The notes under the pieces: model-generated
Databases searched by the model: none
The model's input: only the letters and a program-made list of their open reading frames with translations
Told to the model about the DNA's origin: nothing
Source: Candidatus Woesearchaeota archaeon
Lineage (GTDB): Archaea > Nanobdellota > Nanobdellia > Pacearchaeales > GW2011-AR1
Length of the DNA: 64,000 nt
Assembly (NCBI GenBank): GCA_964372205.1
Contig: CAYJQB010000001.1
Location: forward strand, 13,180-77,179
Direction of reading: 5' to 3'
Shown: positions 1-64,000 of the stretch, piece after piece
Numbering within the stretch: position 1 is the first letter of the stretch
How the letters are laid out: every line of letters starts with the position of its first letter
Program-made: the position numbers and the translations under genes

Positions 1-622
1 CTTCAATAATAGGAAAAAAACTTGGCACAATTATAACTTCCTTTCTTTTCCATTTACCAACTAAAAAACATTTATATTTCTCTTTTTTCACACTATTTTT
101 ATCTTGAAGAGTCACAGCGGGATGCGCGTGCCCCATTATCCAATATTTTATTTTTTCATAATAAATTTCTTTAAATTCTTTATTTCCATGAAGAAAAACA
201 AACTCTTTCCACAAATAATAATCAAGGATATCAATACCCTTCCTTTTAATAATATTTTTAGTCATAGTATCATGATTTCCTTTAACAATAACAATCTCTC
301 CGCCATCCTCAATTTTCCCTCTTAAATAATCAATAAATCCATGCACTTCTTTCCACTCGCTTCTCAATATTTTTCCAAACTCGTGTCTCAAGTCCCCTAA
401 CAAAATTATTTTATCAACTCTCTTCTTTCCAATAAAATCAAATACAGCATCCATTTCTTTAATTATTTCTTCGTATATTCCACTTGGCACAAGAATGCCC
501 GAGCTCCGCATAACCTCTTCATATCCTAAATGAAGATCTCCTATAACCAAAGCCCTTTCAACGTCCTTCCCTTTTCCGTACTCTATCAAAAGAGTCTTTC
601 CAATAAAATCTATTTTAATCAT
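1..622 (-). CDS. Metallophosphoesterase (MPE, calcineurin-like), partial; its C-terminal part lies beyond the window start
   Basis: The reverse-complement of 600-622 reads ATG ATT AAA ATA GAT (MIKIDFIGK...). The translation contains the GDLHLG, GDLRHEFG and GNHD metallophosphatase motifs. It lies immediately downstream of the Lhr helicase, matching the Lhr-MPE operon arrangement. Confidence 0.6.
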   Translation of the reverse strand, partial: MIKIDFIGKTLLIEYGKGKDVERALVIGDLHLGYEEVMRSSGILVPSGIYEEIIKEMDAVFDFIGKKRVDKIILLGDLRHEFGKILRSEWKEVHGFIDYLRGKIEDGGEIVIVKGNHDTMTKNIIKRKGIDILDYYLWKEFVFLHGNKEFKEIYYEKIKYWIMGHAHPAVTLQDKNSVKKEKYKCFLVGKWKRKEVIIVPSFFPIIE

Positions 623-636
623 AATTCACGTTCTCC

Positions 637-3234
637 TTAGTTCCCGCCTTTACTTTCAATAACACCCATTTGTAACTTATGCATTCTTCTTAAGAATTGC
701 AGTTTTTCTTCCATTCTTATAAGGTCTGCATGGCTTTGTAATATCAAACTCAATCCAAATGGAGAAACAAGAGGAGTTCTTACTTTCTTCACTTTAATCT
801 TTCCTTTCTCAATAGCATCAAGAATCGCCTTAGCCCTGTGTATGTCCATAACATCCTCAAGAACCTCTCTTCTAGCCTCTTGAAGTATAGGAAACTCGTT
901 ACTTATTTTTTGAACCGCAGCAAGTAAAAAGTGGGAATGCATCTGTTGTTTTCCAACAGTCTTGCTCCTCCCCTTATAATTTCTCAGTATCATTAAGCTT
1001 CTTGAAGCGCAATGCCTAAACCTTCTTCTTAAAACATCAGTTTTTTCAATAGCCTCCTTCAATATTAATTCAATATCTTTTGCTTTAACCCATTTCAAAA
1101 TCTTCTCTTCGTCAAGTTTCTCCCCAGCAATATAAAATCCATTATCGTTTATTCCAATTTCTATATCTCTATGCTTTAAACGAGCGGCCGCAAACCCGTA
1201 AACTCTAGAAAGCGCATCATTCACGCGTCGGCCGTACATACTATGAAATAACAGGTATTCTTTATCACTCTTGAACTTTTCAACTATAAGTTCTTTATCA
1301 GTAGGTATTTCACTAAATCTCGCCTGTTCCGAAAGATAGTCACACATCTGTTCGGCTTCAACATCATCGCAATAAAGATACTCCTTGATAAATTCAATCG
1401 TTTTTTCTTTGTTTTTTATCTTTTCCTTTACAAGCCCCCTGAATTTAGCAATATCTATAGCAACATCATAACTAAGAGGCAACATCTCCGAAAACCAAGA
1501 AGGAATGGTTGGACTTTTAGACACGTCCGCAATAACATACGCTTTCATCCCCTGGCTTCTAACAAACTGATACTTTTGCCCTCCCAAAACAAAAACATCC
1601 CCTCTTTTCATTTTTTCAAGAAAAGCTTCGTCTATCTTCCCAACAATCTGCCCCCTCTTTTCCACTGGAGCACTTATAACTACAGAAATGAACCCCTCTT
1701 CAGGGATTGTTCCTATATTAGTCATATAAATTATTCTCGCAGTCTTTCCTCTCTTTCCAATCTCTCCAGTACCTACATCATACCATATTTTTGCATAAAC
1801 ATTTCTGTGTTCTAAAGCATAATCACCCGCAAGATAAGAAACAACTGCAAAAAAATCTTCCTTACTCAAGGTAGCATAACAATAACTTTTTCTAATAACT
1901 TTTAACATGTCTTCCGCTTTCCAAATTTTTGAAATAGCCATCCCATATATCTGCTGAGCAAGAACATCTAAAGCGTTTTTAGGAATATCCACCTTGTCTA
2001 TTTTGTTTTCTATCATACTCTTCATCATTACTCCACACTCAATAAGGTCGTCCCTATCCGTCACAATAAACCTTCCTTTAGGATTACTATGTAACTTATG
2101 TCCCGCTCTTCCAATTCTCTGCAACGCCCGGGCAACACCCTTAGGAGATCTAAGCAAAACTACAAGGTCCACATTCCCGATATCAATTCCCAGTTCAAGA
2201 CTTGTACTACTCACAACAACTTTCAATTCCCCTTTTCTAAGCTTGTCTTCAATCTCAAATCTTTTTTCTTTGCTCATTGAACTATGATGCGCACCAATAA
2301 GTTCATTATATTTACCTGGAAAGTGCAAATCTAAATAATGAATTATTCTCTCAGTGGCAGCCCTCGTGTTAGTAAATATCAAAGTAGTCTTATGAGTCTG
2401 AATAAGCTCGTCTAAAATTCTATACATTTCTTTCTGACTCTCCACACTGTCTGCTTCAATCAAGTCTCTAGCAGGAGAGATTAGACCAATATCTACTTTT
2501 TTCATTAGTTTTACCTTCGCAATCAAGCAGTCTCTTCCATCCCCCACTAAAAATTTTGCAATCTCTTCCAGAGGAGCAATAGTAGCACTCAACCCAATAC
2601 GCACAGGTTCAATAAGACTAAAATCACAAAGTCTTTCCAGAGTCAAGCTCATATACACCCCTCTTTTATTGGCCATAGCGTGAATTTCATCAACAATGAT
2701 AAATTCCAAGGCTGTAAGATTCTCAACAAATTTAGTTGTAGTAAGAACAATGGCAAGACTCTCAGGAGTTGTAACATAAATATGAGGCACCTTTCTGGTG
2801 TGCTTTGCTCTTTCAGAAGCAGTAGTATCCCCGGTTCTAACACCAACTCTAATCTCTTGCATTTCAATTCCTTTTTCTTTAGCAAGGGCGTATATTTCTT
2901 TAAGAGGAGCTTCAAGGTTTACAAAAATATCATTGCTCAGAGCCTTCAACGGAGAAGTGTAAACAGCATATATTTTATCCTCAAGTTCTTTTTTAAGAGC
3001 AAGTCCAACAAGATAATTAATGATTCCAAGAAAAGCAGTAAGGGTTTTTGTCCCTCCGGTCGGTGCACTTATCAGTATATTTTTTCTATCGTATATTGTT
3101 TTTACCCCGTACAACTGTGTTAAAGAAAAGTCTTCAAATTTCCTAAAAAACCATTCAGCAACAATCGGATGCAATATCTTTCTTACTTCAGCAGCAGCAT
3201 AGGGCTCTTCCATAAAGGCAATTTCCCGAGCCAT
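637..3234 (-). CDS. lhr: Lhr-core superfamily-2 (SF2) ATP-dependent DNA helicase (865 aa)
   Basis: Walker A is APTGGTKT, motif II is DEIH and motif III is SAT. The size fits Lhr-core, and a co-oriented MPE gene lies directly downstream. Confidence 0.85.
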   Translation of the reverse strand: MAREIAFMEEPYAAAEVRKILHPIVAEWFFRKFEDFSLTQLYGVKTIYDRKNILISAPTGGTKTLTAFLGIINYLVGLALKKELEDKIYAVYTSPLKALSNDIFVNLEAPLKEIYALAKEKGIEMQEIRVGVRTGDTTASERAKHTRKVPHIYVTTPESLAIVLTTTKFVENLTALEFIIVDEIHAMANKRGVYMSLTLERLCDFSLIEPVRIGLSATIAPLEEIAKFLVGDGRDCLIAKVKLMKKVDIGLISPARDLIEADSVESQKEMYRILDELIQTHKTTLIFTNTRAATERIIHYLDLHFPGKYNELIGAHHSSMSKEKRFEIEDKLRKGELKVVVSSTSLELGIDIGNVDLVVLLRSPKGVARALQRIGRAGHKLHSNPKGRFIVTDRDDLIECGVMMKSMIENKIDKVDIPKNALDVLAQQIYGMAISKIWKAEDMLKVIRKSYCYATLSKEDFFAVVSYLAGDYALEHRNVYAKIWYDVGTGEIGKRGKTARIIYMTNIGTIPEEGFISVVISAPVEKRGQIVGKIDEAFLEKMKRGDVFVLGGQKYQFVRSQGMKAYVIADVSKSPTIPSWFSEMLPLSYDVAIDIAKFRGLVKEKIKNKEKTIEFIKEYLYCDDVEAEQMCDYLSEQARFSEIPTDKELIVEKFKSDKEYLLFHSMYGRRVNDALSRVYGFAAARLKHRDIEIGINDNGFYIAGEKLDEEKILKWVKAKDIELILKEAIEKTDVLRRRFRHCASRSLMILRNYKGRSKTVGKQQMHSHFLLAAVQKISNEFPILQEARREVLEDVMDIHRAKAILDAIEKGKIKVKKVRTPLVSPFGLSLILQSHADLIRMEEKLQFLRRMHKLQMGVIESKGGN

Positions 3235-3258
3235 GCGTATTTTGTCAGAATCATAGGT

Positions 3259-3999
3259 TTAAAGAACTATCGATACAGGACTATACTCAACAACAGTAAG
3301 GGCCAAAGAGCTAGCAGGCCGTATTGGCTCAGGGTCTTCTCTTTCTTTCCAGTTAGTTAATCTCTGTCTTTCACTATACAACGCTCTCCCAGTGTATTCT
3401 CTTACACTTCTTTCAAATCCTAAAACTTCCACACCTCTTATTTTATCGGAAGGAACTTCAGTAACAATGCTCAATTTTCCCTCCGGAGTCAAAACATAAC
3501 AAACTGACTGCACCAACCCTTCAAACTCTTCTTCTATTTCGAGGACATCATATTCAGGATAATTTCCAACTAGCGGAACAGGCGGAAAGAAAAAGAACGC
3601 TCTTTCAAATTTTCCTAAATGTTTAGGAATATAGCCTCCCAAAGATCTTGCAAAGAGTTTAAGATTTTGTGGCAAATCTTCCAATCCCCTTTTAGTCGCA
3701 AGGTATTTCGCTATTGAACGTATCATCTCCGGATAGGAACGACTTCCAGTGTCATGAATCCTAAATGGATAAGGTTCAACAGCAACTACCTGACTAGCGC
3801 CCCCTAAAGCAAGATCAAAACTGCTATTCAAACACCCTGCCCCAATATCAAGTATCCTTCGTCCACAAATATCTTCTAATAAACCCAAGGAGTCTAATAA
3901 AGAAGAATCGTAGTAATCTCTATTCAAAAGTTTTTCAAGGAGACTCCTTGTTTCTTCATCATTTTCAATCTCTTGCATAATATCCATGTTTTTACCCAT
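3259..3999 (-). CDS. Class I SAM-dependent methyltransferase-like protein
   Basis: An ILDIGAGC glycine-rich motif I is followed by an acidic AVE post-I motif. It is co-oriented with lhr, separated by a 24-nt gap, so it looks like the first gene of the operon. Confidence 0.45.
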   Translation of the reverse strand: MGKNMDIMQEIENDEETRSLLEKLLNRDYYDSSLLDSLGLLEDICGRRILDIGAGCLNSSFDLALGGASQVVAVEPYPFRIHDTGSRSYPEMIRSIAKYLATKRGLEDLPQNLKLFARSLGGYIPKHLGKFERAFFFFPPVPLVGNYPEYDVLEIEEEFEGLVQSVCYVLTPEGKLSIVTEVPSDKIRGVEVLGFERSVREYTGRALYSERQRLTNWKEREDPEPIRPASSLALTVVEYSPVSIVL

Positions 4000-4063
4000 T
4001 AAAATTCATTTTTAAAACTATCCAAACCGAATAACTTTAATACTTCTCAGTACACTTATCTCA

Positions 4064-4333
4064 ATGCCACAGATATCTAAACCAAAAAGAGACAAAATCT
4101 CAGAGCAAATACTCCACTTCCTATTTTCCATCTCTCCAGAATCAATTTTTACATCAAAAATAGCCCAAGAAATCATAAGAGACGAAGAATTCACAAAATC
4201 TCTTCTCCAAGAATTAGAAAAAAACAAACTAGTGGTAAAAATAAAGAAGTCTCCTCAAGGTTCAGATTACCAAAGGAGAGAACGTTGGAGACTTTCCAAT
4301 GAAGTCTATGAAGTTTTCAAGCAGCGACAATAG
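4064..4333 (+). CDS. Small hypothetical protein (89 aa), possibly wHTH
   Basis: Found from the ORF track; it has a charged helical C-terminus. There is no firm family assignment. Confidence 0.3.
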   Translation: MPQISKPKRDKISEQILHFLFSISPESIFTSKIAQEIIRDEEFTKSLLQELEKNKLVVKIKKSPQGSDYQRRERWRLSNEVYEVFKQRQ

Positions 4334-4733
4334 AATAATCCTTACATCCTAACTCTTTTCTAATATCTTCCAAAAGGATATCCCAACTGACTCTATCTAA
4401 TGGTTCAGGCACAATAATCTTTCTCGTTTTATCCAAGTAACTTTCATTAATATCCCAATCTCCGTATCTAACTTCTCTCCTGCCTTGAAAAAAATATCCC
4501 TCAGGAACTTCATTTAGAAGTCTATCAATAGGGGAAGAGAAATCCTCAGGGTATCTTCTTTGAAGCTCAATAAGCTCAGAAGCAATCTCTCTGGGAGACA
4601 AGCCTACCAAAACAAATAACCTAGAATTTATTACTGCAACTCCCAATGTGGGCAATCCAGGTGTTGGGCGATATAAACAAATCCTACCTCTATTCCGAGT
4701 TCTCCATGCCTCAATCTCTTGAGGAGTTATCAT
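4317..4733 (-). CDS. Hypothetical protein (138 aa)
   Basis: ORF only; no recognisable motifs. Confidence 0.35.
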   Translation of the reverse strand: MITPQEIEAWRTRNRGRICLYRPTPGLPTLGVAVINSRLFVLVGLSPREIASELIELQRRYPEDFSSPIDRLLNEVPEGYFFQGRREVRYGDWDINESYLDKTRKIIVPEPLDRVSWDILLEDIRKELGCKDYSIVAA

Positions 4734-4817
4734 TTTACCAGATAAGAGGCTATCGCAATTATATAAACTCTTTCCAATTACCTAAATCCTTAAAATCTCT
4801 TTCTCACTAAGAAAATC

Positions 4818-5543
4818 ATGCAGGAAGACAAAATAAAGGAATCTTTCGCTAACGTAAGGCAAGACATAGATTATCTTTACTACGAGATTCAAGAATTAAA
4901 ACGAACTATAGAAGAAATAAAAGAACTTCAGACAGAAATACTCAAGAAACAGACAGACAACAGACAATCAACAGACACTTCGACACATAATTTGCCTTTA
5001 GAAGACGTAAAAAGCCCAAATTTAACAATCTCCAGTGGAAATGAAGGGGTTCCAACAGACAGACAGACAGACCAACAGACAGACAGACAACCCCCCCATT
5101 TCCTATGGAATAAGAGAGAAAATCTTCAAAATCTATCTTCAAACAACTCAGAAATACACATAAAATCATCAGAAAAAGACAAAATAATGGAAAAATTACC
5201 AATTTTAGCCCAGCTGCACAGGGCCTCAGAATTCCTAGAATCATTAGACGAACTCAAGAAGGAAGTTCGCGTTAAGTTTAAAAAATTAACCTCTCAAGAA
5301 ATGCAAGTGTTTAGTAAAATATATGAATTAGAAGAACAAGGATTAATTGTAGATTATACTCTTCTTGCAGAAAAGCTTTCTTTAACAGAAAGTTCAATAA
5401 GAGATTATGTTCTTAGGTTGATACGAAAAGGAATTCCCGTCGAGAAACACAAAGAAAACAACAAAAGAATAACTCTTTTTATATCAAGAGAATTAAGAAA
5501 AATAGCGCCTTTAGAAACTATTCATCAACTAAGATCCATCTAG
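4818..5543 (+). CDS. Coiled-coil / C-terminal winged-helix DNA-binding protein, paralog A
   Basis: The N-terminus is heptad-rich (ELKRTIEEIKELQTEILKK). The C-terminal HTH (LSLTESSIRDYVLRLIRKG) is alignable with the 5848-6558 protein. The gene contains in-frame (AGAC)n repeats and a C7 tract. Confidence 0.5.
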   Translation: MQEDKIKESFANVRQDIDYLYYEIQELKRTIEEIKELQTEILKKQTDNRQSTDTSTHNLPLEDVKSPNLTISSGNEGVPTDRQTDQQTDRQPPHFLWNKRENLQNLSSNNSEIHIKSSEKDKIMEKLPILAQLHRASEFLESLDELKKEVRVKFKKLTSQEMQVFSKIYELEEQGLIVDYTLLAEKLSLTESSIRDYVLRLIRKGIPVEKHKENNKRITLFISRELRKIAPLETIHQLRSI

Positions 5544-5585
5544 GGAGTTTTCCGGAACACCGAATAAATTTTTAAAGTTTCCACT

Positions 5586-5900
5586 ATGTCAAATTTAAGC
5601 TTTTTAGAGCTTTAAATGCTCAAATTTAAGCTTTTTACTTTTTCCCACCTCAGAAAAATTGCTCACCAGAGGCAATTTTCCCTCATTTTTCCACGAACTT
5701 TAATTTTTTGCACAACTGATCATACTCACTTTTCAACAATTCTTAAAAAACAAAGAAAATCACTCACTTTTACATCAAAATTGAATCCTTTACAATACCC
5801 AAAGGCACTCACTTTTCCACTTTTTTTGAACATTTTTATATCTCTCCTCACTTTTTTTGTTTTTTAGCTGATTTTTTATCTCCCCCAACTCTCACTTTTG
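5586..5900. repeat. Periodic iteron-like direct repeats between the two convergent wHTH paralogs
   Basis: CAAATTTAAGCTTTTTA occurs twice (5590 and 5621). The motif (A/C)CTCACTTTT occurs five times (about 5717, 5763, 5808, 5847 and 5891) with a 39-46 bp period. Confidence 0.6.
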
Positions 5901-6558
5901 CATATTTTAGCAGTTTTTCCCTGATTTCTTCTGGCACATAGACTCTTTTTTTACCATTAGGTTCGGTTAACTCATACACCAAACCCTCACTTTTCTGTTT
6001 TATTGAGTTTATTTGGCCTCTAATTGTAGATCTCTCTTTTCCTAAAAGTCTAGCTAAGTCCTCATAACTAAGTTTCATCTCTTCTTCGGCATTCAAAAGG
6101 GTAAAAACTATCAATCTTTCATTAGCCGACAATTGTTGCAAAATTTGATGAAAATTGGCTGTTTGGACAGCTGTTTGAACAGGTTCTTGAACAGGATAAA
6201 CAGCTGTTTGTTTATCAACACCTGTTTGTTTTTTAAACACCTGTTTGCCTTCCTTTGCAAAATTAATCAAAGAAACAGCCTCTCTGATACTTTCAACCTC
6301 ATCTTGAATCGACGATATTTCCACTCTTAACTCATTTAACACATCAAACAGCTGTTTATCTTTGTTATCTAGGTGTTTAATCCACTTTCCAACTTTGTCA
6401 AAATCATCCTTAACTTCTTGAAAACCCCTTTTAGTGTTTTCTTCCAGTTTTTCTACCTTCTTTTTTCCAGAAAACCAAAACATACTATTTTTTAAACACC
6501 CATCTTTATAAATATTACGCTCAATAAGCCCGGAAAACAGCATTTCAATAAATCCCAA
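5848..6558 (-). CDS. Coiled-coil / C-terminal winged-helix DNA-binding protein, paralog B
   Basis: Same architecture as 4818-5543; the HTH reads LSYEDLARLLGKERSTIRGQI. The gene contains AAACAGCTGTTT palindromes that encode QTAVQT repeats. Confidence 0.5.
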   Translation of the reverse strand: MGFIEMLFSGLIERNIYKDGCLKNSMFWFSGKKKVEKLEENTKRGFQEVKDDFDKVGKWIKHLDNKDKQLFDVLNELRVEISSIQDEVESIREAVSLINFAKEGKQVFKKQTGVDKQTAVYPVQEPVQTAVQTANFHQILQQLSANERLIVFTLLNAEEEMKLSYEDLARLLGKERSTIRGQINSIKQKSEGLVYELTEPNGKKRVYVPEEIREKLLKYAKVRVGGDKKSAKKQKK

Positions 6559-6564
6559 AATAGC

Positions 6565-6685
6565 ACACTTAAACAGCTACAAACACCCTTAAACACCCTA
6601 GGATTTTTTTTAAACAGCTGTTTAAACACCCTTAAACACCCGTTTATCGTCGGTAAATTGTTTAAACACCCTTAAACACCCCAAA
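6565..6685. promoter_or_regulatory. Iteron array upstream of wHTH paralog B
   Basis: The unit AAACACCCTTAAACACCC occurs three times (6581, 6623 and 6663) with a ~41 bp period. AAACAGCTGTTT palindromes are interleaved. Confidence 0.55.
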
Positions 6686-6828
6686 ACAGACCCGTTTCAG
6701 CTAAAAAATTCAAAAAACTCTCCCAAAAGTCTAAAATAGTGCAATTTTTTCAAAAAATTGGAGGAAATATATTTAAACACTACTTGCTTCTAAAAGATAC
6801 TTAATAGAGGTTAAAAGGAGGTGTCAAA

Positions 6829-6972
6829 ATGAAATCAGGTTGGCAAAGTTGGTTAGCTTTGATTGGTGGTATTGTTGCTTTAGTTGGGCAATGGGTAGCA
6901 GGTTATTATTTACCAGCTATAGGCGGAATACTAGCAGTTATAGGCGGAATCGGCGCAATGACATCTAAATAA
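6829..6972 (+). CDS. Small hydrophobic membrane protein (47 aa), not in the ORF track
   Basis: An AAAGGAGGTG Shine-Dalgarno site lies 7 nt upstream of the ATG. The translation MKSGWQSWLALIGGIVALVGQWVAGYYLPAIGGILAVIGGIGAMTSK forms a glycine-zipper transmembrane hairpin. Confidence 0.45.
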   Translation: MKSGWQSWLALIGGIVALVGQWVAGYYLPAIGGILAVIGGIGAMTSK

Positions 6973-7100
6973 ACCGAATAAATTTTTTATTTTTTAACCT
7001 CTTTCTTATTATTTTTTCACACAATTTAAAAAAGAATTTGCCTCAACAGGAGTGAGGCGCGAAGCGCCGAGCGCGCTCGACATAAGAAAACAGAATCAAA

Positions 7101-7451
7101 ATGGCAGAAGAATTTACAAAAAAACAACAAAAAGAAGTAGAGAAAGAAGTAGAAAAACAAGTAGAAAAACGACTGAAAATCTACGAAAAACTGCTCAAAG
7201 AAGGACATGTTTTCAGATCAGAATTCAAAAAAGAAGCATCCACGGCCATAATAGCAGCATTCGGTTTTCTGATAGCTCTTTCATGGAAAGACTTTGTCAC
7301 AAAAATTGCTGAGAATCTTCAAGGCACAGGCATTATGGTTCGGTACCCATACTTAGCAGAGCTGTATGTTGCAGTAATTATTACTGCATTCTCAGTAATA
7401 GGTATAATGCTCATTTCCAGGTGGGCAAAAAAAGAGGATAAAAACAAATGA
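7101..7451 (+). CDS. Membrane protein with a lysine/glutamate-rich N-terminal repeat (116 aa)
   Basis: From the ORF track. It has KEVEKEVEKQVEK repeats and two transmembrane segments, and is a paralog of 7448-7747. Confidence 0.5.
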   Translation: MAEEFTKKQQKEVEKEVEKQVEKRLKIYEKLLKEGHVFRSEFKKEASTAIIAAFGFLIALSWKDFVTKIAENLQGTGIMVRYPYLAELYVAVIITAFSVIGIMLISRWAKKEDKNK

Positions 7452-7747
7452 GAGAAATAAAAAAGAAGACACACTTCTTCTTCATTGGAGGAGAAAACTT
7501 CAAAAAAGAGGTAAGAAGACAAATCAGATTACTAATCATAGTGACTCTTGGATTCACAATAGCATTTACATGGAGACAAACCATCTTTGATGTCGCCCAG
7601 TCACTCGTAATATTTTTCACAAAAGTAGAAGGCTCAGCCGCACTCAGCATACTTACCTCCATATTCATAACTCTTTTAAGTCTTCTTTTAATGCTAATAG
7701 CTTCCTTCTTTTTAAGAGAAAAATCAGCAGAAAACTACAGGTATTAA
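7448..7747 (+). CDS. Membrane protein, paralog of 7101-7451 (99 aa)
   Basis: Its start overlaps the upstream gene (ATGA). The AFTWRQTIFDVAQSL segment is alignable with ALSWKDFVTKIAENL in the paralog. Confidence 0.5.
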   Translation: MREIKKKTHFFFIGGENFKKEVRRQIRLLIIVTLGFTIAFTWRQTIFDVAQSLVIFFTKVEGSAALSILTSIFITLLSLLLMLIASFFLREKSAENYRY

Positions 7748-7789
7748 GGCACCAATAATATTTATTAACTTCAAACACTTAAAAAAAGG

Positions 7790-7951
7790 ATGGCTACAAT
7801 ATCATTAACAATCTCAGCAATACTCGCAATAATTCTAGGATTAGTAATACTTATCTGGCCAAAGCTTCTAAGATGGGCAGTAGGACTTTATCTTTTAATC
7901 TTCGGAATACTTCAACTCTTAGGGAATTACGTAGATTTTTCCCCAATATAA
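7790..7951 (+). CDS. Small membrane protein (53 aa), DUF3096-like, not in the ORF track
   Basis: MATISLTISAILAIILGLVILIWPKLLRWAVGLYLLIFGILQLLGNYVDFSPI forms two transmembrane helices; the resemblance to the DUF3096 pattern is from memory. Confidence 0.4.
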   Translation: MATISLTISAILAIILGLVILIWPKLLRWAVGLYLLIFGILQLLGNYVDFSPI

Positions 7952-7974
7952 TCTAGAAGGAGGTAAAAGAAAAG

Positions 7975-8145
7975 ATGCAAAGTAAATGGTATGGTTGGCT
8001 GGTTCTTTTGATAGGAATTCTATTAATAATCCCAATGTTTGGAGTCGCAGCATTAGGCACGTTAACTTCAGGATTTATTGGTTGGTTCATTCCAATAATA
8101 ATCATCCTCCTAGGAATTCTAGGTATAACGAAAGCTAAAAAGTAA
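7975..8145 (+). CDS. Small membrane protein (56 aa), not in the ORF track
   Basis: An AAGGAGGTAAAAG Shine-Dalgarno site precedes it. MQSKWYGWLVLLIGILLIIPMFGVAALGTLTSGFIGWFIPIIIILLGILGITKAKK is similar in style to the 6829-6972 protein. Confidence 0.45.
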   Translation: MQSKWYGWLVLLIGILLIIPMFGVAALGTLTSGFIGWFIPIIIILLGILGITKAKK

Positions 8146-8159
8146 TGCTAAAACCTTCT

Positions 8160-8215
8160 GCTTTCGCCTAAAACTTCCAACATAACTAATAAGTTCGGAT
8201 TAAGATATTAACGAT
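8160..8215 (+). promoter_or_regulatory. Repeated promoter/leader element, copy 1
   Basis: The sequence CTTTCGCCTAAAACTTCCAACATAACTAATAAGTTCGGATTAAGATA is near-identical to copy 2 and overlaps copy 3. It is followed by an AT-rich TATA-like tract. Confidence 0.5.
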
Positions 8216-8247
8216 AAAATTATAAACCTCCAATTACTAAATTAGTC

Positions 8248-8397
8248 GTGAAAAACGTTAAAGCATTCATAGGAATTCTATTAATCTTATTGATAGTTTT
8301 AGTTTTCTTTGTACCTCTGGGTTCAGGAATGTTTCCTTATATTTTAGTAGGAGTCATACTTCTAGGTCTTATTTGGAAAGTAGCTAAATGGTTTTAA
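8248..8397 (+). CDS. Small membrane protein (49 aa, GTG start), not in the ORF track
   Basis: VKNVKAFIGILLILLIVLVFFVPLGSGMFPYILVGVILLGLIWKVAKWF follows copy 1 of the repeated promoter element. The start codon is uncertain. Confidence 0.35.
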   Translation: MKNVKAFIGILLILLIVLVFFVPLGSGMFPYILVGVILLGLIWKVAKWF

Positions 8398-8466
8398 TCA
8401 ATTTAAAGGATTTATGTGTAAATACTTCGCACAAGATACATTAACTGAACTCAAGAAAAATTCGGG

Positions 8467-8724
8467 TTAAGCAGCAGAGTATTTTCTATCGTAATTTCTA
8501 TCAGCTAGACCTTGTCCAAGACCAAAAGCAAGACTTTCGAAAACACCGCGAGGCCTAGGAATTTGACCTTTCAATTCTCTCTCTTCTTCAACTACCGCAT
8601 TTATACTTGCATCAGACATGAAGAAAATATCTCCATCGTGTCTATGCTCTATATTTGCTTCTCTTCTCCCATTTTGATAAGCTTGTCCTAATCTATCAAC
8701 CCTACATTTTAATCCTTCAAACAT
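8467..8724 (-). CDS. Hypothetical protein (85 aa)
   Basis: ORF only. Confidence 0.35.
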   Translation of the reverse strand: MFEGLKCRVDRLGQAYQNGRREANIEHRHDGDIFFMSDASINAVVEEERELKGQIPRPRGVFESLAFGLGQGLADRNYDRKYSAA

Positions 8725-8804
8725 CTTTGAGTTTAACTTATTTTATTATTAAATATTTGTTGACTGGAAAGTATATTTTTTAGTCCACTCTTGTGCTAAA
8801 ACTT

Positions 8805-8870
8805 CCTGCTTTCGCCTAAAACCTCCAACATAACATATAAGTTCGGGTTAAGATAAATTTAAAAAGTTGA
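8805..8870 (+). promoter_or_regulatory. Repeated promoter/leader element, copy 2
   Basis: CTTTCGCCTAAAACCTCCAACATAACATATAAGTTCGGGTTAAGATAAATTTAAAAAG has a TTTAAA TATA-like box about 30 nt before the ATG at 8887. Confidence 0.5.
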
Positions 8871-8886
8871 ATTATTAAGAAACAAG

Positions 8887-9234
8887 ATGGATAATGGAAG
8901 AATCTTTAGAGCAGCAGGTTGTTTTGCCTTAGCAGCAATATCTTTCAAGACTAGCCAAGTTCTTTATAACGATTTCCTCAATATGCTTGCAGCACATAAT
9001 CCAGACACATCCTTAGTTCATCGAAGAGAAAGCCTTCCTCCACACTATATAGAAAAAATGAGTAATCGAGACTCAGACATTAAGGTTGAAATGGCATTAC
9101 GTGACGTGTTCGGAAGTATTGGAACTCTTGCAGCTTCAAGTTACTTAACTGCCCTCGGTGTTAATTTAGCAACCAGTAGGAGAAGATATGCCCCCGAGAG
9201 AGAACACCCAAGCCAAGGTTTAGAAAATTCTTAA
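8887..9234 (+). CDS. Hypothetical protein (115 aa)
   Basis: ORF downstream of promoter copy 2. Confidence 0.4.
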   Translation: MDNGRIFRAAGCFALAAISFKTSQVLYNDFLNMLAAHNPDTSLVHRRESLPPHYIEKMSNRDSDIKVEMALRDVFGSIGTLAASSYLTALGVNLATSRRRYAPEREHPSQGLENS

Positions 9235-9244
9235 TTTACACGCA

Positions 9245-9300
9245 AAAACCTCCAACATCATAGATAAGTTCGGATTAAGATAAATTTAAAAAGATAAGGT
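9245..9300 (+). promoter_or_regulatory. Repeated promoter/leader element, copy 3
   Basis: AAAACCTCCAACATCATAGATAAGTTCGGATTAAGATAAATTTAAAAAG lies 14 nt before the ATG at 9314. Confidence 0.5.
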
Positions 9301-9313
9301 ATTAAGAAAAAAC

Positions 9314-9736
9314 ATGTCACATCAGATAGGTTCAACGGACAGAGTAACCTTGGAAGGAAGAACTTTCGATGTTGAATTGAGACCCCACCACCGAGGTGAA
9401 ACCTATTCAAAGTGTGAAGTCGACTGCCCGGAGGGATGGCAAATTCCGATTTATTCTCTCTTACAAGGCATGAGAAATAATCCAGAATATAAAGAAAGAT
9501 TTGGTTTACTTATGATCTCCGAGTTTGTCCAAAATCCTGACGAAATCTCAAGACAGAAAGGTCTTGCCGCTTGGTTCTTTGCGAATTCGGCCGGAGCCGG
9601 CCTGAGTTGCTTTAGGGATCCTCAGAACAAAAGTCCTCTGCTCGGGGTACGTTACGCCCGTGAAATTTCTCAAGGACAACCAAATCCCGACAAACCAATA
9701 GATCCAGATGGAACTGGTGATTATCAAACACATTAA
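9314..9736 (+). CDS. Hypothetical protein (140 aa), noticeably more GC-rich than its surroundings
   Basis: ORF downstream of promoter copy 3. GC-rich stretches such as GCGAATTCGGCCGGAGCCGGCCTGAG stand out from the AT-rich neighbourhood. Confidence 0.45.
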   Translation: MSHQIGSTDRVTLEGRTFDVELRPHHRGETYSKCEVDCPEGWQIPIYSLLQGMRNNPEYKERFGLLMISEFVQNPDEISRQKGLAAWFFANSAGAGLSCFRDPQNKSPLLGVRYAREISQGQPNPDKPIDPDGTGDYQTH

Positions 9737-9747
9737 ATCTATAAAAT

Positions 9748-9984
9748 ATGACAAGAAGAAAACCCATAAGAAATCTTTTAGCAATATCTGCAATTGCCTT
9801 AGGAGTTTCTCAACTAGATAACTTCAGACCTGAACTTCACAAAGCATACCAAGAAACGTCTGCAGTAATTAGAGGAGAAAAAACATCTTTCAAAAAAGAG
9901 GACTTCAGTTCGAGAGAAATTCTTGCAGGCACACTTTACACATCAAGTTTATTAGGAGCAATTTATCTAATTACAAGAAAATGA
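9748..9984 (+). CDS. Hypothetical membrane-anchored protein (78 aa)
   Basis: ORF with an N-terminal hydrophobic segment and a C-terminal transmembrane segment. Confidence 0.35.
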   Translation: MTRRKPIRNLLAISAIALGVSQLDNFRPELHKAYQETSAVIRGEKTSFKKEDFSSREILAGTLYTSSLLGAIYLITRK

Positions 9985-10340
9985 GTAACTTAAAAAAAAT
10001 AATCGGACTAGGAACGGCATATACTGCATCATTTGCATTTGGATTTGCAAAAGGAATAAGTGCAGAGCAAGGATTTCCAATAACTGATACTCATTTAGAC
10101 GACACTCTAATGGCAGGGGTTCCATTTCTAAGCGCAATTATCGGAGCTAAAACTTTTCCAACACATTCAGACACCGAACGCGAAATGGAAAGATATCATC
10201 AAAGACCAACAGGAATGGAATACGCCCTCATTTCTGGAGAAAGAGCAGTTGGCGCAGGACTTGGCTTCGTCGGTTCTGTAATATCTCTCGGGTTAGGTTA
10301 TACTTTAGGATACACGGGCTCACATATTTTAAATCGTTAG
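9981..10340 (+). CDS. Hypothetical glycine-rich membrane protein (119 aa)
   Basis: Overlaps the previous ORF (ATGA). It has glycine-zipper-like segments. Confidence 0.4.
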   Translation: MSNLKKIIGLGTAYTASFAFGFAKGISAEQGFPITDTHLDDTLMAGVPFLSAIIGAKTFPTHSDTEREMERYHQRPTGMEYALISGERAVGAGLGFVGSVISLGLGYTLGYTGSHILNR

Positions 10341-10354
10341 AAATATGAATTAAT

Positions 10355-10684
10355 CTAATCTCCTAACGGCTCAAATCTAAAAGTGTCAATAGTATAATAA
10401 TCTCCGATTCTCGTCCAGGGTGTTTCTATTCTCAAGGATGAACCCAACAAACTCTCTGATTCAAGCTGAGCAATTTGTTTACCAATTTCATCGATTTCTT
10501 CAGGTTCCAGTCTTTTGTTTTGGTTAGTGTCAAACCTTTCCATAACACCTGGCCCATACTCTCCGAGTCTTTGAGCATATTTGTCCCGATTCGAGTCTAA
10601 CGCGTAAGTCACGATTATGGAAGAAGTTAAAGCAGCCACAGCTATAATTCCGTTATTAGCTGTCAGAATTCTCGGTATTTTCAT
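10355..10684 (-). CDS. Secreted protein with an EF-hand-like calcium-binding loop
   Basis: A signal-peptide-like N-terminus (MKIPRILTANNGIIAVAALTSS). The loop DTNQNKRLEPEE matches the 12-residue EF-hand pattern (D1, N3, N5, E12). Confidence 0.4.
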   Translation of the reverse strand: MKIPRILTANNGIIAVAALTSSIIVTYALDSNRDKYAQRLGEYGPGVMERFDTNQNKRLEPEEIDEIGKQIAQLESESLLGSSLRIETPWTRIGDYYTIDTFRFEPLGD

Positions 10685-10718
10685 GGATTGTTTTAAGATG
10701 AGAAGTTTTTAACGATTT

Positions 10719-11153
10719 CTATGCAACAGCGCCAGCCAATCCAAAGTTAGAATCTTCACAGTCCTCCTCGTTTCTCCTTGCCATGATTTTTCTTAATCTT
10801 TTAGACATGTTCTTCTTTCTTATAGCCCTGTTACATCCTTCTACAAAGCAATGATAATCTGTAATTGTTGCAGGAATTGTATTTGAACGTTCTGGCTCAA
10901 TTTCCGCACCGTTGGCGCCCAAATCATAGACTCGTCCATTCACTGGAAGAGTTTCAATTTCTATTCTATCGTGTTCACCAAGAATTTTCCTTTTAATCAT
11001 TCGCTCACCCAAAGCAAGAGCAGAGCCATTTGGATCCTCATAGGTTTTTCCGTTAACCAAGCAATAAGCAACTCTTCTATCAGCTAATCCAAGATTTTCA
11101 GAAGGAACACGTTCAAAATAAAGAAGCACTCTGCGAGATTTATCGCGCCCCAT
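10719..11153 (-). CDS. Hypothetical protein (144 aa)
   Basis: ORF with a possible Cys/His cluster (HCFVEGC). Composition is GC-richer than the neighbours. Confidence 0.35.
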   Translation of the reverse strand: MGRDKSRRVLLYFERVPSENLGLADRRVAYCLVNGKTYEDPNGSALALGERMIKRKILGEHDRIEIETLPVNGRVYDLGANGAEIEPERSNTIPATITDYHCFVEGCNRAIRKKNMSKRLRKIMARRNEEDCEDSNFGLAGAVA

Positions 11154-11203
11154 TTTAATAACCTTCAGAAATCTACATTTTTAATGATATCGGTGCTGTA
11201 AAA

Positions 11204-12811
11204 CTATTTCCTAACAAAATCCCTAAGGACTTTCAAAACTTCTTCTCTTTTTGAAGGAAGGAATGTAATGCTTCCTGCATTTTTATGCCCTCCACCGTCG
11301 GCAAAAGAGTCTTTCACTTTTTTGTTAATCTCTTTTATAAGTTCATGAACTGAAAAGTCTGCCTTGTCTGTAGCACGGATTGTTATAGCAGTGTTCATTA
11401 CTCCGACAGTAACAACCGCATCAAGTTTTTTATCTTTTTGAATAAAATCGTGCACAAGTCCAACCGCTCTTCCAGGTTTAGGAAAGAATCCAAATCCAGG
11501 AAACGTTTTGTCTATGTCTATTAATTGAAGAGTAACCCTTCCAAGCTTTTCAATTTGTGCCCCAGATTTTGCGATTTCAAGTCCCTTCTTATCTAGCTCA
11601 TTTATATATGGTGCCATAAGTTCGACAAGCTTCTTTTGTTGAGCTCTTGGTTCTCCAAAAATTATTTCTATATATTCTCTAGCTTCCATGAATTTCAATT
11701 TGGCAGAAACAAAATCTATCACCGTCGCTATATTTCCCAAAAGTTCTTTTGAATATCCCATCTCCTTTGCAAGTTTCAAATACTGATTTACAGCATCAGA
11801 GTTCAGTAAATCAATTCTGTCTGCAATTCCAGCCATCGCTGCTATCTGTTCAATATTTTCTACTTCGTAAATCATTCTAGCAAGTTCTGCGCACAACATT
11901 CCTGCAGAGAATTTTTGTCCATCTTCTCCAACTAGAAAAGGATTGACGTGTACAAGCACCTCACCACTAATAACATCCTCATCAAAATAGTGATGGTCTA
12001 TAACTATGAAATCCATCCCATGAACTTTTCCCTGTTTTATTCCCATTAAGTCTTCAGAGCTAGATCCGTTGTCAGCAATAACAACCAGGGGCATTTTATT
12101 TGAGAATTTTGCAACGTTCCTTAAAGAATTTGCAGTATCTCTTATAGAATCATCTATTTCATAGAAAGGTGCAGAGCAAGGAGCTCTTGTGTAAAACTCC
12201 CAAGCGCTTTTTCCTCCTCCGTGTTGCTGTTCTACTAATGGAATAATCGCTTTTTCAAGAGAATATCCTGCAGAATATCCATCGGCGTCGTTGTGATGTC
12301 TTACAATTATCGGGCGATTTTGCATTACTGCTAGTTTAATTTCCATTGCAGCCTTCATCATACTAGGTCTTAACTTATCTAATATTTCGCTGTCTATCAT
12401 AAATTCAACATCTCTTGCCTTAGATCTTTCACGCAATATATCTTGCATTTTTTCAGACAAAATTTCTTTTTCTTCAGAAGACAATTTTTTCATAGAAATT
12501 ATCTCGCCTTCCAAAGCATTGTTATATTCATTGATTTTAACCTTTGCAGAAATATAATCTTCAGCATTCACTTCAGGATAGGATCTCTCCCCCGGCTTGC
12601 TTGCAAATCCTTTGAGCATGAAGCTTGCAGTTCCATCACTGACAGAGAATAATGTAGGTCCAGAAGTCTGACTAACACTGTCAGTAACACACTCAAGCAG
12701 TAATACTTTTCCGATAGAGTTCCTGTCTATTTTGTCAAGAGTGCTCGATTTTGCTTCCTGGCCAGGTCTAGGCCTGAAATTTTGATTTTTCTTTTTTTGA
12801 TTCATTTTCAT
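11204..12811 (-). CDS. RecJ-like DHH/DHHA1 phosphoesterase (archaeal GAN/RecJ/Cdc45-like nuclease) with an N-terminal OB-like extension
   Basis: DHH family motifs RHHNDADG and VIDHHYF are present, and the C-terminal GGGHKNAGS is the DHHA1 motif. A non-catalytic N-terminal domain of about 150 aa precedes them. Confidence 0.8.
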   Translation of the reverse strand: MKMNQKKKNQNFRPRPGQEAKSSTLDKIDRNSIGKVLLLECVTDSVSQTSGPTLFSVSDGTASFMLKGFASKPGERSYPEVNAEDYISAKVKINEYNNALEGEIISMKKLSSEEKEILSEKMQDILRERSKARDVEFMIDSEILDKLRPSMMKAAMEIKLAVMQNRPIIVRHHNDADGYSAGYSLEKAIIPLVEQQHGGGKSAWEFYTRAPCSAPFYEIDDSIRDTANSLRNVAKFSNKMPLVVIADNGSSSEDLMGIKQGKVHGMDFIVIDHHYFDEDVISGEVLVHVNPFLVGEDGQKFSAGMLCAELARMIYEVENIEQIAAMAGIADRIDLLNSDAVNQYLKLAKEMGYSKELLGNIATVIDFVSAKLKFMEAREYIEIIFGEPRAQQKKLVELMAPYINELDKKGLEIAKSGAQIEKLGRVTLQLIDIDKTFPGFGFFPKPGRAVGLVHDFIQKDKKLDAVVTVGVMNTAITIRATDKADFSVHELIKEINKKVKDSFADGGGHKNAGSITFLPSKREEVLKVLRDFVRK

Positions 12812-12894
12812 TCTAATAACTACCTCATTAAAAATCTTTGTAAGATTCTTTTCTAATATACGAAATAATAAAAAAATAAATTTTTTATGCTAAT

Positions 12895-13089
12895 TTAATA
12901 GCCTCGCTTTTTCTTAAAGCAGTCCCTACAGTAAACTGGTTTTCCTTCTGTTGGTTTAAAAGGAACTTCACATTCCTGTTTACATTCGGCACAGATTGCT
13001 TTATGCATTTCTCTAGGTTTAAATGGTCCAGAATTTCTTCTGAAGCCGTTTCCACCTTGGTGTCTTGGTCCGTCAAATTGTCTATCCAT
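12895..13089 (-). CDS. CxxC-x17-CxxC zinc-ribbon protein (64 aa)
   Basis: CAECKQECEVPFKPTEGKPVYCRDCF follows a Gly/Arg-rich N-terminus (GGNGFRRNSGP). Confidence 0.55.
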   Translation of the reverse strand: MDRQFDGPRHQGGNGFRRNSGPFKPREMHKAICAECKQECEVPFKPTEGKPVYCRDCFKKKRGY

Positions 13090-13116
13090 GTTTCCTCCCT
13101 TATATTTTATTAAGCA

Positions 13117-13563
13117 TTATTTAGAATTAGGCTCAATCTCCACTACCTTTATTTTAAAAATAAGTGCCTTTCCTGCCAAAGGGTGATTTAAGTCTACAGT
13201 TACTTCTGTTTCACTAACTTCTACTATCTTCACAGGAAACTGCCTTCCATCAGGACTCTGTAAAACTAACATCATTCCCTTCTCAGGTTCTCTGTCCTTT
13301 GGAAGAGCTTCTCTAGGGATTTTTTGGACCAAATCATCTTTAATCTCCCCATAGGCTTCTTCAGCAGAAAGCTTGAATTCTTTCTCTTCTCCAAGCTCCA
13401 TGCCCTCAATTGCCTTTTCAAAACCATTTATAACCTGGCCATTTCCTGCAACAAATTCAAGAGGATGAGAATGGTCTCCATGCGTAGATGAATCAAAAAC
13501 AGTGCCGTCTTCCAGCTTCCCTTCGTATTCTACTTTTACTTTATTTCCTTTCGCAACTTTCAT
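13117..13563 (-). CDS. FKBP-type peptidyl-prolyl cis-trans isomerase (SlyD-like)
   Basis: MKVAKGNKVKVEYEGKLEDGTVFDSS...PLEFVAGNGQVINGFEKAIEGM is the canonical FKBP fold signature, with an insert-in-flap domain. Confidence 0.85.
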   Translation of the reverse strand: MKVAKGNKVKVEYEGKLEDGTVFDSSTHGDHSHPLEFVAGNGQVINGFEKAIEGMELGEEKEFKLSAEEAYGEIKDDLVQKIPREALPKDREPEKGMMLVLQSPDGRQFPVKIVEVSETEVTVDLNHPLAGKALIFKIKVVEIEPNSK

Positions 13564-13675
13564 TCTTACTAAGAATAAGCCTTCTTATTCTCTCACAATG
13601 CCAAAAAACAGGCTTATTTAAGTGTTTGCATTAAGAAAACGTAGCCTTTAATTAATCTAAAATACTCAGAAAGCC

Positions 13676-14800
13676 ATGAACTCAAAAATCTTATTTGTCT
13701 CTGCAGGAGGGATTTTGGTGATAGCAATAATTTTCTCCTTTTTGATATCTTCAGTAAATTCTTCCCCAGATTCTTCAGATTCTGCAAATTTAGAAGCTTG
13801 TCAAACGCTTTATTACAATGGAGATGACAGAATCAACCTTCTCTTTTTCGGAAATTCTAGACGAGTCAAGGAGTATGCAGATTTCCTTCTATCTTCGGAA
13901 CCCTTTGCAGAAAAGAGAGAATCTTTCAATGTTTACTATATAGATGAAAAAGACTATACCCCTGATTGTGGCAAGCTGTACAAGGGTGTAGCAGTTCTTT
14001 GTCATTCGAAAGATTTGATAAAAAAAGCAGCATCTTGTCCGAATGATTACATCTTCGTTCTAAAAGAAGCAGACCCTGAAATAAGGAGCACAGCCTATCA
14101 ACAAGTAGCAACACTTAACACTAATGTTCTTTCTACAGTCATCCTACATGAGTTTGGGCATCTTTTTGCAAATCTTGCCGAAGAATACGTTCCAGCAAGG
14201 CTATCTCCTTCTGCACAAAATTGTCAGGCGGAATGTGCAGATTTTGAACTTTCGGATGGTTGCTTCGAAGGATGCTCAAGAACAAACTATTACAGGTCAA
14301 TAGAAAATGGAGTTATGAAATCTTTGTTATCGAAAGACTTCGGAAAACTAAACAACAATCTAATAAGTAAAAAGATCACAGAAAACCAAAAAGCATCTCT
14401 AACGGGGCTGGCGATATCAGATGTTGATTATTGCAATGAAGAAGAATATCTCTTGATAGAAGGAGTCGTTGAGTACGGGCAGGTAACCATTACAGAAAAA
14501 ACCCTGGAAAATGGATGTTTAGGTTCAAACGGTGAAGGCTACGAAAAATATCAACTAATTTCTCCAGAAGGTTCAATTATATTTGAAGGAAGAACTCAAA
14601 TTAATCAGATTTTTACAGATACACAGTTGGATGGCGATTCACAGATTACTGGAGAGATATTTGTTGCAGACGATCAACAGGTATTCTTTAGAATACCTTC
14701 AGACACGGGCGCAGAAATAATCAACTTCATTGATGAATCAGGAAATTCAATTGGTAAAACAAATTTATTTGATATTGGGGGAAGAGCATGTCAAATTTGA
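13676..14800 (+). CDS. Secreted or membrane-anchored zinc metalloprotease-like protein (HExxH)
   Basis: An N-terminal signal/transmembrane segment, then the ILHEFGHLFANLAEEY zincin motif. The protein is cysteine-rich. Confidence 0.5.
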   Translation: MNSKILFVSAGGILVIAIIFSFLISSVNSSPDSSDSANLEACQTLYYNGDDRINLLFFGNSRRVKEYADFLLSSEPFAEKRESFNVYYIDEKDYTPDCGKLYKGVAVLCHSKDLIKKAASCPNDYIFVLKEADPEIRSTAYQQVATLNTNVLSTVILHEFGHLFANLAEEYVPARLSPSAQNCQAECADFELSDGCFEGCSRTNYYRSIENGVMKSLLSKDFGKLNNNLISKKITENQKASLTGLAISDVDYCNEEEYLLIEGVVEYGQVTITEKTLENGCLGSNGEGYEKYQLISPEGSIIFEGRTQINQIFTDTQLDGDSQITGEIFVADDQQVFFRIPSDTGAEIINFIDESGNSIGKTNLFDIGGRACQI

Positions 14801-15228
14801 ACAGGAGGGGAGTCTCAAACCTAGTTGCTGCAGTAGTTTTAATTCTTGTAGGAATAGTTTCTGTAACTATCGTTTTCATATCTCTCAACTCATTTGCTGC
14901 AAAACTATCTCCACAATTATCCTGTACGGAATTGGAAATAAAGAACAGTCTAAGAATCGAATCAGCCTGCTACAATTCTTTGTCGAACGAGATAGAGATA
15001 ATAGTAGACAGAGGCATTCAAGATGATGTCTCAATAGTCAGGCTTGAATTCACAGGAGCAGGACTTGACTGGCTATGTGGAGGATCTTGCAGTTCAGATT
15101 GTAATGTTCTCGAGACAGGAAGCTCAAAAAAATATTATCTTTCGCTGGAAGGAAGAAGTCTTCCAGAGGAGATTGTGTTAGCAGTCAATGGCTGTAGCTT
15201 AGTTTCTTCAAAAATAGATATCTGCTAG
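14788..15228 (+). CDS. Archaeal type IV pilin-like protein (class III signal peptide)
   Basis: The N-terminus NRRG/VSNLVAAVVLILVGIVSV matches a prepilin peptidase site followed by a hydrophobic helix. The C-terminal half is cysteine-rich. Its start overlaps the protease gene. Confidence 0.55.
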   Translation: MSNLNRRGVSNLVAAVVLILVGIVSVTIVFISLNSFAAKLSPQLSCTELEIKNSLRIESACYNSLSNEIEIIVDRGIQDDVSIVRLEFTGAGLDWLCGGSCSSDCNVLETGSSKKYYLSLEGRSLPEEIVLAVNGCSLVSSKIDIC

Positions 15229-15291
15229 GAGAACCCTTTTAACCACAAATCTTTAAATAAACACCCAATTAAGTTAATAAAAGAGGAAAAA

Positions 15292-16107
15292 ATGCAGGTC
15301 TTAGAAAAGCTAAAATCAGAGTTGAAGTTAAGGGGTTTCTCTCCCATGACTGTTCGCAACTATGCTTTTTTTGTGGACAAATTTATGAAATTCTCTAATA
15401 AAGACCCTACAGAATTAACAGAAGACGACGCAAAACTTTATCTCTCAGAGTTGTTCGAAACAAAATCAAAGAATACTATTATGCTTGCTGCAGCCGCGTT
15501 AAAATTCTTTTTTGGAGAAATACTAAAAAAGGATTTTTCAGGAGTAAAAGTTCCAAAAAAAGATAAGAAGCTTCCAGAAGTTCTTACAAGGGATGAGGTG
15601 AAAAAACTAATTGATTCAACAGATACAAAAAAATCGAAATTGATAATCTCTCTTTTATATTCCTCTGGGCTTAGAGTCTCAGAAATTGTAAGTCTGAAAC
15701 CTAGCGATATAGATTTTGAAGAAAATGTCGGATGGGTAAGAAAAGGAAAAGGATCAAAGGATAGAGTGTTTGTTCTAGCAGATTCATTATCAAAAGAAAT
15801 AACGGATTATATGAAAAAAAGAGCTGACAACAAATATGTCTTCTCAAAAAATCAACCACTCACTACAAGAAATATTCAAAAAATAGTTAAAAATGTTAGA
15901 GAGAAAGCAGGGATTTCAAAAAAGATTACTCCTCACACACTAAGACACAGCTTCGCAACTCATCTTTTGGAGGGCGGGACGGATATTAGGCTGATTCAGA
16001 CTCTTCTAGGACACTCTTCACTAAACACCACTCAGATATACACGCACGTGTCATCTGACCAATTGAAGAAGGTTGCGAATCCTTACGATTCTCTCACGAC
16101 TAAATAA
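15292..16107 (+). CDS. xerA: Tyrosine site-specific recombinase XerA
   Basis: The C-terminal catalytic region HTLRHSFATHLLEGGTDIRLIQTLLGHSSLNTTQIYTHV holds the R...HxxR...Y residues. The N-terminal core-binding domain is present. Confidence 0.85.
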   Translation: MQVLEKLKSELKLRGFSPMTVRNYAFFVDKFMKFSNKDPTELTEDDAKLYLSELFETKSKNTIMLAAAALKFFFGEILKKDFSGVKVPKKDKKLPEVLTRDEVKKLIDSTDTKKSKLIISLLYSSGLRVSEIVSLKPSDIDFEENVGWVRKGKGSKDRVFVLADSLSKEITDYMKKRADNKYVFSKNQPLTTRNIQKIVKNVREKAGISKKITPHTLRHSFATHLLEGGTDIRLIQTLLGHSSLNTTQIYTHVSSDQLKKVANPYDSLTTK

Positions 16108-16158
16108 TTTTTAACAAATTTTCTAAAAATTTAGTTTTTTAAAATAAAAATTAGATAT

Positions 16159-16569
16159 CTATCTGTAAGAAGTCTGTCTTTTAGCTCTTGCCTTAGAATC
16201 TCCAGGTTTGTAAGCTTCCTTTCTTCTTTTATCTGCAACAAGAATATTTCTGTCATATTCTATGAAAGCTTTCTTCAATTCCGAAGAGTTTGTAAACAAA
16301 ACAAGTGCCTTTGCAATTCCTTGCCTTCCAGCTTCCACTTGTGCTTCCTTGCCACCGCCAGAAGCATGTATTTGAACATCAAATTTGAAATCACCTAAAA
16401 TCTTTTTACCTATCTCAACAGGTTCTTGGAGAGCCAATCTGTGGAATATTCCAAGATTTTCATAAGGCAGACCATTGTAAATTATTTTTCCATTTCCTTC
16501 AGATAATCTTACTTTAGCAACTGCAGTTTTTCTTCTTCCTGAAGTGAAAATTATTTTTTCTTTATTCAT
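16159..16569 (-). CDS. rps9: 30S ribosomal protein S9 (uS9)
   Basis: GRRKTAVAKV...HASGGGKEAQ...KRQTSYR is the S9 signature. Gene order L18e-L13-S9 is conserved. Confidence 0.9.
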   Translation of the reverse strand: MNKEKIIFTSGRRKTAVAKVRLSEGNGKIIYNGLPYENLGIFHRLALQEPVEIGKKILGDFKFDVQIHASGGGKEAQVEAGRQGIAKALVLFTNSSELKKAFIEYDRNILVADKRRKEAYKPGDSKARAKRQTSYR

Positions 16570-16971
16570 TTAAATCTCCTTGCTTAACTTACCAAGTTTA
16601 ATTGTTTTAGTTTTCTTTTCCTTTCCAGCAAGTATCTTTTTAACATCTTTAAATTCATCAGGAGTCTGGTTGTAACATCTAACTCTCTTTAAAGCAGACA
16701 ACCCTCTCGCTTGCCTATGGGATAGCATTCCTCTTATAGTTCTCTTAAGAATTTTTTCAGGACTTTTATGAAGATAAGGTCCTTGTAAGTTTGCGCTGCC
16801 AAGAGTTCTCGTATACTGATATTCCTCAATGGTTGTTCTTGGGTTACCGGTAATGATAGCTTCCTCACAATTCACAATAGTTACTTTTTTACCAAGCAAA
16901 GCTTGTTTAGCAGCGTAACTAGCCAATCTTCCCAACACTGCTCCACTAGCATCAATAACTAAATCTTTCAT
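16570..16971 (-). CDS. rpl13: 50S ribosomal protein L13 (uL13)
   Basis: LVIDASGAVLGRLAS...GMLSHRQARG, in conserved operon context. Confidence 0.9.
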   Translation of the reverse strand: MKDLVIDASGAVLGRLASYAAKQALLGKKVTIVNCEEAIITGNPRTTIEEYQYTRTLGSANLQGPYLHKSPEKILKRTIRGMLSHRQARGLSALKRVRCYNQTPDEFKDVKKILAGKEKKTKTIKLGKLSKEI

Positions 16972-17336
16972 CTTAAAATTTTAACTCCTTCAGCTTTTGG
17001 ATTTTTCTTAATCTCTTCTAATAAATATACTATTTCGGACTTGGTTTTTACAAGTTTATCTTTGGCAGATTCGGAAAACTCAAGGGCACAAACTCTTACT
17101 CTTTTAGTAACCTCGCCAAGACCTAACACCTTACCGGGAATTACTAACGTGTCCCCCTCAGAGGAATTTTCATCTATCTCTTTTAGGTTTACTGCAGCAT
17201 AACCTCTTTTCGAACCGGATATTATTTGTGCAATTTTCATCCAGCATTTGTTCTTCTTAGCAAGAATTATAGTTTCCTCTATCACAGGATCCGTCTTTCT
17301 TCTTATTCTCTTGCTTATTTTTGTTTTGCTTATCAT
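16968..17336 (-). CDS. rpl18e: 50S ribosomal protein L18e (eL18)
   Basis: Size and basic composition fit L18e, and it sits between the RpoD/tRNA and L13 as in other archaea. Confidence 0.8.
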   Translation of the reverse strand: MISKTKISKRIRRKTDPVIEETIILAKKNKCWMKIAQIISGSKRGYAAVNLKEIDENSSEGDTLVIPGKVLGLGEVTKRVRVCALEFSESAKDKLVKTKSEIVYLLEEIKKNPKAEGVKILR

Positions 17337-17352
17337 TTTTCAATATGACTTA

Positions 17353-17436
17353 TGCGGGGAGAAGGATTCGAACCTTCGCAGGCACTAAGCCAACACGGCC
17401 TTAACGTGTCCCGTTTGACCGCTCCGGCATCCCCAC
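17353..17436 (-). tRNA. tRNA-Leu, class II; the anticodon loop reads TTAAGGC (anticodon AAG as read)
   Basis: By manual folding of the reverse-complement, the acceptor stem is GUGGGGA/UCCCCGC with discriminator A. The anticodon stem ACACG/CGTGT is perfect. It has a long variable arm and a GGTTCGAATCC T-arm. Confidence 0.7.
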
Positions 17437-17444
17437 GCGATTGA

Positions 17445-18140
17445 TTACTTAAGCGACTTTTCAATCTCGCTCAAATTGCCTTGTAAGGCCTCAATAGCAC
17501 TATTCAAAATTTCCTTGGCGCTAATCTGCCCAAAGGACTCAATTATTAATAGCATTTCATCTGATGACTTTGTTGCTTCCTTGTCAATCTTAGATATCTC
17601 TTCTTCCTCAACTTCCTTAAGGTCAACAATCCATGAGCTTCCCTTCTTCTCTTTAACCAAACCTTTACAATGCTCGATTATTTCAGCAACTTTCGAATTA
17701 GAAGATTTAACCTCAGAAAGATGTCTATAATAGAATAACCCTGGAACATATTTCGAGTGATTGATGGCTTTTCCTAATTTTGCGGTTCCAACAATTTCAA
17801 TATCCTGCCCCTTTTCAAGATTCGTTATAGGGATATTATCATAAACAACTTCTGCATCTCCCTTCAAATCTCCAGAGTATACAGTGCCTGGTCCAGATTT
17901 TTTCAAACTTAACTGGATTTCACTTTTATCACTCATTTTTTTATTTGTCTTTAAAGGCACCAATCCAATTCTCAATGCTATAATCTCATCATAGAGTGCT
18001 GAATCATTCTTGAAAAATTCAACTTCATCAATTGCAAGCACTTTCACTTCATCCACACTTCTCCTTATGGCATTTGCCAAGCTTTCATTTGCCTCTGTCC
18101 TCAAAACCAATTTTTCCGGTGTGTCTATAAGAGCTTTCAT
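17445..18140 (-). CDS. rpoD: DNA-directed RNA polymerase subunit D (Rpo3)
   Basis: Conserved position downstream of S13-S4-S11; it has an alpha-subunit-like N-terminus. Confidence 0.8.
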   Translation of the reverse strand: MKALIDTPEKLVLRTEANESLANAIRRSVDEVKVLAIDEVEFFKNDSALYDEIIALRIGLVPLKTNKKMSDKSEIQLSLKKSGPGTVYSGDLKGDAEVVYDNIPITNLEKGQDIEIVGTAKLGKAINHSKYVPGLFYYRHLSEVKSSNSKVAEIIEHCKGLVKEKKGSSWIVDLKEVEEEEISKIDKEATKSSDEMLLIIESFGQISAKEILNSAIEALQGNLSEIEKSLK

Positions 18141-18164
18141 TTTAATCTATAAAAAAGAGTTCTT

Positions 18165-18656
18165 TTAAACTCTTCTGCCTCTCTTACCTCCTTTCTTCTT
18201 CGGTCCACCTCTAGGAATTTTTGTGGTATCAAGTATACTGATAATTTTGAAACCTTCTTTTCCTAGAGTCTTTACCGCCGCATGGGCTCCAGGCCCCATT
18301 CCAGCACTATTAGTTTTTGTTCTCATTCTTACATATAAGCTTGTTATTCCCACATCTTTCGCTCTTTCAGCAGCATTCTTTGCAACAAACATTGCGGTAG
18401 TAGGATTAGCTTTCAATCTATCGTGTTTCGTGACCATTCCTCCAGAGACTCGTGATATAGTGTTTCCAACAAGGTCAGTTATATGGACTATAGTATTGTT
18501 GTAGGTGCTAAAGATATAAGCAATTCCGGCTCGCTCATCTGAAGTTTTCTTCTCCCTTGTTTCTCTAACGGGCCCTTGTTCTTCTTCCACTTTCACTTCC
18601 TGAACGTCTTCAATATTCATCTCCTGTTCTTCTTCCACTTTCACTTCCTCACTCAT
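18165..18656 (-). CDS. rps11: 30S ribosomal protein S11 (uS11) with an acidic N-terminal repeat extension
   Basis: The core HITDLVGNT...GMGPGAHAA is the S11 signature. The N-terminus carries a duplicated EEVKVEEEQ, encoded by a 24-bp direct repeat. Confidence 0.9.
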   Translation of the reverse strand: MSEEVKVEEEQEMNIEDVQEVKVEEEQGPVRETREKKTSDERAGIAYIFSTYNNTIVHITDLVGNTISRVSGGMVTKHDRLKANPTTAMFVAKNAAERAKDVGITSLYVRMRTKTNSAGMGPGAHAAVKTLGKEGFKIISILDTTKIPRGGPKKKGGKRGRRV

Positions 18657-19164
18657 TTGTCACCTCACTTTCTTCACTAGTTTCTTCTGCTTGAACTTTT
18701 ACCTTGGGTGCAACAACCTTTCTCTGTTTAATTTTGATTTCATTCTCTTCCTGAGCGCTAACAAGATAACTTGGAGAGTTCATCATCTTGTCACCAACAA
18801 GCACCTTTTTATGGACTATCATCTGTCTTGCATGATCAGGAGTATTTGCAAGACCTTTGTGGTACACTACAGTGGATAATCTCCTCTTCAATAGGTCTTC
18901 AACATTAAGAGCCAGAACTTCCGCGATTGAGTTCACCTTAAGTCCAGACTTATGAAGGTTACTTAAAAAAATCTGTTGATCTTCAGTACTTGCAGTGATA
19001 AGCTCTTTAGCTCTAGTTCTGAAATATTTTATCTTGGATTCCGTCTTCCAAATTTCTCTTTTATTTTTCAATCCATATTGAGAGACAATTTTATTTTCAG
19101 AGTCAATCCTAGGTTTGTCATATAGTTTTTTTGGCCAATCAAATTTTTTCTTTTTTCTTATCAT
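18649..19164 (-). CDS. rps4: 30S ribosomal protein S4 (uS4)
   Basis: An S4 domain (RRLSTVVYHKGLANTPDHARQMIVHKKVLV), in conserved order. Confidence 0.9.
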   Translation of the reverse strand: MIRKKKKFDWPKKLYDKPRIDSENKIVSQYGLKNKREIWKTESKIKYFRTRAKELITASTEDQQIFLSNLHKSGLKVNSIAEVLALNVEDLLKRRLSTVVYHKGLANTPDHARQMIVHKKVLVGDKMMNSPSYLVSAQEENEIKIKQRKVVAPKVKVQAEETSEESEVTNE

Positions 19165-19641
19165 TTAACTTTTCTTACCTGCCTTAGGTTTTTTAACTCC
19201 AACAGCTCTACCTCCTTTTCTAAAGTGACTTCTAGTTTTCTGACCTCTAGTAGGAAGTCCGAAGGCATGCCTCATTCCCCTATAGCTCTTTATTTTTTTC
19301 AGTCTTTTTATGTCAAACTCTTTTCGCATATCTAAGTCTACAGCAGTAAGGTGCCTTACTCCTCCAGTATCATAGTCGGATCTTCTGTTAACCAGGAAAA
19401 CAGGTAAGTCTGCATTTTGCAAGAACTTTTCAATTTTTTCTATTTCAGCCTTAGACAACTCTCCAATTCTCTTATCCTTGTCAAGCCCAAGTTTCAAACA
19501 AGTTGCTTTAGACACTGCCCAAGAAACACCTTTTATTTTTGTTAATCCTGGATAAAGTTTTTTGTTTCCAGAGATGTCTCTACCAAGAATTCTTATAAGG
19601 GATTCTCCTTTTTCTACAAGTTGAGTTTTTTTGTCTGCCAT
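19165..19641 (-). CDS. rps13: 30S ribosomal protein S13 (uS13)
   Basis: ILGRDISGNKKLYPGLTKIKGV...GLPTRGQKTRS matches S13. Confidence 0.9.
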   Translation of the reverse strand: MADKKTQLVEKGESLIRILGRDISGNKKLYPGLTKIKGVSWAVSKATCLKLGLDKDKRIGELSKAEIEKIEKFLQNADLPVFLVNRRSDYDTGGVRHLTAVDLDMRKEFDIKRLKKIKSYRGMRHAFGLPTRGQKTRSHFRKGGRAVGVKKPKAGKKS

Positions 19642-19642
19642 T

Positions 19643-20182
19643 TTATCTTACAAACAGAATTTGCCTTGGGTTTTCAGTTATCTCTTCCCAAATCCTTTTT
19701 TCTATAGCCTTTTTTGGATCAGGTAATCCAGCCACCCTTTGCCTGATATCTTCGAACGATTCGAAAGGTTTACTTTCCCGTTCTTTTACGATATCATTGG
19801 TGTGCTTTTTTCCAAATCCAGGCAAGAGTTCAAGTTGGTGCAATCTGGTATTTATTGCTTGGGCAGAATTAAAGAAATCTACAAATTTCTTCTCCTGCTC
19901 CGCAACCATTTTGTCTATGAACTCTCTCAGTTGGATCTTAGCAGTTTCCGTTAACTTCTCTGGAAGTAATCTTCCACGGATGAAGTATACTTTATCTCTC
20001 TTGTTCGGGCCTATATAAACTTTTTCCTGCAGCACGAATGCAGCCCCTCTGCTAGGAACTATTTCCAATAAAGAAAGATGTTTTTCACCAATAGTTTGTA
20101 CTATGGGATTCATTCTTCCTTCTAAAGGATAACCATGAGGTAGGTAATCTAAAACTATTGCATATTCGTCTCTTTCTTTCAT
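19643..20182 (-). CDS. DUF655-like helix-hairpin-helix nucleic-acid-binding protein
   Basis: An HhH motif (LLPGFGKKHTNDIV), with the conserved archaeal neighbourhood L21e-RpoF-DUF655. Confidence 0.55.
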   Translation of the reverse strand: MKERDEYAIVLDYLPHGYPLEGRMNPIVQTIGEKHLSLLEIVPSRGAAFVLQEKVYIGPNKRDKVYFIRGRLLPEKLTETAKIQLREFIDKMVAEQEKKFVDFFNSAQAINTRLHQLELLPGFGKKHTNDIVKERESKPFESFEDIRQRVAGLPDPKKAIEKRIWEEITENPRQILFVR

Positions 20183-20184
20183 CT

Positions 20185-20484
20185 TCAGTACTTCCTGACA
20201 ATCTCCAACAGAGCATTTATCTCCTCCTCATTAAGTGAAACATCATTGAATACTTTGTTTATGTCTTCTGCGTCTTTCGGCAAAAGGTCCACAACCTTTA
20301 CAATGTGTTCATTTTTTATTTTCAGATTATTAAGACTCCTTATCTCTTCACTCATACTAAGAGCTTTTTCTTTAGAAAGTTTACAATATTTTTTTAAGTA
20401 ATCTTCTAGATTTTTCTTTTCTTCAATACCCTTAACTATCTCTCTAACTTCTGCCAAAGTGACTGGTTGCATATCTAATATCAT
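20185..20484 (-). CDS. rpoF: DNA-directed RNA polymerase subunit F (Rpo4)
   Basis: About 100 aa, helical and acidic, sitting directly downstream of L21e as in other archaea. Confidence 0.55.
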   Translation of the reverse strand: MILDMQPVTLAEVREIVKGIEEKKNLEDYLKKYCKLSKEKALSMSEEIRSLNNLKIKNEHIVKVVDLLPKDAEDINKVFNDVSLNEEEINALLEIVRKY

Positions 20485-20738
20485 TTATCTATTCTCCTTA
20501 AGTGAACTGGCTTCACCATGAACTGTTTCCTACTATCAAAATCCTTTACCTCTACTACATAGGCTCTACCTCTTTTCTCAACTACCTTTCCAGTTCTTCC
20601 TTGCATCCTTTTAGGAAATCCAGGACTCTGAACTCCCAAATCCATGACTAGAGCAACCTGGTCTCCACTAACAAATCTTTGAAAATACTTGCTAAAGGAT
20701 ACCTTTCCTTTCTGTCTGATTCTTTTTCTTTTTAACAT
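20481..20738 (-). CDS. rpl21e: 50S ribosomal protein L21e (eL21)
   Basis: MLKRKRIRQKGKVSFSKYFQ...RMQGRTGKVVEKRGRAYVVEV matches L21e. The ORF-track N-terminus is trimmed to the internal Met at 20738. Confidence 0.8.
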   Translation of the reverse strand: MLKRKRIRQKGKVSFSKYFQRFVSGDQVALVMDLGVQSPGFPKRMQGRTGKVVEKRGRAYVVEVKDFDSRKQFMVKPVHLRRIDK

Positions 20739-20793
20739 AGTATATCTATGATTACCTAAAAATAGTAGTTTAAAAAGCTTGCTACCCGCGTCA

Positions 20794-20961
20794 AATACTG
20801 ACGCTTCCTTGATGCAAGTCCCCACTGTCTTTGGCAGATTGCATGTTTTGCTTTATAGCTGAGAACATTTTAGGCCCCCATACACCATGACCACATCTTT
20901 CACACACATCCACTACACTGTCAGGAGAAATCTCACTGGAACAATAAATGCATTTTTTCAT
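20794..20961 (-). CDS. Small zinc-ribbon protein (55 aa), not in the ORF track
   Basis: MKKCIYCSSEISPDSVVDVCERCGHGVWGPKMF... has two CxxC pairs. It fills the gap between L21e and the ABC permease. Confidence 0.4.
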
Positions 20962-21029
20962 TATACCCTCTTTTCAATTAGAAGGTTCTATGAGGGAGAG
21001 GTTTATAAATTTTTGTTTGATTTTTAACT

Positions 21030-22241
21030 TTATTCGTACCTCAAGGCGTCTACAGGATTTATTTTAGAAGCTCTTATGGCAGGAAGGGTGCCAGATACAG
21101 CTCCAGCCAAAAAAGCGAAAGCCAAAAGACCTGCAAACAATGAAGCAGGGGTTACTGCTCTGAGAAGCTCCGTTCCTAATTGGTTTATTGCTATGAGCTC
21201 TATAGATTTACTTATAATTAAACCCAAAGTTATTCCAATAAGCCCCCCTACAACTCCCAAAAATCCGGACTCGATGACAAAGATGAGTGCAATGTCACTA
21301 TTCTTTGCACCAACTGCTTTCATCACCCCTATTTCTTTTGTCCTCTCCAACACAGAGGTATACATTGTATTCGCAATACCAATTCCGCCAACGACAAGTG
21401 AAATCCCTGCTACTCCTAAAAGAAAGGCAGTGATTACATTCAATATAACTCCAAAACTCTCAAGCAACTGATCTGGCGTTAGTAAGCTAAAATCTCTTGA
21501 GTCTTCATCAACATTTCTACTTTTGTCAAGAGCCTTTTCAATTCTATCACTAACTTCCTCAACATCTTCACCAGCTTCAACCTGCACAATAATTGTATCT
21601 ATCCGATTTGTATCTGGAAATAGCTTCTTGAAATCTGTTTCAGACATATAAATCAGTCTGTCATCTCCCGGATTTCCAATTGGTTGAAGAATAGTTTTCA
21701 CTCTAAACTCCATTTCATTAATTGTCAGGGTGTCTCTATCATTTACAGATTTTCTGAAGAGATTATTGTATTTGTAATGGCTTCCAACCATAATTTCTCC
21801 AGTATCTCCTTCTTCAAGAAATTGTCCTTCATCTATCTTATAAGCTCCAGATTCAAGAAAAACACTTGACTGATCAAGGGGAAATCCAACTACAGAAAAG
21901 TATCTTTTTCCATCAGCAAACTCTATCTCTCCAGTCGCTGCAACCCAATAAGTATAATCTTCAACTCCAATCACTTTTTCAACAACATTAACGTCTTCAA
22001 TAGTTAGCTGTGTCGCACCTCCGGTTCCGGGACCAGCTAGTTGTCCTCTAGGTTGTATGAATATTTTGTCTGTGCCGAGCAGTCTGAATTGTTCTTCAAC
22101 CGCGCTCTCCAATCCTAATGAAAGACTAATCAGAACAAAGATTGTGGCTATAGAAATGAATATTCCTAAAACTGTAAGCCAGCTTCTCAATTTTCTATGA
22201 GATATATTTCTCAATGCAAGTTTAAAATAATCTTTAATCAT
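21030..22241 (-). CDS. ABC transporter permease, FtsX/MacB family
   Basis: An N-terminal transmembrane segment, a large extracytoplasmic domain and a C-terminal FtsX four-helix region. It is in tandem with a paralog. Confidence 0.8.
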   Translation of the reverse strand: MIKDYFKLALRNISHRKLRSWLTVLGIFISIATIFVLISLSLGLESAVEEQFRLLGTDKIFIQPRGQLAGPGTGGATQLTIEDVNVVEKVIGVEDYTYWVAATGEIEFADGKRYFSVVGFPLDQSSVFLESGAYKIDEGQFLEEGDTGEIMVGSHYKYNNLFRKSVNDRDTLTINEMEFRVKTILQPIGNPGDDRLIYMSETDFKKLFPDTNRIDTIIVQVEAGEDVEEVSDRIEKALDKSRNVDEDSRDFSLLTPDQLLESFGVILNVITAFLLGVAGISLVVGGIGIANTMYTSVLERTKEIGVMKAVGAKNSDIALIFVIESGFLGVVGGLIGITLGLIISKSIELIAINQLGTELLRAVTPASLFAGLLAFAFLAGAVSGTLPAIRASKINPVDALRYE

Positions 22242-23455
22242 TTTCTTAAAGCCTCCACAGGATTTAGTCTAGATGCTTGCAAAGCTGGAATTATCCCCGC
22301 AAGCATTCCGACGAGAAAAGAGAAAGAGATAGCTCCAAGAAGAAGAGGAACTGATAAAGTCACCCCCAAATCAACTCCTCCTAAAAAATTACTTGCAATA
22401 GAAGATATTCCTAATGCAATCCCAATACCAATAACCGCCCCCACGATTCCTCCTATTAGTCCGAGAAAAGCAGACTCTATAAAAAATATAAGCAGGATGT
22501 CAGAATTTCTAGCCCCTATTGCTTTCATGACTCCAATACTTTTTGTCCTCTCCAACACAGAGGTATACATTGTATTTGCAATACCAATTCCGCCTATTAA
22601 CAGGGCAATTCCTGCAATTCCTGCAACTACTAAGTTTATTATGTCCAGTATAGTATTTATTCCCGAAATGCTTTGTAATGGAGTCTGAACAGAAAAGTCT
22701 TCCTCACCTTCATCTAAATCCCTATCCTGTCTTAATTTTCTTTCAATGTTTTCTGCAACTCTTTCAATCTCATCCGCGTTTTCAACCTGCACAACAATTA
22801 AGTCGATTTCATTTTCAATATCGAGAATTCTCTCCAAATCACTTTCTAACATAAAAAGAGTGGTGTCAACAAAAAAACTTCCTGTGGGCTCAAGAATTCC
22901 TGCAACTTCAAAAGTTTCTCCTTGAATGTCTATTTCACTCCCCACAACTATCTCTTCGCCAAATTCTTCTTCTGTTGTAAAGCTACTACCCAGAACAACC
23001 TTTCTTCTGTCAGAAGGCTCAACTAGTCTTCCTTTTTCAGTTTCTCCGTTCAAGGCATCATAGACTACTTCCAGTTTCTCATCATCCTGTGGCAAGCTAG
23101 CCACACCCTTGAATTTTGCAATATCATCAACTTCTACTCTAACAACTCTTATGTGTCTAGCAATGGTGAACTCTACCCCTGCTACAGAATCAATAAGCTC
23201 CAAATCATAGTCATTAAGCTTTTTTACAACAGTGCTTCCAGGAGGGCCGAAACCAGTCCCTGCATTTTCAATCACAAGCTTATCTGGGTCGAGAGTTCCA
23301 AACTGTCCAGTGATTGTCTGTTGCAAACCCTGTCCAAGAGATATTAATGATACTACTGCTGCAATTCCAATAACTATCCCTAAAACAGTGAGCCAGCTTC
23401 TCAATCCTCTATGTCTTAAGTTTTGGAAAGCTAGAAAAAAATAATCTTTCAGCAT
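22238..23455 (-). CDS. ABC transporter permease, FtsX/MacB family (paralog)
   Basis: Same architecture as the downstream permease. Its 4-bp overlap with that permease indicates translational coupling. Confidence 0.8.
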   Translation of the reverse strand: MLKDYFFLAFQNLRHRGLRSWLTVLGIVIGIAAVVSLISLGQGLQQTITGQFGTLDPDKLVIENAGTGFGPPGSTVVKKLNDYDLELIDSVAGVEFTIARHIRVVRVEVDDIAKFKGVASLPQDDEKLEVVYDALNGETEKGRLVEPSDRRKVVLGSSFTTEEEFGEEIVVGSEIDIQGETFEVAGILEPTGSFFVDTTLFMLESDLERILDIENEIDLIVVQVENADEIERVAENIERKLRQDRDLDEGEEDFSVQTPLQSISGINTILDIINLVVAGIAGIALLIGGIGIANTMYTSVLERTKSIGVMKAIGARNSDILLIFFIESAFLGLIGGIVGAVIGIGIALGISSIASNFLGGVDLGVTLSVPLLLGAISFSFLVGMLAGIIPALQASRLNPVEALRK

Positions 23456-23460
23456 GGAGT

Positions 23461-24324
23461 TTAACCTCCTCTGCTCTGTTTAATTCTTCTCCTTTTTCTG
23501 ACGGCGCGCCAGATTATCCAAAGAACAATCAAAACAACAACAAGTCCGATATACAGTAAAGTGTTATTCTTTTGTATAATTCCTAATTCAACAGCCTGAT
23601 TTCTGGAATAAATTGTAACTGGAAGATTAATGTTTTCTTTTATTACTTCATTATCAAAGTTTCTATATTCTACTATCGCTACCAAGTTTGCTTGATTATT
23701 CCTAAAAATAACATCGAAGCTCGCAGTTTCAAAATCATCTGAGTCGACATTCCCTACATAAACTTCATCTTCAGACAAGAGAGTATATCCTTCAGGGAAA
23801 ACTTTTACAAGAACGAACCTAGCATCACTAAATCCTCTATTGACAATTTTTAGATTTAGGACTCCTTCTTCGCCGATTACAGGAGTTTCAGCCGACACCG
23901 AAAATGAAATCTCACTTTCACCCTTAACTCTTATACCAATAGAGCCAGTTCTTTCCTTTCTTTCACCATCAACATAATATGTAAGAGTGTAAGGTATCTT
24001 ATAGTCTCCAGGAACAATGTCATTGGACGCCTTTATCCTAATACTTACTTCTTCATCATCGCCAGAATTCAATTCATCAATTCCCTCTTCAGAACTTCCT
24101 ACAGGAGTAAATGGAAGATCCGTAAAGTCTAATCTTATAGATATATCTTCTACATCATCCTGTAAGATATTCTCAATGTCTAATCTGACTAGACCAGACT
24201 CTCCAGGAACAATCTCTTCTGTAAGGACAGATTGAATTACTACTGCAGAAGCTAAATCGACTCCCATTATCAAAATGATTCCCAAAGCCAAAATTGCTAT
24301 CTTTTTCATAATTTCTTCGACCAA
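23461..24324 (-). CDS. Exported membrane-anchored protein (COG1361-like surface protein associated with the MacB-type transporter)
   Basis: An N-terminal signal/transmembrane segment, a beta-rich acidic ectodomain, and a C-terminal transmembrane segment plus RKRRR tail. It lies between the ATPase and the permeases. Confidence 0.45.
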   Translation of the reverse strand: MVEEIMKKIAILALGIILIMGVDLASAVVIQSVLTEEIVPGESGLVRLDIENILQDDVEDISIRLDFTDLPFTPVGSSEEGIDELNSGDDEEVSIRIKASNDIVPGDYKIPYTLTYYVDGERKERTGSIGIRVKGESEISFSVSAETPVIGEEGVLNLKIVNRGFSDARFVLVKVFPEGYTLLSEDEVYVGNVDSDDFETASFDVIFRNNQANLVAIVEYRNFDNEVIKENINLPVTIYSRNQAVELGIIQKNNTLLYIGLVVVLIVLWIIWRAVRKRRRIKQSRGG

Positions 24325-24370
24325 ATCGAGTTTAAAAATATTTGTATTTTTTAACTAAAAAGTGAATACA

Positions 24371-25084
24371 CTAACTTTTCTTTTTCCACTTTCCATTAAT
24401 TTTTTCCAAAATATTTTCAATTTTACCATCCTTTATTGAATAGATTTTTCTGGCATGTGCCTCAGCTAACTCAGGTTCGTGAGTTATTACAATTATAGTC
24501 TTTCCTTGTTGATTCAGCTTTTCTAAAAAGTCCATAACCATTTCACCAGTTTTCGTATCCAAATTTCCAGTAGGTTCATCTGCAAGAATTATCTCAGGAT
24601 TATTAGCAAGAGCTCTTGCTATTGCCACTCTTTGCTGTTGTCCTCCAGAAAGTTGATTGGGATAGTGCTCCATACGATTTTCAAGCTCAACCAATTTTAA
24701 TAATTCCTCAGCTCTCTTATTTCTAGATTTAATATCTGCTCCCTGAAAGAGCATAGGAAGCATTACATTCTCTTTAGCAGTCAAGTTCTGGATTAAGTTA
24801 AAACTCTGAAAGATGAATCCAATTTTCTTTCCTCTAATTTGGGCAATCTCACTTTCTTCTAATTTTTTAATGTCCTGACCATCAAGATAAATTCTGCCAT
24901 TTGTCGGAAGATCAAGACTTCCAGTCAGATTCATGGCAGTGCTTTTTCCACTTCCAGAAGGTCCCATAATGGCTACAAAGTCCCCTTCCATTATTTCGAC
25001 ATTGATATCATCAAGAGCTTTCACTACATTATCTCCCATTTCATAATATTTTGAAACATCTTCAAGTTTCAGTATTTCAGCCAT
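24371..25084 (-). CDS. ABC transporter ATP-binding protein (MacB/LolD-type)
   Basis: Walker [10 protein letters not shown], signature [15 protein letters not shown] and Walker [12 protein letters not shown]. Confidence 0.9.
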
Positions 25085-25134
25085 ATTAAACTGGCTACAA
25101 TAAGCTTTAAAAACCTTCTTTCAGCAATAATAAC

Positions 25135-25332
25135 ATGATAATCCCAGTAAGATGTTTTAGTTGCGGAAAGCCCATAGGTCATTTGTGGGAAAAATACAAA
25201 CAAAGACTTGAAGCAGGCGAAGACGCAGGCAAGATTCTAGATGAACTAGGGTTAGAAAGATACTGCTGCAGAGCTTGTATGTTAGGTCATGCAGACATGC
25301 TTCCAGAAGTCAGTAAGTTCAAGAAATCCTAA
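25135..25332 (+). CDS. rpoN: DNA-directed RNA polymerase subunit N (Rpo10)
   Basis: MIIPVRCFSCGKPIG...LGLERYCCRACMLGH is the Rpo10 zinc-binding signature. Confidence 0.85.
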   Translation: MIIPVRCFSCGKPIGHLWEKYKQRLEAGEDAGKILDELGLERYCCRACMLGHADMLPEVSKFKKS

Positions 25333-25333
25333 A

Positions 25334-25570
25334 ATGAATCATTTTGAAATTTATAAAAGAGAATCTACTTCTGAAGGAGGCAGTAGAGCCCTAGCACTTT
25401 CACATTTTAATGCTGGATGCGATGACGAATTTATGAAATGTTCTAGCAGAGAAGAAATTATCGAGAGAGCCGAAGAAATTAGAGTCCAATATGATATTCA
25501 AAAAGGTACGAGAGAATTTAATGTACTGGTAGCAAAGGCATCATCACATGGCTTGAGATATTCAAGATAA
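25334..25570 (+). CDS. Hypothetical protein (about 78 aa from the internal Met)
   Basis: ORF immediately after rpoN; no recognisable motif. Confidence 0.3.
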   Translation: MNHFEIYKRESTSEGGSRALALSHFNAGCDDEFMKCSSREEIIERAEEIRVQYDIQKGTREFNVLVAKASSHGLRYSR

Positions 25571-25576
25571 GTCAGA

Positions 25577-25843
25577 TTAACTCATTTTCCACCTGTTCAA
25601 AAACCCACATTTAGAACATTCAACAGTCTTGTACATTTTTCCAACCCTTATTTTGCCTTTATTATATTTCAAATCAGAATAGCACCTCTTACAGAATCTC
25701 TTTCTGTAATCTTTCAACTTTAGGTTATATGACATCGCAAGCCTTTTCGTCTTTCTGACATTTTTCGAATCAAGCTCTTCGGTTTGCCGAAAAAAACCGT
25801 CTATCCTTTCTTCAGCTTGTTTCTTACTTAACTTATTTTTCAT
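25577..25843 (-). CDS. rnp4: RNase P protein component 4 (Rpp21/Rnp4)
   Basis: A basic protein with a C-terminal zinc ribbon (CKRCYSDL...VECSKCGFLNR) and an N-terminal helical region (AEERIDGFF). The ORF-track start is trimmed to the internal Met. Confidence 0.65.
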   Translation of the reverse strand: MKNKLSKKQAEERIDGFFRQTEELDSKNVRKTKRLAMSYNLKLKDYRKRFCKRCYSDLKYNKGKIRVGKMYKTVECSKCGFLNRWKMS

Positions 25844-26122
25844 AACTGATTTAATCCAATTATATTTAAATAACTCTCTTCTTTCACATCTACAATGTTC
25901 AGGATAATCTCTGAAGGCTTGGTTGAAAGGATAAAACAAGAACGTCAAAGATGGGGGGAAATTTCTGAAGCAAGGAGAATTCTAAGAAGATATGAAAAAG
26001 ACATGGAGGAAGGATTATCAGGCCATTATGATGGATTAAGACTAATTCCTTCAAAAGTTATAGATGCTCAATTATGTTTAACTGTTTCAGGATATAGATT
26101 AAACTTACGATAAAAAAAATGA

Positions 26123-26237
26123 AGAAGACAGCATCTGTGCTTCGCCTCTGTTCGGAGACTAACACACCAGACGTGGCAGGCTTAACTTCTGTGTTCGGAA
26201 AGGGAACAGGTGTTTCCCAACCACTATGGCCGTCTTC
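26123..26237 (-). rRNA. rrf: 5S ribosomal RNA
   Basis: The reverse-complement contains GGCCATAGTGGTTGGGAAACACCTGTTCCCTTTCCGAACACAGAAGTTAAGCC, the universal 5S loop-C/helix-III signature. The terminal helix is GAAGACGGC/GCTGTCTTC. Confidence 0.7.
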
Positions 26238-26315
26238 AGAAATATCCTTTATTTAGAGTATAAAAACCTTTCCAATCAATAACTTTAAAATAAGCTAATC
26301 TCCTATCTTTGGTAA

Positions 26316-26399
26316 GCGGGGATGCCGGAGTGGTCAAACGGGACGGACTCAAGATCCGTTAGCTTAGTGCTTACGAAGGTTCGAATCCTTCTCCCCGCA
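26316..26399 (+). tRNA. tRNA-Leu(CAA), class II
   Basis: By manual folding, the acceptor stem is GCGGGGA/TCCCCGC with discriminator A. The anticodon stem ACGGA/TCCGT flanks loop CTCAAGA. It has a long variable arm. Confidence 0.8.
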
Positions 26400-26400
26400 T

Positions 26401-26475
26401 GCTCCCGTAGCTCAGCCTGGATAGAGCATTGGGGTCCTAACCCAAGGGTCACAGGTTCAAATCCTGTCGGGAGCG
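26401..26475 (+). tRNA. tRNA-Arg(CCT)
   Basis: Acceptor stem GCTCCCG/CGGGAGC. Anticodon stem TTGGG/CCCAA flanks loop GTCCTAA. T-loop TTCAAAT. It starts 1 nt after tRNA-Leu. Confidence 0.75.
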
Positions 26476-26521
26476 TTCTAAAAGCAAATCTTTAAAACCC
26501 ACTTCTCAATAGAATAAACAT

Positions 26522-26593
26522 GCGTGGGTAGTTCAGTGGTTAGAATCTCGGCCTTCCAAGTCGATGACCCGGGTTCGAATCCCGGCCCGCGCA
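26522..26593 (+). tRNA. tRNA-Gly(TCC)
   Basis: Acceptor stem GCGTGGG/CCCGCGC with discriminator A. Anticodon stem TCGGC/GTCGA flanks loop CTTCCAA. T-loop TTCGAAT. Confidence 0.75.
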
Positions 26594-26637
26594 TGCTTAA
26601 TTAAACTTTTAAACCCTCGCAGTTTAGTGTTTTTATC

Positions 26638-27543
26638 ATGTCAGAAAAAGATTCATCAGAAGTTAAATTGCAAAAGAATTGGTACGACAAAAATTACAAA
26701 AAGTTGCTGATTCTTCCAATAATTTTGCTTATAGCATCAATATTCATTCTATTCCAGACGTATTCAGAAACTGGAGACATCATAAGAAAAGATGTATCGA
26801 TTGTAGGAGGCTCAACAATCACTGTTTTTGATGAATCGACAGATGTAGTCTCTCTAAAAAATGTTTTAAGTCTAGATTTCCCAGACATCCTAGTTAGAGG
26901 AATTTCGGACATAAGGACTGGAAATCAACAAGCCTTCTTTATAGAAACTACGGCTTCTCCAGAAGAAATCATTCCAGCAATAGAATCTTACTTAGGCTAT
27001 TCACTCACAGAAGAAAATTCTTCTGTCGAATTCACAGGCCAGGCTGTCTCTACAAGTTTCTACAAACAACTTCAAGTAGCCGTGCTCATAGCATTTGTTT
27101 TTATGGCAATAGTAGTCTTCATCATATTCAGAACTCCCGTTCCAAGTCTTGCAGTCATTATATCTGCCTTTGCAGACATCATAATGACCATAGCAGTTAT
27201 TGATTCAATAGGGATGAACCTATCAATGGGAGGAATAGTCGCAATTCTGATGTTAATAGGTTATTCAGTAGACACAGATATTCTGCTTACAACAAGAATG
27301 TTGAGAAAGAAGGAGGGTTCGATAAACAGAAGAATAATTGATGCTTTTAAGACGGGAATCACAATGACTTTAACATCCATAGTTGCAATTGGTGTTGCAC
27401 TTTTAATCATCTACAACTTTTCGGACACTTTAAGGCAGATATTCACCATATTATTGATAGGGTTAGGATTCGACATATTCAATACTTGGGTAACGAATGC
27501 TTCAGTATTAAAATGGTATGCGGAGGTTAAGAAGGTACAATGA
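26638..27543 (+). CDS. secF: Protein-export membrane protein SecF
   Basis: A signal anchor, a periplasmic domain and a C-terminal six-transmembrane bundle. It is directly followed by secD (4-bp overlap). Confidence 0.8.
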   Translation: MSEKDSSEVKLQKNWYDKNYKKLLILPIILLIASIFILFQTYSETGDIIRKDVSIVGGSTITVFDESTDVVSLKNVLSLDFPDILVRGISDIRTGNQQAFFIETTASPEEIIPAIESYLGYSLTEENSSVEFTGQAVSTSFYKQLQVAVLIAFVFMAIVVFIIFRTPVPSLAVIISAFADIIMTIAVIDSIGMNLSMGGIVAILMLIGYSVDTDILLTTRMLRKKEGSINRRIIDAFKTGITMTLTSIVAIGVALLIIYNFSDTLRQIFTILLIGLGFDIFNTWVTNASVLKWYAEVKKVQ

Positions 27544-29048
27544 AGATAACTTGGAAAGTATGGATGTTAATAATTATTTTAGCACTCTCTCTTTTGGCAA
27601 TAAAACCTTCATTTGAGTCAGGCGTTTTAATAAGGTCAGTCGATCAGTCTTCAGACCTCTTTAGCCAAGGAATGAGGTCCGGGGAAGTAATCAAAGAAGT
27701 AAACGGTTTGGAAATCTCCACAGTATCAGATTATACTTCTGTGATGAATCAGATTTTTCCAACAATGGAAAATGTCAGAATAGATATTGCAACCAAAACT
27801 GCGACTTATGTCCTGTTTACAAATCAAACTCCTGAAATAACAGTTTCTGAAATTCCACAGACAAGACTGAAAACAGGCTTAGACATTCAGGGAGGGGCGA
27901 GGGCATTAGTTCAACCACAAGGAGAACTGACAGATTCACAAATGCAGGATTTGATAGCTGTTAGTAGCAATAGGTTTAATGTTTTCGGAATCTCAGATGT
28001 AAAAATTAGGGGAGTGACAGATCTTTCAGGAAACAAATACATGTTAGTGGAGGTTGCAGGTGCAACTCCTTCCGATCTAGAAGAGTTAGTCTCACAACAA
28101 GGAAAATTTGAAGCAAGAATTGGAGATGAATTGGCATTTGTTGGAGGAGACGAAGATATAACTTCAGTGTGTAGAAATGATGCCAGATGTGCAGGCATAA
28201 CAAGTTGCAATCCTTCAGGACAGGACTACTTCTGTAATTTCGCATTCACTATTTATTTGAGTGATGAAGCAGCAGAAAGACATGCAGAAATAACTGGAAA
28301 ATTAGGTCTTGATTCAGAGTCGGGGGGGAGATATCTTGACGAGAATCTTACTCTTGTTTTAGATGATAAAATTGTAGATCAATTAAAAATAAGTGCCGGA
28401 TTGAAAGGCCAAAAGGCAACAGAAATCTCTATTCAGGGATCAGGCCAAGGAGTTACACAAGAAGAAGCTTATGAAGCTGCCCAAAGTGATATGCACAATC
28501 TTCAGACAATTCTCATAACCGGAAGCTTGCCCTACAAATTAGAACTAGTAAAGTTAGACACGATCTCTCCTTTATTAGGAAAAGAGTTCACTTCTCTGAT
28601 TCTTCTTGCGGGAGCTGCAGCAATAGTTGCTGTGGCTATAGTGGTATTCATTAGATACAGAAACTTCAAAGCTTCTCTTGCCCTTCTTTTAACTTCTTTC
28701 TCAGAATTGCTTATTATCTTGGGTGTCGCAGCATTGATAAGCTGGAATTTAGACCTTCCTTCAATTGCAGGAATTCTCGCAACAATTGGTACAGGTGTTG
28801 ACCAGCAGATTGTTATTCTTGATGAAGCCAGAACAGGAAAAAGCGTAAGCATAAAACAAAGAATCAAGAGAGCTTTATTCGTAGTGATGACTGCTTATCT
28901 GACTTCTCTAGTTTCATTACTACCTCTTTACTGGGCAGGGGCTGGGCTTTTCAAGGGATTTGCAATAACCTCCATAATCGGAATCACAGCAGGAGTGTTT
29001 ATAACCAGACCTGCATTTGCAGATATGATAAGTAAGATAGAGGAATAA
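27540..29048 (+). CDS. secD: Protein-export membrane protein SecD
   Basis: A large extracytoplasmic domain followed by a six-transmembrane bundle homologous to SecF (AGILATIGTGVDQQIVI). Confidence 0.8.
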   Translation: MKITWKVWMLIIILALSLLAIKPSFESGVLIRSVDQSSDLFSQGMRSGEVIKEVNGLEISTVSDYTSVMNQIFPTMENVRIDIATKTATYVLFTNQTPEITVSEIPQTRLKTGLDIQGGARALVQPQGELTDSQMQDLIAVSSNRFNVFGISDVKIRGVTDLSGNKYMLVEVAGATPSDLEELVSQQGKFEARIGDELAFVGGDEDITSVCRNDARCAGITSCNPSGQDYFCNFAFTIYLSDEAAERHAEITGKLGLDSESGGRYLDENLTLVLDDKIVDQLKISAGLKGQKATEISIQGSGQGVTQEEAYEAAQSDMHNLQTILITGSLPYKLELVKLDTISPLLGKEFTSLILLAGAAAIVAVAIVVFIRYRNFKASLALLLTSFSELLIILGVAALISWNLDLPSIAGILATIGTGVDQQIVILDEARTGKSVSIKQRIKRALFVVMTAYLTSLVSLLPLYWAGAGLFKGFAITSIIGITAGVFITRPAFADMISKIEE

Positions 29049-29405
29049 ATGTTATCACGTTGGCATATAATTTTTGGAGCAGTATTCACATTATTTTTAG
29101 GGGTAATGATACCAGGGCTAAAAACATTCTACTTAGGTCTCGTTTTTTTCACATCCTTTCTTGTAGCCTTCGATCACTTAAGAACAACCAACCAAAAGAG
29201 AAGCTCAAAAAGTGAATTTTATTTTTTTCACACTTTAGAGGTTATCGCGGTAACTGGGCTGATAAGCGTTTTTTCTACTCCCTTTTTCTTCGTTTTCATA
29301 GGATTTGTGTTCCACACAACTATAGACATAGTAGAATCTTTCAAGAATAACACTTTTAACAAACGAGAGTTCTTTTTATTCAAGTGGATTTCTGGAAAAG
29401 ATTAA
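29049..29405 (+). CDS. Hypothetical membrane protein (118 aa)
   Basis: ORF with three to four transmembrane segments. Confidence 0.4.
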   Translation: MLSRWHIIFGAVFTLFLGVMIPGLKTFYLGLVFFTSFLVAFDHLRTTNQKRSSKSEFYFFHTLEVIAVTGLISVFSTPFFFVFIGFVFHTTIDIVESFKNNTFNKREFFLFKWISGKD

Positions 29406-29423
29406 TAAGGCTTTAATCATATT

Positions 29424-30995
29424 TTGAAAGTGGAAGGCAAAGAATCTACGGAGCTAAATCGTTCTTTAAAGATTTTAGTAAGTGCTTCTTTTATTGTTGT
29501 AATCACAACAATCCTATCAAAGATACTAACTTATCTTTACAGAATAATAATAGCAAGAAATTATACTCCTGAAACTTACGGAGTGTATTCTCTTAGTTTG
29601 ATGGTTGTGGGATGGATTACCGTTCTTGCAGGGCTTGGGTTCGCAGGCGGTCTCTCCAGATATATCCCCTATTACAGGGGCAAAAATGAAGAATACAAGT
29701 CTTCAGTCTTAGTTAGAAAGATAAGTCTGCTTCTTCTAATTTCTGGAATACTAGGCATGTTTATCATGCTGGCATTAAGCGGATTTATAGCAAATAATTT
29801 GTTTCATGCCCCAGAATTAGAGTCCCTTTTAATGATATTTAGCGTAGCTATTCCATTTACAGTTCTAGCCGGAGTCTTTTTTACAGTTTTAAGATCTTAT
29901 GAAAAAATTGGGTGGCTATCTTTCATAGTTAATATCCTGCAGAACTCTGTAAAGATTCTAGTTTTGATAGCCTTAATATTACTAGGGTTTGGTGCGAAAT
30001 CCATAGCATTCTCATACGTTGCAGGAATTGCAATTGCACTAACTGTAGCGTATATGGTATCCAGAAGAAAAGTTTCTATCCTCTTCAGAAAACAGGACAA
30101 AAAAAGTTCAAGCGCCAAAGACAAGAATCTCATGAAGCCCCTAATCTCTTATTCCTGGCCACTAATAATTTTCGGCTTCATGTCCTCTATTCTTAGTTGG
30201 ACTGATACTTTTATGATTGGACTCTTAAGTACAACAGAAAATGTGGGTTTCTACAACGCAGCACTCCCGATAGCTTTGCTTATTACAATGTCTACTGATC
30301 TTTTCAGGCAGACTCTGCTTCCATTGATAACAAAAGAATATGGCAAAAAAAATATGCAAGCAGTGAAGTCTATAAGCAAGCAAGTAACAAAGTGGCTGTT
30401 AATTGCAGCAATACCGATATTTACAGCAATTTACTTATTCCCAGAAGAGGCTATCCGAATAATTTTCGGCCCAGAGTATCTTCCTTCGACAGATGCTCTG
30501 AAAGTTTTATCAGTAGGATTTTTTGTAACTTCTGTTTTCTTCGTTTCTCCAGAAATACTCTTGATGAAAGGAAAATCCAAACTTATTTTAGCAAATACTC
30601 TAGTGGTAGTTCTGTTAAATCTGATATTGAATTATTTTATGATAAACCTTTATGGTATAACCGGCGCAGCAATTTCAACTTCAATTTCTCTGATTCTTCT
30701 AAGCTTTTTGTTCACTTATCAATCTTGGAAAGTGTCATCTATATTTGTGATGAAAAAAGACATGCTGAATGTTCTTTTATCAGGAGTTTTATCTTTCGTT
30801 CTGACATTGGTAGCTTCTTTATATTTCGGAAAAGACTTATTCGGGGCACTCGCAAGCGGAACAGTATTCATAGTAGCTTACCCACTAGCTCTTTATCTGA
30901 CAAAGTCTATAGACCTCAACGACTATTCTATTTTAGCGGCGATAAAGGGCAAGGCTTTGAGAAAAGTCCATAACAAAATAGACCTCATCGATTAA
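29424..30995 (+). CDS. Oligo/polysaccharide flippase (Wzx-like, MOP superfamily), TTG start
   Basis: About 14 transmembrane segments with PST-family topology. It is the first gene of the glycan island. Confidence 0.7.
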   Translation: MKVEGKESTELNRSLKILVSASFIVVITTILSKILTYLYRIIIARNYTPETYGVYSLSLMVVGWITVLAGLGFAGGLSRYIPYYRGKNEEYKSSVLVRKISLLLLISGILGMFIMLALSGFIANNLFHAPELESLLMIFSVAIPFTVLAGVFFTVLRSYEKIGWLSFIVNILQNSVKILVLIALILLGFGAKSIAFSYVAGIAIALTVAYMVSRRKVSILFRKQDKKSSSAKDKNLMKPLISYSWPLIIFGFMSSILSWTDTFMIGLLSTTENVGFYNAALPIALLITMSTDLFRQTLLPLITKEYGKKNMQAVKSISKQVTKWLLIAAIPIFTAIYLFPEEAIRIIFGPEYLPSTDALKVLSVGFFVTSVFFVSPEILLMKGKSKLILANTLVVVLLNLILNYFMINLYGITGAAISTSISLILLSFLFTYQSWKVSSIFVMKKDMLNVLLSGVLSFVLTLVASLYFGKDLFGALASGTVFIVAYPLALYLTKSIDLNDYSILAAIKGKALRKVHNKIDLID

Positions 30996-32160
30996 TTAGA
31001 CTTATAACTGCGGAGTATATCTCTTCAACACTTATTGAGTTCATGTGGACTTTCTGACAGATATCACAGGCATATCTTCTGCAATCATGAGCCTTGTTTT
31101 CATGATAAATATTGATATTCTTCTTATCGGGATCTATCGGTCCTATCCTCTTAGGAGAATCAGAACTATAGATTATCACAGCAGGGGTGCCCACTTGTGA
31201 AGTTATATGTGCAGTAGAAGTGTCAAGAGTAATAGTGGCATTGGCTCGTTTCAAGATAGATGCAAAAGACTCTATATCTGGGGTTTTACCAACCGCATAA
31301 ACCACCTGGTTTTTATTTTTGACTAAATCATATATCTTATTTGTAATTTGAGATTCGGAACCGACTCCAGAGATAATCACTTTTACATCGAGGCTCTCAG
31401 TTAAACTATCTATCAGTTTTGCCCACCTTTCTTCAGGCCAGAGGTGTGCAGGAGTCTTTTCTTCTTTCAGAGCATTTACTATTTTACCTGCACACGGATG
31501 GACTACAATAACCTTCTCTCCTTTTTTGACATGCTTCTTGAAGAACTTATTTGCAAAATCTTCGCTTTTTTTAGTGAAGTAGAAAGAAGGGCGATCAACT
31601 TCAAGTTTTAATAATCGGAAAAGAGCGATAAGAGTCTCTGGACCGTTTGCTCTAACAGGGTAAGGTCTTCGACTTGCTAAAATAGGAAAAATCTGTTTTC
31701 TAATTTTTCCCGGTTTGGCTCTAAATGAGTCTACTGATGAGATGTATTTTATTTTCGACAAAGCTAAAAATAATTCTCTATCTAAAATCTTTCTCTGCCT
31801 AGAAGCATCCATCAAGATAACGGCATCAATTTGCTTATCATTTATTAAATTCTTTGCCTGTCCCAATGTAACTGCCTCTATTTCTTGATTTTTTACAAAT
31901 TTTCTATTTTTTTCTAATGTCAATAAATAGAAACTTATCTGATACTTTTTAAGAACTGAATTCATAATTCCTATTACATTATAAATATCTCCTACCGCCC
32001 CGCCACAAATTACTAAAATTTTATTTATCTCTCCAGACTTCACCCTTGTAAATTTTCTAGGATCTAATAAAATCCAAAAAAGATAGTAGCTGAAATTTGA
32101 GAATTCTTTTATAACGTTTCCCGTGAATATTTTCAATTTTTCAAATAGAGATATATTCAT
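30985..32160 (-). CDS. Glycosyltransferase family 9 (heptosyltransferase-like)
   Basis: ILVICGGAVGDIYN is a GT9 N-terminal motif. The C-terminal DTSTAHITSQVGTPAVIIYS is the hallmark GT9 donor-binding motif. Confidence 0.6.
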   Translation of the reverse strand: MNISLFEKLKIFTGNVIKEFSNFSYYLFWILLDPRKFTRVKSGEINKILVICGGAVGDIYNVIGIMNSVLKKYQISFYLLTLEKNRKFVKNQEIEAVTLGQAKNLINDKQIDAVILMDASRQRKILDRELFLALSKIKYISSVDSFRAKPGKIRKQIFPILASRRPYPVRANGPETLIALFRLLKLEVDRPSFYFTKKSEDFANKFFKKHVKKGEKVIVVHPCAGKIVNALKEEKTPAHLWPEERWAKLIDSLTESLDVKVIISGVGSESQITNKIYDLVKNKNQVVYAVGKTPDIESFASILKRANATITLDTSTAHITSQVGTPAVIIYSSDSPKRIGPIDPDKKNINIYHENKAHDCRRYACDICQKVHMNSISVEEIYSAVISLINR

Positions 32161-32235
32161 TAATATCTCTCAAAATGTCTCTTTATTAAAGTTTGCAATC
32201 AGCAGCTAAGGAATATTTATAAATTAAAGAAAAGA

Positions 32236-32829
32236 GTGATAAAAATGAATAAACTAAAATTTAGAACCTCCCCAAACAGCTACTTGAAAAAATTTTTCAA
32301 TATAAGAGTAGAAAGAGTATTTCCTAGGGGTTTTGAAAGATTTGGAGTTTCAGGAAACAATCTTATAGGAATAGAAATAGGAGTTTTCGAAGGAGAACAC
32401 GCAGCCTCTCTCATAAAAAATCTCAATATCAAAAAACTATATCTTATAGATCCCTATGTTATTCCCAACAAAGAGGACATATTTTGGACTAAAAAAATCT
32501 TGAATGCAAAAAAAAATGTCCAAAATAAATTCAGGAAGGACAAGAGAATAAGAGTCATCCACAAATATTCAACAGATGCAGTTAAGGACATAGAGGAGTT
32601 GGTAGACTTCATATATATCGATGGAAACCACGAATATTTAGCAGTAAGAGAAGATATTAACAATTATTGGAAAATTCTAAAAAAAGGAGGAGTCTTAGGA
32701 GGACACGACGTCCACAATGCAGTCCGAGCTCACAATAGAGGGGTTATGAAAGCAGTCTTTGAATTTGCCCTTTTAAAAAAGGTAGAAGTTATAATTGAAG
32801 GCGAAGACTGGTGGATAAAAAAACCTTAA
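32236..32829 (+). CDS. Class I SAM-dependent methyltransferase (CmcI/Methyltransf_24-like)
   Basis: IGIEIGVFEGEHAASL and FIYIDGNHEYLAVREDINNYWKILKKGGVLGGHD. Confidence 0.55.
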   Translation: MIKMNKLKFRTSPNSYLKKFFNIRVERVFPRGFERFGVSGNNLIGIEIGVFEGEHAASLIKNLNIKKLYLIDPYVIPNKEDIFWTKKILNAKKNVQNKFRKDKRIRVIHKYSTDAVKDIEELVDFIYIDGNHEYLAVREDINNYWKILKKGGVLGGHDVHNAVRAHNRGVMKAVFEFALLKKVEVIIEGEDWWIKKP

Positions 32830-33485
32830 ATTTGGTTTCTTGAATTTGGGCTTGCAAAGACAATCATCGTATCTTTGAATTTATCGCCCGCCAAACTAAC
32901 AACTCCCTTGACTATTTTTCTCCTAAGGGGATCTTTCCTTAAGAAAGGGTAATATGCATATTTGTATTTTTTAACTATGAACCCTGATCTTTCTAGAAGC
33001 ACAGTCATAACTTCAGGTGCAAACCAAACTGTGTGCTCTCTCGCTTTACTGCCATGAGGATCATTAGTATACTTGTAAACCATTTCAAACCATCTAAATG
33101 CACAAAAGGCGTTAGGCGTGGTAAGGATAAGCAAACCGTCTTTTCTAAGGTGCTTCTTACATCTTTCCAAAAATAATCCTGGATTACTGAGGTGTTCCAC
33201 AAGCTCTCCAGCAAATATCACATCAAATTTTTTTTTGAATGAAAATGATTCTGCATTTTGGCAAGTAACATCATAACCTTGTTTGTTCAAGCTTTCCACA
33301 GCCGATTTTAAGATATCTATGCCAGAGACTGATTTTGCATGCTCTTTCAAAAAATCATGAACCCAAATTCGACTCTTATGTTTTCTTTTTAAATCATGAT
33401 CAACACAGCCCACATCAAGCACATCTTTTCCAACTACATAAGGATAAATTGCTTTCAAAACTTCGTCTCTCGAAAAATTTATCAT
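32826..33485 (-). CDS. Class I SAM-dependent methyltransferase
   Basis: Motif I is VLDVGCVDH and the post-II motif is FAGELVEHL. Confidence 0.65.
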   Translation of the reverse strand: MINFSRDEVLKAIYPYVVGKDVLDVGCVDHDLKRKHKSRIWVHDFLKEHAKSVSGIDILKSAVESLNKQGYDVTCQNAESFSFKKKFDVIFAGELVEHLSNPGLFLERCKKHLRKDGLLILTTPNAFCAFRWFEMVYKYTNDPHGSKAREHTVWFAPEVMTVLLERSGFIVKKYKYAYYPFLRKDPLRRKIVKGVVSLAGDKFKDTMIVFASPNSRNQI

Positions 33486-34258
33486 ATCTTAGCTATTTCG
33501 ATCCCCTTTTTTAACTTTTTCGCTTTTTTCTCTTTGAGTCGGACAATGAATGAATTACCATACCAACCAAATTTTTGAAATTCAATAGACTCAAATTTAG
33601 GATTTTTTGTGAGCCATTCTTTAAACGCAAGCTGTTCTCCTCTATTGGGGTCCCCTCTAAAGCAAAACCAGTCATCAAACACTAGGATAGCTCCGTTCTG
33701 CAAAAGGTCATTTACAAAATCAAGAACAAACACTGCCGATTCATAAAGATCGGAATCTATATACACAAGCGCAGCTTTTTCGATTTTCAGCTTCTTCTTA
33801 GTTTCAATATTAAGGGTTTTATCATACCACCCCTTAACAAGATGAACTTTATTCATATTAACTTTACTTTTTTCCAGTCTCCTAACAAAACTTTTATATG
33901 GAAAAGCATAATCTCCCTCATTAAAATGCTTAAATCCTTCGTTATCAAGCTTATTTTTAACAGGAGGGATGCCTTCAAAACTGTCAAATCCAATAAATCT
34001 CATTGCCTTTAGATTTTTGCCCATAGTTTGAGCTATGTGGTACGAAGATATGAATGTATTTCCTTCAGAAACTCCAAATTCAAGATAATCTCCCTCTATT
34101 TTATTGCTCCTCAAATAGTCCATCGCTTTAAATAAAAATCTTTCTCTTTCGGAATAAGCAAAAAATTCGTTGAAATGAGAAAATAGTGGTCTAAACCTAA
34201 AAGGTTTGAATTTTAAATCTTTATAGGTCTTCTTTAGATTGGATTTGAAAACAGGCAT
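33482..34258 (-). CDS. TylF/MycF-family sugar O-methyltransferase
   Basis: LVYIDSDLYESAVFVLDFVNDLLQNGAILVFDDW is the TylF/macrocin-O-methyltransferase core. Confidence 0.6.
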   Translation of the reverse strand: MPVFKSNLKKTYKDLKFKPFRFRPLFSHFNEFFAYSERERFLFKAMDYLRSNKIEGDYLEFGVSEGNTFISSYHIAQTMGKNLKAMRFIGFDSFEGIPPVKNKLDNEGFKHFNEGDYAFPYKSFVRRLEKSKVNMNKVHLVKGWYDKTLNIETKKKLKIEKAALVYIDSDLYESAVFVLDFVNDLLQNGAILVFDDWFCFRGDPNRGEQLAFKEWLTKNPKFESIEFQKFGWYGNSFIVRLKEKKAKKLKKGIEIAKI

Positions 34259-34276
34259 TTTAATTTGCTATTTTAT

Positions 34277-35257
34277 TCATTTATAAAATTTTTCCCCAGT
34301 TCCTTTATAAAAATTTACCATCTTTGAAATCCCTTCATCTATGAAAATTTTCGGTTTCCAATTTAGTACCTTTCTTGCTTTGTCAATATCAAGATAGAAG
34401 CTATCTTCAAAATCAAAAGCATCTGAATTTTTCTCTATCTTAATCGAGCCTCTGCCAACCTTCATGATTATTTTCGTGGCTAGAGAAATCAAAGCAACTG
34501 GCTCACCTGAGCCAAAATTAAACACTTCTTTCCCAGCATTCTCACAAATTCCGGAAATAGTCAGGGCATCAATAAGATCTGCTAAATATATAAAATCTCT
34601 AATTCTATTGCTTTTTTCACGAACTAACAAATCATTATCCTCCAGCGCTCTCTTGATAAACCAATTCATTAAACCATCAGAGGGCGAGACTATTTTATTT
34701 TTCTCACCATAAACTATTCCAATTCTTGCTATTACGAAATCCAATCCAGATTCTTGATAAAGTTTTTCAGATTCCTTTTTGATATGTCCATAAACATTGA
34801 ATGGATTTAGTTCCGATTTTTCGTTAATTGGACTTTTTTCAGGCTCAACCAACCCATAAACTAGTCTTGAACTAGTATAAACAATTCTCACCGAAGGATT
34901 ATATTTTTTACATCCTTCAATTAACTTCTCTCTGTTTACAACAAACCTTGAAACATTTTCAGATTCCGAGCTGTTTCTATCAACTGATTCTGCCAAATCA
35001 AAAATCAAGTTTTTACCAAATATTTCTTCAAGGAGGACATCTTCCGAAAATTCAAGGACTCTAATCTTATTTCTTATATCCGATATATTTGATAACTTTT
35101 CTAAACTTCTGGTGATTATGGTGATATTCGCACCAAGAGAAACTAATAATCGAGCAAGATTACTCCCAATAAATCCAAGTCCTCCAATCAGAAGAACATT
35201 TTTTCCAAGGTAATTTTGTCCAAGGTTCATGACAACTGGGATAAGTTCTCCCACCAA
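34277..35257 (-). CDS. NAD-dependent epimerase/dehydratase (SDR family)
   Basis: An N-terminal Rossmann fold (LLIGGLGFIGSNLARLL) and a YxxxK-type active site. Confidence 0.75.
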   Translation of the reverse strand: MVGELIPVVMNLGQNYLGKNVLLIGGLGFIGSNLARLLVSLGANITIITRSLEKLSNISDIRNKIRVLEFSEDVLLEEIFGKNLIFDLAESVDRNSSESENVSRFVVNREKLIEGCKKYNPSVRIVYTSSRLVYGLVEPEKSPINEKSELNPFNVYGHIKKESEKLYQESGLDFVIARIGIVYGEKNKIVSPSDGLMNWFIKRALEDNDLLVREKSNRIRDFIYLADLIDALTISGICENAGKEVFNFGSGEPVALISLATKIIMKVGRGSIKIEKNSDAFDFEDSFYLDIDKARKVLNWKPKIFIDEGISKMVNFYKGTGEKFYK

Positions 35258-36189
35258 GACTTATTTTCTTTATACCACTTGACAGTCTCAGTTAGACCTT
35301 TTTCAAACGAAATCTTTTGAGTCCAACCCAATTTTTTTATTTTGTTTGTATCTATGCTGTACCTTTTATCATTAAATGGTCTGTCTCTTATAAACTCTAT
35401 AAAGCTTTCATCTTTATTCATGAGGCTCAATATCTTTTTAGTCAATTCTAAATTCGTCAGTTCATCAGAAGTCCCTATATTGTAAACTTCTCCAACTTCT
35501 CCTTTTTCAAAAATAACATGGAGCGCTTCACAAAAATCGTTCACATTTATATATGTCCTAATATTTGATCCATCTCCGTGGATAGTTACTTTTTCGCCCT
35601 TAATGAGGCGGGAAATAAACTTAGGAATTATCTTTTCTGTAAATTGGTGGGACCCATAAACATTATTTCCTCTAACTATTACAATTGGAAGTTTATATGT
35701 TTGTAAATAGCCAAGAGCAACCATCTCTGCAGCTGCTTTAGACGCGGAGTAGGGATTAGTAGGATTTAAAATACTATTCTCAATAAAAGACCCTTCAACA
35801 ATGTCTCCATAGACTTCATCGGTGCTTATGTGAAAAATTTTCTTTACGCCATTTATTCTTGCAGCCTCAAGCAAAATATGGGTTCCCAGAGTATTGGTTC
35901 TAGTAAAGTTCAGAGAATCTCCAATTGAATTATCAACGTGACTCTCAGCTGCAAAATGAAATATGAGATCTACATCTTTTAATAGATAACATAAGAAATT
36001 AAGGTCACAGACATCACCTTTAACAAACCTATAGTTAGGCAGATTTTCTATATCTTTAAGTCTTTCTAAGTTACCAGCATAAGTTAGTTTGTCAAAATTT
36101 ATGATTTCATGTTCAGAATACTTTTTAACCATATGTCTGACAAAATGGCTCCCAATAAATCCAGCGCCACCAGTAATAAGGATTTTCAT
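35227..36189 (-). CDS. rfbB: dTDP-glucose 4,6-dehydratase
   Basis: MKILITGGAGFIGSHFV...FVKGDVCD...HFAAESHVDNSI...YSASKAAAE is the canonical RmlB signature. The start is trimmed to the Met at 36189. Confidence 0.85.
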   Translation of the reverse strand: MKILITGGAGFIGSHFVRHMVKKYSEHEIINFDKLTYAGNLERLKDIENLPNYRFVKGDVCDLNFLCYLLKDVDLIFHFAAESHVDNSIGDSLNFTRTNTLGTHILLEAARINGVKKIFHISTDEVYGDIVEGSFIENSILNPTNPYSASKAAAEMVALGYLQTYKLPIVIVRGNNVYGSHQFTEKIIPKFISRLIKGEKVTIHGDGSNIRTYINVNDFCEALHVIFEKGEVGEVYNIGTSDELTNLELTKKILSLMNKDESFIEFIRDRPFNDKRYSIDTNKIKKLGWTQKISFEKGLTETVKWYKENKSWWENLSQLS

Positions 36190-36211
36190 CAATATTGGGT
36201 TAAATCTGACA

Positions 36212-37471
36212 TTAATAAATTTTTGCACTTGTCTTTCCAGACAAAAGTGAAGAGTATATATCAGACAATCTACTAATCAATATTCTTTTATCATAATTTA
36301 GAAGAATAAATTTTCTCCCATTTTCTCCCATTTTCTCCCGTAGTTTTTTATTCTTGGACAAATATTCCGATTTTTCAGCAAGACTTTGAACATCTTTCTC
36401 TGCAACCAAAAATCCTGTCTTTGAATCTTGAACAACTTCAGGGATTGACGAATGAATAGTCGAAATTACTGGAAGGCCTGTTGCTTGAGCTTCCATCAGT
36501 ACCATTGGAGTGCCTTCAGTATCTCCCTGAAGGGAAACATGACTTGGGAGGATAAATATGTCAGATTTTTCATACAATTTTGGGATAATATCAGGGTTAA
36601 CAGCTCCTAGAAATTCAACATTCTGTTCAATGTCCAATTTCTTTGCAAGACTTTCTAAAAACGGTCTCATAGGCCCATCTCCGGCAATAATATATCTCGC
36701 ATTAATTTTTTTAGAAATCTTGGCAATAGCCTCTAAAGCATATCTGTGCCCTTTTTTTTCAACTAGTCTTCCAACAGTCAAAAAAGTAATCTCTTTTCGT
36801 CCAGGCCTCTTAATCAATTTAAATTTCGAAGTGTCGATTCCGAGTGGGAGGACACTAATCTTATTTTCAGGACAACCAAGAGCGATTAGCCTTTCCTTGA
36901 ATTTTAGAGATAACGGTAAAAAAATGTCTCCTGATTCAAATAAGGGAAGATAAACGTTCTTGTTTGTTTGTTCAACAAAAGAAGAAAGATCTCCTCCGTA
37001 GAACGAAGTAGCGTATTTCGCTCGTATTCCCACATCTTTGAGAATTGCTCCATAAAGCCCTCTTTGTCCAAAGTGACTATGGATTATATCGAAATTTTCT
37101 TTAGACTTGATAAACTTTAAAGCCATAAACAGAGGAATTAAAGAAAAAGCCACCTTTCCAAATTTGAAAAAATTCAACGACCTAAGGATTGCAACTGGAT
37201 GCTTTGAGATGTTGCTTGAGATTAGTTTAATAGCCTCCACAAATCGCTTTTTTTTCGATCTTGGAATATTTAAGTAAACAGTCCGATTTTCAAGAGAGTA
37301 TTCTTGGAATTTACTAGAGACAACCTCATCAGATTTTCGAATCGCAATAATTTTGATTTCCATTCCCATATCAATTAATCCAGTAATTTGATCCATGATG
37401 AATGTTTCAGTAGTCAATGGAAACTCACCAACAATAAATGCTACCTTAAGATTACTATTTTTTCGATACAT
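36212..37471 (-). CDS. Glycosyltransferase family 4 (GT4)
   Basis: A GT-B C-terminal EX7E-like motif (EGTPMVLMEAQATGLPVISTIHSSIPEVV). The 3' region contains ATTTTCTCCC repeated three times. Confidence 0.8.
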   Translation of the reverse strand: MYRKNSNLKVAFIVGEFPLTTETFIMDQITGLIDMGMEIKIIAIRKSDEVVSSKFQEYSLENRTVYLNIPRSKKKRFVEAIKLISSNISKHPVAILRSLNFFKFGKVAFSLIPLFMALKFIKSKENFDIIHSHFGQRGLYGAILKDVGIRAKYATSFYGGDLSSFVEQTNKNVYLPLFESGDIFLPLSLKFKERLIALGCPENKISVLPLGIDTSKFKLIKRPGRKEITFLTVGRLVEKKGHRYALEAIAKISKKINARYIIAGDGPMRPFLESLAKKLDIEQNVEFLGAVNPDIIPKLYEKSDIFILPSHVSLQGDTEGTPMVLMEAQATGLPVISTIHSSIPEVVQDSKTGFLVAEKDVQSLAEKSEYLSKNKKLREKMGENGRKFILLNYDKRILISRLSDIYSSLLSGKTSAKIY

Positions 37472-37503
37472 TTTTTTTCAAAATTTAGACATTATTTAAA
37501 AGT

Positions 37504-38622
37504 TTGGATAGCCGAAATCTATATAAAACTACCTTTGAACCAAAGATAATGGTAAGAAGAATTTGTTTCTTCAGCGTAGGTTTCGCATTCAATAGACTGG
37601 TACGATTGAGATATTACGAAAAAATATTTCCTAAAAATATAGAAATTTTTTTGATAACCACAGACAAGCACAAAGACATCCATAAATGGAAGCTCAATCG
37701 AACAAAGATTATAACTCTTCAAAACAATCCTCTAAAAAATATGTTTGAGATAAGAAAATTATGTAAGAAAAATGACATTGAAATAGTCAGCAATCTGGGG
37801 CATCCTTTCGGTATAATTCCTTTAATTTTTGCAAGCTTGTTTAACCGAAAGAAAGTGCTCTTGTACTTTCTAGGAGATATTTTAGAGATTTACAAAACAA
37901 CTAATTTGTCTTCAAAGAAGATAAAATTATTCTTGATAATTTTGCCATATGTTTTTCTCTCAGCTTTTTCTGATAAAGTAGCCTTCGTAGGATACAGAAG
38001 CTATAAAAAATCATCTATAGCCATGTTGCTTCCTAAAAAAAAGGCTCGTTATTTACTAGCACCCGTAAATGTCAATCTGTTCAAACCTCTTAAAAAATCA
38101 AAAAGTAGAAAAAAACTAAACATTGGAAAAGATAAAAAGATAGTTCTCTTCGTCGGAAGAGTTACTTATCTGAAGGGAGGAGACCTTTTATGTAAATTAA
38201 TCCTTGCAAATCCTCAAATAGACTTCATCGTGATAGGAAAATGGGTGGATAAAGAAATTCCCAAAATCAAGGCGTCCAATCTTAAAGTAATCGACGCAGT
38301 TCCGAATCAGAATCTTCCAGACTACTACTCTTCTGCAGACTTGGTCTTTGCTTATAACAGACAAGGTGACCAGCCTCAAATTGTAGGAGGAGAGTCTCTT
38401 GCTTGTGGGGTGCCAGTAATACACACAAAAAGAATACATGCTCCAGACAAAGAATTCATAATCAAAGTTGCAGATGACTTGTCTGATGCAAATAAAAAGA
38501 TTAACCTTTTCTTAAAGAAAAAAGCAAGTAAAAATCTCTCAAAATCTGCGAGGGAATATGCAGTAAAATATCTTTCAGACGAATCTTGGGAAAATAAATA
38601 TCTGGAATTTTACTTACATTAA
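37504..38622 (+). CDS. Glycosyltransferase (GT4-like)
   Basis: A GT-B C-terminal domain (GGESLACGVPVIHT). Confidence 0.55.
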   Translation: MDSRNLYKTTFEPKIMVRRICFFSVGFAFNRLVRLRYYEKIFPKNIEIFLITTDKHKDIHKWKLNRTKIITLQNNPLKNMFEIRKLCKKNDIEIVSNLGHPFGIIPLIFASLFNRKKVLLYFLGDILEIYKTTNLSSKKIKLFLIILPYVFLSAFSDKVAFVGYRSYKKSSIAMLLPKKKARYLLAPVNVNLFKPLKKSKSRKKLNIGKDKKIVLFVGRVTYLKGGDLLCKLILANPQIDFIVIGKWVDKEIPKIKASNLKVIDAVPNQNLPDYYSSADLVFAYNRQGDQPQIVGGESLACGVPVIHTKRIHAPDKEFIIKVADDLSDANKKINLFLKKKASKNLSKSAREYAVKYLSDESWENKYLEFYLH

Positions 38623-38656
38623 TTTTATATAATCCTCCAAGGTTAATACTTTTAAA

Positions 38657-38727
38657 GCTGCTGTGGTGTAACGGTAACACGCTTCCTTCACGTGGAAGAA
38701 CTCGAGGTTCAATTCCTTGCGGCGGCA
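38657..38727 (+). tRNA. tRNA-Val(CAC)
   Basis: By manual folding, the acceptor stem is GCTGCTG/CGGCGGC (two G-U pairs) with discriminator A. D stem GTGT/ACAC. Anticodon stem CTTCC/GGAAG flanks loop TTCACGT. T-loop TTCAATT. Confidence 0.7.
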
Positions 38728-39416
38728 TCTCTGATTAGTTCGTCATGAGTGCTTTTTTCTATTTTACCAATACGCTTCTTAATTAGGTTGTTTATTTCCC
38801 AGAATATTTTAAAGTTTCTTATCAATTTTCTTCTGATTGCAGTAAATAAAGGATAATCTAGATAATAATATACAAGCTCCCCACCCCATTCTTCTTTGAA
38901 AGAGTTCACATTCTTCAAATGACCTCTAGCTTTTATCTGCCACCCACCCAAGTCTACAAAGGAATACTCATTCTCCAGAGAATATTTTAGAGTTATCCAA
39001 TACATGTAATCGTTAGGGCGAAATTGGTTGAATTCCTTTTTGTTAGCAAATACCAAAGGCCTTATACCCCTTTTTCCAGAATCTTTCCCATAAAGTTTAT
39101 CAGAGACTTCTCCAAGGATAAAACATCCCACAACTTCATTGTCCTTCTTGATAAAGAATAGTTTATCTCCCGCAGGTTCAACAAACTTTCTCCATTTTTC
39201 ATAAACCCACTTAATTGCTCCACCCTCTTCTAAGATAGTCATATGCATCTCAAACATTTTTTCCAAGTCTTTATCAGAATTAGCTTTTTCATATGTCAAG
39301 CCCGACTTTATAGATTGTTTGACGTACTTTCTTCGGGTATACTTTACATTGCGCCAGACTTCCTCCTCAGTTTTGCCCTCCAGACTAATTATAAGAGTAG
39401 CATTTATATCTTTCAT
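38709..39416 (-). CDS. FemAB-like / GNAT-fold acyl- or aminoacyl-transferase
   Basis: Size and composition fit the FemAB/BioF2-like acetyltransferase family. Its last 19 nt overlap the 3' end of tRNA-Val on the opposite strand. Confidence 0.45.
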   Translation of the reverse strand: MKDINATLIISLEGKTEEEVWRNVKYTRRKYVKQSIKSGLTYEKANSDKDLEKMFEMHMTILEEGGAIKWVYEKWRKFVEPAGDKLFFIKKDNEVVGCFILGEVSDKLYGKDSGKRGIRPLVFANKKEFNQFRPNDYMYWITLKYSLENEYSFVDLGGWQIKARGHLKNVNSFKEEWGGELVYYYLDYPLFTAIRRKLIRNFKIFWEINNLIKKRIGKIEKSTHDELIRDAAARN

Positions 39417-39450
39417 AACCTTGCTAAAAAAAAGAGCTTAAAATAGTTTG

Positions 39451-40170
39451 TCATTTTTTCTTTCTAAAAAGAAAATACATAGGGGTGGATACTTTAGACA
39501 TTCTATCAGCCAAAAGAGAGTTTAGCTTGTAGGAGGTTTTATGGGCGGATTTTGGAAATAATTTAATCGGTAGAAATACTTTTGATTTTACTTCTTTGAT
39601 TTCCAGACTATTTTTACTTGCTAACTTTTTAACGTCATTATAGCTCAGAAGATTAAAATGGCGCAGTTTTCCAGTCATCAATCTTAACTTGGTAGTTGGA
39701 TAGGAAAAGGAATGTTTATTGAAGAAATCAAGGATTAAAAATCCTCCAGGTTTAGTCACTCTAACCATTTCAGTTACAATTTTCTTATAATTAGGAGTAT
39801 GGCAAAGGAACTTCGAGCTTATGACAACAGAAAAAGTGTTATTTGGAAATGGTAGTTTCTCAGCATCAGATTTTACTAGTTTGGCTGAAGGATAGCTCTT
39901 TTCAGCAATTTTAAGCATATCTTCGGAAATATCAACTCCATAGACTTTACGAGAGCCGTAATGTTTGAACATTATTCCAGTTCCACAAGCTACATCCAGA
40001 ATCTTCCCTTTAGGAGGCACGCTTGATAAAAAGGACTCAATTATTTTACCTTCCCTATCAAGAACGTCTTTCTGTCTGATGTCATTAAGTCTTGCAAAAT
40101 TGTATTTCAAGGCAGTCTCACCCGAATAGTGCTTATCTAATTTTTTTTTGATTTCTTGTCCCTTTGCCAT
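39451..40170 (-). CDS. Class I SAM-dependent methyltransferase
   Basis: Motif I is ILDVACGTGIMF. Confidence 0.7.
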   Translation of the reverse strand: MAKGQEIKKKLDKHYSGETALKYNFARLNDIRQKDVLDREGKIIESFLSSVPPKGKILDVACGTGIMFKHYGSRKVYGVDISEDMLKIAEKSYPSAKLVKSDAEKLPFPNNTFSVVISSKFLCHTPNYKKIVTEMVRVTKPGGFLILDFFNKHSFSYPTTKLRLMTGKLRHFNLLSYNDVKKLASKNSLEIKEVKSKVFLPIKLFPKSAHKTSYKLNSLLADRMSKVSTPMYFLFRKKK

Positions 40171-40780
40171 ATTTTGATAGAATAAATATCTTATTTATAA
40201 GTGTTGCCAAGTATAACACGGAGTAGAATACTATCAATATTGAGAAAAACTTGAACATAAACAAGAAGAAAAATATTGTAAATGGGCCATCTATAGGAAG
40301 AAAGGAGTATATCGGCGACAAGATTCCTTGTTTTTCAGTAGGGCTTCTCAGTCTGTCTAAAGAAATTCCTTTATTTCTGAGCCAAATCTGTTCAGCTACA
40401 AGATTAGCAATTATCAATCCAGATCCCAAGAACCCGAGCACTAAGTTGATTGTATTTGAAGAGTAATTTAAGGTTACTGCAAGGAGAAACAGCATCGATA
40501 CCACATAATGTGCACCTCTATCAAATATATTCCATTTTATAGAGAAAGATTTGTAATACTTAGCCAGCTCTCCATCAATGTAATCTACAAGGAATACAAT
40601 TTGGTATATGAACAATACTATAATTGCAACCTTGAAATCAAAAAAGATTATAGAAAATGCAGCAAACAATGCAAAAGCTATTCTAAACAACACTAAACTT
40701 TCAGGCATTATTCCTAGTCTTTTACATAACGGGAGCAAATGTCTTTTAGCGATACCTCTTAATAATCTGGACTTATACAT
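40133..40780 (-). CDS. CDP-alcohol phosphatidyltransferase-family membrane protein
   Basis: DYIDGELAKY...FDRGAHYV resembles the D-x2-DG-x2-AR...G-x3-D-x3-D motif. It has about six transmembrane segments. Confidence 0.45.
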   Translation of the reverse strand: MYKSRLLRGIAKRHLLPLCKRLGIMPESLVLFRIAFALFAAFSIIFFDFKVAIIVLFIYQIVFLVDYIDGELAKYYKSFSIKWNIFDRGAHYVVSMLFLLAVTLNYSSNTINLVLGFLGSGLIIANLVAEQIWLRNKGISLDRLRSPTEKQGILSPIYSFLPIDGPFTIFFFLFMFKFFSILIVFYSVLYLATLINKIFILSKYGKGTRNQKKIR

Positions 40781-40821
40781 TTTTGTTCATATCTTACAAA
40801 ATTAATAAACATTATGAATAG

Positions 40822-41547
40822 TCATAGACTGTGGTTGACCAGTTGGAAATAATAATCCAGCTTGAAATTCCTTTTCAGGACATAATAAATCTTAGGATGT
40901 TTTTTCATCATTTTTTTTGATTCGTTTATGACTTTCCTAACAAATGGAGCTCTGCTTTTTCTTACAATCTTCTTCTCAGGATCTCTATAAATTGTGTTAA
41001 ACCTTTTATTCATACTCGGAGGACTAAAATCTCTCACACCTAAAAATCTAAAGAGCCTATTAAGTTCATAATGTTTATTCTCATTTTCCATATCAAAAAT
41101 GAACAAATTCTCCTTACCAAATTCTTTTAACCAAGGTTCAATATAATTTTGTTGATTTATCATTTCAACAGGGTTATCACTAACATCCGTTCCATCAACC
41201 AAGTCGTAGAACTTTGCCACATTGTAAGCGGATTCTGCCCTCTTTTTTTCGTTTCTCTGATAAATAATAATCTTCACATTGGGAAATAGCTGCTTCAGAA
41301 GCTTTGCAGATTCCTTTTTGAAGATTATCAATGTGCTAATCTCGCCCACAACTTTATTAAAATCACATTTTTTGAATTTTTTCTCATAATTCTTTAGGCC
41401 CATTACACGGTATTCATCTGGAAAATAATTTATTTCGGTATGAAGATTAAATTTAGGTATACTGATGTCTGGATGTTCATAGAGACAGTGAGTTAGCCAA
41501 CTAGAGCCACTTCTTCCAAACCCCACTCCAATAAAATCTAATTTCAT
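40822..41547 (-). CDS. Sulfotransferase-family protein
   Basis: The N-terminal VGFGRSGSSWLTHCL matches the PAPS 5'-phosphosulfate-binding loop. The size fits Sulfotransfer_1/3. Confidence 0.6.
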   Translation of the reverse strand: MKLDFIGVGFGRSGSSWLTHCLYEHPDISIPKFNLHTEINYFPDEYRVMGLKNYEKKFKKCDFNKVVGEISTLIIFKKESAKLLKQLFPNVKIIIYQRNEKKRAESAYNVAKFYDLVDGTDVSDNPVEMINQQNYIEPWLKEFGKENLFIFDMENENKHYELNRLFRFLGVRDFSPPSMNKRFNTIYRDPEKKIVRKSRAPFVRKVINESKKMMKKHPKIYYVLKRNFKLDYYFQLVNHSL

Positions 41548-41548
41548 A

Positions 41549-42193
41549 TTATTTTTTGATGAGTTTGTTTCTCAATAAAATTTGTCTTCCAATTCGATGG
41601 TATATTATTTTAGCTTTGTCTATCTTAAATCCTTCTCTTTCCAATATTTGTTTTAGTTCTTTGATATTGTATTGATAAATCTTATATCCTGTTATTCTGA
41701 ATAATCTCTGATAAAAGAATCCAACAACTCTCCTGATTGCTGACTTATCTTCAGCATCAAAAATCAAATAACCTCCGTCTTTAAGCACCCTCTTACTCTC
41801 ATTTATAGCCCTAATCAAATCCTCCCTGTCAAGATGGTTCCATACTCTCATGGTGACTACTTTATCGAAAGAATTGTCTTTGAATGGCATCTTGAACATA
41901 TCCGCATGCAAGCACTTAGCTTTAGGATTTTTAGAATTGGCTATTTTAAGCATACCTTCTGAAGTGTCTATCGCAGTAACTTCTCCTAAATGTTTAGTAA
42001 GAAATCCCGAACTGCATCCAAGTTCCAAGACTTTTTCCTTACCCTTTTTATCAATCAACTCTAAAAAATATCTTAACTCGACAGCCCTTTTTCTTCTTCT
42101 ATAAGACGTTCCTTCTCTTTGACCATCATAAGTTCCAGTCACATTTCTTTGTCGATAATAGTCTGTAAACTTACTAGCATTCTTACTTTTCAT
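41549..42193 (-). CDS. Class I SAM-dependent methyltransferase
   Basis: Motif I is VLELGCSSGFLT, with an acidic residue after beta2 (AIDTSE). Confidence 0.7.
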   Translation of the reverse strand: MKSKNASKFTDYYRQRNVTGTYDGQREGTSYRRRKRAVELRYFLELIDKKGKEKVLELGCSSGFLTKHLGEVTAIDTSEGMLKIANSKNPKAKCLHADMFKMPFKDNSFDKVVTMRVWNHLDREDLIRAINESKRVLKDGGYLIFDAEDKSAIRRVVGFFYQRLFRITGYKIYQYNIKELKQILEREGFKIDKAKIIYHRIGRQILLRNKLIKK

Positions 42194-42217
42194 TATTTTA
42201 TTTACTTTTAGCCCCTT

Positions 42218-42505
42218 TTAAAGTTTTTTAAGATATTCTTTATGGCTTCGAGTATAATAAAAAACATAAATCCCTATATATATTAGGGTAGTGATTATGG
42301 CGATAGTATACTTAATCACAAGGGGCGATTGAGCTATCAGAACTGCGTAAATCAGTGCAATCATATTGGCCAGCAAGAAAATAACAAAAAGAAACAGACT
42401 GACTCCACTTGTATCTTTGGATTTTAAAGTTTTAATCATTTGAGGAATTATCATAATTGAGAATAAGAATGTGGCAATCCACCCTAAAATCTGTGCAAGA
42501 TCCAT
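42218..42505 (-). CDS. SemiSWEET / PQ-loop small sugar transporter-like protein (95 aa, three transmembrane segments)
   Basis: The first transmembrane segment carries a PQ motif (IIPQMIKTLKSK). Size and topology match bacterial SemiSWEETs or the lipid-A-disaccharide-synthase N-terminal (LAB_N) fold. Confidence 0.45.
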   Translation of the reverse strand: MDLAQILGWIATFLFSIMIIPQMIKTLKSKDTSGVSLFLFVIFLLANMIALIYAVLIAQSPLVIKYTIAIITTLIYIGIYVFYYTRSHKEYLKKL

Positions 42506-42579
42506 CTATCTGGGTTCGGCTAGAGATTTATAAATTTTAGTATAGATATCTTTTTAAGTTAAACTCAATTAAAAAATTT

Positions 42580-43569
42580 ATGTCTGGAAACTTTAAGATA
42601 ATCAGCACTATAGGTCCAGGGTCTAACAATCCAAAAATTTTAGAAAGCCTCAAAGAAAAAGGAGTAAACTTCTTTAGAATAAACCTATCGCATACTGATG
42701 AAGAAGACATAGAGGACAGAATAAAAGACCTCCTGCCATACAAAGTACCCATAATCCTAGATACGGAAGGTTCTCAGATAAGGTCGGGCAATAACGAAGA
42801 AATGTTTCTAAAAGAAGGAGAAGAGATTAAAATATTTAATAAAAAGATTGATTGCAACAGCACTAAACTATTTTTTAGACCTTTCAATGTTATAAACAAG
42901 CTAAAAGTCGGAGACACAATCCATGTCGATTTTGAGATGACTTCTTTGGAAGTAATAAACACTTCTCACCTCAGCGAAGGGTATGTCATTTGTAAAATAA
43001 TAAATGGTGGGCCAGTAGGATCCAAAAAAGGAGTTCACATAGAAGGAAGTTTTAATTTTCCAGCATTCAGTCAAAAAGATAAGAGAGCTATAGATTTAGC
43101 GAAAAAATATGATATTGGCACATTCACACTATCATTCATAAGAAATGCGAAAGAGGTACAGGAGTTCAAGGAGCTTTATCCAGGGGCAATAGCATATTCC
43201 AAAATCGAATGCAAACAAGCAGTAGAAAATATGGATGAGATAATTGACATAGCAGATGGAGTTCTAGTAGACAGGGGCGATTTAAGCAGAGAGGTAGAAT
43301 CAGAATCTATTCCATTCATAAAGAAAGAAATAATCAAAAGATGCAATATTGTAGGGAAGCCCGTATTTGTAGCCACAAACACCTTAGAAAGCATGGCTTC
43401 TTCTTTAAGATATAACCAAGCTGAAATCAATGATGTGGCAAACATTCTCCTAGATGGGGCCACAGGAATCGCATTGACAAAGGAGACTGCAGTAGGAAAG
43501 TATCCCATAGAAACTGTTGAAAGATTGCTAAAAATTATGAAGGAAGCGGAAAAGACTAGAGGCAGTTAA
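42580..43569 (+). CDS. Pyruvate kinase-like barrel-domain protein (truncated, lacking the C-terminal domain)
   Basis: KIISTIGPGS...FFRINLSHTDEE...ILDTEGSQIR matches the pyruvate kinase N-terminal, A and B domains. At 329 aa it stops before the allosteric C-domain. Confidence 0.55.
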   Translation: MSGNFKIISTIGPGSNNPKILESLKEKGVNFFRINLSHTDEEDIEDRIKDLLPYKVPIILDTEGSQIRSGNNEEMFLKEGEEIKIFNKKIDCNSTKLFFRPFNVINKLKVGDTIHVDFEMTSLEVINTSHLSEGYVICKIINGGPVGSKKGVHIEGSFNFPAFSQKDKRAIDLAKKYDIGTFTLSFIRNAKEVQEFKELYPGAIAYSKIECKQAVENMDEIIDIADGVLVDRGDLSREVESESIPFIKKEIIKRCNIVGKPVFVATNTLESMASSLRYNQAEINDVANILLDGATGIALTKETAVGKYPIETVERLLKIMKEAEKTRGS

Positions 43570-43613
43570 GCATCCATAGGTATATTTTAAAACCCTCTTA
43601 AATACAGATTTTC

Positions 43614-44753
43614 ATGAAAATAGCTCATGTGGCTCCAGAATTTTACCCAGCCATAGGAGGTGTAGGCCAGGTTGTCAGAGAGCTAGCAAAAAGACAAGCA
43701 AGAGCAGGACACGAAGTTCATGTTTTTGCGCCAGCATGGGACAAAAAAGGAAGAATTCCCCCCCGTGATGAAAATATTGAAGGAATCCATCTGCATAGGT
43801 GCGTTTATTGGTTCAGAGCAGCGAATTTCATGACTTTCTGGCCATCTTTTTTCCTTAAGATTCTTAAGGAAGACTTTGATGTAATCCATAGTCATTTGTT
43901 TGCACACCCACATTTTGTCCTTTCAGCATTGTGTGCGAAATTAAAGGGAATACCTCACATACACACAACTCATTGTCCGTGGAGCGATGCTCCAAGGTCT
44001 TTGGTGGGAAGGTTTGGAGTAATAATGAGTTACAATGTTTTTTCAAGGTTGGCTCTAAAACTGACTGACAAGATAATCGCAATTACTCCTTGGGAGAACG
44101 AGATGATTAAAAGATATGGGGGAGACAAATCTAAGATAGTGAACATTCCCAATGGGATGTCTGAAATGTTTTTCAAAAGAGTAAATAAAAATGATTTCAA
44201 AAAAAGACTAGGGATAAAAGATGACTTGGTTTTATTTTTTGGAAGACTGAACATTACAAAGTCCCCTGAAGATTTTGTGAAGATTGCGAAAGAGGTGCTG
44301 AAAAAAAGGCCGAAAACAACTTTTGTCATAAGGGGACCAGATGAAGGTATGAAAAAAGAAGTAAAGAAGTTGATAGGGTCAGAAAAGAAGATAATTCTTC
44401 TAGAAGAAACTCGTGACAGAAACGAAATAGTAAAAATGTATCAAGACTCTCAGATTTATGTCTTACCCAGCTATAGGGAAGGATTGCCTCTTACAATTTT
44501 TGAAGCTATGGCATCAGGTTTACCAATTATAGCGACTCCCGTGAACGGAATTCCTTACGAGATAAGGCAACCAGACAATGGATTTTTAATACAGCACGGA
44601 GACATAAATGGTTTCGCAAATAAAATCATAGAACTATTGGATAATAAAAAATTACTTAAGAAAATATCTGAATCAAATATAAAAAAATCGAAGAAGTACG
44701 ACTGGGATTTAATCAATAAAGAAACTCTAAACTTATATTCAATCAAAAAATGA
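43614..44753 (+). CDS. Glycosyltransferase family 4
   Basis: MKIAHVAPEFYPAIGGVGQVV is the GT4 N-terminus. The C-terminal motif is EGLPLTIFEAMASGLPIIAT. Confidence 0.8.
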   Translation: MKIAHVAPEFYPAIGGVGQVVRELAKRQARAGHEVHVFAPAWDKKGRIPPRDENIEGIHLHRCVYWFRAANFMTFWPSFFLKILKEDFDVIHSHLFAHPHFVLSALCAKLKGIPHIHTTHCPWSDAPRSLVGRFGVIMSYNVFSRLALKLTDKIIAITPWENEMIKRYGGDKSKIVNIPNGMSEMFFKRVNKNDFKKRLGIKDDLVLFFGRLNITKSPEDFVKIAKEVLKKRPKTTFVIRGPDEGMKKEVKKLIGSEKKIILLEETRDRNEIVKMYQDSQIYVLPSYREGLPLTIFEAMASGLPIIATPVNGIPYEIRQPDNGFLIQHGDINGFANKIIELLDNKKLLKKISESNIKKSKKYDWDLINKETLNLYSIKK

Positions 44754-45625
44754 TTTCAGTAGTAATAACTTCATTCAAGGAAGAAAAAACTATAGGCCGA
44801 GCCATAAAAGCTATTCTGCCACAGATATCAAAACAGGACGAGCTTATAATCACAGCTCCAGACGATTTAACTATAGAGGAGGCTAAAAAATATTCCCGTT
44901 TAGACAGCAGGGTCAAAATTCTAAGAGACGAGGGGAAGGGAAAGTCACCCGCGATGAATGCCGTAATCCCAAAATGTAATGGAGAATTAATAATATTTAC
45001 AGATGGAGACGTATTTATAGGTGAAGATTCAATAAATAGTCTAACCTCGCCATTTAAAGATTCTAAAGTGGGAGCTGTATGTGGGAGACCAATGTCTGTT
45101 AATGATAAGAGCAACCTTTTTGGCTTTTGGGCGTATCTTCTTACTGAAATAGCCCATACTCGAAGAAAGAGAGCATATAAGACAGGAAGACGATTCTTTT
45201 GCAGTGGGTACCTTTTTGCTATCAGAAAAAAATTGTTTCCTAATTTAATTGAAAACCTCCTATCTGAAGATGGTTATATTTCCCATCAAGTCTACGAATC
45301 AGGACACCTGATTTATTATCAAGATAAATCAAAGGTTTATGTAAAATACCCTGATAATTTTAAGGACTGGATAAATCAAAAAAAAAGAAGCGCTGGAGGA
45401 TATAATCAAATAAAAAAATTGATAGGAGTAGAAATGAGGTCTTTCCGTAAAGAGTCCTTGGGAGTCTTAGACTTTTTGAGATACGTTACAAACACAAGAA
45501 GAGCTTATTGGATAATTCTTCTATTTTTTTCAAGAGTTTATCTCTGGGCAGTTATTTATAGAGACATCAACATGCGAAAAAAATCTCACAGAGACATTTG
45601 GAAAAGAGTGGAAAGCACAAAATAA
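44750..45625 (+). CDS. Glycosyltransferase family 2
   Basis: ISVVITSFKEEKTIGRAI and a DGD motif form the GT-A fold. The C-terminal region is hydrophobic. Confidence 0.7.
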   Translation: MISVVITSFKEEKTIGRAIKAILPQISKQDELIITAPDDLTIEEAKKYSRLDSRVKILRDEGKGKSPAMNAVIPKCNGELIIFTDGDVFIGEDSINSLTSPFKDSKVGAVCGRPMSVNDKSNLFGFWAYLLTEIAHTRRKRAYKTGRRFFCSGYLFAIRKKLFPNLIENLLSEDGYISHQVYESGHLIYYQDKSKVYVKYPDNFKDWINQKKRSAGGYNQIKKLIGVEMRSFRKESLGVLDFLRYVTNTRRAYWIILLFFSRVYLWAVIYRDINMRKKSHRDIWKRVESTK

Positions 45626-45659
45626 ATACAAATAAAAAACCTCGATTCGTAATAGAAAT

Positions 45660-47318
45660 ATGTCAGATAAAAGAAAAGAGCAATTAAAAAACTGGTTGAA
45701 AAATTATGAAAATTTTGCCCTAGTGATTATAGTTATAGCAACCCTAATTATAAGACTTTATTATTTCGGACTGACAAATGGCCAGCCTCTTTGGTGGGAT
45801 GAAGCAGATTACCTCGCATATGCAAAAAACCTTGCAGGGTACCCTGTAAGTTGGATAGTCACAGCACAGCATAATTCTCTCTATTCTTTTTTAGCAGCAA
45901 TTCTTTTCAGTAGCGGGTTAGGAGAAACAGGAATTAAGCTATTACTACAGCTTGTTCCTTCAACACTTAGTGTAATCTTGGTTTATTTAATCGCATCCAA
46001 GATGTATAATGATAAACGAATAGGCATTGCAGCAGCTTTCGCAATAGGATTTTTCTGGGAGCACCTGTTTAACTCAACCAGATTTCACGTTGATATCCCT
46101 GCCCTGTTTTTTGGGTTTTTAGCGATATACATCTTTTGGACAGGATATGAGAAAAAAGAAAAGATATTCAGAAAAATAAATTCTAACTATGCGATACCTC
46201 TTACAGTTTTATCTTTAATATTAGCATACTCTATAAGAAGAGGTTATATTTTGTTTGCCGCCTTTCCATTAGTCTATGTTATTTTGACTAAGAACTGGAA
46301 GCATTTGGTTAAAGACAAAATGAATTGGTTCAGCCTTATACTAGGTATAGTGTTATTCTTCCTGATAGAAACAACAATCTTTTCTTCAGGAATAGGATAT
46401 GTAAGCGGAACCTACTTTCATGAAGAGCTACCTATCAATTTCTTGCCCTTAAAGGTTTTCGGAGCTTTCTTCATCTTAGGGGGAATTACAAAAAGCATTT
46501 GGTTTTACCTGTTCTTAATTGGAATAGCTTTGATGATTTCAAGACTGGCTTTATCATATGGATACATAAAAAAACCTGAAAATTATGAGACGCGTGCAGA
46601 CTTGTTCAATGTTTTAAGCATAGTAATCACCCTAGCATTTTTTATTCTCATTTTAAGAACTCCAGATACATTCGGAGAACCAAGGTGGTATTTTCCACTT
46701 TTATTTGCCACTTTAATAAGCATAAGCAAATCATCGATTTTCATTGCGGACTTTTTCAAAAAGTATCATAAAAGCTTGAGTCTTGCGGTTCTTGTATTAC
46801 TATTAGGTTTAGGAGCATTTTATCAGCTTAATCAGGCAGATGACTCCATCCGGTCAAAATTAGAGTCATTTGGAAACATAAGAGATGTCAGTCTTTCCCT
46901 CAAAGAGAAAATGTCCGAGGATGAAATAATAATAACTAAAGGGCAACCGCAAGTAGAGTATTATTCAGAGAGGAAAACTGTGAATCCTCAGGACTGGGCA
47001 GGAGCAGATTTTCGTAATTCTAGTCTGACTAAAGAGCATTTTGAGGCAACAATGAAAAAAATATCAGAAACCCCAGAAGCAAAATATATGATAATCACTT
47101 TCTCAGAGCATAGCTACCCTCAATGGATGCAAAAAATTCAGTATGATGAAAGTGGAAGAACCGTCTCATGGGAAATTCCGTTTTTAGACACCAGAATAAA
47201 TTTTGTCACAGGTGAGCAAAAGATTGAACCCTCTGCAACTTATGAAGATTATAATCTTACTTTCACACTCATTGATATAAAACAAGAAGTTTTCGTATAT
47301 AGAATATCAGGAAATTAA
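45660..47318 (+). CDS. GT-C fold membrane glycosyltransferase (PMT/ArnT-like, GT39/GT83-like)
   Basis: About 11 transmembrane segments with a first-loop PLWWDEADY (DE motif). Confidence 0.55.
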   Translation: MSDKRKEQLKNWLKNYENFALVIIVIATLIIRLYYFGLTNGQPLWWDEADYLAYAKNLAGYPVSWIVTAQHNSLYSFLAAILFSSGLGETGIKLLLQLVPSTLSVILVYLIASKMYNDKRIGIAAAFAIGFFWEHLFNSTRFHVDIPALFFGFLAIYIFWTGYEKKEKIFRKINSNYAIPLTVLSLILAYSIRRGYILFAAFPLVYVILTKNWKHLVKDKMNWFSLILGIVLFFLIETTIFSSGIGYVSGTYFHEELPINFLPLKVFGAFFILGGITKSIWFYLFLIGIALMISRLALSYGYIKKPENYETRADLFNVLSIVITLAFFILILRTPDTFGEPRWYFPLLFATLISISKSSIFIADFFKKYHKSLSLAVLVLLLGLGAFYQLNQADDSIRSKLESFGNIRDVSLSLKEKMSEDEIIITKGQPQVEYYSERKTVNPQDWAGADFRNSSLTKEHFEATMKKISETPEAKYMIITFSEHSYPQWMQKIQYDESGRTVSWEIPFLDTRINFVTGEQKIEPSATYEDYNLTFTLIDIKQEVFVYRISGN

Positions 47319-48463
47319 GATTTTATAACTTTTTTAATAGTACTATTTAGTTCATCGTGTATCAAGTCTTCCCTAAATCTAGCTACACTCTTAGAAACCT
47401 TTTTTTTGTCCCATTTTCTGTCTAAAGCTTGAATTAGTTTCGATGAAAAACTTTTTATGTCGTAGGGTTCAGCCAAAAATCCGTTAACACCTTCTACAAT
47501 AGTCTCTTCGGGCCCAGCACCATCTTTCCAGGCAATTACAGGACATCCACAAGCCATAGCTTCTATAGGAGTAAGTCCAAAATCTTCCTTTGGAGCAGAC
47601 ATTAAAAAACATTCTGCAAAATTGTAAAGCTTAACAAGCTCTTCTGAGGAAACTTTTCCAAGAATTTTAACCTTATTTTCTAGTTTGAGTTTAGAAATAA
47701 GCTCACGTATTTTATTCTCCTCCTCAATAGTCCCAGAAATAACCAGTTCAATATCTTTTTTTTGCTCTGCAACTTTTGCAAATGCCATTACTGCCAAATC
47801 AGGTCTCTTATCTTTAATCATTCGGCCATGCAATAGTAAATATTTTTTCTTACTTCTTCCAGTATTCTTAATAATTTTAAATTGATTTGCTACAGAAGGA
47901 TAGATAACTTTGGGCAAGATGCCATAAATAGAACGAATTCTCTTCGCAGTATAGTTGCTATTTGCTAGAACAATATCTGCAGATTTGACGGCTTCAGTAT
48001 CTAATCTTCTAAGGAATCCTCCAAAGAAGACTCCTAGCACATACGCCAAAAGTCTTGGAACATTATTAACGTATTTGATGCTCCTATTGTATAAATATTG
48101 AGGGGGATGATGCATCATAACTATATAGGGTGTACCCTCAAGGAGTTTTTTCATTCGAGCCAATCTAGATGACATAAAACTATGACTTATGATAAGATCT
48201 GTCTTTACTGACCTAATTCTTTTAGGAAACAAAAGATACGACGCCAGTTTCATAACCTCATTTTTTCCAGATCCTAACTGAGAAATCTTTACATTCTTGC
48301 TTAATCCCAGACTTTCAGTGACCTCTTTATGATTTTTAGCCACGTATCCAAAGAGCATTTCAACTTGATAGTCCCTATTTAGATGGTTTGCCTGAAAGAA
48401 CATGACTCTCTCTAATCCGCCAATTTCTTTTAGAAAATCATAGGAGATAATTATTTTTTTCAT
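47315..48463 (-). CDS. Glycosyltransferase family 4
   Basis: A GT-B C-terminal motif (EDFGLTPIEAMACGCPVIAW). Confidence 0.75.
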   Translation of the reverse strand: MKKIIISYDFLKEIGGLERVMFFQANHLNRDYQVEMLFGYVAKNHKEVTESLGLSKNVKISQLGSGKNEVMKLASYLLFPKRIRSVKTDLIISHSFMSSRLARMKKLLEGTPYIVMMHHPPQYLYNRSIKYVNNVPRLLAYVLGVFFGGFLRRLDTEAVKSADIVLANSNYTAKRIRSIYGILPKVIYPSVANQFKIIKNTGRSKKKYLLLHGRMIKDKRPDLAVMAFAKVAEQKKDIELVISGTIEEENKIRELISKLKLENKVKILGKVSSEELVKLYNFAECFLMSAPKEDFGLTPIEAMACGCPVIAWKDGAGPEETIVEGVNGFLAEPYDIKSFSSKLIQALDRKWDKKKVSKSVARFREDLIHDELNSTIKKVIKS

Positions 48464-49389
48464 CTTCTTAGTCTAAGGGTCCAACCTTTTTTAGTATTTC
48501 TAGGTTGAAAGATTGCAAAACCTTCAGCCAGAGCAGTCAAAAATATCCAAGTAAACACCAAAATTCCAGCATAAATTCCACTCTTGAACGAATTAAAAAA
48601 TATGTAAGGCAAAGACTTAGAGTAATACTCCGCATAACTTTTCTTCTTAGTCAATCCTGCAGAGCTAAGTTGTTTTCGAGCAATAGAAGTCCTAATTTTC
48701 TGTTTGAAGAAATCTCTTGGCACAATTTTGTTATATGAAACAACCATTCTTGGCATTTTAGGATCATCAAATATAGCTATCTTAAACCCTTTATCAAAAA
48801 TATGTTTCGTTCTTTCAAAGTCATCTCCAAGAGAAAAATTTTCAGAGTATAATTCCTTTCGGAATATATTTGTCAGGAACATTGTTGGCTCAGTAAGAAC
48901 CCTCATCTCAGAGTGTTGTTTAGTAAAATTATCTTTTTGAAATTTGAACCAATACAAAGAACTGTAAGAAACCATCTTAAACACCCAGTTACCCTTTTCC
49001 ATAGAGTCTTTGTTCCATTCAACTGGAAAAGACTCAGCTATTCCTCCAACTTCGGAATCCTCAAAAACACTCAAAAATTTATGCAATGACAAAGAGTCTC
49101 CAACCTTAAAAACCCAGTCAGCATCATTTATTATAATAATGTCTCCCTTTGACATTTTAACAATATTGTTTATTACTGCAGGCTTTCCGCTTCGGAGATT
49201 CAATTTGAAATACTTAAATTTTTTAGATTTTTTTGTAAATTCTTTTACAATCTCTTCAGTCCTATCAGTACAGCCATCTAACCCAAGAATAACTTCATAA
49301 TCCTTATAGGGAAGATTAAGCAAATTTTCTAAAGTTTTCCGGATTATTTTTTCTTCGTTATGCGCTGCAATCAGGAATGAAAGTTTCAT
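48460..49389 (-). CDS. Glycosyltransferase family 2 with a C-terminal membrane anchor
   Basis: LSFLIAAHNEEKII...DADW is GT-A. The C-terminal transmembrane segment is IYAGILVFTWIFLTALA. Confidence 0.7.
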   Translation of the reverse strand: MKLSFLIAAHNEEKIIRKTLENLLNLPYKDYEVILGLDGCTDRTEEIVKEFTKKSKKFKYFKLNLRSGKPAVINNIVKMSKGDIIIINDADWVFKVGDSLSLHKFLSVFEDSEVGGIAESFPVEWNKDSMEKGNWVFKMVSYSSLYWFKFQKDNFTKQHSEMRVLTEPTMFLTNIFRKELYSENFSLGDDFERTKHIFDKGFKIAIFDDPKMPRMVVSYNKIVPRDFFKQKIRTSIARKQLSSAGLTKKKSYAEYYSKSLPYIFFNSFKSGIYAGILVFTWIFLTALAEGFAIFQPRNTKKGWTLRLRR

Positions 49390-50168
49390 TTAGGTATAAA
49401 CCCCACAAATTTATCATAAATTTTAATGAATCTTTTTAATGGCGAATTCAATATTCTCAGTCTTAGTATGGCCAACACCATCCAAGGACCAGCTTGCCAA
49501 AAGTTTATTTTAGAGTATTCTTTATCAATCCATACAGTAGGACAGGATCTGACTTTAAATCCCTGTTTTTTTAGAACATAAAGGAGATCGACATCGAAAG
49601 CCCATTTTGACATAGTAAGCTTTGGCAGAACCATTTCCAAAGCATTTCTCCTAAATATCTTGGCTCCACACTGTGTGTCTCCATATGGCAAAAGAAGGAC
49701 AGACCTAACTACAAAGTTAAACAACCTTTTAGCCAGAAGTCTTTGGATGGAAGGAGGCGGATAAATCTTGGAGTCTTTATGATATCTATCTGCTATCACA
49801 CCAGCAACCCCCTTCATATTTGTAATAAGCTTCCAATATTCCTCCGGAGAGGTAGCCATGTCAGCATCTACAAAACCTATAACTTCATACCCTTCCTTTA
49901 GGGATCTCTTAAAACCTTCAACTACTGCATATCCTTTTCCACCCCTAATCAACACCATGCAGTTTATATTTTTGTTAAGAGAAGAATATCTTTTTACAAC
50001 TTCCTGTGTTGCATCTTTAGTGTTGTTTATGACCACAAGAATCTGATACTCTAATATTTTTTTCTTTCTTAAATCCTCAAAAAAGATAGAATACTTTTCA
50101 AGAGTCTTGCCTATCCTTTTTTCTTCATTATGTGCCGGCACAATTATCGAAATTTTCCCAAATTCCAT
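49386..50168 (-). CDS. Polyprenyl/dolichyl-phosphate sugar synthase (DPM1/GtrB-like GT2)
   Basis: ISIIVPAHNEEKRI...GKGYAV...FVDADM is the DPM1-like signature. Confidence 0.7.
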   Translation of the reverse strand: MEFGKISIIVPAHNEEKRIGKTLEKYSIFFEDLRKKKILEYQILVVINNTKDATQEVVKRYSSLNKNINCMVLIRGGKGYAVVEGFKRSLKEGYEVIGFVDADMATSPEEYWKLITNMKGVAGVIADRYHKDSKIYPPPSIQRLLAKRLFNFVVRSVLLLPYGDTQCGAKIFRRNALEMVLPKLTMSKWAFDVDLLYVLKKQGFKVRSCPTVWIDKEYSKINFWQAGPWMVLAILRLRILNSPLKRFIKIYDKFVGFIPK

Positions 50169-50241
50169 GATTTTAAAGAAAGACTAACTTTTTTAAATAT
50201 ATATACAGTGGTTTTATATATCTAAAAAATCAAGTGAAATC

Positions 50242-52107
50242 ATGTCAGACCTAGTAAACAAGACTATAGACAAAATATTCGATATGAGGAAAGAAACATT
50301 TCTCCTTATTCTAATCTTTTTGCTTGCTTTTATTCTAAGGTTTATAGCAGCCATAAATGCTTCAGTTTCTGCAGACGACATGCATCATGTTATTCATGCA
50401 CTGAATTTTTTGAGCTCAGACAGACTAATTTTATGGGATCAATCATCAGGTCTATGGCATGCATTTACAAGCGTGATATATGAGGTTCTTGGAACAACGC
50501 AATTAGCTTCTAGGTTCGCCTCAATAATCTTCGGTTCATTAAGTGTTTTGTTAGTATTTTCTCTAACCAAGGAGTTCTTTAATGAAAAAATCTCCCTGAT
50601 TGCAGCATTTCTGCTCGCAGTGTCTCCTTTTCAGATTCTAAATACCATGGCGGAGATGGACATCATGGCAATGTTTTTTGTTCTAATTTCATTAGTCTCC
50701 TTCATAAAAGCCACGAAGTCAGAAAAACTCTCCTTATTTGCCACAAGCGGGGTAGCCATGGGGTTAGCGATATACACAAAAGTCTACCCTTTATTATTCA
50801 TTCCTTCAATTCTATTATTTTTCGTTTATACAAGACATAAATCCAAACAGAAAATTGTCAATTTTCGAAACATAAAATTTATCTTAATTTTCCTATTTGC
50901 AATTTTCATTTTCACAATCCCTGCTCTAACTCATAATTATCTATTATACAAGGACAAAGGATTTTTGGATTTGCAATTCACCAGAGCGCTAGGATTAGGA
51001 GAGGAGATTTCTAAAGATTACTACGGATGGACTGCAGATTTCCACACAAGGAACTCTTGGAAGGGATTGTTCTTTGGAGATGAAAGGCATGTTGCGGATG
51101 GGAGCCCGCTTTTACTAGCTGCAATAGGATTTGTGAGATTAAGGGACCCAATTGGATTCTATCTAGGGCTTCTAGGAATAATCTTAATTTTAAGCAGAAA
51201 AGAGTCCAAAGAGTATCTTGTCTTTTTCCTTCTAAGCATATTATTCGTTTTACCGTTTTTGGCATCAATAATCCTTTTACCTAAGCATTACTTATTTTTG
51301 GAGATATTGATGATGCCCATGGCTGCTCTTTCTATTGAATCATTTTCAAGCAAGATTAATAGAAACAAAAATTCAAAAAAATTGATAATTTTAGTGATAT
51401 TATCTCTATCTATAATCTTCCTTGGAGCTCCAGCCATAAAACACGTTTACCAGCCAAATCTTTATTCATTCTATGGAAAAAGTCAGATAGCGCAAATAAT
51501 TGATTTTAAAATGGATTCAATTTCAGAAGAATCTTTAATGGTGTCAGATTCTAGAATCTACAGAGGCAGAGTTCATTGGACATCCTTAGGAAGACCTTAT
51601 TTGGAAGGAGTTCAGTTCATTGAACTGTTAAATCAACAGGATGACATACCTGGAAAAGTATTGTCTCAAAAAGTTTACTATATTGAGTGTGTTCTGGATG
51701 ATTGTGGCTGGGGAACAATTAAATACCAGCCAGAATTCAACGCATCTATGGAAACTCTGACAGATTTTTTCATCCAAAATGGAAAACTTGAAAAGGTGAT
51801 AACTGAGCCTTCGGATTCAAAAGTTTTCTACCCTCTTATATCTTCTAACAACAAAAGAGAAGTAATAAGAATATACTCTCTAGATATTCCAATAAAAGAA
51901 CAGATTATTCAGTTTGCTAAACAGCCTAAGGAGTGGTTCTTATATTCTGTAGGATTCTCACCAAAAGAAAAACAGTTCGATTATTACGAAACTAACAATG
52001 CCTTAGATTCATTCTTAGACATGTTAGCTCATTGGATAGTGAAACTGGCAGTTATTTTGGCTTTCATAAGTCCAATTTTTGTAATTTATTTAATAGTTAG
52101 AAAATGA
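50242..52107 (+). CDS. GT-C fold membrane glycosyltransferase (PMT_2/ArnT-like)
   Basis: Many transmembrane segments, and a first-loop acidic motif SADDMHH. It is paired with DPM1-like GT2 genes on both sides. Confidence 0.55.
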   Translation: MSDLVNKTIDKIFDMRKETFLLILIFLLAFILRFIAAINASVSADDMHHVIHALNFLSSDRLILWDQSSGLWHAFTSVIYEVLGTTQLASRFASIIFGSLSVLLVFSLTKEFFNEKISLIAAFLLAVSPFQILNTMAEMDIMAMFFVLISLVSFIKATKSEKLSLFATSGVAMGLAIYTKVYPLLFIPSILLFFVYTRHKSKQKIVNFRNIKFILIFLFAIFIFTIPALTHNYLLYKDKGFLDLQFTRALGLGEEISKDYYGWTADFHTRNSWKGLFFGDERHVADGSPLLLAAIGFVRLRDPIGFYLGLLGIILILSRKESKEYLVFFLLSILFVLPFLASIILLPKHYLFLEILMMPMAALSIESFSSKINRNKNSKKLIILVILSLSIIFLGAPAIKHVYQPNLYSFYGKSQIAQIIDFKMDSISEESLMVSDSRIYRGRVHWTSLGRPYLEGVQFIELLNQQDDIPGKVLSQKVYYIECVLDDCGWGTIKYQPEFNASMETLTDFFIQNGKLEKVITEPSDSKVFYPLISSNNKREVIRIYSLDIPIKEQIIQFAKQPKEWFLYSVGFSPKEKQFDYYETNNALDSFLDMLAHWIVKLAVILAFISPIFVIYLIVRK

Positions 52108-52811
52108 AGATAAGTATAATCGTGCCGGTTTACAATGAAGAAAAAACGCTAGCAAAAATCTTAGACAAGCTAGTTTCAGTAGACCTAAATCTCAAAAAGG
52201 AGATTCTTATAATAGATGACGGCAGCAAAGACAATACTAAGAAAGTCGCATTAGATTATATAAAAAAGAAAAAACAAAAGAATATCGAATTCAAATTCTA
52301 TTTGAAAAAAAATGGTGGAAAAGGGTCTGCAGTTAGGCAAGGCATAAAACTCGCAACAGGAGACATAATAACAATACAGGATGCTGATTTAGAGTACAAC
52401 CCTGAAGATTATAAACTTTTGATAACGCCAATCATTAATGGAACTGCCTCAGTAGTTTATGGTTCAAGAATGTTAAATAAGAACAACGAAATTGGTTATT
52501 TTGTGTATTATCTTGGAAATAAGTTTCTAACTCTTTTAACTAAACTATTATACTTTTCGGGGATTACCGATATGGAAACTTGCTATAAGGTGTTCCGAGC
52601 AGACATAATTAAGAGCATACCTCTAAAATCAAATAAATTTGATATAGAGCCAGAAATAACTGCTAAAATTCTAAGGAAGGGGGTAAAAATAAAAGAAATC
52701 CCCATTTCCTACAGCCCAAGGACAATAGAGGAAGGAAAGAAGATTAATTGGAAAGATGGTTTACATGCCATATTGGTTCTACTTAAATGGAGATTTGCAA
52801 AATGGAACTAG
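52104..52811 (+). CDS. Polyprenyl/dolichyl-phosphate sugar synthase (DPM1-like GT2)
   Basis: KISIIVPVYNEEKTL...ILIIDDGSKDNT...GKGSAV...QDADL. Confidence 0.75.
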   Translation: MKISIIVPVYNEEKTLAKILDKLVSVDLNLKKEILIIDDGSKDNTKKVALDYIKKKKQKNIEFKFYLKKNGGKGSAVRQGIKLATGDIITIQDADLEYNPEDYKLLITPIINGTASVVYGSRMLNKNNEIGYFVYYLGNKFLTLLTKLLYFSGITDMETCYKVFRADIIKSIPLKSNKFDIEPEITAKILRKGVKIKEIPISYSPRTIEEGKKINWKDGLHAILVLLKWRFAKWN

Positions 52812-53617
52812 ATATCCTAAAAAAGATAACTCACAGATCCAAAATATTATTATCTTTAGTCAAAGATTCATTCTATATTTGGAAATTTTCAGACTGGATT
52901 CAAGTATGGTTCACAAATAGACGAAAGGAAATTACAATCAAGGGGCTTAAGTTCCAGATTAGAAATCACAATTATTTATCCAAAGTCACAGATATAGCAA
53001 TGATTTTCGAAATAATTCATTTTAACCACTACGGAATATGTGACATAAATCCAAAAGACATAGTAATAGACATAGGAGCTCACATAGGCAGCTTTACTCT
53101 ATTAGCATCAAAAAAGGCCAACAAAGGCAAAGTTCTTTCGTATGAACCTTCTCAGGAATCTTTTAAATTATTAAAAGAAAATGTTAAAATAAACAACGGA
53201 AATAATATTATTCTTCATAACGAAGCGGTAGGAAAAAATTCTGGAGAAGGATATCTCTTCCAGCATAAAAACAACGCAGAAAATTCCCTATATAAAAAAT
53301 CCAATAATAAAAAAAAGATTCATTTAACAACTCTTGCAGAAATATTTCGCAAATATCAATTAAACAAGTGCGATGTGCTAAAATTAGACTGTGAAGGAGC
53401 AGAATATGATATTCTCTTCTCTTCGGGAAACCAATTATCCAAGGTTAAAAAAATCATATTAGAATATCACGAACCAACATACTTTGGAATCGATAATAAA
53501 TATAGCGTAAATTCCTTAATGGAGTTCCTCAAAAAAAAAGGTTTCAAGGTTAATGTTACTAAAGACACTCATTACCAAGGAATAATTTACGCACAACAGA
53601 CTAATCTCTTAAGATGA
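52787..53617 (+). CDS. FkbM-family methyltransferase
   Basis: IDIGAHIGSFTLLAS...VLSYEPSQESFKLLKENV matches the FkbM domain. Confidence 0.65.
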   Translation: MEICKMELDILKKITHRSKILLSLVKDSFYIWKFSDWIQVWFTNRRKEITIKGLKFQIRNHNYLSKVTDIAMIFEIIHFNHYGICDINPKDIVIDIGAHIGSFTLLASKKANKGKVLSYEPSQESFKLLKENVKINNGNNIILHNEAVGKNSGEGYLFQHKNNAENSLYKKSNNKKKIHLTTLAEIFRKYQLNKCDVLKLDCEGAEYDILFSSGNQLSKVKKIILEYHEPTYFGIDNKYSVNSLMEFLKKKGFKVNVTKDTHYQGIIYAQQTNLLR

Positions 53618-54851
53618 CTATAGTCCCCCAAAGAAAAGCCGCAGAAGCAGTAACGAATGCTATAGAAAACTGGAAGAGATTAGCAGAGAAATAGTAAAGC
53701 AAGAATACTTCCAAAATCAAGAAGACAGGAAGGTACTGATAATTCTTAACCTTTCCCAAGGATAATTTATATAACAAAACAAGATTGTTTATAGAAAGAA
53801 ATACAAATCCAATTGAAAGATAGAATAAAATAGATGAGGACTCTAGAATAACTTTCCCTGAAAAAATCCATACTATAAATGATGGAAAGAAAAAGAACAA
53901 AACGAGTCCAATAAACAGCGGCACAATAAGGAGTCCGAATGCGTTGTAGAAAACACCTTCAGATTTATTTTTTTTCAGTTCATTCTCAGAGGATATTGGA
54001 AACATGGCTCTACTTATGGGCTGAGTGCCAAGAAAGATTGTTTTTGCAAGTATTGATGCAATAGAGTATGCACCTGCCAGCCCATCGGAGAACACTATCT
54101 TTGCAATTATAACATCGATACTATAGAATGCTAATATTGAAAAGATGATTATAAAAGAAGGCAAGGAATATTTCTCCTGCTTTTTGATATGTCCCGACTT
54201 TGAACTCATTATATCCCCAAGGCTGACAAATGAAAGTGCCAATGCAGTTCCTGTGCCAATTAATGTGCCAATTATTGCCCCATAAACCCCCCATCCTAAG
54301 AATACCAAAATAAGAGATATCACAAGTTTAAATGCAGATTCAGAAACCATGTTTGCTCCTAAAGCGCGAAATCTCTTCTTGCCTTGGATTATTCCCCTAG
54401 TCAATGGTAAGGAAAATGCTAAAAATATCATCAACCCATTCAAAAGCATCAAGGGATAGTCTATCTTCATTAAATCAGATATCTTTATGGTAGCAATAGC
54501 ATAAAGCATGAAAATAACGAGAGAGTAAACGAAAAATTTCTTTGAAGATGCCTTTAGCATGCCCTTTATTTTACTTTTATTTTGTTCACCAGAAGAAAAC
54601 TTAGTAAAAACTAACTGGATAGATTCAGTAAATATCCCGAGCATGTAAATAATAGCATATAATGCAGAAAGTGTTCCGAATTCTTCAACTCCAAGAAGTC
54701 TAGCCATTGAGAAATGGAACATGAAATTTAGAAAATTGTAAATCCCAAAGAATATCAATAAAACTACACTTCCTCTGATTAATATTTTGTCCAACTTCAT
54801 TTTACAAAAAATGCAAATACTATTGCAATTATAACAACTTGGAACAGCCAA
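53601..54851 (-). CDS. Oligosaccharide flippase / polysaccharide biosynthesis membrane protein (MOP superfamily)
   Basis: 12-14 transmembrane segments with Wzx-like organisation. Confidence 0.55.
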   Translation of the reverse strand: MAVPSCYNCNSICIFCKMKLDKILIRGSVVLLIFFGIYNFLNFMFHFSMARLLGVEEFGTLSALYAIIYMLGIFTESIQLVFTKFSSGEQNKSKIKGMLKASSKKFFVYSLVIFMLYAIATIKISDLMKIDYPLMLLNGLMIFLAFSLPLTRGIIQGKKRFRALGANMVSESAFKLVISLILVFLGWGVYGAIIGTLIGTGTALALSFVSLGDIMSSKSGHIKKQEKYSLPSFIIIFSILAFYSIDVIIAKIVFSDGLAGAYSIASILAKTIFLGTQPISRAMFPISSENELKKNKSEGVFYNAFGLLIVPLFIGLVLFFFFPSFIVWIFSGKVILESSSILFYLSIGFVFLSINNLVLLYKLSLGKVKNYQYLPVFLILEVFLLYYFSANLFQFSIAFVTASAAFLWGTIVILRD

Positions 54852-55792
54852 ATAGAATAAACAACTCTTCTCTCCGTTGGTTTAATTCCAAACTTTTTCA
54901 TCAACAGGATTGAAAGATGATTAAGACTATAGATTTTAGAATACTTAAGATCCAGCGTATCTTCTCCAACAGGCTTCGCGAAAGACTGTTTAACTAGCCC
55001 GCCTCTAAGCTTCAGAATAGTTTCAATTATGTAAGGTATAAAAAGCAAAATTGCTACCTTCTCAAAGTTGCCCAAGATAGCAAATATTGCTATGAGGCCT
55101 CCAAGAGGATAAGTCAAAGTATCGCCAGGGAATACTTGTGCAGGATAGATGTTATAAAAAAGAAACGCTAACAAGGCGGCGACTATAATAAATCCTATCA
55201 AAGCAAGCCAAGAGTTTCCAGTGGTATAAGCAACTAAAGAGAGCGCTGAAATCAAAATGATTCCTTGGCCAGCTTCCAGTCCATTGAATCCTGCAAGAAA
55301 GTTGAAAGTTGTAGATGTTGCAATTACACCGATAGGGATTAAGATTAAAGGATATAACAGCCCAGAATTTATTTCTCCAATAAAAGGGACAGAAAAAGCG
55401 CTATGTCCTGCGTTTATGACCATCAAGGGAACTGCAGCAAAAAAGCACAGAGCTATTCTAGTTCTTCTTCTTAATCCTATTTTCCATCCGAGAGAGTCAT
55501 CTATAAGTCCTATCATTGCCAATATCAACAGACTTGTGGTAATCGCAAAAATCTCAATCAAATTAGAGCTAGAGTCAAATAAGAATTGGACTATCGCCAC
55601 ATATATGAGTATTCCTAGAATAAATGCTGTAACCGTCACAATTCCTCCAGTCTCAGCAACTTGAGTTTCTCGGTATTTGTTCATGTCTTTTCCTACAAAA
55701 CCGAATTTTGTAGCCTTCTTTATCCAGAATGGCATAGCAAGAAGACTAATTAAAAAGCTTATCAAAATAGGGAGCAGAAGCACCCAGTTCAT
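54797..55792 (-). CDS. aglH: UDP-HexNAc:dolichyl-phosphate HexNAc-1-phosphate transferase (AglH/WecA/MraY family)
   Basis: A polytopic membrane protein with the characteristic N-terminus (LLAMPFWIKKATKFGFVGKDMNKY) and cytoplasmic-loop motifs of the GPT family. Confidence 0.75.
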   Translation of the reverse strand: MNWVLLLPILISFLISLLAMPFWIKKATKFGFVGKDMNKYRETQVAETGGIVTVTAFILGILIYVAIVQFLFDSSSNLIEIFAITTSLLILAMIGLIDDSLGWKIGLRRRTRIALCFFAAVPLMVINAGHSAFSVPFIGEINSGLLYPLILIPIGVIATSTTFNFLAGFNGLEAGQGIILISALSLVAYTTGNSWLALIGFIIVAALLAFLFYNIYPAQVFPGDTLTYPLGGLIAIFAILGNFEKVAILLFIPYIIETILKLRGGLVKQSFAKPVGEDTLDLKYSKIYSLNHLSILLMKKFGIKPTERRVVYSIWLFQVVIIAIVFAFFVK

Positions 55793-58503
55793 TACGCGCT
55801 CCTTATCTCTTCAGGGTACTTTGTCTGAAGAAATTCTGCTCTGAACTTAACATCATTAGAATAATCAATCTCCCATATTTTTATGGGCCCTCTTGCTCCT
55901 TGGAAATAAACGAAATCTCCTACTTTCAAACCCGATTGGCTTTCTAATTGCTTTATAAGGAAATCTTTTTCTTCGTGAACTAAACTGAATCCTTCTACAT
56001 CCTCTTCAAATAGATACAGCTTAGCAAATTGGCTGTGGATAGTTCTTTTACTGAGAAATATCATAGCTCCCGACTCATCATAATCCATTCCACCACTACT
56101 TTGAGATAATTGTGGGAAGATGAATGCACCAGCATCCAACCCCTCACCTAAATCATACATAGTTCCATTGAAATGGATATATCTTAATGGCAGATTATAT
56201 TGGGTTCCTCTGTAAACAAAAATCCCTTCTGCACTATCCACTTTCTGGTTCTCATCAAAACCAACTACAACTCCTCCTATGCCTGCAATATTATTATTGC
56301 TATAATCTCCTTTAGATCCCGGCAAGAATATCTGAGTGCCATTTAGATTGTATGATAAATCTTCATCAAGGATGGTTCCTCCAAGATACAAGTATTTTGT
56401 AGAATTTTTGGCCTCAAATGTCCTAGACGAATCTTTCAAGAAAATACTCAAATAACTTGCCCTGTCATAATCTTTATCAGATCCTATCAGCGAGTATGCA
56501 GGATATTTACCTATGTCGCTAGAATCTATCAAGAAATGAGTAACATTATGAGCGTACAAAAATTCAAGAGCTGCCTTTTCATCATTTCCAGTCAAAGCAT
56601 ATCTTCCCATAAGATGATTCCAGTAGGATACAGAGTTTCCTCCATCAAGGACAGTAGCTCTTTCACCTATAGACTGTAACCAATATCCATAATCCCACCA
56701 ATGTGCAAAAACAGATTCTTGAGGAGTATTCTCTCTTACCCAAGCCATTGCTTTTTGCCATTGTTGATTATATGCAGACGGCACATAAGAGCTTGCTTGA
56801 GAAGCGGAAACTTGATAAAAGTAATATGCAGAGAATAGAGATGCAAAAAGGACTATAGCTGCAATTATTACCGAAGCAACTTTCTTCTGTTTCTGCTGAT
56901 TTACTTGTTGAATAAGACTCATCAAAAAGAAACCTACGACTATGCTTGCTGGGGGAACTAAGACCATTACAGTTCTTACTGCAGCCTTTGCAGAAATCAC
57001 TCCAAACAAAAAGAATACTATGAGGATGATTATTCCAATTCCAACTTTTTTGAACTCATCCATCCTTTGAGTTTTATAGTACTTATAATAATAAAATCCT
57101 ACTGCTCCTATCAGAACACCAAAGCCCAAAATATACAAACCGATACTAGCAAAATTCTCACCATTTAACAGGCTACTTGAGGAGTATCTCCCGAAAATAA
57201 AGCTTAGAAGGAAAATCACATAAGCTGAAGTCATTATTAATTGCTCTTTCTTTTTCATGAAGTTCAATGTCAAATACACCAAAAAGATTGAGCCTACGAA
57301 AAATAGCCAGAAATAAACAGGTATTCCATTATAAATTGGGCCAAAACTACTAACCCATTCTTGGAAGTATGGTTGTCTATTTTCAGCAACCGTCTGAATA
57401 AGCCGAGTAGTAGCTGGCTTTATGAACACATCTTTAATGTCAATTATTCTAGATATCAGTTGGGAAAAACCATAAGCTACACTAAACAATACTGCTCCTA
57501 AAAATCCAGAGATTATGGTGGAGGTTACTTCCTTAGGAAATTTCTTAATTGTTGGATTATCAAAATATCTTTTTAGTTTTGTTTCAAAGAACACGTAATT
57601 GAGTGCCATGGTGAAGAGCACCCCGAAAGCGATTGCAGTTGCTGTTGAAGCAAAAATACTTCCAAAAATATATTTGTGAGTCATAACCATTATAGAGGAT
57701 GAAGTTATCAGCCAAAGACCATAAACTATTGTTTTTTCCAGGTTGACACTTCTTAGGATAAATGCTATAAACACTGCAGGTGCAATAACTAGGAAGATAT
57801 ACACATAACCTCCCCATATAGATGCCATCCCAGCTGTAGCCAATCCAGAAAGAATAGCAAATACATATTTGGCATATTTCTTCTCAGACTCCCAGCCAGA
57901 GATAAACAGATATAAAGCCATAAACAGGAAGAAAAATGCCGCGGACTCTTTTTCAGGTATGCCTGCAATAGTTCTAGGTAGGAGAGCAGGAATTATTGAA
58001 AGGAATAAAGCCGAGATAAGTCCGACACCGTTTGCGAACTTAACTCCATATTTTTTTAGAAAAATTCTTCTTGCAAAAAGAAAGAAAGCTATTACTGTTA
58101 TTGCAAAAAAGAAAACCGGATACAACACTGCTGATTGAGTCACAGACTCACTTCCAAAAAGAGATATTACATTGTGAAACCACGCAATCATATAAGGGTG
58201 AAGAAGATATTCATGACCAGTCTCAAAACCTAACGGAACATACCTCATGGTGTCTAAAGCCATCAAACTTCCATTTTCAACAATATATTTTGCCCATCTT
58301 AGAAAAAGAAATGGATCTAAATCCGGCCCCAGCGTCCAGGTGCCTGTAGTTATATCCTTTAACCCATAAAGATTCAATGTCCTTATTCTTACCGCTAAAA
58401 AGACTATAACTGCCAGCAAGACATAAGTAAAAAGATGATATTTTTCTTTAATAAACTTCAAAAACTTCCTTTTTCTTTCAAGAATATTTCTGTCTTCATC
58501 CAT
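55792..58503 (-). CDS. aglB: Archaeal oligosaccharyltransferase AglB (STT3 homolog)
   Basis: The diagnostic WWDYGYW motif (AHWWDYGYWLQSIGE). It has a 13-transmembrane N-terminal domain and a C-terminal globular domain, at 903 aa. Confidence 0.9.
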   Translation of the reverse strand: MDEDRNILERKRKFLKFIKEKYHLFTYVLLAVIVFLAVRIRTLNLYGLKDITTGTWTLGPDLDPFLFLRWAKYIVENGSLMALDTMRYVPLGFETGHEYLLHPYMIAWFHNVISLFGSESVTQSAVLYPVFFFAITVIAFFLFARRIFLKKYGVKFANGVGLISALFLSIIPALLPRTIAGIPEKESAAFFFLFMALYLFISGWESEKKYAKYVFAILSGLATAGMASIWGGYVYIFLVIAPAVFIAFILRSVNLEKTIVYGLWLITSSSIMVMTHKYIFGSIFASTATAIAFGVLFTMALNYVFFETKLKRYFDNPTIKKFPKEVTSTIISGFLGAVLFSVAYGFSQLISRIIDIKDVFIKPATTRLIQTVAENRQPYFQEWVSSFGPIYNGIPVYFWLFFVGSIFLVYLTLNFMKKKEQLIMTSAYVIFLLSFIFGRYSSSSLLNGENFASIGLYILGFGVLIGAVGFYYYKYYKTQRMDEFKKVGIGIIILIVFFLFGVISAKAAVRTVMVLVPPASIVVGFFLMSLIQQVNQQKQKKVASVIIAAIVLFASLFSAYYFYQVSASQASSYVPSAYNQQWQKAMAWVRENTPQESVFAHWWDYGYWLQSIGERATVLDGGNSVSYWNHLMGRYALTGNDEKAALEFLYAHNVTHFLIDSSDIGKYPAYSLIGSDKDYDRASYLSIFLKDSSRTFEAKNSTKYLYLGGTILDEDLSYNLNGTQIFLPGSKGDYSNNNIAGIGGVVVGFDENQKVDSAEGIFVYRGTQYNLPLRYIHFNGTMYDLGEGLDAGAFIFPQLSQSSGGMDYDESGAMIFLSKRTIHSQFAKLYLFEEDVEGFSLVHEEKDFLIKQLESQSGLKVGDFVYFQGARGPIKIWEIDYSNDVKFRAEFLQTKYPEEIRSA

Positions 58504-58543
58504 ATTTATCTTATAAAATTGGCTTATATAAATCTTCCATTTC

Positions 58544-59401
58544 TTAGCTGAACATTATCGGGGTGATGAAGACTTCTATCAGTGCAGAAAGGAATAGGAC
58601 TACTACTGCCAAGATTATCAAGTTCAAAGAGTCCTGCAAAACCTCCCAGAATTTTTCAGAGCCAACTTCGTGTCTGATAACCGAAATAGAGACTATTCCT
58701 CCAGCCAAAGCTGCTATGAAATAAGAAGCTATCTCCGGAAGACCATGTATTAAGTATCTTAACAGACCTAACGGTAAGGCGCTTAAGTTAGACTTGGTGA
58801 AAATAGCTATAGCTGCAGCTATCACAGTCGCATTCCAAGCAAGAATGAAAATTACTCCCGCTCCGAAGATTAGAGAGAACACCAATGTGAATATCAATAC
58901 GTAGATGTTGTTTGCAAATATCAAAAACAATCTCTCCTTGTTTGTAGCAAAAACAGTAGAAGAAGTGCCCTTTACCCCATATTGCGAAACGCAGTTCTCA
59001 AAACTGCTTGGTCTATTAATAAGGCAGTAAGTCTCTATTTGCGCTTTCGAGGTTTGAGTAGTAGGAAGTAGAATGTACCAAAATGAAAAAGCGACAACAA
59101 ATCCAAGGAACAGCCATAGAAATGCCATCAAAGCCCGATTATGCTCCTTCAAAAGTTTAAACATGCCCATATGTTGAGTGGCCTTTTCTTCTTCTAATTT
59201 TATAACATAATACATAAAAGGAATTGAAAACATTACGGTAAATGTAACCACCAAGATACCAGAATAGTTAGCAAGTACTACATCTTGAGAGAATATCCAA
59301 TTGACAAGAAGTATTGAAATGCTTGCGTAGAATGCCCCAACAAAAAAAAGCTCCCATGGCCTCCTCTCAGCCTTCCGTGGACTTATTAACATCTCAAGCA
59401 T
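58544..59401 (-). CDS. SpoIIM-like / DUF95 family membrane protein
   Basis: About six transmembrane segments. The topology and size fit the stage II sporulation protein M superfamily. Confidence 0.45.
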   Translation of the reverse strand: MLEMLISPRKAERRPWELFFVGAFYASISILLVNWIFSQDVVLANYSGILVVTFTVMFSIPFMYYVIKLEEEKATQHMGMFKLLKEHNRALMAFLWLFLGFVVAFSFWYILLPTTQTSKAQIETYCLINRPSSFENCVSQYGVKGTSSTVFATNKERLFLIFANNIYVLIFTLVFSLIFGAGVIFILAWNATVIAAAIAIFTKSNLSALPLGLLRYLIHGLPEIASYFIAALAGGIVSISVIRHEVGSEKFWEVLQDSLNLIILAVVVLFLSALIEVFITPIMFS

Positions 59402-59442
59402 AATTAATATTTAGGAATATTGCTTAAATAGTTTGCGCAAGA

Positions 59443-59832
59443 TTAACCTTTCTCAATCTCTCTCATCAAAACTTCCAATTCGGAATTGATTCTCACAATT
59501 TGATCCCTTAGCTGAAGTCTCATGTTTTCCAATCTGGCTATCTGATCGTTTACAACCGAAGAGGTTTCTGCGAATGTTTTTTTTACAAAAACTCCTGCAC
59601 CCACATCAACAAAAAGACTTTCTTCTTTTTTTTCAGTCTTCATAAATACCCCTCTCCCCAAAGGAGAAAGTATTTCTTTTTCCTCACTGTCTTCTAAAGC
59701 TTCAAGAGACAAGTTGAACTCTTTTAGCTCAACCATTTGTTGTTGAATGTAATTCATCTGTTCTTCTAAAGCCCTAGACTGCTGAATTAATGCCTCAAAC
59801 CTGATAAATTGCTCATTTTCAGTATTAGTCAT
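59443..59832 (-). CDS. pfdA: Prefoldin alpha subunit
   Basis: Coiled coils flank two beta-hairpins (LSPLGRGVFMKTE and LFVDVGAGVFVKK). Confidence 0.65.
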   Translation of the reverse strand: MTNTENEQFIRFEALIQQSRALEEQMNYIQQQMVELKEFNLSLEALEDSEEKEILSPLGRGVFMKTEKKEESLFVDVGAGVFVKKTFAETSSVVNDQIARLENMRLQLRDQIVRINSELEVLMREIEKG

Positions 59833-59844
59833 AGAACAAGCCCC

Positions 59845-60267
59845 TTATGGAAGTTTAAAAACTTTCCTGAAGGCAAAGCTGAATATTATGGCTGATACTA
59901 AATACCACCAAAACCAGCTACCTGCCAAAGTCGTTTCAACAAAAACTCCTTTTATCCACCAGAAAACTATCAATACAGGGATTAAAGTTATTATCATAGG
60001 CTTCATGGAATGTCTAAACTGTTCCATACTATGATTTACCATCTCTTTGGAAAGCTCCATCTGCTTAGCAGGATCATTTTTATACTGCTTCATTTGCGCC
60101 TGTAATTCTTTTTGACGCTTACGAGATTCTCTAAGCTTATTTTTATCCAGCACAAAATAGTTTATTGCGCTTATGAACAAAGAAACCAATGCAGAGATTA
60201 CTACAATACTAATACGAGGATTGTTTTGAATAATCTCTATAATCATTATCACAAAAGGAAAAATCAC
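59845..60267 (-). CDS. DUF106-family membrane protein (archaeal Oxa1/YidC-superfamily insertase homolog)
   Basis: Three transmembrane segments with a cytosolic basic coiled coil (RESRKRQKELQAQMKQ). It sits immediately downstream of secY. Confidence 0.6.
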   Translation of the reverse strand: MIFPFVIMIIEIIQNNPRISIVVISALVSLFISAINYFVLDKNKLRESRKRQKELQAQMKQYKNDPAKQMELSKEMVNHSMEQFRHSMKPMIITLIPVLIVFWWIKGVFVETTLAGSWFWWYLVSAIIFSFAFRKVFKLP

Positions 60268-60276
60268 TTTTTAAAT

Positions 60277-61677
60277 TTACCCTATAAACTTTCTAAGAGA
60301 AGGATGCATGTCTACTGCATGTTGCTGTGCTATATTCTGATAGAACTGATAAGTAATCATAACAGCGAGGAGAATTGCAGTCCCAGAAGTAAGTGCTCCT
60401 AACATATTAGCAATTGCAGAGAGTGCTCCAACAGCTAATCCTCCCATCACTGTTAAAGGCATGATGTATCTAGAAAGAATACTCTCTAAAATCCTCTGGT
60501 CTTTTCTGAACCCTGGTATTTGCAATCCTGAAGACATTATGTTTTTAGCCTGGCTAGCCGCATCCATACCGGCAGTCTTCACCCAAAATACAGAGAATAT
60601 CATTGCAAAAATCATGTAAAATAGTAAATGACTTATACCTTGAAGAATCAATGAGAACGTGAGATTTCCTCGTATTATTGCCTCTAACAAATTAGAAGAA
60701 CCCAACCAATAAGAAAGTCCGGATATAGGAACTCCATTAGAGAATCCTCCTAAGAAAGTAGCATACCCTAACCAATTTTCCAAGAGCCCTGCAAATAACT
60801 GTAAGTTAGCTATCAATGCCGAAACCAGAATCACCGGAATAACTGAAGCATAGAAGAAAGCTAGAGGCCATTTTACTCCAAACCCTCTAAGTCTGTCATA
60901 ACTTAAAGGTATCTCTACCTTCAGACTTTGCGCCCAAACCACTCCAAGAAATACTAAAATAGTGACTGCAATAATTGCAAGAGCCAAAGTCAATTGATTA
61001 ACGTCGCCATTTATCAAAGACTGAATAATAACTAATATCTGTCCAGTACATTGTCCCTCACCGAAATTTATCAAACAATTCTCTCCAGTAGGTCCCGTGA
61101 ACTGGAACAGCCCAGTAAATAGCTGTAATGCTACTCCTGCCAGGATGAACATTGAAACCCCTGAGCCGAACCCCCATTTGTTCATAACTTCATCCATAAA
61201 CATTATCGCAAAACCTCCCAGAATCAACTGAAATATAACTACTCCTGCAAATCCAGGAGCTGCCTGCAAGCCTTGCATCATAACATAAACGATAGCCTCA
61301 AAAAATATGAAAAAGATAACACCCAACTTCTGTATTCCTTGGAAAAGTCTTTTACCTTCTTCAGTCTTAGTATTAATATTAAGTATTCCAGAACCAACAA
61401 GCAGTTGAAGAATTATAGAGGACATAACTATTGGTCCAATCCCCAGACTGATTATACTTCCAAAATCAGTTCCGAGAATTGTTGCCAGAAATTTGAATCT
61501 TTCAAGGGCATTGGCGCTTAAACCATGAAGTGGTATATTATAGAGAACAAAGAAGATGCCCATTATAATCAGAGTCCATTTGAGCTTTGTGTTAAAACCC
61601 AACTTTTTTTCTGAAGGCTTCTTTACCTCAGGAATAAAATATAATATTTGTCTCAGTCCCATATTTCTTTTAAACAA
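60277..61677 (-). CDS. secY: Preprotein translocase subunit SecY
   Basis: Ten transmembrane segments. It lies downstream of L15 as in all archaea. Confidence 0.9.
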   Translation of the reverse strand: MFKRNMGLRQILYFIPEVKKPSEKKLGFNTKLKWTLIIMGIFFVLYNIPLHGLSANALERFKFLATILGTDFGSIISLGIGPIVMSSIILQLLVGSGILNINTKTEEGKRLFQGIQKLGVIFFIFFEAIVYVMMQGLQAAPGFAGVVIFQLILGGFAIMFMDEVMNKWGFGSGVSMFILAGVALQLFTGLFQFTGPTGENCLINFGEGQCTGQILVIIQSLINGDVNQLTLALAIIAVTILVFLGVVWAQSLKVEIPLSYDRLRGFGVKWPLAFFYASVIPVILVSALIANLQLFAGLLENWLGYATFLGGFSNGVPISGLSYWLGSSNLLEAIIRGNLTFSLILQGISHLLFYMIFAMIFSVFWVKTAGMDAASQAKNIMSSGLQIPGFRKDQRILESILSRYIMPLTVMGGLAVGALSAIANMLGALTSGTAILLAVMITYQFYQNIAQQHAVDMHPSLRKFIG

Positions 61678-61693
61678 AACCGCTTTTTAAAAC

Positions 61694-62146
61694 TTAACGC
61701 TTCTCAGCGATTATTATCTCTCCGCCAGCTTTTCTGATAGCTTCTTGAGCTCCTTTGGAAGCAGCCTTTGCATTAATATTCATCTTTCTTACAGGAGAAT
61801 CATTTCCAATTATCTTGTATTTAGACAGGTCAAGTTCAATGAATTCCTTGTTATCCTTTCCAAGACCCCTTTCTATAAGCGACGAAATGCTATTGTTTAT
61901 TGTAGATATGCTAATGCTAGGGGTTGGTGTTTTTGGACCTCTTCTAAGAGTTTTATCCTTGCCAAAGTAGTCTCCTCCATACAACTTAGTCACTAAAGTC
62001 TTTTTCTGATCAGCTCTCTTTCCAGTTCCAGCCATTCCAACTCCACCTCTATGTCCACTACCTCTAGCTTTCTTTTTGAATCCTCTTCCATGGCTATGGC
62101 TACCTCTGAATCTTGTTGCCTTTTTTCTTTTTTTTACCCTAATCAT
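61694..62146 (-). CDS. rpl15: 50S ribosomal protein L15 (uL15)
   Basis: RFRGSHSHGRGFKKKARGSGHRGGVG is the L15 signature. Confidence 0.9.
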   Translation of the reverse strand: MIRVKKRKKATRFRGSHSHGRGFKKKARGSGHRGGVGMAGTGKRADQKKTLVTKLYGGDYFGKDKTLRRGPKTPTPSISISTINNSISSLIERGLGKDNKEFIELDLSKYKIIGNDSPVRKMNINAKAASKGAQEAIRKAGGEIIIAEKR

Positions 62147-62559
62147 AACATCTTCTCCACTAAGTCATTTATCTTCTCTTTATTGTCTCCAAGAACTCCT
62201 TTGTTAACACCAAAGTGCTTCTTAGTGTCAATTCCACCTCTAGGAGGATGCAGTCTGAAAAATGGTTTCAATCCAAGTTTTTCCATATCTTTTTTCTCCA
62301 ATTCTAAAGCGACTTTTTTTGAATCTATAGCTTTTCCGTCGACAGATTTTCCTCTTTTGGCCAGCAACTTTTCCAAAACATCATCTCTTATTGTTCCAAA
62401 AGCCACATGATTTCTTATTGTTTTCAAAAGTTTTCTATTCTCAGCATTGTCATGCATAAGAACAGCAGAATACTTCCTTCTTAATCTTGCTCTAAACATA
62501 GTCTCTGCTATATTTCCTGAAACATCCACTTGACCTGAGATTCTTATAACTAATATCAT
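62143..62559 (-). CDS. rpl30: 50S ribosomal protein L30 (uL30)
   Basis: MILVIRISGQVDV matches archaeal L30P. It is in the conserved S5-L30-L15 order. Confidence 0.85.
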   Translation of the reverse strand: MILVIRISGQVDVSGNIAETMFRARLRRKYSAVLMHDNAENRKLLKTIRNHVAFGTIRDDVLEKLLAKRGKSVDGKAIDSKKVALELEKKDMEKLGLKPFFRLHPPRGGIDTKKHFGVNKGVLGDNKEKINDLVEKML

Positions 62560-63344
62560 TGTGTTCTCCTTAGAGTTTTGCCCAATGCATCAACACATGC
62601 CTTCACATGATTGAAAGTCGTTCTAGTTTGGCCTTTGCTTGTAGCATAGACATCTTTCACTCCAGCGAGTTTCAGAACCTTTTTAAGTTCATCTCCAACA
62701 ACAAGTCCAGTTCCCTGAGGAGCAGGCATCAACTTTACTCTAACACTACCAGATTTTCCTTCAACAACAAAAGGAACTGTATGCTTTTCTCCACATGAAC
62801 AATCAAAATGAGCACATGCTCTCTCAACTCGAATCATATTCAACTTAGCTTTTCTAATTGCTTTTTCTCTAGCGGGCAAAGTTTCCTTAGCCTGTCCAGT
62901 GCCTATCCCTACATGACCATTCTTATCTCCAACAACAGCCATTGCAGAGAATGTCAATACGTTTCCTTCCATAGTTTTTTTCTGAGTTTGTCTCCATGCT
63001 CTCCTTTTTCCACCGCCAAATTTTCCCTTCGCTTGGCCTATAGAAATCAAATCAGTTTCAAGGTTTTTTAACAAGATATCAACTATTTCTGCTTCTAGGA
63101 TTTTCTTTCTGTTTTCAAGAATATTATCAAAATCTTTTTCATTTCCTGCTCTCACATCTTTTCCTATCTGAGTCTTTGGAGCCCAAGCATCAAGTTTGTC
63201 TTGATGATCTCTTCTTTCTCTAGCAGCTCTTTTTTCAGCAGGAGTTCCTTCTTCAACAAATTCAGGCTTTTCTAACTTTTCAAGATTTTCTGGAGTTGCC
63301 TCTATCAAATCTTTCGGTTGATTTTTTGTTTCTTTTTCAGCCAT
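62556..63344 (-). CDS. rps5: 30S ribosomal protein S5 (uS5) with an N-terminal extension
   Basis: VGDKNGHVGIGTGQAKE...GTGLVVGDELKKVLKLAGVKDVY is the S5 signature. An approximately 60-aa charged N-terminal extension precedes it. Confidence 0.9.
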   Translation of the reverse strand: MAEKETKNQPKDLIEATPENLEKLEKPEFVEEGTPAEKRAARERRDHQDKLDAWAPKTQIGKDVRAGNEKDFDNILENRKKILEAEIVDILLKNLETDLISIGQAKGKFGGGKRRAWRQTQKKTMEGNVLTFSAMAVVGDKNGHVGIGTGQAKETLPAREKAIRKAKLNMIRVERACAHFDCSCGEKHTVPFVVEGKSGSVRVKLMPAPQGTGLVVGDELKKVLKLAGVKDVYATSKGQTRTTFNHVKACVDALGKTLRRTQ

Positions 63345-63825
63345 TCTTTATTTTCTCCTTGACTTTTTCAATCAAATTTAAGTTCCTATCTTCTTTTTTA
63401 AGCATTTCTCCCGGAAGAGCTTCTTCGCTGTGAGGAATATCTAATCCTGCATCAACAGCACCATTCAACACAGCATACAATCTTCCTTTCTTAATGTTTC
63501 TATGAAGTCCGATATCCAAGATTATTTTTTTGTTCTTTCCATATTTTTTACCAATCAAAAATCCTGTTAAATACGCTGCACCCAGATTCTTCAAGCTTCC
63601 AATTTTCTCTTCAGGCCAGCCATACTTTATCAAATCTTTTGAGGTGACGCCAAGAACTATTTTATCCTGTGCAACCTCTGTTTCGATTATCTGTGCCACA
63701 ATATATCTATTTGTCTTCCTGACTACTAATCTTGGTAGTTCAGATTTCAGAAGTGAAAATCTAGCTCGGTAATCAGTCTTTCCCTGTTTTCTTCTTCTTC
63801 TAATAGTTTTTTGTATTTTGTGCAT
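63337..63825 (-). CDS. rpl18: 50S ribosomal protein L18 (uL18)
   Basis: LVVRKTNRYIVAQII...GAAYLTGFLIGKK matches L18. Confidence 0.9.
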   Translation of the reverse strand: MHKIQKTIRRRRKQGKTDYRARFSLLKSELPRLVVRKTNRYIVAQIIETEVAQDKIVLGVTSKDLIKYGWPEEKIGSLKNLGAAYLTGFLIGKKYGKNKKIILDIGLHRNIKKGRLYAVLNGAVDAGLDIPHSEEALPGEMLKKEDRNLNLIEKVKEKIKNG

Positions 63826-64000
63826 TTATTTTTCTCCTAAATTCTTGACTCTTTCTTTTAATTGAGACAGGCTTTTATGTTGTCTTGCTCTGATTTCCTT
63901 TCTCAAAGTCAAATAATTTTCAGAGCTTATTTTTTGCTTTAGTTTAAGATTTTTTATATGCGCTCTAAGTTTTCTAGTTATAGCCATATATTCTTTTTTC
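63826..64000 (-). CDS. rpl19e: 50S ribosomal protein L19e (eL19), C-terminal part; the gene continues past the window end
   Basis: An open frame reaches the window edge and encodes ...ITRKLRAHIKNLKLKQKISSENYLTLRKEIRARQ, which is basic and helical. It lies upstream of L18 as in the conserved L32e-L19e-L18 order. Confidence 0.55.
   Translation of the reverse strand, partial: KKEYMAITRKLRAHIKNLKLKQKISSENYLTLRKEIRARQHKSLSQLKERVKNLGEK

Follow-up and report, generated by a model that had tools for sequence, protein, structure and literature searches.

Several described systems place the sites of a DNA-binding protein next to, or inside, a gene. Bacterial origin-region organisers join a helix-turn-helix (HTH) to a coiled coil and have their sites in or near their own genes, as with Spo0J and parS (which lies inside spo0J), RacA and ram, and MaoP and maoS. 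Tandem iterons of 7-11 bp overlap the promoter of the operon encoding the binder both in omega-type operators and in the type II centromeres of plasmids (ParR/parC), and in iteron replicons and Sulfolobus oriC3/WhiP, repeats, initiator boxes, an AT-rich stretch and a winged-helix gene are laid out together. In the Thermococcales, a cluster of origin-recognition boxes (ORB/mini-ORB) inside dp1, the gene for the PolD small subunit, is bound by Cdc6/Orc1 and adjoins oriC (PMC1904270). In Haloarcula hispanica the ORB-rich element oriC2D, located downstream of cdc6E, exerts negative control over oriC2, probably by titrating the initiator (PMC3936714). The replication origins of DPANN archaea and their control are essentially unstudied, and our full-text literature search on Pacearchaeota or Woesearchaeota origins found nothing relevant.

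We analysed a 64-kb stretch of DNA from a Candidatus Woesearchaeota archaeon, the window, which contains the following genes:

4064-4333, plus strand: stand-alone winged-helix gene of 89 aa, upstream of A and a conserved neighbour
4818-5543, plus strand: gene A, an ORF of 241 aa
5848-6483, minus strand: gene B, which starts at the ATG at 6483 (211 aa) within an ORF extending to a TTG at 6558

We consider it somewhat better than an even proposition that this locus is a conserved origin-proximal nucleoprotein (satellite) module of the Nanobdellota (Pacearchaeota/Woesearchaeota) chromosome, being neither a mobile element nor the origin itself; it looks like a previously undescribed origin accessory. 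About 1.7 kb (5030-6690) are dense with short DNA elements conserved across species, and synonymous sites are constrained in both genes. The initial annotation had described a convergent gene pair, A at 4818-5543 (plus) and the B ORF at 5848-6558 (minus), with three repeat families; we find the repeats where it placed them and nearly nowhere else in the 64 kb, so that they are confined to the locus within the window rather than being genome-wide low-complexity sequence, and the homologues do carry them, conserved together with both proteins. Among 80 species-level representatives of the Pacearchaeota/Woesearchaeota (DPANN), where the locus was found on contigs of up to 886 kb, A and B are convergent in 79, with a spacer (150-882 bp, median 287) and the same motifs between and around them; both proteins and both motifs are retained in all 79 loci, and the two genes are single-locus partners throughout the lineage. 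On long contigs the gene order is DUF5654, B, A, small genes, Lhr, Metallophos, PRC, oriC, orc1 and dp1, with dp2 after dp1 in L083, L085 and L087, and a gene of 89-91 aa adjoining A in L083-L087. The suggestion that the locus might be an integrated plasmid-like element or an indel is ruled out by this synteny, the neighbours Lhr, orc1 and PolD being constant and the gene order the same in 79 of the 80 representatives. With locus and neighbours recurring in this way, it belongs to the core chromosome of the lineage and is neither mobile, nor variably present, nor an integrated plasmid. Of a partition system, likewise suggested at first, no NTPase gene lies nearby: in the six loci examined, we found no ParA/CbiA, actin-like or SegA-like product within 10 kb on either side.

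The heptad-rich N-terminus and C-terminal HTH first noticed in both proteins are borne out by AlphaFold2, which models a long helix and a winged helix in each. In A, which has 1190 homologues, all DPANN, a helix (residues 2-46) is followed by a disordered linker (47-122) and a helix plus MarR-like winged helix (123-240, the winged helix proper at 159-240), with pLDDT of about 90 in the structured parts. B is modelled as a helix (4-82), a disordered segment (79-108), a MarR/ArsR-like winged helix (111-197) and a Lys-rich tail. The size first given for A, 241 aa, stands, and the 236 aa given for B become 211: the start of B is almost certainly the ATG at 6483, since, of the homologues (2452, 56-96% identical), the great majority among those listed measure 205-230 aa, and the MF(W/G) N-terminus is common to all aligned homologues. 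The TATA box at 6505-6512 falls within the TTG-start extension. Foldseek places both winged helices in the MarR type (MarR and MepR for A; MepR, CadC and MexR for B; top matches overall MepR, MarR, MexR and SlyA, E about 2e-4 to 1e-3). The two proteins had been called alignable paralogs, which holds for their winged helices, related over the C-terminal 64 columns only by profile-profile comparison (82% probability, E 1e-5), and not for the remainder, BLASTP of A against B giving no similarity; we take their relatedness to be detectable in the winged helices only. Searches of Pfam, NCBIfam and PDB sequences returned generic HTH or coiled-coil matches only, all below threshold. The MarR Pfam model gave no match, nor did Pfam/NCBIfam models of Rep_3, the RepA winged-helix pair or WhiP/Cdt1; DnaD_N was matched by 11 of the 34 members, with E values of 1e-4 or weaker, and some members also gave a weak HTH_36. 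Both winged helices are generic, with Pfam matches below threshold, which says nothing specific about replication; the succession of coiled coil, long linker and winged helix is not the MarR dimer architecture. The 89-aa protein, with weak HTH_69, EarA and FaeA matches and a conserved C-terminus visible upstream of A, is a third candidate binder, the candidates for binding the motifs being the three winged-helix genes and Orc1.

The suspected link to replication is real. The relevant features of the window are:

5031-5050, plus strand: ORB-a, a canonical origin-recognition box, TCCAGTGGAAATGAAGGGGT, encoding S-S-G-N-E-G-V of the A linker
5051-5089, plus strand: (CAGA)n or CCAACAGAC-repeat stretch between the ORBs, encoding PTDRQTDQQTDRQ
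5090-5109, minus strand: ORB-b, TCCATAGGAAATGGGGGGGT, a second box in inverted orientation with the G-string toward ORB-a
4897-4908, minus strand: AGTTCGTTTTA motif in the coiled-coil coding part of A, K-R-T written AAA CGA ACT
1650-1669, minus strand: TCCAGTGGAAAAGAGGGGGC, a third ORB-like site, within the gene for the Lhr-type helicase (0 expected)

At 5031-5050 the dyad TCCA-NN-GGAAA is followed by a G-string, as in boxes known to bind Cdc6/Orc1, and this form is the same as that of the boxes upstream of orc1 in relatives. Together with a flanking C, ORB-a presents a 16-nt core, CTCCAGTGGAAATGAA, that matches without a difference, in reverse complement, the P. furiosus ORB2 oligonucleotide, which Cdc6/Orc1 binds in vitro (PMC1904270). 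The pair in the A linker consists of canonical Orc1/Cdc6 origin-recognition boxes, putatively bound by Orc1. In 76 of the 79 loci, A contains an ORB-like site when up to 5 mismatches in 20 are allowed, and relatives carry one to three ORBs there. In 18 loci we detected an inverted partner, which mostly lies downstream of the sense box at a distance of about 58 bp, but in L016 and L022 about 87 bp upstream of it; other loci have a second copy in direct orientation, 57 bp apart. This lineage-dependent variation in number and relative orientation (facing, back-to-back, direct) argues against a fixed helicase-loading geometry. The consensus TCCAACAGACAGACAGACA follows the ORB in 73 loci, and S/T/I/K variation in the protein coincides with the variable central dinucleotide of the box. 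The site in the Lhr gene, found as an identical 20-mer in L081 and L084, was rejected as a family-wide element, being restricted to certain lineages, a subset of 51 Lhr orthologues. The AGTTCGTTTTA motif also occurs in spacers and oriC; as GTTCGYTTWA it was rejected as origin-specific, for it is enriched in A, spacer and oriC yet frequent too elsewhere in the flanking DNA of relatives, at 0.24 per kb across related loci, a background that by a rough estimate is well above chance.

The canonical oriC of the relatives lies 5-7 kb from the A/B locus, upstream of orc1-dp1-dp2, orc1 being separated from gene A by 5-7 kb in L081, L083, L084, L085 and L087. All five of these orc1-reaching loci have inverted ORB-like boxes, three with both partners at no more than 5 mismatches; in loci with both boxes called, the G-strings are directed outward. 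The boxes lie on either side of a (TA)n-rich region with 20-29% GC. The first position of the window aligns to position 17184 of L084, a close relative, an alignment by which orc1 would lie left of the window, and oriC about 0.9-1.3 kb left of it; orc1 was not among the ten mid-size ORFs (372-535 aa) scanned in the window. GC skew of the window is uninformative since the window lies wholly to one side of the inferred origin, and so, for an archaeon, is a scan with bacterial promoter and terminator models. The early proposal of a replication origin proper does not hold, because the classical oriC is elsewhere, upstream of orc1, where inverted ORBs enclose an unwinding element rich in (TA)n; at A/B the boxes face inward over 39 bp of (CAGA)n and orc1 is not directly adjacent. 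We regard it as very improbable that the locus is a second, iteron-type origin or an extension of oriC, in which A or B would be a WhiP- or Rep-like initiator on the direct repeats, Orc1 would be recruited to the ORBs, and unwinding or priming would take place in the AT-rich spacer with its stem-loop. Together, the direct repeats, the boxes for the host initiator, the adjacent winged-helix gene and the AT-rich spacer do mimic iteron replicons and Sulfolobus oriC3/WhiP (PMC4010727), and the weak DnaD_N and HTH_36 matches of some members, as well as the back-to-back ORBs of L016, L022 and L087, which resemble those of true origins, point the same way. However, a textbook oriC is present 5-7 kb off in the same genomes, the ORBs of the window face each other over non-AT-rich sequence with no (TA)n unwinding element between them, the proteins lack a Rep_3 or WhiP/Cdt1 signature, and at genome sizes of 0.55-2.7 Mb (10.64898/2026.05.13.725050) a second origin 6 kb from the first is hardly needed.

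A second group of elements is centred on gene B and its promoter:

6565-6690, minus strand: about eight tandem 10-bp units, in B sense GGGTGTTTAA or AGCTGTTTAA, grouped into three clusters at intervals of about 41-43 bp
6488-6512, minus strand: B core promoter, with TATA box TTTATAAA at 6505-6512 and one GGGTGTTTAA unit between TATA and ATG
6308-6316, no strand assigned: ATCGACGAT palindrome inside B, L-S-S-I written TTA TCG TCG ATA
6163-6357, no strand assigned: intragenic AACA[GC][GC]TGTT palindromes at 6199, 6217, 6236 and 6347, with GGACAGCTGTTTG at 6165

Within the upstream array, AAACACCCTTAAACACCC occurs three times (6581, 6624 and 6664; spacings 43 and 40; 0 expected), and the palindrome AAACAGCTGTTT lies at 6612-6623. 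Exact copies of AAACAGCTGTTT start at 6198, 6346 and 6612 and a one-mismatch copy at 6235 (0.47 expected); written as AACA[GC][GC]TGTT, the palindrome occurs five times in the locus (6199, 6217, 6236, 6347 and 6613) and once elsewhere in the window, in agreement with the count of at least five, upstream of and within B, made at first. The intragenic copies encode KQTAV, VQTAVQT and KQLF, and their reading frames differ. A near-copy of ATCGACGAT lies upstream at 6644-6656, and this motif is found upstream of B in many loci. Over 77 loci, [GC]TGTTTA has a density of 9.8 per kb upstream of B versus 0.29 per kb in the flanks, and TGTTT units upstream of B show spacing peaks at 10-12, 21 and 31-32 bp across loci. 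A TTTATATA box stands about 25 nt before the B ATG in every locus inspected, and a TGTTT unit or a AAACAGCTGTTT palindrome lies between TATA and ATG in roughly half of the loci displayed; we read the GGGTGTTTAA unit at this place as occupying an operator position. The A promoter has no arrays.

The spacer and the adjoining 3' end of B hold two further elements:

5650-5685, no strand assigned: spacer stem-loop, consisting of TCAGA, a 7-bp stem (5655-5661/5673-5679), a 10-14 nt loop and CCCTCA
5725-5994, plus strand: six CTCACTTTT units in a single orientation, the last three overlapping the B stop codon and 3' coding end (KVRV, KSEG codons)

In an alignment of 42 loci (A3), all seven stem pairs show compensatory changes, with 50 double-change cells versus 8.5 in shuffles (none of 500 shuffles reached 50) and 89.5% of cells paired versus 32-51% with the partner slid; pairing is exclusively Watson-Crick, with no G-U among 294 stem cells. 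The stem is thermodynamically weak (-7 kcal/mol, z -1.6), and Rfam returned nothing at gathering score for window or locus, with only chance-level matches (E 0.7 or weaker) in 5400-7000. Sequence-specific binding to duplex DNA does not explain this covariation. Neither the conserved stem-loop nor the ORB pair inside gene A was mentioned in the initial annotation. The array it described, five units about every 45 bp, is present with six CTCACTTTT copies (5725, 5763, 5808, 5847, 5891 and 5986) at spacings from 38 to 95 (38, 45, 39, 44 and 95); the rest of the 64 kb contains none (1.45 expected), none of 100 shuffles reached six, and a looser 8-mer adds just three copies window-wide. In B coding sequence and spacer of 77 loci the unit occurs 267 times in array orientation versus 0 in the opposite one, with one to seven per locus, and 19 times in 440 kb of flanks. 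The four helical turns read into the repeat spacing fit the window, but are no conserved rule for CTCACTTT, whose helical phasing across species was rejected (Rayleigh R 0.02 at 10.5 bp); its spacings resemble a ladder of about 9 bp or are simply variable, p-values being inflated since the loci are related. A small spacer ORF called by some gene finders was also rejected, as the repeat units occupy different frames. Given the strict strand bias of CTCACTTT and its lack of helical phase, a role at the RNA level or in termination would fit too.

That part of the signal indeed operates in RNA, the spacer transcript being structured, with the stem-loop flanked by UCAGA and CCUCAC, and the one-stranded CUCACUUU (or AAAGUGAG) repeats being RNA motifs or backstop terminators against collision of the convergent transcripts, seems to us improbable. 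It would account for the covariation at all seven stem pairs, for the absolute strand bias (267 to 0), for the CTCACTTT spacing without 10.5-bp phase and for the T-run in which every unit ends, a general archaeal termination signal. Yet there is no Rfam family match, the stem is weak at -7 kcal/mol, the absence of G-U is unusual for RNA helices, the units inside B are kept across different reading frames, the conserved CTCAC part is unnecessary for termination, and the ORBs and TGTTT arrays are left unexplained.

Codon usage bears on all of these elements. In codon tables of 76 species, synonymous sites are frozen at the motif positions while the remainder of both genes lies at background entropy. 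In ORB-a, TCC is used in 95% versus a background of 20% and GGG in 93% versus 29%; in the inter-ORB stretch, GAC in 100% versus 45% and AGA in 98% versus 47%; and in the AGTTCGTTTTA motif of A, CGA in 97% versus 14%. The array units at the 3' end of B hold GTG in 100% versus 20% at V197 and AGT in 96% versus 36% at S165, and ATCGACGAT in B holds TCG in 89% and 87% versus 14%. The peptide QT[APG]V is written CAAACA-SS-TGTT in relatives, with CAA for Q in 125 of 132 cases (49% background), ACA for T in 122 of 132 and GCT for A in 90 of 91, and its A/P/G variation follows GCT/CCT/GGT; in KQLF, CAG reaches 100% and CTG 89% versus 12%. Since the repeats inside both coding sequences freeze synonymous positions, the DNA itself is under selection. 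The repeats first seen inside B are elements of the DNA by which synonymous codon positions are held fixed, and peptide motifs such as STGNEGVPTDRQTD and QTAVQT are 'conserved' owing to DNA conservation. This is an unusually clear case of cis-element overprinting on coding sequence and a caution against reading such motifs as protein features.

An ordinary autoregulated pair of transcription factors, close to oriC by coincidence and with no architectural or replication-control role, is an alternative that we hold to be rather unlikely. The TGTTTAA units and palindromes would then be operators of B or A, CTCACTTT would be operators or terminator-associated sites, the ORBs would serve Orc1/Cdc6 control of A, and closeness to oriC could be an accident of history in a genome that is compact and highly syntenic. 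The MarR-like folds, the units lying between the TATA box and start codon of B in about half the loci displayed, the array-free A promoter and an apparently local regulon, as the motifs are essentially locus-confined within 64 kb, are what such a pair would be expected to show. But about eight upstream units, five intragenic palindromes and up to seven one-directional units exceed the needs of a simple operator, these elements are kept at the expense of codon choice in more than 70 species, the ORBs co-localise with them in fixed synteny with oriC, orc1 and PolD, and a long coiled coil with a long linker is un-MarR-like.

For the origin-proximal satellite module that we favour, we infer that Orc1/Cdc6 would occupy the ORB pair in A as satellite boxes, and that these would serve as a local sink for the initiator, as a roadblock to transcription, or as both, with expression of A coupled to Orc1 occupancy. 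A, B and possibly the 89-aa protein would be coiled-coil dimers with tethered DNA-binding heads; such winged-helix dimers may bind cooperatively to the TGTTTAA 10-bp units and AACASSTGTT palindromes in the promoter, operator and body of B, and also to the one-directional CTCACTTT array in the spacer and B 3' end. The outcome would be repression of B and a large origin-side complex that modulates initiation or organises or anchors the origin region. In a bolder version, which we consider unlikely, A/B and the arrays would be an NTPase-free origin-handling system of the Nanobdellota that coats a centromere-like region of about 1.5 kb, communicates with Orc1 through the ORBs, and tethers or organises the origin, or else gates initiation; the invariant MF(W/G).F..KK of B, hydrophobic and then basic, could be a membrane or partner anchor. 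If true, this would be a new class of replication/segregation accessory in ultra-small archaea, with cis sites inside its own coding sequences. The locus defines the Pacearchaeota oriC neighbourhood at the sequence level, and it supplies a conserved pair of putative Orc1 boxes in satellite position, together with two uncharacterised lineage-wide DNA-binding proteins with candidate sites, testable without cultivation.

Compared with the MarR/ArsR-family transcription factors, both C-terminal domains have the same fold by Foldseek, but no Pfam family is reached at threshold, and dimerisation is predicted to occur through a separate N-terminal helix of 45-80 residues, followed by a disordered linker of 30-75 residues, whereas the dimer interface of the MarR family itself is N/C-terminal helical. 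With ParR/parC and the omega operators the locus shares tandem 10-bp clusters upstream of and across the promoter of an adjacent DNA-binding gene, and a helical-repeat spacing ladder; it differs in that no ParM, ParA or SegA NTPase lies near A/B in six loci, in that the putative binder is a winged helix and not a ribbon-helix-helix, and in that A/B is chromosomal and lineage-wide with sites running into coding sequence. Like Spo0J, RacA and MaoP, the proteins combine a DNA-binding domain with a coiled coil and have clustered putative cognate sites by the origin, some within the binder's gene, but the host is archaeal and there is no kinship in sequence or fold past a generic HTH. With oriC2D, itself analogous to E. 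coli datA, it has in common initiator boxes that are apart from, yet near, the origin proper, for which a sink or regulatory role is plausible; here there are two boxes (one to three in relatives) versus 11, and they are intragenic instead of intergenic. The dp1 cluster of the Thermococcales likewise places canonical ORBs in protein-coding sequence a few kb from oriC, in an organisation conserved across the order and with an identical 16-nt ORB core, CTCCAGTGGAAATGAA. Relatives of this genome may also have an ORB-like site in dp1, where L081/L082 show one candidate with 4 mismatches. In contrast to the Thermococcales cluster, the host gene here encodes an uncharacterised winged-helix protein with the boxes in the part coding for the disordered linker, the boxes lie on the opposite side of oriC, beyond Lhr, and two more repeat families as well as a stem-loop occur alongside them.

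The most informative feature of the locus formed by the convergent genes A and B is a pair of origin-recognition boxes (ORBs, recognised by Orc1/Cdc6) within A, combined with proximity to oriC, the classical origin beside orc1. The initial annotation had overlooked this pair, though it lies inside the region described there.

Genes and origin-recognition boxes in the window
4818-5543, + strand: gene A, 241 aa
5848-6558, - strand: open reading frame of B, convergent with A
5031-5050: ORB in A, TCCAGTGGAAATGAAGGGGT, with the dyad and G-string of an archaeal origin-recognition box
5090-5109: second ORB in A, inverted, TCCATAGGAAATGGGGGGGT
1650-1669, - strand: ORB-like 20-mer TCCAGTGGAAAAGAGGGGGC within the gene for the Lhr-type helicase (637-3234), where it codes for APVEKRGQ and the codons end in G

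The core of the box at 5031-5050, CTCCAGTGGAAATGAA, shows no difference from the reverse complement of P. furiosus ORB2, an oligonucleotide that Cdc6/Orc1 binds in vitro (PMC1904270). The two boxes in A face each other across a 39-bp (CAGA)n stretch encoding PTDRQTDQQTDRQ. Counting as ORB-like any site with at most 5 mismatches in 20, we found that 76 of 79 loci have such sites within A. In 18 loci the orientation of the partner box is inverted; it then usually lies some 58 bp downstream, and in L016 and L022 about 87 bp upstream. Elsewhere the partner is direct at 57 bp or, in a few loci, back-to-back. Over 73 loci the consensus reads TTTCCAcaGGAAATGAAGGGGTTCCAACAGACAGACAGACA, and the variable residue of A (S/T/I/K) falls at the variable central dinucleotide of the box. 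The only further ORB-like site in the window, that at 1650-1669, is identical in the relatives L081 and L084 and missing from most Lhr orthologues. It is lineage-restricted, and may be either an additional Orc1 box peculiar to this lineage or a chance match.

In loci that reach orc1, a textbook oriC occupies the gap between the PRC-barrel gene and orc1. Its inverted ORB-like boxes lie on either side of a (TA)n-rich region with 20-29% GC, both partners having at most 5 mismatches in three of five loci, with the G-strings pointing outward wherever both boxes were called, and an additional box lies near the orc1 promoter. The boxes in A are 5-6.8 kb from oriC, and in the alignment to L084, which at 87% nucleotide identity is the closest relative, window position 1 corresponds to L084 position 17184, which would place oriC about 0.9-1.3 kb to the left of the window. 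Thus, judged by sequence, the A/B locus is origin-proximal and not the classical origin. That it might be a second, iteron-type origin is unlikely given the canonical oriC about 6 kb away; moreover, the boxes in the window face each other, no AT-rich element lies between the A boxes, and the locus carries no Rep or WhiP signature.

With a GC content of about 35% the window is AT-rich, and its protein matches assign it to DPANN archaea labelled Pacearchaeota, Woesearchaeota or Nanoarchaeota. In a survey of one genome per species, which gave 80 loci encoding B, a convergent A homologue lies immediately downstream of B in 79, the remaining locus being cut by a contig end. The spacer separating A and B, 304 bp in the window, ranges from 150 to 882 bp (median 287), and its retention between convergent genes is unusual for genomes this compact. 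Six long contigs share the gene order, with no transcription direction implied, XerA-like recombinase, DHH/RecJ-like, DUF5654 genes, B, A, small genes, Lhr helicase, metallophosphoesterase, a gene for about 140 aa, PRC-barrel, AT-rich gap, orc1/cdc6 and PolD DP1; DP2 follows DP1 in L083, L085 and L087, and a gene of 89-91 aa adjoins A in L083-L087. Given this shared order, both an integrated plasmid-like element and an indel are ruled out, so that the plasmid origin proposed initially gives way to a lineage-wide chromosomal arrangement; nor did a strictly defined partition system hold up, no partition NTPase being found nearby in the six loci. Just past the DUF5654 genes, at about 8000-11200, collinearity with L084 is lost and only short repeated fragments are common to both, marking a variable island of small ORFs; elsewhere the two share 84-87% nucleotide identity.

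The ATG at 6483 is almost certainly the start of B, predicting a protein of 211 aa, since the great majority of B homologues among the matches listed have 205-230 aa, all those aligned share a conserved MF(W/G) N-terminus, and a TATA box (6505-6512) falls within the longer ORF. The families of B (2452 relatives, 56-96% identity among the matches listed) and A (1190 relatives, about 45-55% identity) are without annotation, and searches of Pfam, NCBIfam and PDB sequences with A and B gave no match above threshold. AlphaFold2 models built with the family alignments show for B an N-terminal helix (4-82), a disordered linker (79-108) and a winged helix (111-197) with a basic tail, and for A an N-terminal helix (2-46), a disordered linker (47-122), a helix (123-155) and a winged helix (159-240), with pLDDT about 90. 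In Foldseek both C-terminal domains match MarR/ArsR-type winged helices (MepR, MarR, CadC, MexR), bearing out the coiled coil plus winged helix architecture initially described. The accompanying claim that the proteins are paralogs applies at most to the DNA-binding domain, and full-length paralogy is not supported: BLASTP of A against B found no similarity, and their profiles align over the winged helix only (64 columns, 82% probability, E 1e-5). The B N-terminus (from 6483 downward) reads MF(W/G)(L/W)F..KK, an invariant Phe2 and then lysines preceding the long helix; as a lead only, this peptide could bind a membrane or a partner.

The three repeat families first noted at the locus proved real and essentially confined to it. 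Within the 64 kb, CTCACTTTT has 6 copies and none outside the locus (1.45 expected), AAACACCCTTAAACACCC 3 copies (0 expected), AAACAGCTGTTT 3 exact copies and 1 near-copy (0.47 expected), and AACA[GC][GC]TGTT 5 copies at the locus with a single one elsewhere. Across 77 loci, compared with about 440 kb of flanks, CTCACTTT occurs 267 times (1-7 per locus), in one orientation throughout and always either within the spacer or towards the 3' end of B, versus 19 times in flanks; [GC]TGTTTA reaches 9.8 per kb upstream of B versus 0.29 per kb; and AACASSTGTT has 333 copies inside or upstream of B versus 35. Upstream of B, the distances between neighbouring TGTTT units are 10-12, 21 and 31-32 bp, and about half of the loci shown carry a unit or palindrome between the TATA box and the ATG of B.

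Where the motifs overlap coding sequence, synonymous sites are almost frozen precisely at the motif positions, and codon entropy equals background elsewhere in both genes.

Codon use at motif positions in B, versus background
KQLF, DNA AAACAGCTGTTT: CAG 100% versus 43%; CTG 89% versus 12%
NKQVF, DNA AAACAGGTGTTT: GTG 100% versus 20%
LSSI, DNA TTATCGTCGATA: TCG 89% and 87% versus 14%
KVRV, DNA AAAGTGAGAGTT, the reverse complement of CTCACTTT: GTG 100% versus 20%
KSEG, DNA AAAAGTGAGGG: AGT 96% versus 36%

Likewise, QT[APG]V motifs are spelled CAAACA-SS-TGTT, with Q as CAA in 125 of 132 cases (background 49%) and A as GCT in 90 of 91, and their A/P/G variation is GCT/CCT/GGT, matching the variation of the motif in intergenic DNA. 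In A the frozen block is aa 71-91, I-S-x-G-N-E-G-V-P-T-D-R-Q-T, encoded by ATC TCC AGT GGA AAT GAA GGG GTT CCA ACA GAC AGA CAG ACA (TCC 95% versus 20% background, GGG 93% versus 29%, GAC 100% versus 45%). The frozen synonymous sites and the tracking of A/P/G by codon indicate that the selected object is the DNA, the conserved peptides being secondary to it.

Further elements lie in the spacer and nearby.

Spacer and neighbouring elements
5650-5685: stem-loop; TCAGA, a 7-bp stem with a 10-14-nt loop, then CCCTCA
5559-5580 and 6973-6994: ACCGAATAAATTTTT, after the stop codons of A and of a small gene ending at 6973
4897-4908 (A coding sequence, frozen CGA codon) and 5689-5700: (A)GTTCG(C/T)TT(T/A)A
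7051-7083: GC-rich GAGGCGCGAAGCGCCGAGCGCGC, flanked by GCCTCA...TGAGGC; the DUF5654 gene at 7101 follows about 20-45 nt downstream

At least 48 loci keep the stem-loop, which is thermodynamically weak and matched no family in an Rfam search. Aligning 42 loci revealed compensatory changes at every one of the 7 pairs and not a single G-U; double-change cells number 50, versus 8.5 in shuffles, none of the 500 shuffles attaining 50, and 89.5% of cells are paired versus 32-51% with the partner slid. A role at the RNA level or in termination, limited to the stem-loop and the CTCACTTT units, which keep strictly to one strand, is plausible and compatible with our main model. ACCGAATAAATTTTT and the element ACCGAATA, found 3' of the A stop in most related loci, are likely a conserved transcript-end signal of generic terminator context. 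The (A)GTTCG(C/T)TT(T/A)A motif, which recurs (in relatives at L081 18539, L083 16792, L085 16330 and 16609, L087 16482) in A coding sequence, A-B spacers and canonical oriC gaps, and elsewhere in related loci at about 0.24 per kb, mainly between genes and mainly in one orientation, is probably widespread and either regulatory or associated with terminators. GAGGCGCGAAGCGCCGAGCGCGC occurs in 1-3 copies in 53 of 79 related loci (positions include L001 ~3712, L009 ~3750 and L011 ~3759), in constant orientation and mostly 5' of small membrane-protein genes; Rfam gave no match, and such conservation of its nucleotides in genomes that are AT-rich suggests either a structured RNA in the 5' UTR or a site bound by a protein. 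Among RNA genes of the window, ARAGORN called a tRNA-Leu(aag) at 17353-17436 (-), where the Rfam tRNA model is silent at gathering score, and the 5S rRNA (26123-26237) and a three-tRNA cluster (26316-26594) are consistent between the tools covering them.

We firmly conclude that A/B is a lineage-wide chromosomal module adjoining oriC, packed with DNA elements that purifying selection maintains, codon overlaps included, that two of these elements have the sequence of canonical initiator boxes, and that winged-helix proteins are encoded within the module itself. Orc1/Cdc6 would bind the boxes in A, and A, B and/or the 89-aa stand-alone winged-helix neighbour of A may bind the TGTTTAA and palindrome units, auto-repressing B; units between TATA box and ATG, tandem 10-bp units and intragenic copies fit promoter occlusion, a roadblock or looping. 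The same proteins may bind the CTCACTTT array, the candidate duplex sites being TGTTTAA, AACAGCTGTT and CTCACTTT, and the ensemble would act on initiation, as initiator sink or regulator, or on origin-region organisation. The initial proposal of cooperative winged-helix binding to putative iteron-like arrays with a link to replication is reasonable. That A and B are plain autoregulated transcription factors, close to oriC by accident, seems to us less likely, as it accounts neither for the ORBs nor for how many sites there are, how far they spread and what they cost.

Each ingredient of the module has a precedent: ParR/parC, where tandem iteron centromeres overlap the promoter of their own operon; parS in spo0J, an origin-proximal site within the gene of its own binder; the ORBs in Thermococcales dp1; and the control of oriC2 in Haloarcula. 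In Thermococcales, ORB clusters lie within dp1, adjoining oriC (PMC1904270), a situation resembled in a relative by the ORB-like site TCCTGGAGAAATGAAGGGGC within the gene for the PolD small subunit, dp1 (L081 20139-20158, +), and in Haloarcula a separate ORB-rich region restrains oriC2 (PMC3936714). As far as the searchable literature shows, neither this combination nor the protein family has been described, nor has coding-sequence overprinting to this extent. A/B thus joins satellite initiator boxes and autoregulatory arrays, both of known kinds, around an uncharacterised DPANN-specific protein pair.

Follow-up and report, generated by a model that had tools for sequence, protein, structure and literature searches.

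Six co-oriented small open reading frames (ORFs) lie in tandem at positions 6829–8397 of the window, the 64-kb stretch of DNA analysed here. All are genuine or probable genes, encoding two-helix membrane proteins termed P1 to P6 in order. Comparison of homology and gene order indicates that the first four (at 6829, 7101, 7448 and 7790) are a syntenic chromosomal cluster common to distant DPANN relatives. This four-gene cluster recurs in Pacearchaeota/Woesearchaeota-type archaea beside the gene for a putative winged-helix regulator, here called W, and the array does not represent a viral or plasmid module. DPANN archaea rely on other cells and carry very small genomes, in which most lineage-specific proteins are still uncharacterised. 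The locus is a concrete small target that links four families of hairpin membrane proteins. Its value is incremental rather than surprising, and current ideas are not overturned.

Organization and coding status of the array

The six ORFs all run on the + strand, four encode fewer than 60 aa, and a Kyte-Doolittle scan places one or two hydrophobic helices in every product, in agreement with the original prediction of a co-oriented six-ORF array of this kind. The predicted tight or overlapping spacing was likewise observed: intergenic gaps are 128, 42, 23 and 102 nt, and 7101 and 7448 instead overlap by 4 nt (ATGA). Clustering of small membrane ORFs is beyond chance, because the whole 64-kb window contains 13 small non-overlapped ORFs for which a membrane helix is predicted, of which the array accounts for 6 and just 2 fall outside the 4–11 kb region. 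Codon-usage scores of the six range from 0.16 to 0.44, compared with 0.28 ± 0.11 for true genes and −0.07 ± 0.16 for 127 spurious out-of-frame ORFs, nearly all of which the array ORFs exceed. Homologues were found for five of the six, so that conservation of the reading frames holds for all but the ORF at 8248.

Near-perfect Shine-Dalgarno sites had been ascribed to several genes; strong sites are present at two, namely AAAGGAGGTG at 6814–6823 (+), 5 nt before the ATG at 6829, and AAGGAGGTAAAAG at 7957–7969 (+), before the ATG at 7975. A glycine-zipper-like pattern, attributed to the array at large, is clear in P1 and nowhere else in it. Six assemblies contain the DNA of the locus, and in these 6829, 7790 and 7975 are called as genes inconsistently and 8248 in none (0/6), as expected from the suggestion that such genes are often missed by annotation. 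The six contigs are 100% identical to the window and hence uninformative for polymorphism or dN/dS. For the annotation of reduced genomes, it is relevant that five of six sub-120-aa ORFs are conserved, that four are shorter than 60 aa, and that pipelines call them inconsistently.

The DUF5654 pair, P2 and P3

P2 (7101–7451, +; 116 aa) contains an E/K-rich N-terminal helix with KEVEK repeats and two membrane helices, and it matches Pfam DUF5654 (PF18898) at 53.2 bits (cut-off 23.8) over positions 4–70 of the 71-position model. Searches yielded 58 homologues and 152 relatives in genomes, almost all in DPANN archaea. P3 (7448–7747, +; 99 aa) scores 21.9 bits against the same model, just below the cut-off, and matches a profile built from 48 P2 homologues at E 3.4e-11; BLASTP between P2 and P3 gives E 1e-6. 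These similarities indicate that the two are paralogues, as had been proposed, with P3 the divergent member. The KEVEK N-terminus claimed for both proteins occurs only in P2, and the N-terminus of P3 carries a separate conserved motif, FF(I/V)GGxNFKKE. Four relatives carry a P3 orthologue (E 1e-25 to 1e-37) immediately adjacent to a P2-type gene, with an overlap or a gap of ≤ 2 nt. In the window and three of these relatives the two gene types are coupled, in either order, by a 4-nt overlap or a 1–2 nt gap; in some relatives (two loci) they stand several kb apart.

AlphaFold2 (AF2) models P2 as a helical hairpin with moderate confidence (pLDDT 72). A structure-based function was considered and set aside, as the model offers a hairpin only and fold matches to it are meaningless. 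PDB profile search, Foldseek and profile comparison returned no relative of established function. We found no functional literature on DUF5654, and none on DUF3096 or DUF378 (see below) other than passing mentions; the accessible part of the supplements of a DPANN protein-family survey (PMC8204110) does not mention any of the three.

P1, P4 and the conserved neighborhood

P1 (6829–6972, +; 47 aa) has two helices rich in G/A/I. Its family comprises 15 relatives of 45–51 aa with 52–73% identity, whose genes either follow W immediately or adjoin those for DUF5654 and DUF3096, and the segment AAAGGAGGT of the P1 Shine-Dalgarno site recurs before nearly all of these 15 homologues. P1 has no match in Pfam or NCBIfam, and neither database holds the family. 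In four relatives the P1 position is taken by DUF378 (PF04070; 59.9 bits in L016); P1 itself gave no Pfam match when tested for DUF378 and is not a member. Oligo-T acts as a terminator in archaea, and a T-rich terminator-like stretch (ACCGAATAAATTTTTTATTTTT) follows P1 at 6973–6996 (+), with a near copy at 5559–5580, just downstream of the 4818 gene. P4 (7790–7951, +; 53 aa, two membrane helices) is a member of DUF3096 (PF11295), scoring 33.8 bits (cut-off 23.3) over model positions 1–36 of 37, which bears out an earlier guess at this family. Its orthologues adjoin DUF5654 or P1 genes in nine relatives.

These families recur in more than 20 related DPANN contigs between the genes for an Lhr helicase and a DHH protein. 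The recurring set comprises DUF3096, between one and three copies of DUF5654, and a protein of either the P1 or the DUF378 type; a MarR/ArsR-like winged-helix gene lies divergent to it. Linkage of W, DUF378 or P1, the DUF5654 pair and DUF3096 persists despite shuffling of their order in 11 relatives. The Lhr helicase gene on one flank and DHH/FKBP genes on the other are found both in the window and in relatives whose P2 is 45–58% identical. Absence of the block from sister genomes had been suggested as a check; the core is kept at the same site in relatives, and the strain-specific part is 7975–11153.

The variable stretch and its first genes, P5 and P6

This strain-specific variable stretch (7975–11153; 3.2 kb) lies between the conserved cluster and a DHH-family gene (11204–12811) and holds nine orphan small genes, the first of which are P5 and P6. 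None of its ORFs matches ORFs of 84 related loci at E ≤ 1e-4, whereas the flanking genes do, and its ORFs have no Pfam, PHROG or PADLOC matches.

P5 (7975–8145, +; 56 aa) has two helices and belongs to a family with a conserved loop, PLIGVxxLGxxTxGxxxW. An exhaustive HMMER search recovered 13 full-length relatives (52–67 aa, 38–56% identity, E down to 4e-11), which are unannotated; the family has no Pfam match and is also absent from NCBIfam. The array thus contains two small membrane-protein families, those of P1 and P5, that neither database holds. Merging P1 and P5 into a single family was tried and is not established (BLASTP E 0.18; hhalign 12.6% over the first 17 residues only). Because P5 homologues sit in unrelated gene contexts, P5 may have no connection with the conserved core.

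P6 (8248–8397, +; 49 aa) is an orphan predicted to form two helices; it starts with GTG, lacks a Shine-Dalgarno site and is probably a gene. It is possibly a diverged duplicate of P5, as judged from a stretch common to the two genes at 19 of 20 nt (8008–8027 and 8266–8285). This stretch is the sole pointer, hhalign giving a probability of 4.8%, and placement of P6 in the P5 family is not established. Upstream of P6, 8146–8207 (+) is the first of three copies of a repeat (90% identity over 62 nt); the others lie at 8794–8855, before the 8887 gene, and at 9243–9290, before the 9314 gene. Each copy is followed by a TATA-like box, and the repeat may act in promoters.

A putative divergent regulator and two conserved DNA motifs

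W (5848–6558, −) is divergent from the array and combines a coiled-coil with a C-terminal winged helix. Its true start is probably near 6483, because relatives begin at residues MFWF. Matches to HTH profiles are weak and sub-threshold, none reaching a curated HTH family cut-off. In a single-sequence AF2 model, residues 140–215 (pLDDT ~80) adopt a wHTH topology, and the best Foldseek matches are MarR, MepR and ArsR (E 4e-4, prob 1.0), in line with the earlier assignment of a winged-helix gene next to the array. Of 100 related loci examined, 19 have an orthologue of W in this divergent position. Paralogy between the 4818 and 5848 proteins was considered and rejected, as they share no significant similarity.

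In the control region between W and P1 (6569–6682, +), (T)TTAAACACCCTTAAACACCC occurs three times at intervals of about 41 nt and is built from AAACA[CG]C heptamers spaced 10–11 nt. Exact 18-mers number 3 in this region, against 0.02 expected. The heptamers are present in 9 of 12 relatives compared, in addition to the window; in the equivalent intergenic region of relatives they are about 25-fold enriched and keep the same phasing. Position and conservation make these repeats a candidate operator array for W.

The second motif is a conserved GC-rich element of about 60 nt (7028–7087, +; core GGCGCGAAGCGCCGAGCGCGCTCGAC at 7056–7081), located 20 nt upstream of P2 at this point and present in one copy in the 64-kb window. 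In related loci nhmmer returned 25 matches (E < 0.01), without exception on the + strand and in contigs of the W-linked clade; where W is on the contig, they are on its cluster side. The element precedes many neighboring genes of the locus in relatives, at a near-constant 58–64 nt before start codons and with a TATA-like box between. The core is invariant by selection of the sequences, and one variant keeps a shorter palindrome. We regard the element as a candidate protein-binding site next to a promoter. It has no Rfam match, and a structured RNA was rejected, since folding energies are no better than those of shuffles and predicted structures differ between copies. Together with a likely dedicated regulator, the two motifs are targets for simple binding assays.

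Proposed organization and alternatives

Our preferred explanation, which we consider probable, is that these are genuine chromosomal genes for hairpin membrane proteins, arranged as a conserved W-divergent core plus a lineage-specific layer and co-regulated, with a DUF5654 heteromer at the center. The core consists of a P1-type protein, for which relatives have DUF378 instead or in addition, the two overlapping DUF5654 paralogues and the DUF3096 protein; the lineage-specific layer is made up of P5, with its own small family, and the orphan P6. W would set expression of the cluster by binding the phased AAACA[CG]C repeats between the divergent genes. Translational coupling would yield equal amounts of both DUF5654 paralogues, which may pair in the membrane, a heteromer being suggested because their genes overlap and are paralogous. 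Both DUF5654 ends are probably cytoplasmic, and the E/K-rich helix, variable in length, would extend into the cytoplasm. The remaining hairpin proteins may serve as accessory subunits or as co-regulated membrane components. Of this picture, the analysis shows that the genes are real, which families they belong to, that their linkage is conserved and that they sit in the chromosome; control by W, the heteromer and the topology are inferred. We consider a housekeeping role in membrane/envelope organization likelier than one as a lysis, toxin or immunity system.

The main competitor, which we rate as distinctly less probable yet worth weighing, treats the products as independent stress-responsive small membrane proteins that have a regulator and a location in common and do not assemble with one another, comparable to the small stress-induced membrane proteins of bacteria. 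It would account for the shuffling of family order and composition between relatives, the interchange of P1 and DUF378 and the solitary P5 homologues elsewhere; P1, P4 and P6 may moreover have promoters or terminators of their own, and a MarR/ArsR-like neighbor is typical of stress regulons. It fits poorly with the finding that, wherever a relative has P2-type and P3-type genes as neighbors, these overlap or abut, with the placement of DUF5654 genes among housekeeping genes in other DPANN lineages (beside RuBisCO, NUDIX, YhbY and CysRS genes), and with a neighborhood that contains no stress-related gene. Part of the array could also be non-coding, P6 and, less plausibly, P5 being chance hydrophobic ORFs in AT-rich intergenic DNA with promoter-like repeats. 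For P5 the 13 full-length homologues speak against this. P6 has no homologue in any search, including one of a 5.8-billion-protein database; its start and lack of a Shine-Dalgarno site, its omission from all six assemblies and the ease with which I/L/F-rich frames arise in AT-rich DNA all point the same way. Its codon score (0.37) and synonymous-codon score nevertheless lie above those of all 127 spurious ORFs, a non-coding gap of ~320 nt would stand out in DNA with a coding density of 89%, and the 19/20-nt stretch links it to P5, so that we find the non-coding reading unlikely.

Mobile origins fare worse still. The original prediction favored a virus-like or plasmid-like module with holins, bacteriocin immunity or similar accessory functions, and it is true that the proteins are small, hydrophobic, co-oriented and next to HTH genes, that the adjoining 3.2 kb are strain-specific and that toxin-antitoxin pairs (ParE/DUF7557, DUF4258/DUF2283) occur at the same position in relatives. 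Yet PHROG gave no match at E ≤ 0.01, phage tblastn and plasmid blastn gave none, and PADLOC models did not match the six proteins, the two HTH neighbors giving only weak wHTH-type matches (E ~0.005). No DUF5654 relative was found in 2.9 million viral contigs, nor was the GC-rich element found in viral contigs. The neighbors tested include no integrase, endolysin, capsid, replication or bacteriocin-export gene, and a Pfam scan of neighboring ORFs revealed no bacteriocin precursor, modification enzyme or dedicated ABC exporter; the array is bordered instead by Lhr, wHTH, DHH and FKBP genes. With the core syntenic between conserved chromosomal genes in relatives only 45–58% identical, the module reading is very improbable, and the holin or bacteriocin-immunity proposal finds neither a lysis or bacteriocin context nor viral homologues. 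We attach equally little weight to an integron-like cassette array to the right of W, in which the GC-rich repeats would be recombination sites capturing small genes. A strand-specific ~60-nt repeat between co-oriented short genes, several per locus, would suit it, as would a divergent platform gene and variable gene content that includes toxin-antitoxin pairs and orphans. No integrase lies beside the array in any locus among the neighbors scanned, however; the repeat is without the paired inverted ends of attC sites, its near-constant distance from start codons and the TATA-like box fit a promoter module, and DUF5654 and other families of the core show vertical conservation.

A broader and rather speculative reading is that W and the HTH-like neighbors 4064 and 4818 control a DPANN-specific expression island, in which every gene unit to the right of W carries the GC-rich operator next to its promoter. 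If true, the whole variable set, from core membrane proteins and toxin-antitoxin pairs to orphan membrane or secreted proteins with fast turnover, would be switched together, for example on host-cell contact. The six proteins would then form the conserved membrane core of a programme for host interaction or envelope remodelling.

Comparison with known systems

Phage holins and bacteriocin immunity proteins resemble the array products in being small and having one or two membrane helices; the array differs from them in being chromosomal and vertically conserved, without their lysis or bacteriocin context. DUF5654 also bears a superficial likeness to MscL: the N-terminus (FxxEFK) is amphipathic, the first of two helices holds an AAFG motif, and the C-terminal cluster is basic. 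An MscL-like channel (PF01741) was rejected, as hhalign gave a probability of 0.35% and neither PDB profile search nor Foldseek recovered MscL. DUF378 and DUF3096 are both uncharacterised small two-helix families. P2 shares with DUF5654 the whole domain, its two helices and the conserved AAFGFLIALSW and PY...SRW motifs; the window adds two features that the family entry does not describe, namely overlapping tandem genes for two subtypes and a conserved neighborhood. Finally, W departs from MarR/ArsR-type regulators in its long N-terminal coiled-coil, its C-terminal wHTH and scores below curated HTH cut-offs, while the locus has the same layout as such a regulator with its target operon, namely divergent genes and repeated, helically phased motifs in the intergenic region between them.

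Six small ORFs for predicted membrane proteins

Six small ORFs, P1–P6, lie on the + strand at exactly the coordinates of the original prediction: P1 at 6829–6972 (47 aa), P2 at 7101–7451 (116 aa), P3 at 7448–7747 (99 aa), P4 at 7790–7951 (53 aa), P5 at 7975–8145 (56 aa) and P6 at 8248–8397 (49 aa, GTG start). A hydropathy scan returned one or two membrane-length helices for each, as had been proposed, and the expected Shine-Dalgarno sites are present as AAAGGAGGTG ahead of P1 and AAGGAGGTAAAAG ahead of P5. The tight or overlapping spacing was likewise recovered: P2 and P3 share ATGA, and the remaining gaps measure 128, 42, 23 and 102 nt. Such clustering is unusual for the 64-kb window, across which a membrane helix is predicted in just 13 small, non-overlapped ORFs, six of them in the array. 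A codon model with 43 long genes as training set gave all six ORFs scores of 0.16–0.44, compared with 0.28 ± 0.11 for true-gene segments and −0.07 ± 0.16 for 127 spurious out-of-frame ORFs. The six public contigs carrying the locus are all identical to the window and thus provide no polymorphism evidence.

P2 belongs to DUF5654 (53 bits; Pfam cut-off 23.8), a family against which P3 scores 21.9 bits. Their proposed paralogy was supported by BLASTP and profile comparison (E = 3e-11); the KEVEK repeat attributed to both occurs in P2 only. P3 has clear orthologues (E = 1e-25 to 1e-37) with a conserved N-terminus, FF(I/V)GGxNFKKE. P4 is a DUF3096 member above the Pfam cut-off (33.8 versus 23.3 bits), the family to which the original prediction had pointed as an example. 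P1 matched nothing in Pfam or NCBIfam; a metagenome scan disclosed 15 relatives (45–51 aa, 52–73% identity), nearly all preceded by AAAGGAGGT. P5 gave no match in a word-indexed search, and an exhaustive HMMER search recovered 13 full-length relatives (52–67 aa, 38–56% identity) with a conserved loop, none of them in Pfam. P6 found zero relatives in every homology search made; that it is a real gene is probable but not proven, judging from its codon statistics and a 19/20-nt stretch shared with P5.

AF2 predicted that the E/K-rich N-terminus of P2 continues into the first membrane helix as a single long helix, and the charged part of DUF5654 homologues varies highly in length. The distribution of basic residues would place both ends of P1, P2, P3, P5 and P6 in the cytoplasm and, for P4, the short basic loop. 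A likeness of DUF5654 to MscL failed both profile comparison and searches of solved structures.

Chromosomal setting and predicted divergent regulator

The original prediction had likened the array to virus-like or plasmid-like modules and to holin, bacteriocin-immunity or membrane-stress systems, beside winged-helix regulators. A winged-helix neighbour was confirmed as a prediction: the opposite-strand gene at 5848–6558 encodes a predicted C-terminal winged helix (H-H-H-strand-strand; residues 140–215, pLDDT ~80 in single-sequence AF2), with MarR, MepR and ArsR repressors as best Foldseek matches of the model. A viral, plasmid, holin, immunity or defence origin found no support in any of the searches for viral, phage, plasmid and defence links, and PADLOC returned no match for the six proteins. 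The window (~35% GC) reads instead as a segment of a DPANN chromosome, since DUF5654 homologues occur almost exclusively in these archaea (Pacearchaeota, Woesearchaeota, Nanoarchaeota, Parvarchaeota, Diapherotrites and Aenigmatarchaeota). The neighbourhood is kept in relatives whose P2 is just 45–58% identical, in the order Lhr helicase, 89-aa HTH-like gene, 241-aa gene, opposite-strand ~210-aa gene, small membrane genes and DHH-family gene. In other DPANN lineages DUF5654 lies in ordinary chromosomal surroundings, beside RuBisCO, NUDIX, YhbY and cysteinyl-tRNA synthetase genes.

Among loci lacking the winged-helix synteny, DUF5654 adjoins the RuBisCO large subunit in 21, a NUDIX hydrolase in 26, a YhbY/CRM-domain protein in 18 and cysteinyl-tRNA synthetase in 16 (for example L025 4719–5990, L069 1453–1893, L052 7512–7772 and L039 1442–2773), suggesting a second conserved neighbourhood. 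In the window, the consecutive genes at 4064–4333, 4818–5543 and 5848–6558 all carry weak HTH or winged-helix signals, and in 17–19 related loci the trio keeps its place alongside Lhr and the membrane cluster. The 4818 and 5848 proteins contain linkers (low-complexity TDRQTDQQTDRQ and QTAVQTA, respectively) and show no detectable paralogy. Farther along, 26123–26594 holds a 5S rRNA gene (−) followed by a tight tRNA-Leu, tRNA-Arg and tRNA-Gly cluster (+).

A shuffled core and a variable flank

In related loci (L numbers), a common set of small-gene families recurs beside the winged-helix gene in shuffled order: DUF378, P3-type and P2-type in L016, L092 and L093, with DUF3096 also in L016; DUF5654, DUF3096 and P1-type in L098; DUF5654, DUF3096, DUF5654 and P1-type in L108; P1-type then DUF3096 in L102 and L109; P1-type immediately after the regulator in L012, L103 and L110; and three tandem DUF5654 genes in L014 and L019. 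Adjacent P2-type and P3-type genes, in either order, always overlap by 4 nt or lie 1–2 nt apart. Genes that stay linked while their order changes, combined with two paralogues coupled in translation, typically point to cooperating proteins; on this basis P2 and P3 may form a DUF5654 heteromer, with the other hairpin proteins as possible partners or co-regulated components.

The sister-genome check divided the array. The core families recur in related loci, and P5, P6 and the next seven ORFs, up to 11153, have no counterpart in any of the 84 compared. Nine small ORFs make up this 3.2-kb stretch (7975–11153), which lies between conserved genes with counterparts in the related loci; membrane helices are predicted in several of the nine, and none matches Pfam, PHROG or PADLOC. 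The equivalent slot in relatives holds other orphans and toxin–antitoxin pairs (DUF7557/ParE and DUF4258/DUF2283), and P5 relatives with readable context occur in unrelated settings. The slot appears to be a gene-turnover hotspot; given these differing contents, the array is a composite of four conserved genes and the start of a fast-changing stretch.

Candidate control elements

Three copies of TTTAAACACCCTTAAACACCC lie in the 270 nt that separate P1 from the regulator gene. AAACACC and AAACAGC heptamers are ~25-fold enriched in the equivalent intergenic region over the rest of the loci, and occur there in 9 of 12 relatives compared, in groups of 2–3 spaced 10–11 nt apart (window 6569–6682; equivalents, separating the winged-helix gene from the first small gene, in L007, L008, L009, L011, L014, L015, L022 and L055). 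This phasing fits a protein bound along one helix face; the arrays are a likely operator of the divergent regulator, whose winged-helix product would be the obvious candidate binder.

A GC-rich element of ~60 nt, TAGCC(A/T)CAATAAnnnTGA-GGCGCGAAGCGCC-GAACGCGCCCGACA with invariant core AGGCGCGAAGCGCCG, occurs once in the window, at 7028–7087 (core 7056–7081), 20 nt upstream of P2. Related loci hold 25 significant copies (including L007 5595–5655, L016 5449–5504 and 6777–6838, three each in L099 and L110, and two each in L022 and L092), every one on the small-gene strand and on the cluster side of the regulator gene wherever the contig includes it. A start codon usually follows 58–64 nt after the beginning of the core, and a TATA-like box lies in the interval; a variant at L109 4749–4805 retains a shorter palindrome, GGCC-GAA-GGCC. 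Because it has no Rfam match and its RNA folds do not improve on those of shuffled sequence, the element is more likely a transcription-factor DNA site than a structured RNA.

Another promoter-like repeat lies ahead of P6, the 8887 gene and the 9314 gene, in three copies at 8146–8207, 8794–8855 and 9243–9290, respectively. The first two are 90% identical over 62 nt; copies 2 and 3 lead directly into ATAAATTTAAAAAG, and copy 1 has a different TATA-like box ~10 nt later. The 3′ part of the repeat resembles sequence following the GC-rich element in relatives (CGACATAAGATTTAAATA). ACCGAATAAATTTTT, at 5559–5580 (16 nt past the 4818-gene stop) and 6973–6994 (directly past the P1 stop), may be a common putative terminator of both genes.

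Relation to known families

The array is a lineage-specific chromosomal cluster of small membrane proteins, probably co-regulated, beside a variable orphan-gene stretch. Its value lies in annotation and in giving the study of DPANN membrane biology a workable starting point; to specialists it would be no surprise. No functional account of DUF5654, DUF3096 or DUF378 turned up in the literature; the portions consulted of a DPANN protein-family survey describe many Pacearchaeota/Woesearchaeota-specific families of unknown function and do not name these three (PMC8204110). DUF5654 and DUF3096 were already catalogued, though uncharacterised; new here are two uncatalogued small families (P1 and P5) and two conserved DNA motifs.

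Follow-up and report, generated by a model that had tools for sequence, protein, structure and literature searches.

The DNA analysed here is a 64-kb window of a Pacearchaeota (DPANN) genome, in which an array of small genes and repeated modules spans the interval from the DUF5654 and DUF3096 genes to a RecJ-like gene. Related loci of other Pacearchaeota (e.g., L001, L028-L032, L035-L040 and L042) were used for comparison. On the left, the array is bordered by the conserved DUF3096 gene (7790-7951, plus strand; 53 aa; Pfam PF11295, E 2.7e-8), the product of which is 92% identical in amino acid sequence to the L001 copy and 73-77% identical to those of L031, L032 and L035. The conserved right flank consists of two plus-strand genes of 78 and 119 aa (9748-10340), the products of which are 82-87% identical in L001, L028 and L029. 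No module separates the last cargo gene of the window (cargo 3) from the 78-aa gene; the latter has its own module upstream in L028 and in L030, where it is represented by a distant homologue of 75 aa (33% identity). Between DUF3096 and the first module lies an ORF encoding a two-helix membrane protein of 56 aa (7975-8145, plus strand), with a GGAGG 10 nt upstream. This ORF is found in this genome only: it has no homologue among the other related loci and is missing from L001, in which the module begins 4 nt after DUF3096.

A preliminary description of the window reported a promoter/leader element repeated before three unrelated small ORFs. Three copies, here called S modules, are present close to the positions it gave, all on the plus strand (S1, 8147-8203; S2, 8795-8851; S3, 9235-9278), and the reported identity of about 90% between the first two agrees with the 55/61 positions that S1 and S2 share. 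The repeat itself is a directly observed feature of the window. The specific part of the module, approximately 57 nt in length, is composed of block B1 (GCTAAAAC.TT), block B2 (AAAACTTCCAACAT) and an arm, a' (ATAAGTTCGGNTTAA). S1 carries B1 as GCTAAAACCTT, B2 as AAAACTTCCAACAT and a' as AAGTTCGGATTAA (8191-8203). S2 is also made up of B1, B2 and a' (8839-8851). S3, which begins immediately after the stop codon of cargo 2, is a hybrid, in which a start resembling the LF segment described below (TTTACACGCAAAAAC) is followed by B2 and a' (9266-9278). A 38-nt core (AAAAC..GATA) is identical at 33-34/38 positions (87-89%) in each of the three pairs, and S2 and S3 are identical at 62/72 positions when counted through the ATG. 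The copies are mosaic: the distal part (GCTAAAAC..GCTTTCGCC) is common to S1 and S2, and the proximal part (GATAAATTTAAAAAG) is common to S2 and S3. The 18-mer TAAGTTCGGRTTAAGATA, with up to three mismatches, occurs three times (0.24 in shuffled sequences), and a profile of the element matches the window at the three S sites only (E 1e-13 to 1e-18; next-best match, E 1.7). S modules are directly oriented throughout and feature a single recognisable arm each.

An archaeal TATA box ends each copy and precedes the three unrelated ORFs at a fixed spacing, as had been proposed; the distance to the start codon is, however, exactly 21 nt rather than about 25-30 nt, and the box, described as TTTAAA in each copy, is TTATAAA in S1 (8220-8226). 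The promoter of cassette 1 (8219-8247, plus strand) consists of the TATA-like octamer ATTATAAA (8219-8226) and 21 nt leading to the GTG at 8248. In the promoters of cassettes 2 (8858-8886) and 3 (9285-9313), on the same strand, the octamer TTTAAAAA (8858-8865 and 9285-9292, respectively) is again followed by 21 nt and by the ATG codons at 8887 and 9314. All three window copies therefore have the octamer and spacing of the archaeal leaderless TATA layout. Across genomes, the 15 copies preceding a same-strand gene (15/15) feature a TATA octamer and, after 20-23 nt, mostly exactly 21, a start codon; the 21-nt spacing is kept even where the bases in between are unrelated. TATA-like octamers found upstream of 66 long ORFs of the window genome likewise peak at 21 nt (n = 12), with 5 at 20 nt and 3 at 22 nt, over a background of 0.1 per position. 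TATA-21-ATG is a generic leaderless promoter of this genome, and the lineage-specific part is the stretch of about 57 nt located upstream. Since this layout implies leaderless mRNAs, the transcribed leader claimed earlier is probably not part of the element. Counts obtained in a scan for bacterial sigma-70 promoters and terminators did not exceed shuffle expectation. Between a' and TATA, the copies have 6-17 nt; for instance, the TATA box of S1 is 11 nt farther from the conserved block than those of S2 and S3, and the same extended spacing recurs in L031b.

The arrangement could be purely cis-regulatory. Modules would be operators or upstream activating sequences of a local regulon and would take no part in gene turnover, the variable cargo would reflect ordinary island dynamics, and promoter-less copies would be decaying relics. 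Just upstream of BRE is where archaeal activators such as Ptr2 or GvpE bind, and the module lies directly upstream of BRE/TATA in the 15 copies mentioned above, always pointing at the gene. The purifying selection discussed below also speaks for an operator, as do two genes with weak C-terminal helix-turn-helix matches (4818-6543; 241 aa, plus strand, and 231 aa, minus strand; Pfam E 0.005-0.03) that are syntenic with the array. Homologues of these genes adjoin DUF5654 in every related locus that reaches that far, and the two proteins might be candidate binders of the modules. Their co-occurrence with modules is uninformative across the related loci, because the single module-free lineage (L035-L037, in which a profile search detected no module) has the entire flank rearranged. 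We consider a purely regulatory role unlikely. The inconstant a'-TATA spacing is loose for a face-of-the-helix activator, and junctions of variable DNA coincide with both edges of the module in several genomes. Moreover, a purely regulatory role leaves unaccounted for roughly 10 of some 25 copies across genomes (about 40%), which are followed by neither a promoter nor a same-strand gene, including all the L-forms described below, L032b, L038b and tandem modules in L039 and L040. Relics ought to decay, yet the promoter-less L-form is the best conserved of all. The promoter reading of the preliminary description had equally left unexplained both the promoter-less copies and the palindromic variant at 8412-8470.

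This variant, the L-form (8412-8470, plus strand), consists of a left flank, LF (8412-8440, ending in CTTCGCACAAGATACA), arm a (TTAACTGAACT, 8441-8451), a spacer (8452-8459) and arm a' (ATTCGGGTTAA, 8460-8470). Within the 64 kb, the pattern of paired arms is found a single time (0.235 in shuffles). The L-form is present at the corresponding locus in L001, L030 and L040, that is, in four genomes including that of the window, and the window and L001 versions are identical at 56/63 positions. LF and the left arm form a 37-nt run that is identical in L001 and L040, the RecJ-like genes of which show about 74% nucleotide identity. The arms are symmetrical at 7/11 positions and separated by 8 nt in the window, and at 9/11 positions and separated by 7 nt in L040. 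The right arm of the L-form corresponds to the block (ATAAGTTCGGNTTAA) that is best conserved in every S module. The L-form sits between two convergent 3' ends and not at a promoter. The terminal TTAA is the sharp end of all modules, and four unrelated inverted genes end on that TTA (85 aa in the window, 108 aa in L001, 66 and 87 aa in L040). The intact palindrome is absent from the array in L031, L032, L038 and L039; in these loci, LF and arm a are found on the opposite strand, fused to the left part of an S module. The possibility that LF encodes a protein C-terminus was discarded: one frame is open, but all three codon positions are conserved and there is no conserved start codon.

In archaeal genomes, dif is a unique, intergenic and highly conserved site with conserved flanks, recognised by its two imperfect inverted 11-bp arms, a 6-bp gap and more than 80% conservation among relatives; it lies in the region of the replication terminus, where XerA binds and recombines it. 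In Sulfolobales, dif is located near xerA, and two copies are found at a single location in S. solfataricus (PMC2958812). The array could be a scaffold of dif-like sites, an explanation that we regard as possible but doubtful. The L-form, with its inverted pair of 11-nt arms, its 7-8-nt spacer and its conserved flank, would be a XerA-type site, and S modules would be one-armed or pseudo sites remaining at cassette junctions. XerA or another recombinase would carry small promoter-bearing cassettes into and out of these sites and invert them, in the manner of IMEX elements, which integrate at dif via the host Xer, or of Acinetobacter dif modules. Several of the features just described fit with this scheme: the single arm pair at the same locus in L001, L030 and L040, the 37-nt identity of left flank and left arm between diverged genomes, the correspondence of the L-form right arm to the best-kept block of all S modules, the TTAA ends at which four unrelated inverted genes stop, and the occurrence of gene-free tandem modules. 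The opposite-strand joints of L031, L032, L038 and L039 are exactly what an inversion between S and L sites would generate. Cargo is like that of dif modules and integrons, toxin-antitoxin genes included (PMC6449649). A xerA gene (15292-16107, plus strand; 271 aa) is located 7 kb from the array; its product matches NCBIfam NF040815 (recomb_XerA_Arch) with 282.7 bits (cut-off 220) and is a candidate enzyme solely under this site-specific explanation.

Several points count against dif-like sites. Tyrosine recombinases require two arms, and the S copies, being one-armed, lack the two-arm feature of dif. The spacer measures 7-8 nt instead of the 6 nt reported for archaeal dif, arm symmetry is limited to 7/11 (window) and 9/11 (L040) positions, and some breakpoints fall within the flank, not in the spacer. 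In the four loci devoid of an intact palindrome, an essential dif would have to be elsewhere. The position of xerA beside rps9 is constant in all relatives, including the module-free L035-L037. Matches of the arm-pair pattern in viral contigs, found in two phage contig families, are coincidental: in one family the match falls inside a 93-aa gene, and in the other only the bases required by the pattern are shared. In viral contigs, two LF patterns had zero matches and the module pattern had chance matches only, and a viral or plasmid origin of the modules was rejected. Membership among dif modules or IMEX was likewise rejected, as complete two-armed bounding sites are absent and the S modules are one-armed and all direct. 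In its most far-reaching version, modules would be the recombination sites of a new archaeal gene-capture platform comprising a dif-like L-form and one-armed derivative sites, a proposal that we can put forward only tentatively. Equally speculative is the corresponding mechanism, in which the housekeeping XerA or a partner would insert, excise or invert single-gene cassettes, each provided with its own leaderless promoter. If true, the array would be a functional analogue of integrons and dif modules that relies on double-stranded Xer-type sites in DPANN archaea.

The cargo of the array is heterogeneous. Cargo 1 (8248-8397, plus strand) is a hydrophobic ORF of 49 aa starting with GTG, which has no Pfam or PADLOC match and no homologue in related loci. 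The inverted cargo is an ORF of 85 aa (8467-8724, minus strand), the stop codon of which is the TTA (8467-8469) within the terminal TTAA of arm a'. Cargo 2 (8887-9234, plus strand) encodes a 115-aa protein with hydrophobic N- and C-terminal segments; the sole homologue among the related loci, in L028 (80% amino acid identity), is likewise located behind a module. Cargo 3 (9314-9736, plus strand) encodes a soluble protein of 140 aa. The gene was reported to be GC-rich, which is borne out by a GC content of 0.44, compared with 0.30 and 0.40 for cargo 1 and 2 and 0.355 for the window. The family of cargo 3 includes 59 cluster representatives, and the L042 homologue (54% identity) also has a module and a TATA box upstream. 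A C-type-lectin-like fold is predicted for cargo 3 from its AlphaFold model (pLDDT 91.3); the PDB entries that match best are C-type-lectin-like, but the matches are weak (8oks_A, E 5.9e-3). Comparison of cargo proteins with Pfam, NCBIfam and PDB sequences revealed no significant family, and PADLOC defence-system models gave zero matches for ten cargo proteins. Array cargo includes toxin-antitoxin-type genes (ParE/DUF7557, AbrB-like and nucleotidyltransferase genes), which are typical of variable islands.

The module is specific to this locus. Exact matching against 185,579 species genomes (GTDB) and JGI metagenomes retrieved only one other Pacearchaeota genome, at the syntenic locus. A generic consensus found upstream of hundreds of genes is not what the distal 57 nt or so represent, as the window contains three copies. 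The suggestion that cargo ORFs might differ while the element stays has been confirmed, as relatives keep the element and the flanking genes and carry different cargo. For instance, a scaffold in which DUF3096 is followed by an S module, a cassette, the L-form, an inverted cassette, a further S module and a further cassette is common to the window and L001, and every cassette differs. S1 and its positional orthologue in L001 are identical at 56/61 positions. The identity of the modules (56/61 for S1 and 56/63 for the L-form; 89-92%) exceeds the 70% that three flanking genes reach at their third codon positions between the two genomes (P = 5e-5 and 4e-4), and these alignments show that the module is under purifying selection. 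Diverged versions are retained in loci in which the RecJ-like protein is only 65-73% identical.

Homology breaks fall at module edges or within modules. LF is truncated in L028, and S3 is the LF/B2 hybrid mentioned above. Between L028 and L001, identity is 99.2% in the RecJ-like gene but drops to 85.6% in the 78/119-aa genes, and the cassettes differ. As judged from these comparisons, cargo turns over on a constant scaffold and the island is inherited as a mosaic. No polymorphism was observed among five assemblies of the window's population: the parts of the array that they cover are 99.96-100% identical, with a single mismatch in one assembly.

Contrary to the original suggestion, the duplication is not recent: the copies are positional orthologues across genomes in which the RecJ-like protein is only 65-86% identical. 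It is highly improbable that the modules are a neutral by-product of tandem promoter duplication with no function beyond that of a generic promoter. The 90% identity of S1 and S2 would agree with such an origin, as would the two L032 copies, which resemble each other more closely than copies of different genomes do. Conservation of the modules exceeds third-codon-position identity, however, and the copies precede unrelated genes, so that a promoter was not duplicated together with its gene.

Modules might alternatively act at the RNA level: as a shared 5' leader, as an upstream ORF, as a small RNA or, for the preceding gene, as a stability motif or 3' terminator. LF or B1 begins 0-15 nt past the preceding stop codon, in the orientation of that gene, in at least 10 cases, and a T5 run is found on the reverse complement of LF in L001 and L040. 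The conserved part is located upstream of the TATA box, however, and is thus not within the downstream mRNA, and S2 and LB come after a divergent promoter, not after a gene end. An upstream ORF starting from the ATG/GTG at B1 was rejected, as the start is not conserved and reading frames differ among copies. The folding of the three copies on both strands revealed no excess stability (z -1.4 to +2.1), and RNAalifold predicted 0 pairs on eight LF-arm sequences. Rfam searches detected only 5S rRNA and tRNAs in the whole window at gathering thresholds, and only sub-threshold noise in the interval 7900-9500 at E values up to 10. A C/D-box sRNA was also dismissed, as CUGA was found but the C box is missing. 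An RNA-level role is very unlikely; the element most probably acts as DNA, not RNA.

Two further alternatives, an integron (attC plus IntI) and a set of origin-recognition boxes of a replication origin, have the least to recommend them, and we assign them a negligible probability. As in chromosomal integrons, unrelated small ORFs, toxin-antitoxin genes included, are split by a conserved repeat, and integrons occur in Nanoarchaeota (PMC9668308). An integron would call for IntI, with its specific extra domain, next to the array. The only tyrosine recombinase nearby is XerA, however, which scores 230 against the integron-integrase model TIGR02249, below the cut-off of 265, and covers only positions 1-181 of the 315 of the model. 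In addition, modules lack the attC hairpin folding, and promoters are carried at the 5' side of the genes. The vicinity of the replication-associated RecJ-like gene would be in line with an origin. Yet origin-recognition boxes are inverted about an AT-rich unwinding element and usually adjoin orc1/cdc6, whereas the repeats here are all direct and interspersed with real genes, and an Orc1/Cdc6 domain was found in 0/20 large window ORFs scanned against Pfam. Insertion sequences and MITEs were ruled out, as no inverted-repeat pairs surround modules or cassettes and no transposase is found in the array. A tRNA fragment or att site was discarded as well, given that the module has no similarity to tRNA and the nearest tRNA is at 17353.

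The explanation that we favour, with a probability of about 50%, is that these intergenic modules are bound by protein, supply promoters and double as junctions for cassette replacement. A module would consist of about 57 nt of lineage-specific DNA and of the ordinary leaderless archaeal promoter that directly follows. The specific part would work as double-stranded DNA, most probably by providing a platform on which a sequence-specific protein binds, and would impose common control on the genes located behind modules. Protein binding, co-regulation and the use of modules in recombination are inferences. Recombination would replace, insert or invert genes at the modules: since these are the only sequences shared between neighbouring cassettes and between genomes, they are the probable sites of gene replacement, and exchange at modules would leave the scaffold constant and the cargo differing from genome to genome. 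Homologous exchange between modules is somewhat more likely than a site-specific process. Several observations count against protein-bound, promoter-supplying exchange junctions: modules are short (about 60 nt) as substrates for homologous exchange, some 40% of copies precede no promoter, the a'-TATA spacing is loose, and the L-form, conserved over 37 nt, lies off promoters.

DPANN archaea are host-dependent and have tiny genomes, and the ways in which they gain and test genes are poorly understood. The locus described here keeps a scaffold of modules of about 60 nt while the genes in between, which encode small membrane proteins, a lectin-fold protein and toxin-antitoxin pairs among others, change even among near-identical strains. 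If modules are recombination sites, the locus would represent a new kind of archaeal gene-capture array, possibly run by a housekeeping Xer recombinase. If they are operators only, it would be a compact and testable accessory-gene regulon in an uncultured lineage. Either way, modules provide a sequence handle for cataloguing the cassette pool by profile searches and population metagenomics.

Among known systems, the array may be compared with archaeal leaderless BRE/TATA promoters that carry an upstream factor-binding sequence, such as the upstream sites of Ptr2, GvpE and EarA. As in these promoters, TATA is at a fixed distance from a leaderless start and a conserved block located upstream is shared by several genes. 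In contrast, the block of the array is about 57 nt long, is restricted to one locus, precedes unrelated and rapidly replaced genes and also occurs without a promoter. The vsp, vlp and vsa surface-protein loci of mycoplasmas feature highly conserved 5' regions before divergent genes. Similarities with these loci include a host-dependent small genome, conserved 5' control cassettes, strain-variable genes and a tyrosine recombinase nearby. However, the cargo genes of the array are not mutual paralogues, nor do they obviously encode surface lipoproteins, and no phase-variable inversion was seen in the five population assemblies.

Similarly to sedentary chromosomal integrons (Vibrio VCR; archaeal integrons, PMC9668308), the array features a conserved repeat that separates unrelated small ORFs, mostly without an assigned function, and the repeat of about 60-130 nt is a further likeness. 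The array differs from integrons in having neither IntI nor an attC-type fold. In addition, its repeat lies at the 5' side of the gene, before the promoter, whereas attC sites, which are imperfect palindromes folding as single strands, lie at the 3' side of promoter-less cassettes. All sites of the array are in direct orientation and do not alternate as in dif modules. The L-form resembles Xer/dif sites (PMC2958812) in its inverted 11-nt arms, short spacer and conserved flank, in being present once per locus and in having xerA nearby. Like Xer-dependent modules (PMC6449649, PMC13141974; IMEX), the array is made up of one- or two-gene units, including toxin-antitoxin genes, that are bounded by related sites.

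The module, an intergenic element of about 57 nt, occurs in three copies, all on the plus strand, which were located by direct reading of the region and by a repeat search. S1 (8147-8203) is followed by a 49-aa hydrophobic ORF starting at a GTG at 8248, S2 (8795-8851) by a 115-aa ORF with an ATG at 8887, and S3 (9235-9278) by a 140-aa ORF with an ATG at 9314. The preliminary description, which had claimed a three-copy repeat preceding unrelated ORFs, is upheld on both counts, as the three ORFs bear no relationship to each other; in GC content they stand at 0.30, 0.40 and 0.44, respectively (0.355 for the window). S1 and S2 are identical at 55/61 positions, and S2 and S3 at 62/72, counted up to the ATG. 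A 38-nt core spanning AAAAC to GATA features 33-34 identical positions in each pair. Similarity among the copies is mosaic, S1 sharing its distal part with S2, which in turn shares proximal GATAAATTTAAAAAG with S3. An 18-mer core, allowing up to 3 mismatches, occurs 3 times against 0.24 expected, and a profile HMM of the element found no further match in the 64 kb window (next best E-value 1.7).

A TATA octamer is located behind each copy, namely ATTATAAA at 8219-8226 (S1) and TTTAAAAA at 8858-8865 (S2) and 9285-9292 (S3), and its end is separated from the start codon by exactly 21 nt in all three. TATA-like octamers were also sought upstream of the 66 non-overlapping window ORFs of at least 100 aa. 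They peak at 21 nt (12 cases), with additional cases at 20 nt (5) and 22 nt (3), over a background of ~0.1 per position. The TATA-like box reported previously is hence real but not specific to the modules, because octamers pile up at 21 nt across the window ORFs. TATA-21 nt-ATG is the ordinary promoter layout of this organism, and the special component is the ~57 nt upstream of the box. Given the known architecture of archaeal promoters, this layout implies leaderless mRNAs. The sharp leaderless-transcription signature in this Pacearchaeota genome can be used to correct start codons; for instance, in the related locus L028, position 2029 is preferable to the called 2040. A second conserved promoter type, GTTAAAAAGAG..AAAA.AAG..TTTTT-ATG, precedes inverted genes. 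It is common to three unrelated minus-strand genes (L001 6393-6443, L001 5258-5295 and L028 1942-1975; L001 is a further related locus), back to back with S modules.

Being upstream of the TATA box, the conserved part lies outside the downstream transcript, which speaks against a role at the RNA level. Moreover, on neither strand does any copy exceed shuffled controls in folding, an Rfam search was empty, and eight aligned sequences of the left flank and arm of the longer module variant have no consensus structure. Such a role is very unlikely.

The window lies on a contig assembled from a metagenome (ENA ERZ13692936 NODE_56), and its closest named relative is a Candidatus Pacearchaeota genome (DPANN; PFDB01000002). 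Scanning one genome per species of GTDB for exact ATAAGTTCGGNTTAAGATA yielded 6 stretches, of which only the Pacearchaeota locus L001 proved genuine; besides two exact copies, this locus holds a third, variant one. A JGI metagenome scan returned the same organism again and nothing else. L001 is syntenic with the window, with 75-85% nucleotide identity in flanking genes and 88-94% in modules. More distant loci were fetched via the RecJ-like protein and then searched with module profiles. Diverged modules were detected in L030, L031, L032, L038, L039 and L040, loci that share 65-84% identity with the window in the RecJ-like protein; none were detected in L035-L037, where the locus is rearranged. 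Among 11 distinct full copies, the conserved blocks are B1 (GCtAAAAC.TT), B2 (AaAACTTcCAACAT) and a nearly invariant a' (ATAAGTTCGGnTTAA). Modules of the window and L001 are identical at 56/61 and 56/63 positions, against 70% at the third codon positions of three flanking genes (binomial P = 5e-5 and 4e-4). From these comparative data, including identity above that of third codon positions, the modules are old, locus-specific and under purifying selection. The recent duplication suggested earlier is not borne out, and the idea that the copies are neutral duplicates, being at odds with both age and selection, is highly improbable.

The array sits within an ordered gene set. To its left, the window ORFs are, in order, a Lhr helicase gene (637-3234), a pair of genes that match HTH domains weakly (4818-5543 and 5848-6543), and then the genes for DUF5654, a 99-aa paralogue and DUF3096. 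To its right are 78-aa and 119-aa genes, two minus-strand ORFs, the gene for a RecJ-like DHH protein (11204-12811), a zinc-finger gene, FKBP, an M64-like gene and xerA (15292-16107), next to ribosomal protein genes. The first weak-HTH gene (241 aa) contains an (ACAG)n tetranucleotide repeat (8.8 copies, 5052-5089), and its homologues feature TGTC-rich repeats (L031 12866-12991, L032 16563-16731). A four-base repeat in a coding region could give rise to frameshift-type phase variation. Other coding repeats are a 19-nt unit (2.8 copies, 6196-6247) in the 231-aa HTH gene and a 12/24-nt unit (7118-7179) that gives the DUF5654 protein an N-terminal KQVEKE-type repeat. Farther along the window, a 5S rRNA gene (minus strand) lies beside a tight tRNA-Leu(CAA), tRNA-Arg(CCT) and tRNA-Gly(UCC) cluster at 26123-26594, with no 16S or 23S rRNA gene nearby. 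A long glycosylation and cell-envelope cluster (29400-58500) includes several GT4 and GT9 glycosyltransferases, epimerases, dehydratases, flippase-like proteins, PMT-like mannosyltransferases and STT3 (AglB), with a pyruvate kinase gene in its middle.

Cargo genes vary extensively between shared flanks. The window features ORFs of 56, 49, 85 (inverted), 115 and 140 aa, and L001 ORFs of 84, 108 (inverted), 149, 59 and 116 (both inverted) and 130 aa, with no homologous pair between the two sets. In L028, modules precede a homologue of the 115-aa gene (80% at the amino acid level), a 66-aa gene and the conserved 78-aa gene, whose counterpart in the window lacks a module. The comparative test proposed earlier, a constant element with variable cargo, is thus positive. 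L028 and L001 have RecJ-like genes that are 99.2% identical over 1,659 nt (L028 5925-7583, L001 3863-2205), whereas their 78/119-aa genes are only 85.6% identical (L028 2518-3142, L001 4815-4191) and their cassettes differ. Consequently, the island is inherited as a mosaic and exchanged by recombination, in what would otherwise count as a single species-level population.

Pfam, NCBIfam and PADLOC provided no assignment for the cargo ORFs. The 140-aa protein (9314-9736) belongs to an unnamed family (59 cluster representatives, about 120-150 aa) with the conserved motifs GW.IPTY.LLQ.LRN and LGVRF.R. Its AlphaFold model is confident (pLDDT 91.3), and the best PDB matches are weak, yet consistently C-type-lectin-like: the Bd2740 C-terminal domain (E 5.9e-3), snake-venom lectins, Ly49 and Mtd. 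These weakly matching folds include DGR variable proteins. On L042, a short contig with no relation to the array, a homologue with 54% identity likewise follows B1-, B2- and a'-like blocks, a TATA box and about 20 nt, so that the module-gene association can persist over large divergence. Toxin-antitoxin-like cassettes occur in relatives: an AbrB-like gene, a nucleotidyltransferase pair, and a DUF7557/ParE pair (L031 8493-9067, minus strand) directly behind module copy L031b, in which the spacing from a' to the TATA box is extended, as in S1.

Counted over all genomes, about 15 copies are followed by a TATA box and a gene on their own strand, and about 10 are not. Some modules are in tandem without an intervening gene (L039 near 6700-6620, L040 7651-7808); others (L032b, L038b and one degenerate L028 copy) directly abut an inverted gene at its 3' end. 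A fourth, longer variant, the L-form, maps at 8412-8470 in the window, and also at L001 6825-6766 (minus), L040 7356-7413 and L030 4234-4183 (minus). It is composed of a left flank (LF, ..TACTTCGCACAAGATACA), the arm TTAACTGAACT, a spacer of 8 nt and the arm ATTCGGGTTAA. The arms, both 11-mers, form an imperfect inverted repeat, the right one being block a' of S modules. The arm-pair pattern occurs once in the window (0.235 expected) and at the equivalent place in L001, L030 and L040. LF and left arm are identical over 37 nt in L001 and L040, in which RecJ-like genes have ~74% nucleotide identity and DUF3096 genes barely align. The L-form is flanked by two convergent gene ends and does not lie at a promoter. 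A purely regulatory operator is therefore an unlikely account of the modules, as the promoter reading does not explain either the promoter-less copies or the L-form.

Nor does the promoter reading account for the module ends. Every module terminates at a sharp TTAA edge, the TTA of which is the stop codon of four unrelated inverted genes (the 85-aa ORF of the window, 108-aa of L001, and 66-aa and 87-aa of L040), and in at least 10 cases LF or B1 begins 0-15 nt past the point where the gene before it stops. LF plus arm lies on the opposite strand in L031, L032, L038 and L039, behind a gene inverted relative to S modules, and there it is fused to an S module's left part.

The tyrosine recombinase encoded near the array is identified as XerA (NF040815, 282.7 bits, cut-off 220); it scores under the cut-off of the integron-integrase model, matching only the N-terminal 181 positions, and its gene adjoins rps9 in all relatives. 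The archaeal dif sites described in the literature consist of inverted arms of 11 bp around a 6-bp spacer; they are intergenic and unique, and show high conservation as well as conserved flanks. In Sulfolobales they map near xerA, and in S. solfataricus two copies share one location (PMC2958812; PMC8371274). The L-form, which fits most of these points but departs in its 7-8-nt spacer and modest arm symmetry, is possibly a dif-like XerA site. Dedicated Xer/dif-like site-specific exchange is the main alternative, albeit a doubtful one. S modules have only one arm and thus fall outside the definition of a Xer site, four related loci have no intact palindrome, and some breakpoints lie within the flank (an LF/B2 hybrid in S3, a truncated LF in L028). 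The latter point to homologous or microhomology-mediated exchange between modules.

We favour, at a probability of about 0.5, a joint reading in which the modules are putative protein-bound DNA units that supply promoters and would also be the junctions where cassettes are replaced. The idea of the preliminary description is largely borne out by the comparative test. The link to a dif-like palindrome was unexpected, and provides a concrete, testable hypothesis on gene capture in DPANN archaea, for which a full-text literature search found no description of such an array, a weak negative.

With respect to known systems, the element is comparable in its working to an archaeal promoter preceded by a binding platform, binding being putative here, and the whole array behaves like chromosomal cassette arrays, such as integrons and dif modules. 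It belongs to neither family, as their defining features are missing: IntI and attC folding were sought for the former and two-armed sites for the latter, with negative results. That the array is an integron or a replication origin is the least probable reading. For small Xer-bounded modules, the nearest functional analogue is provided by the dif modules of Acinetobacter (PMC6449649, PMC13141974).
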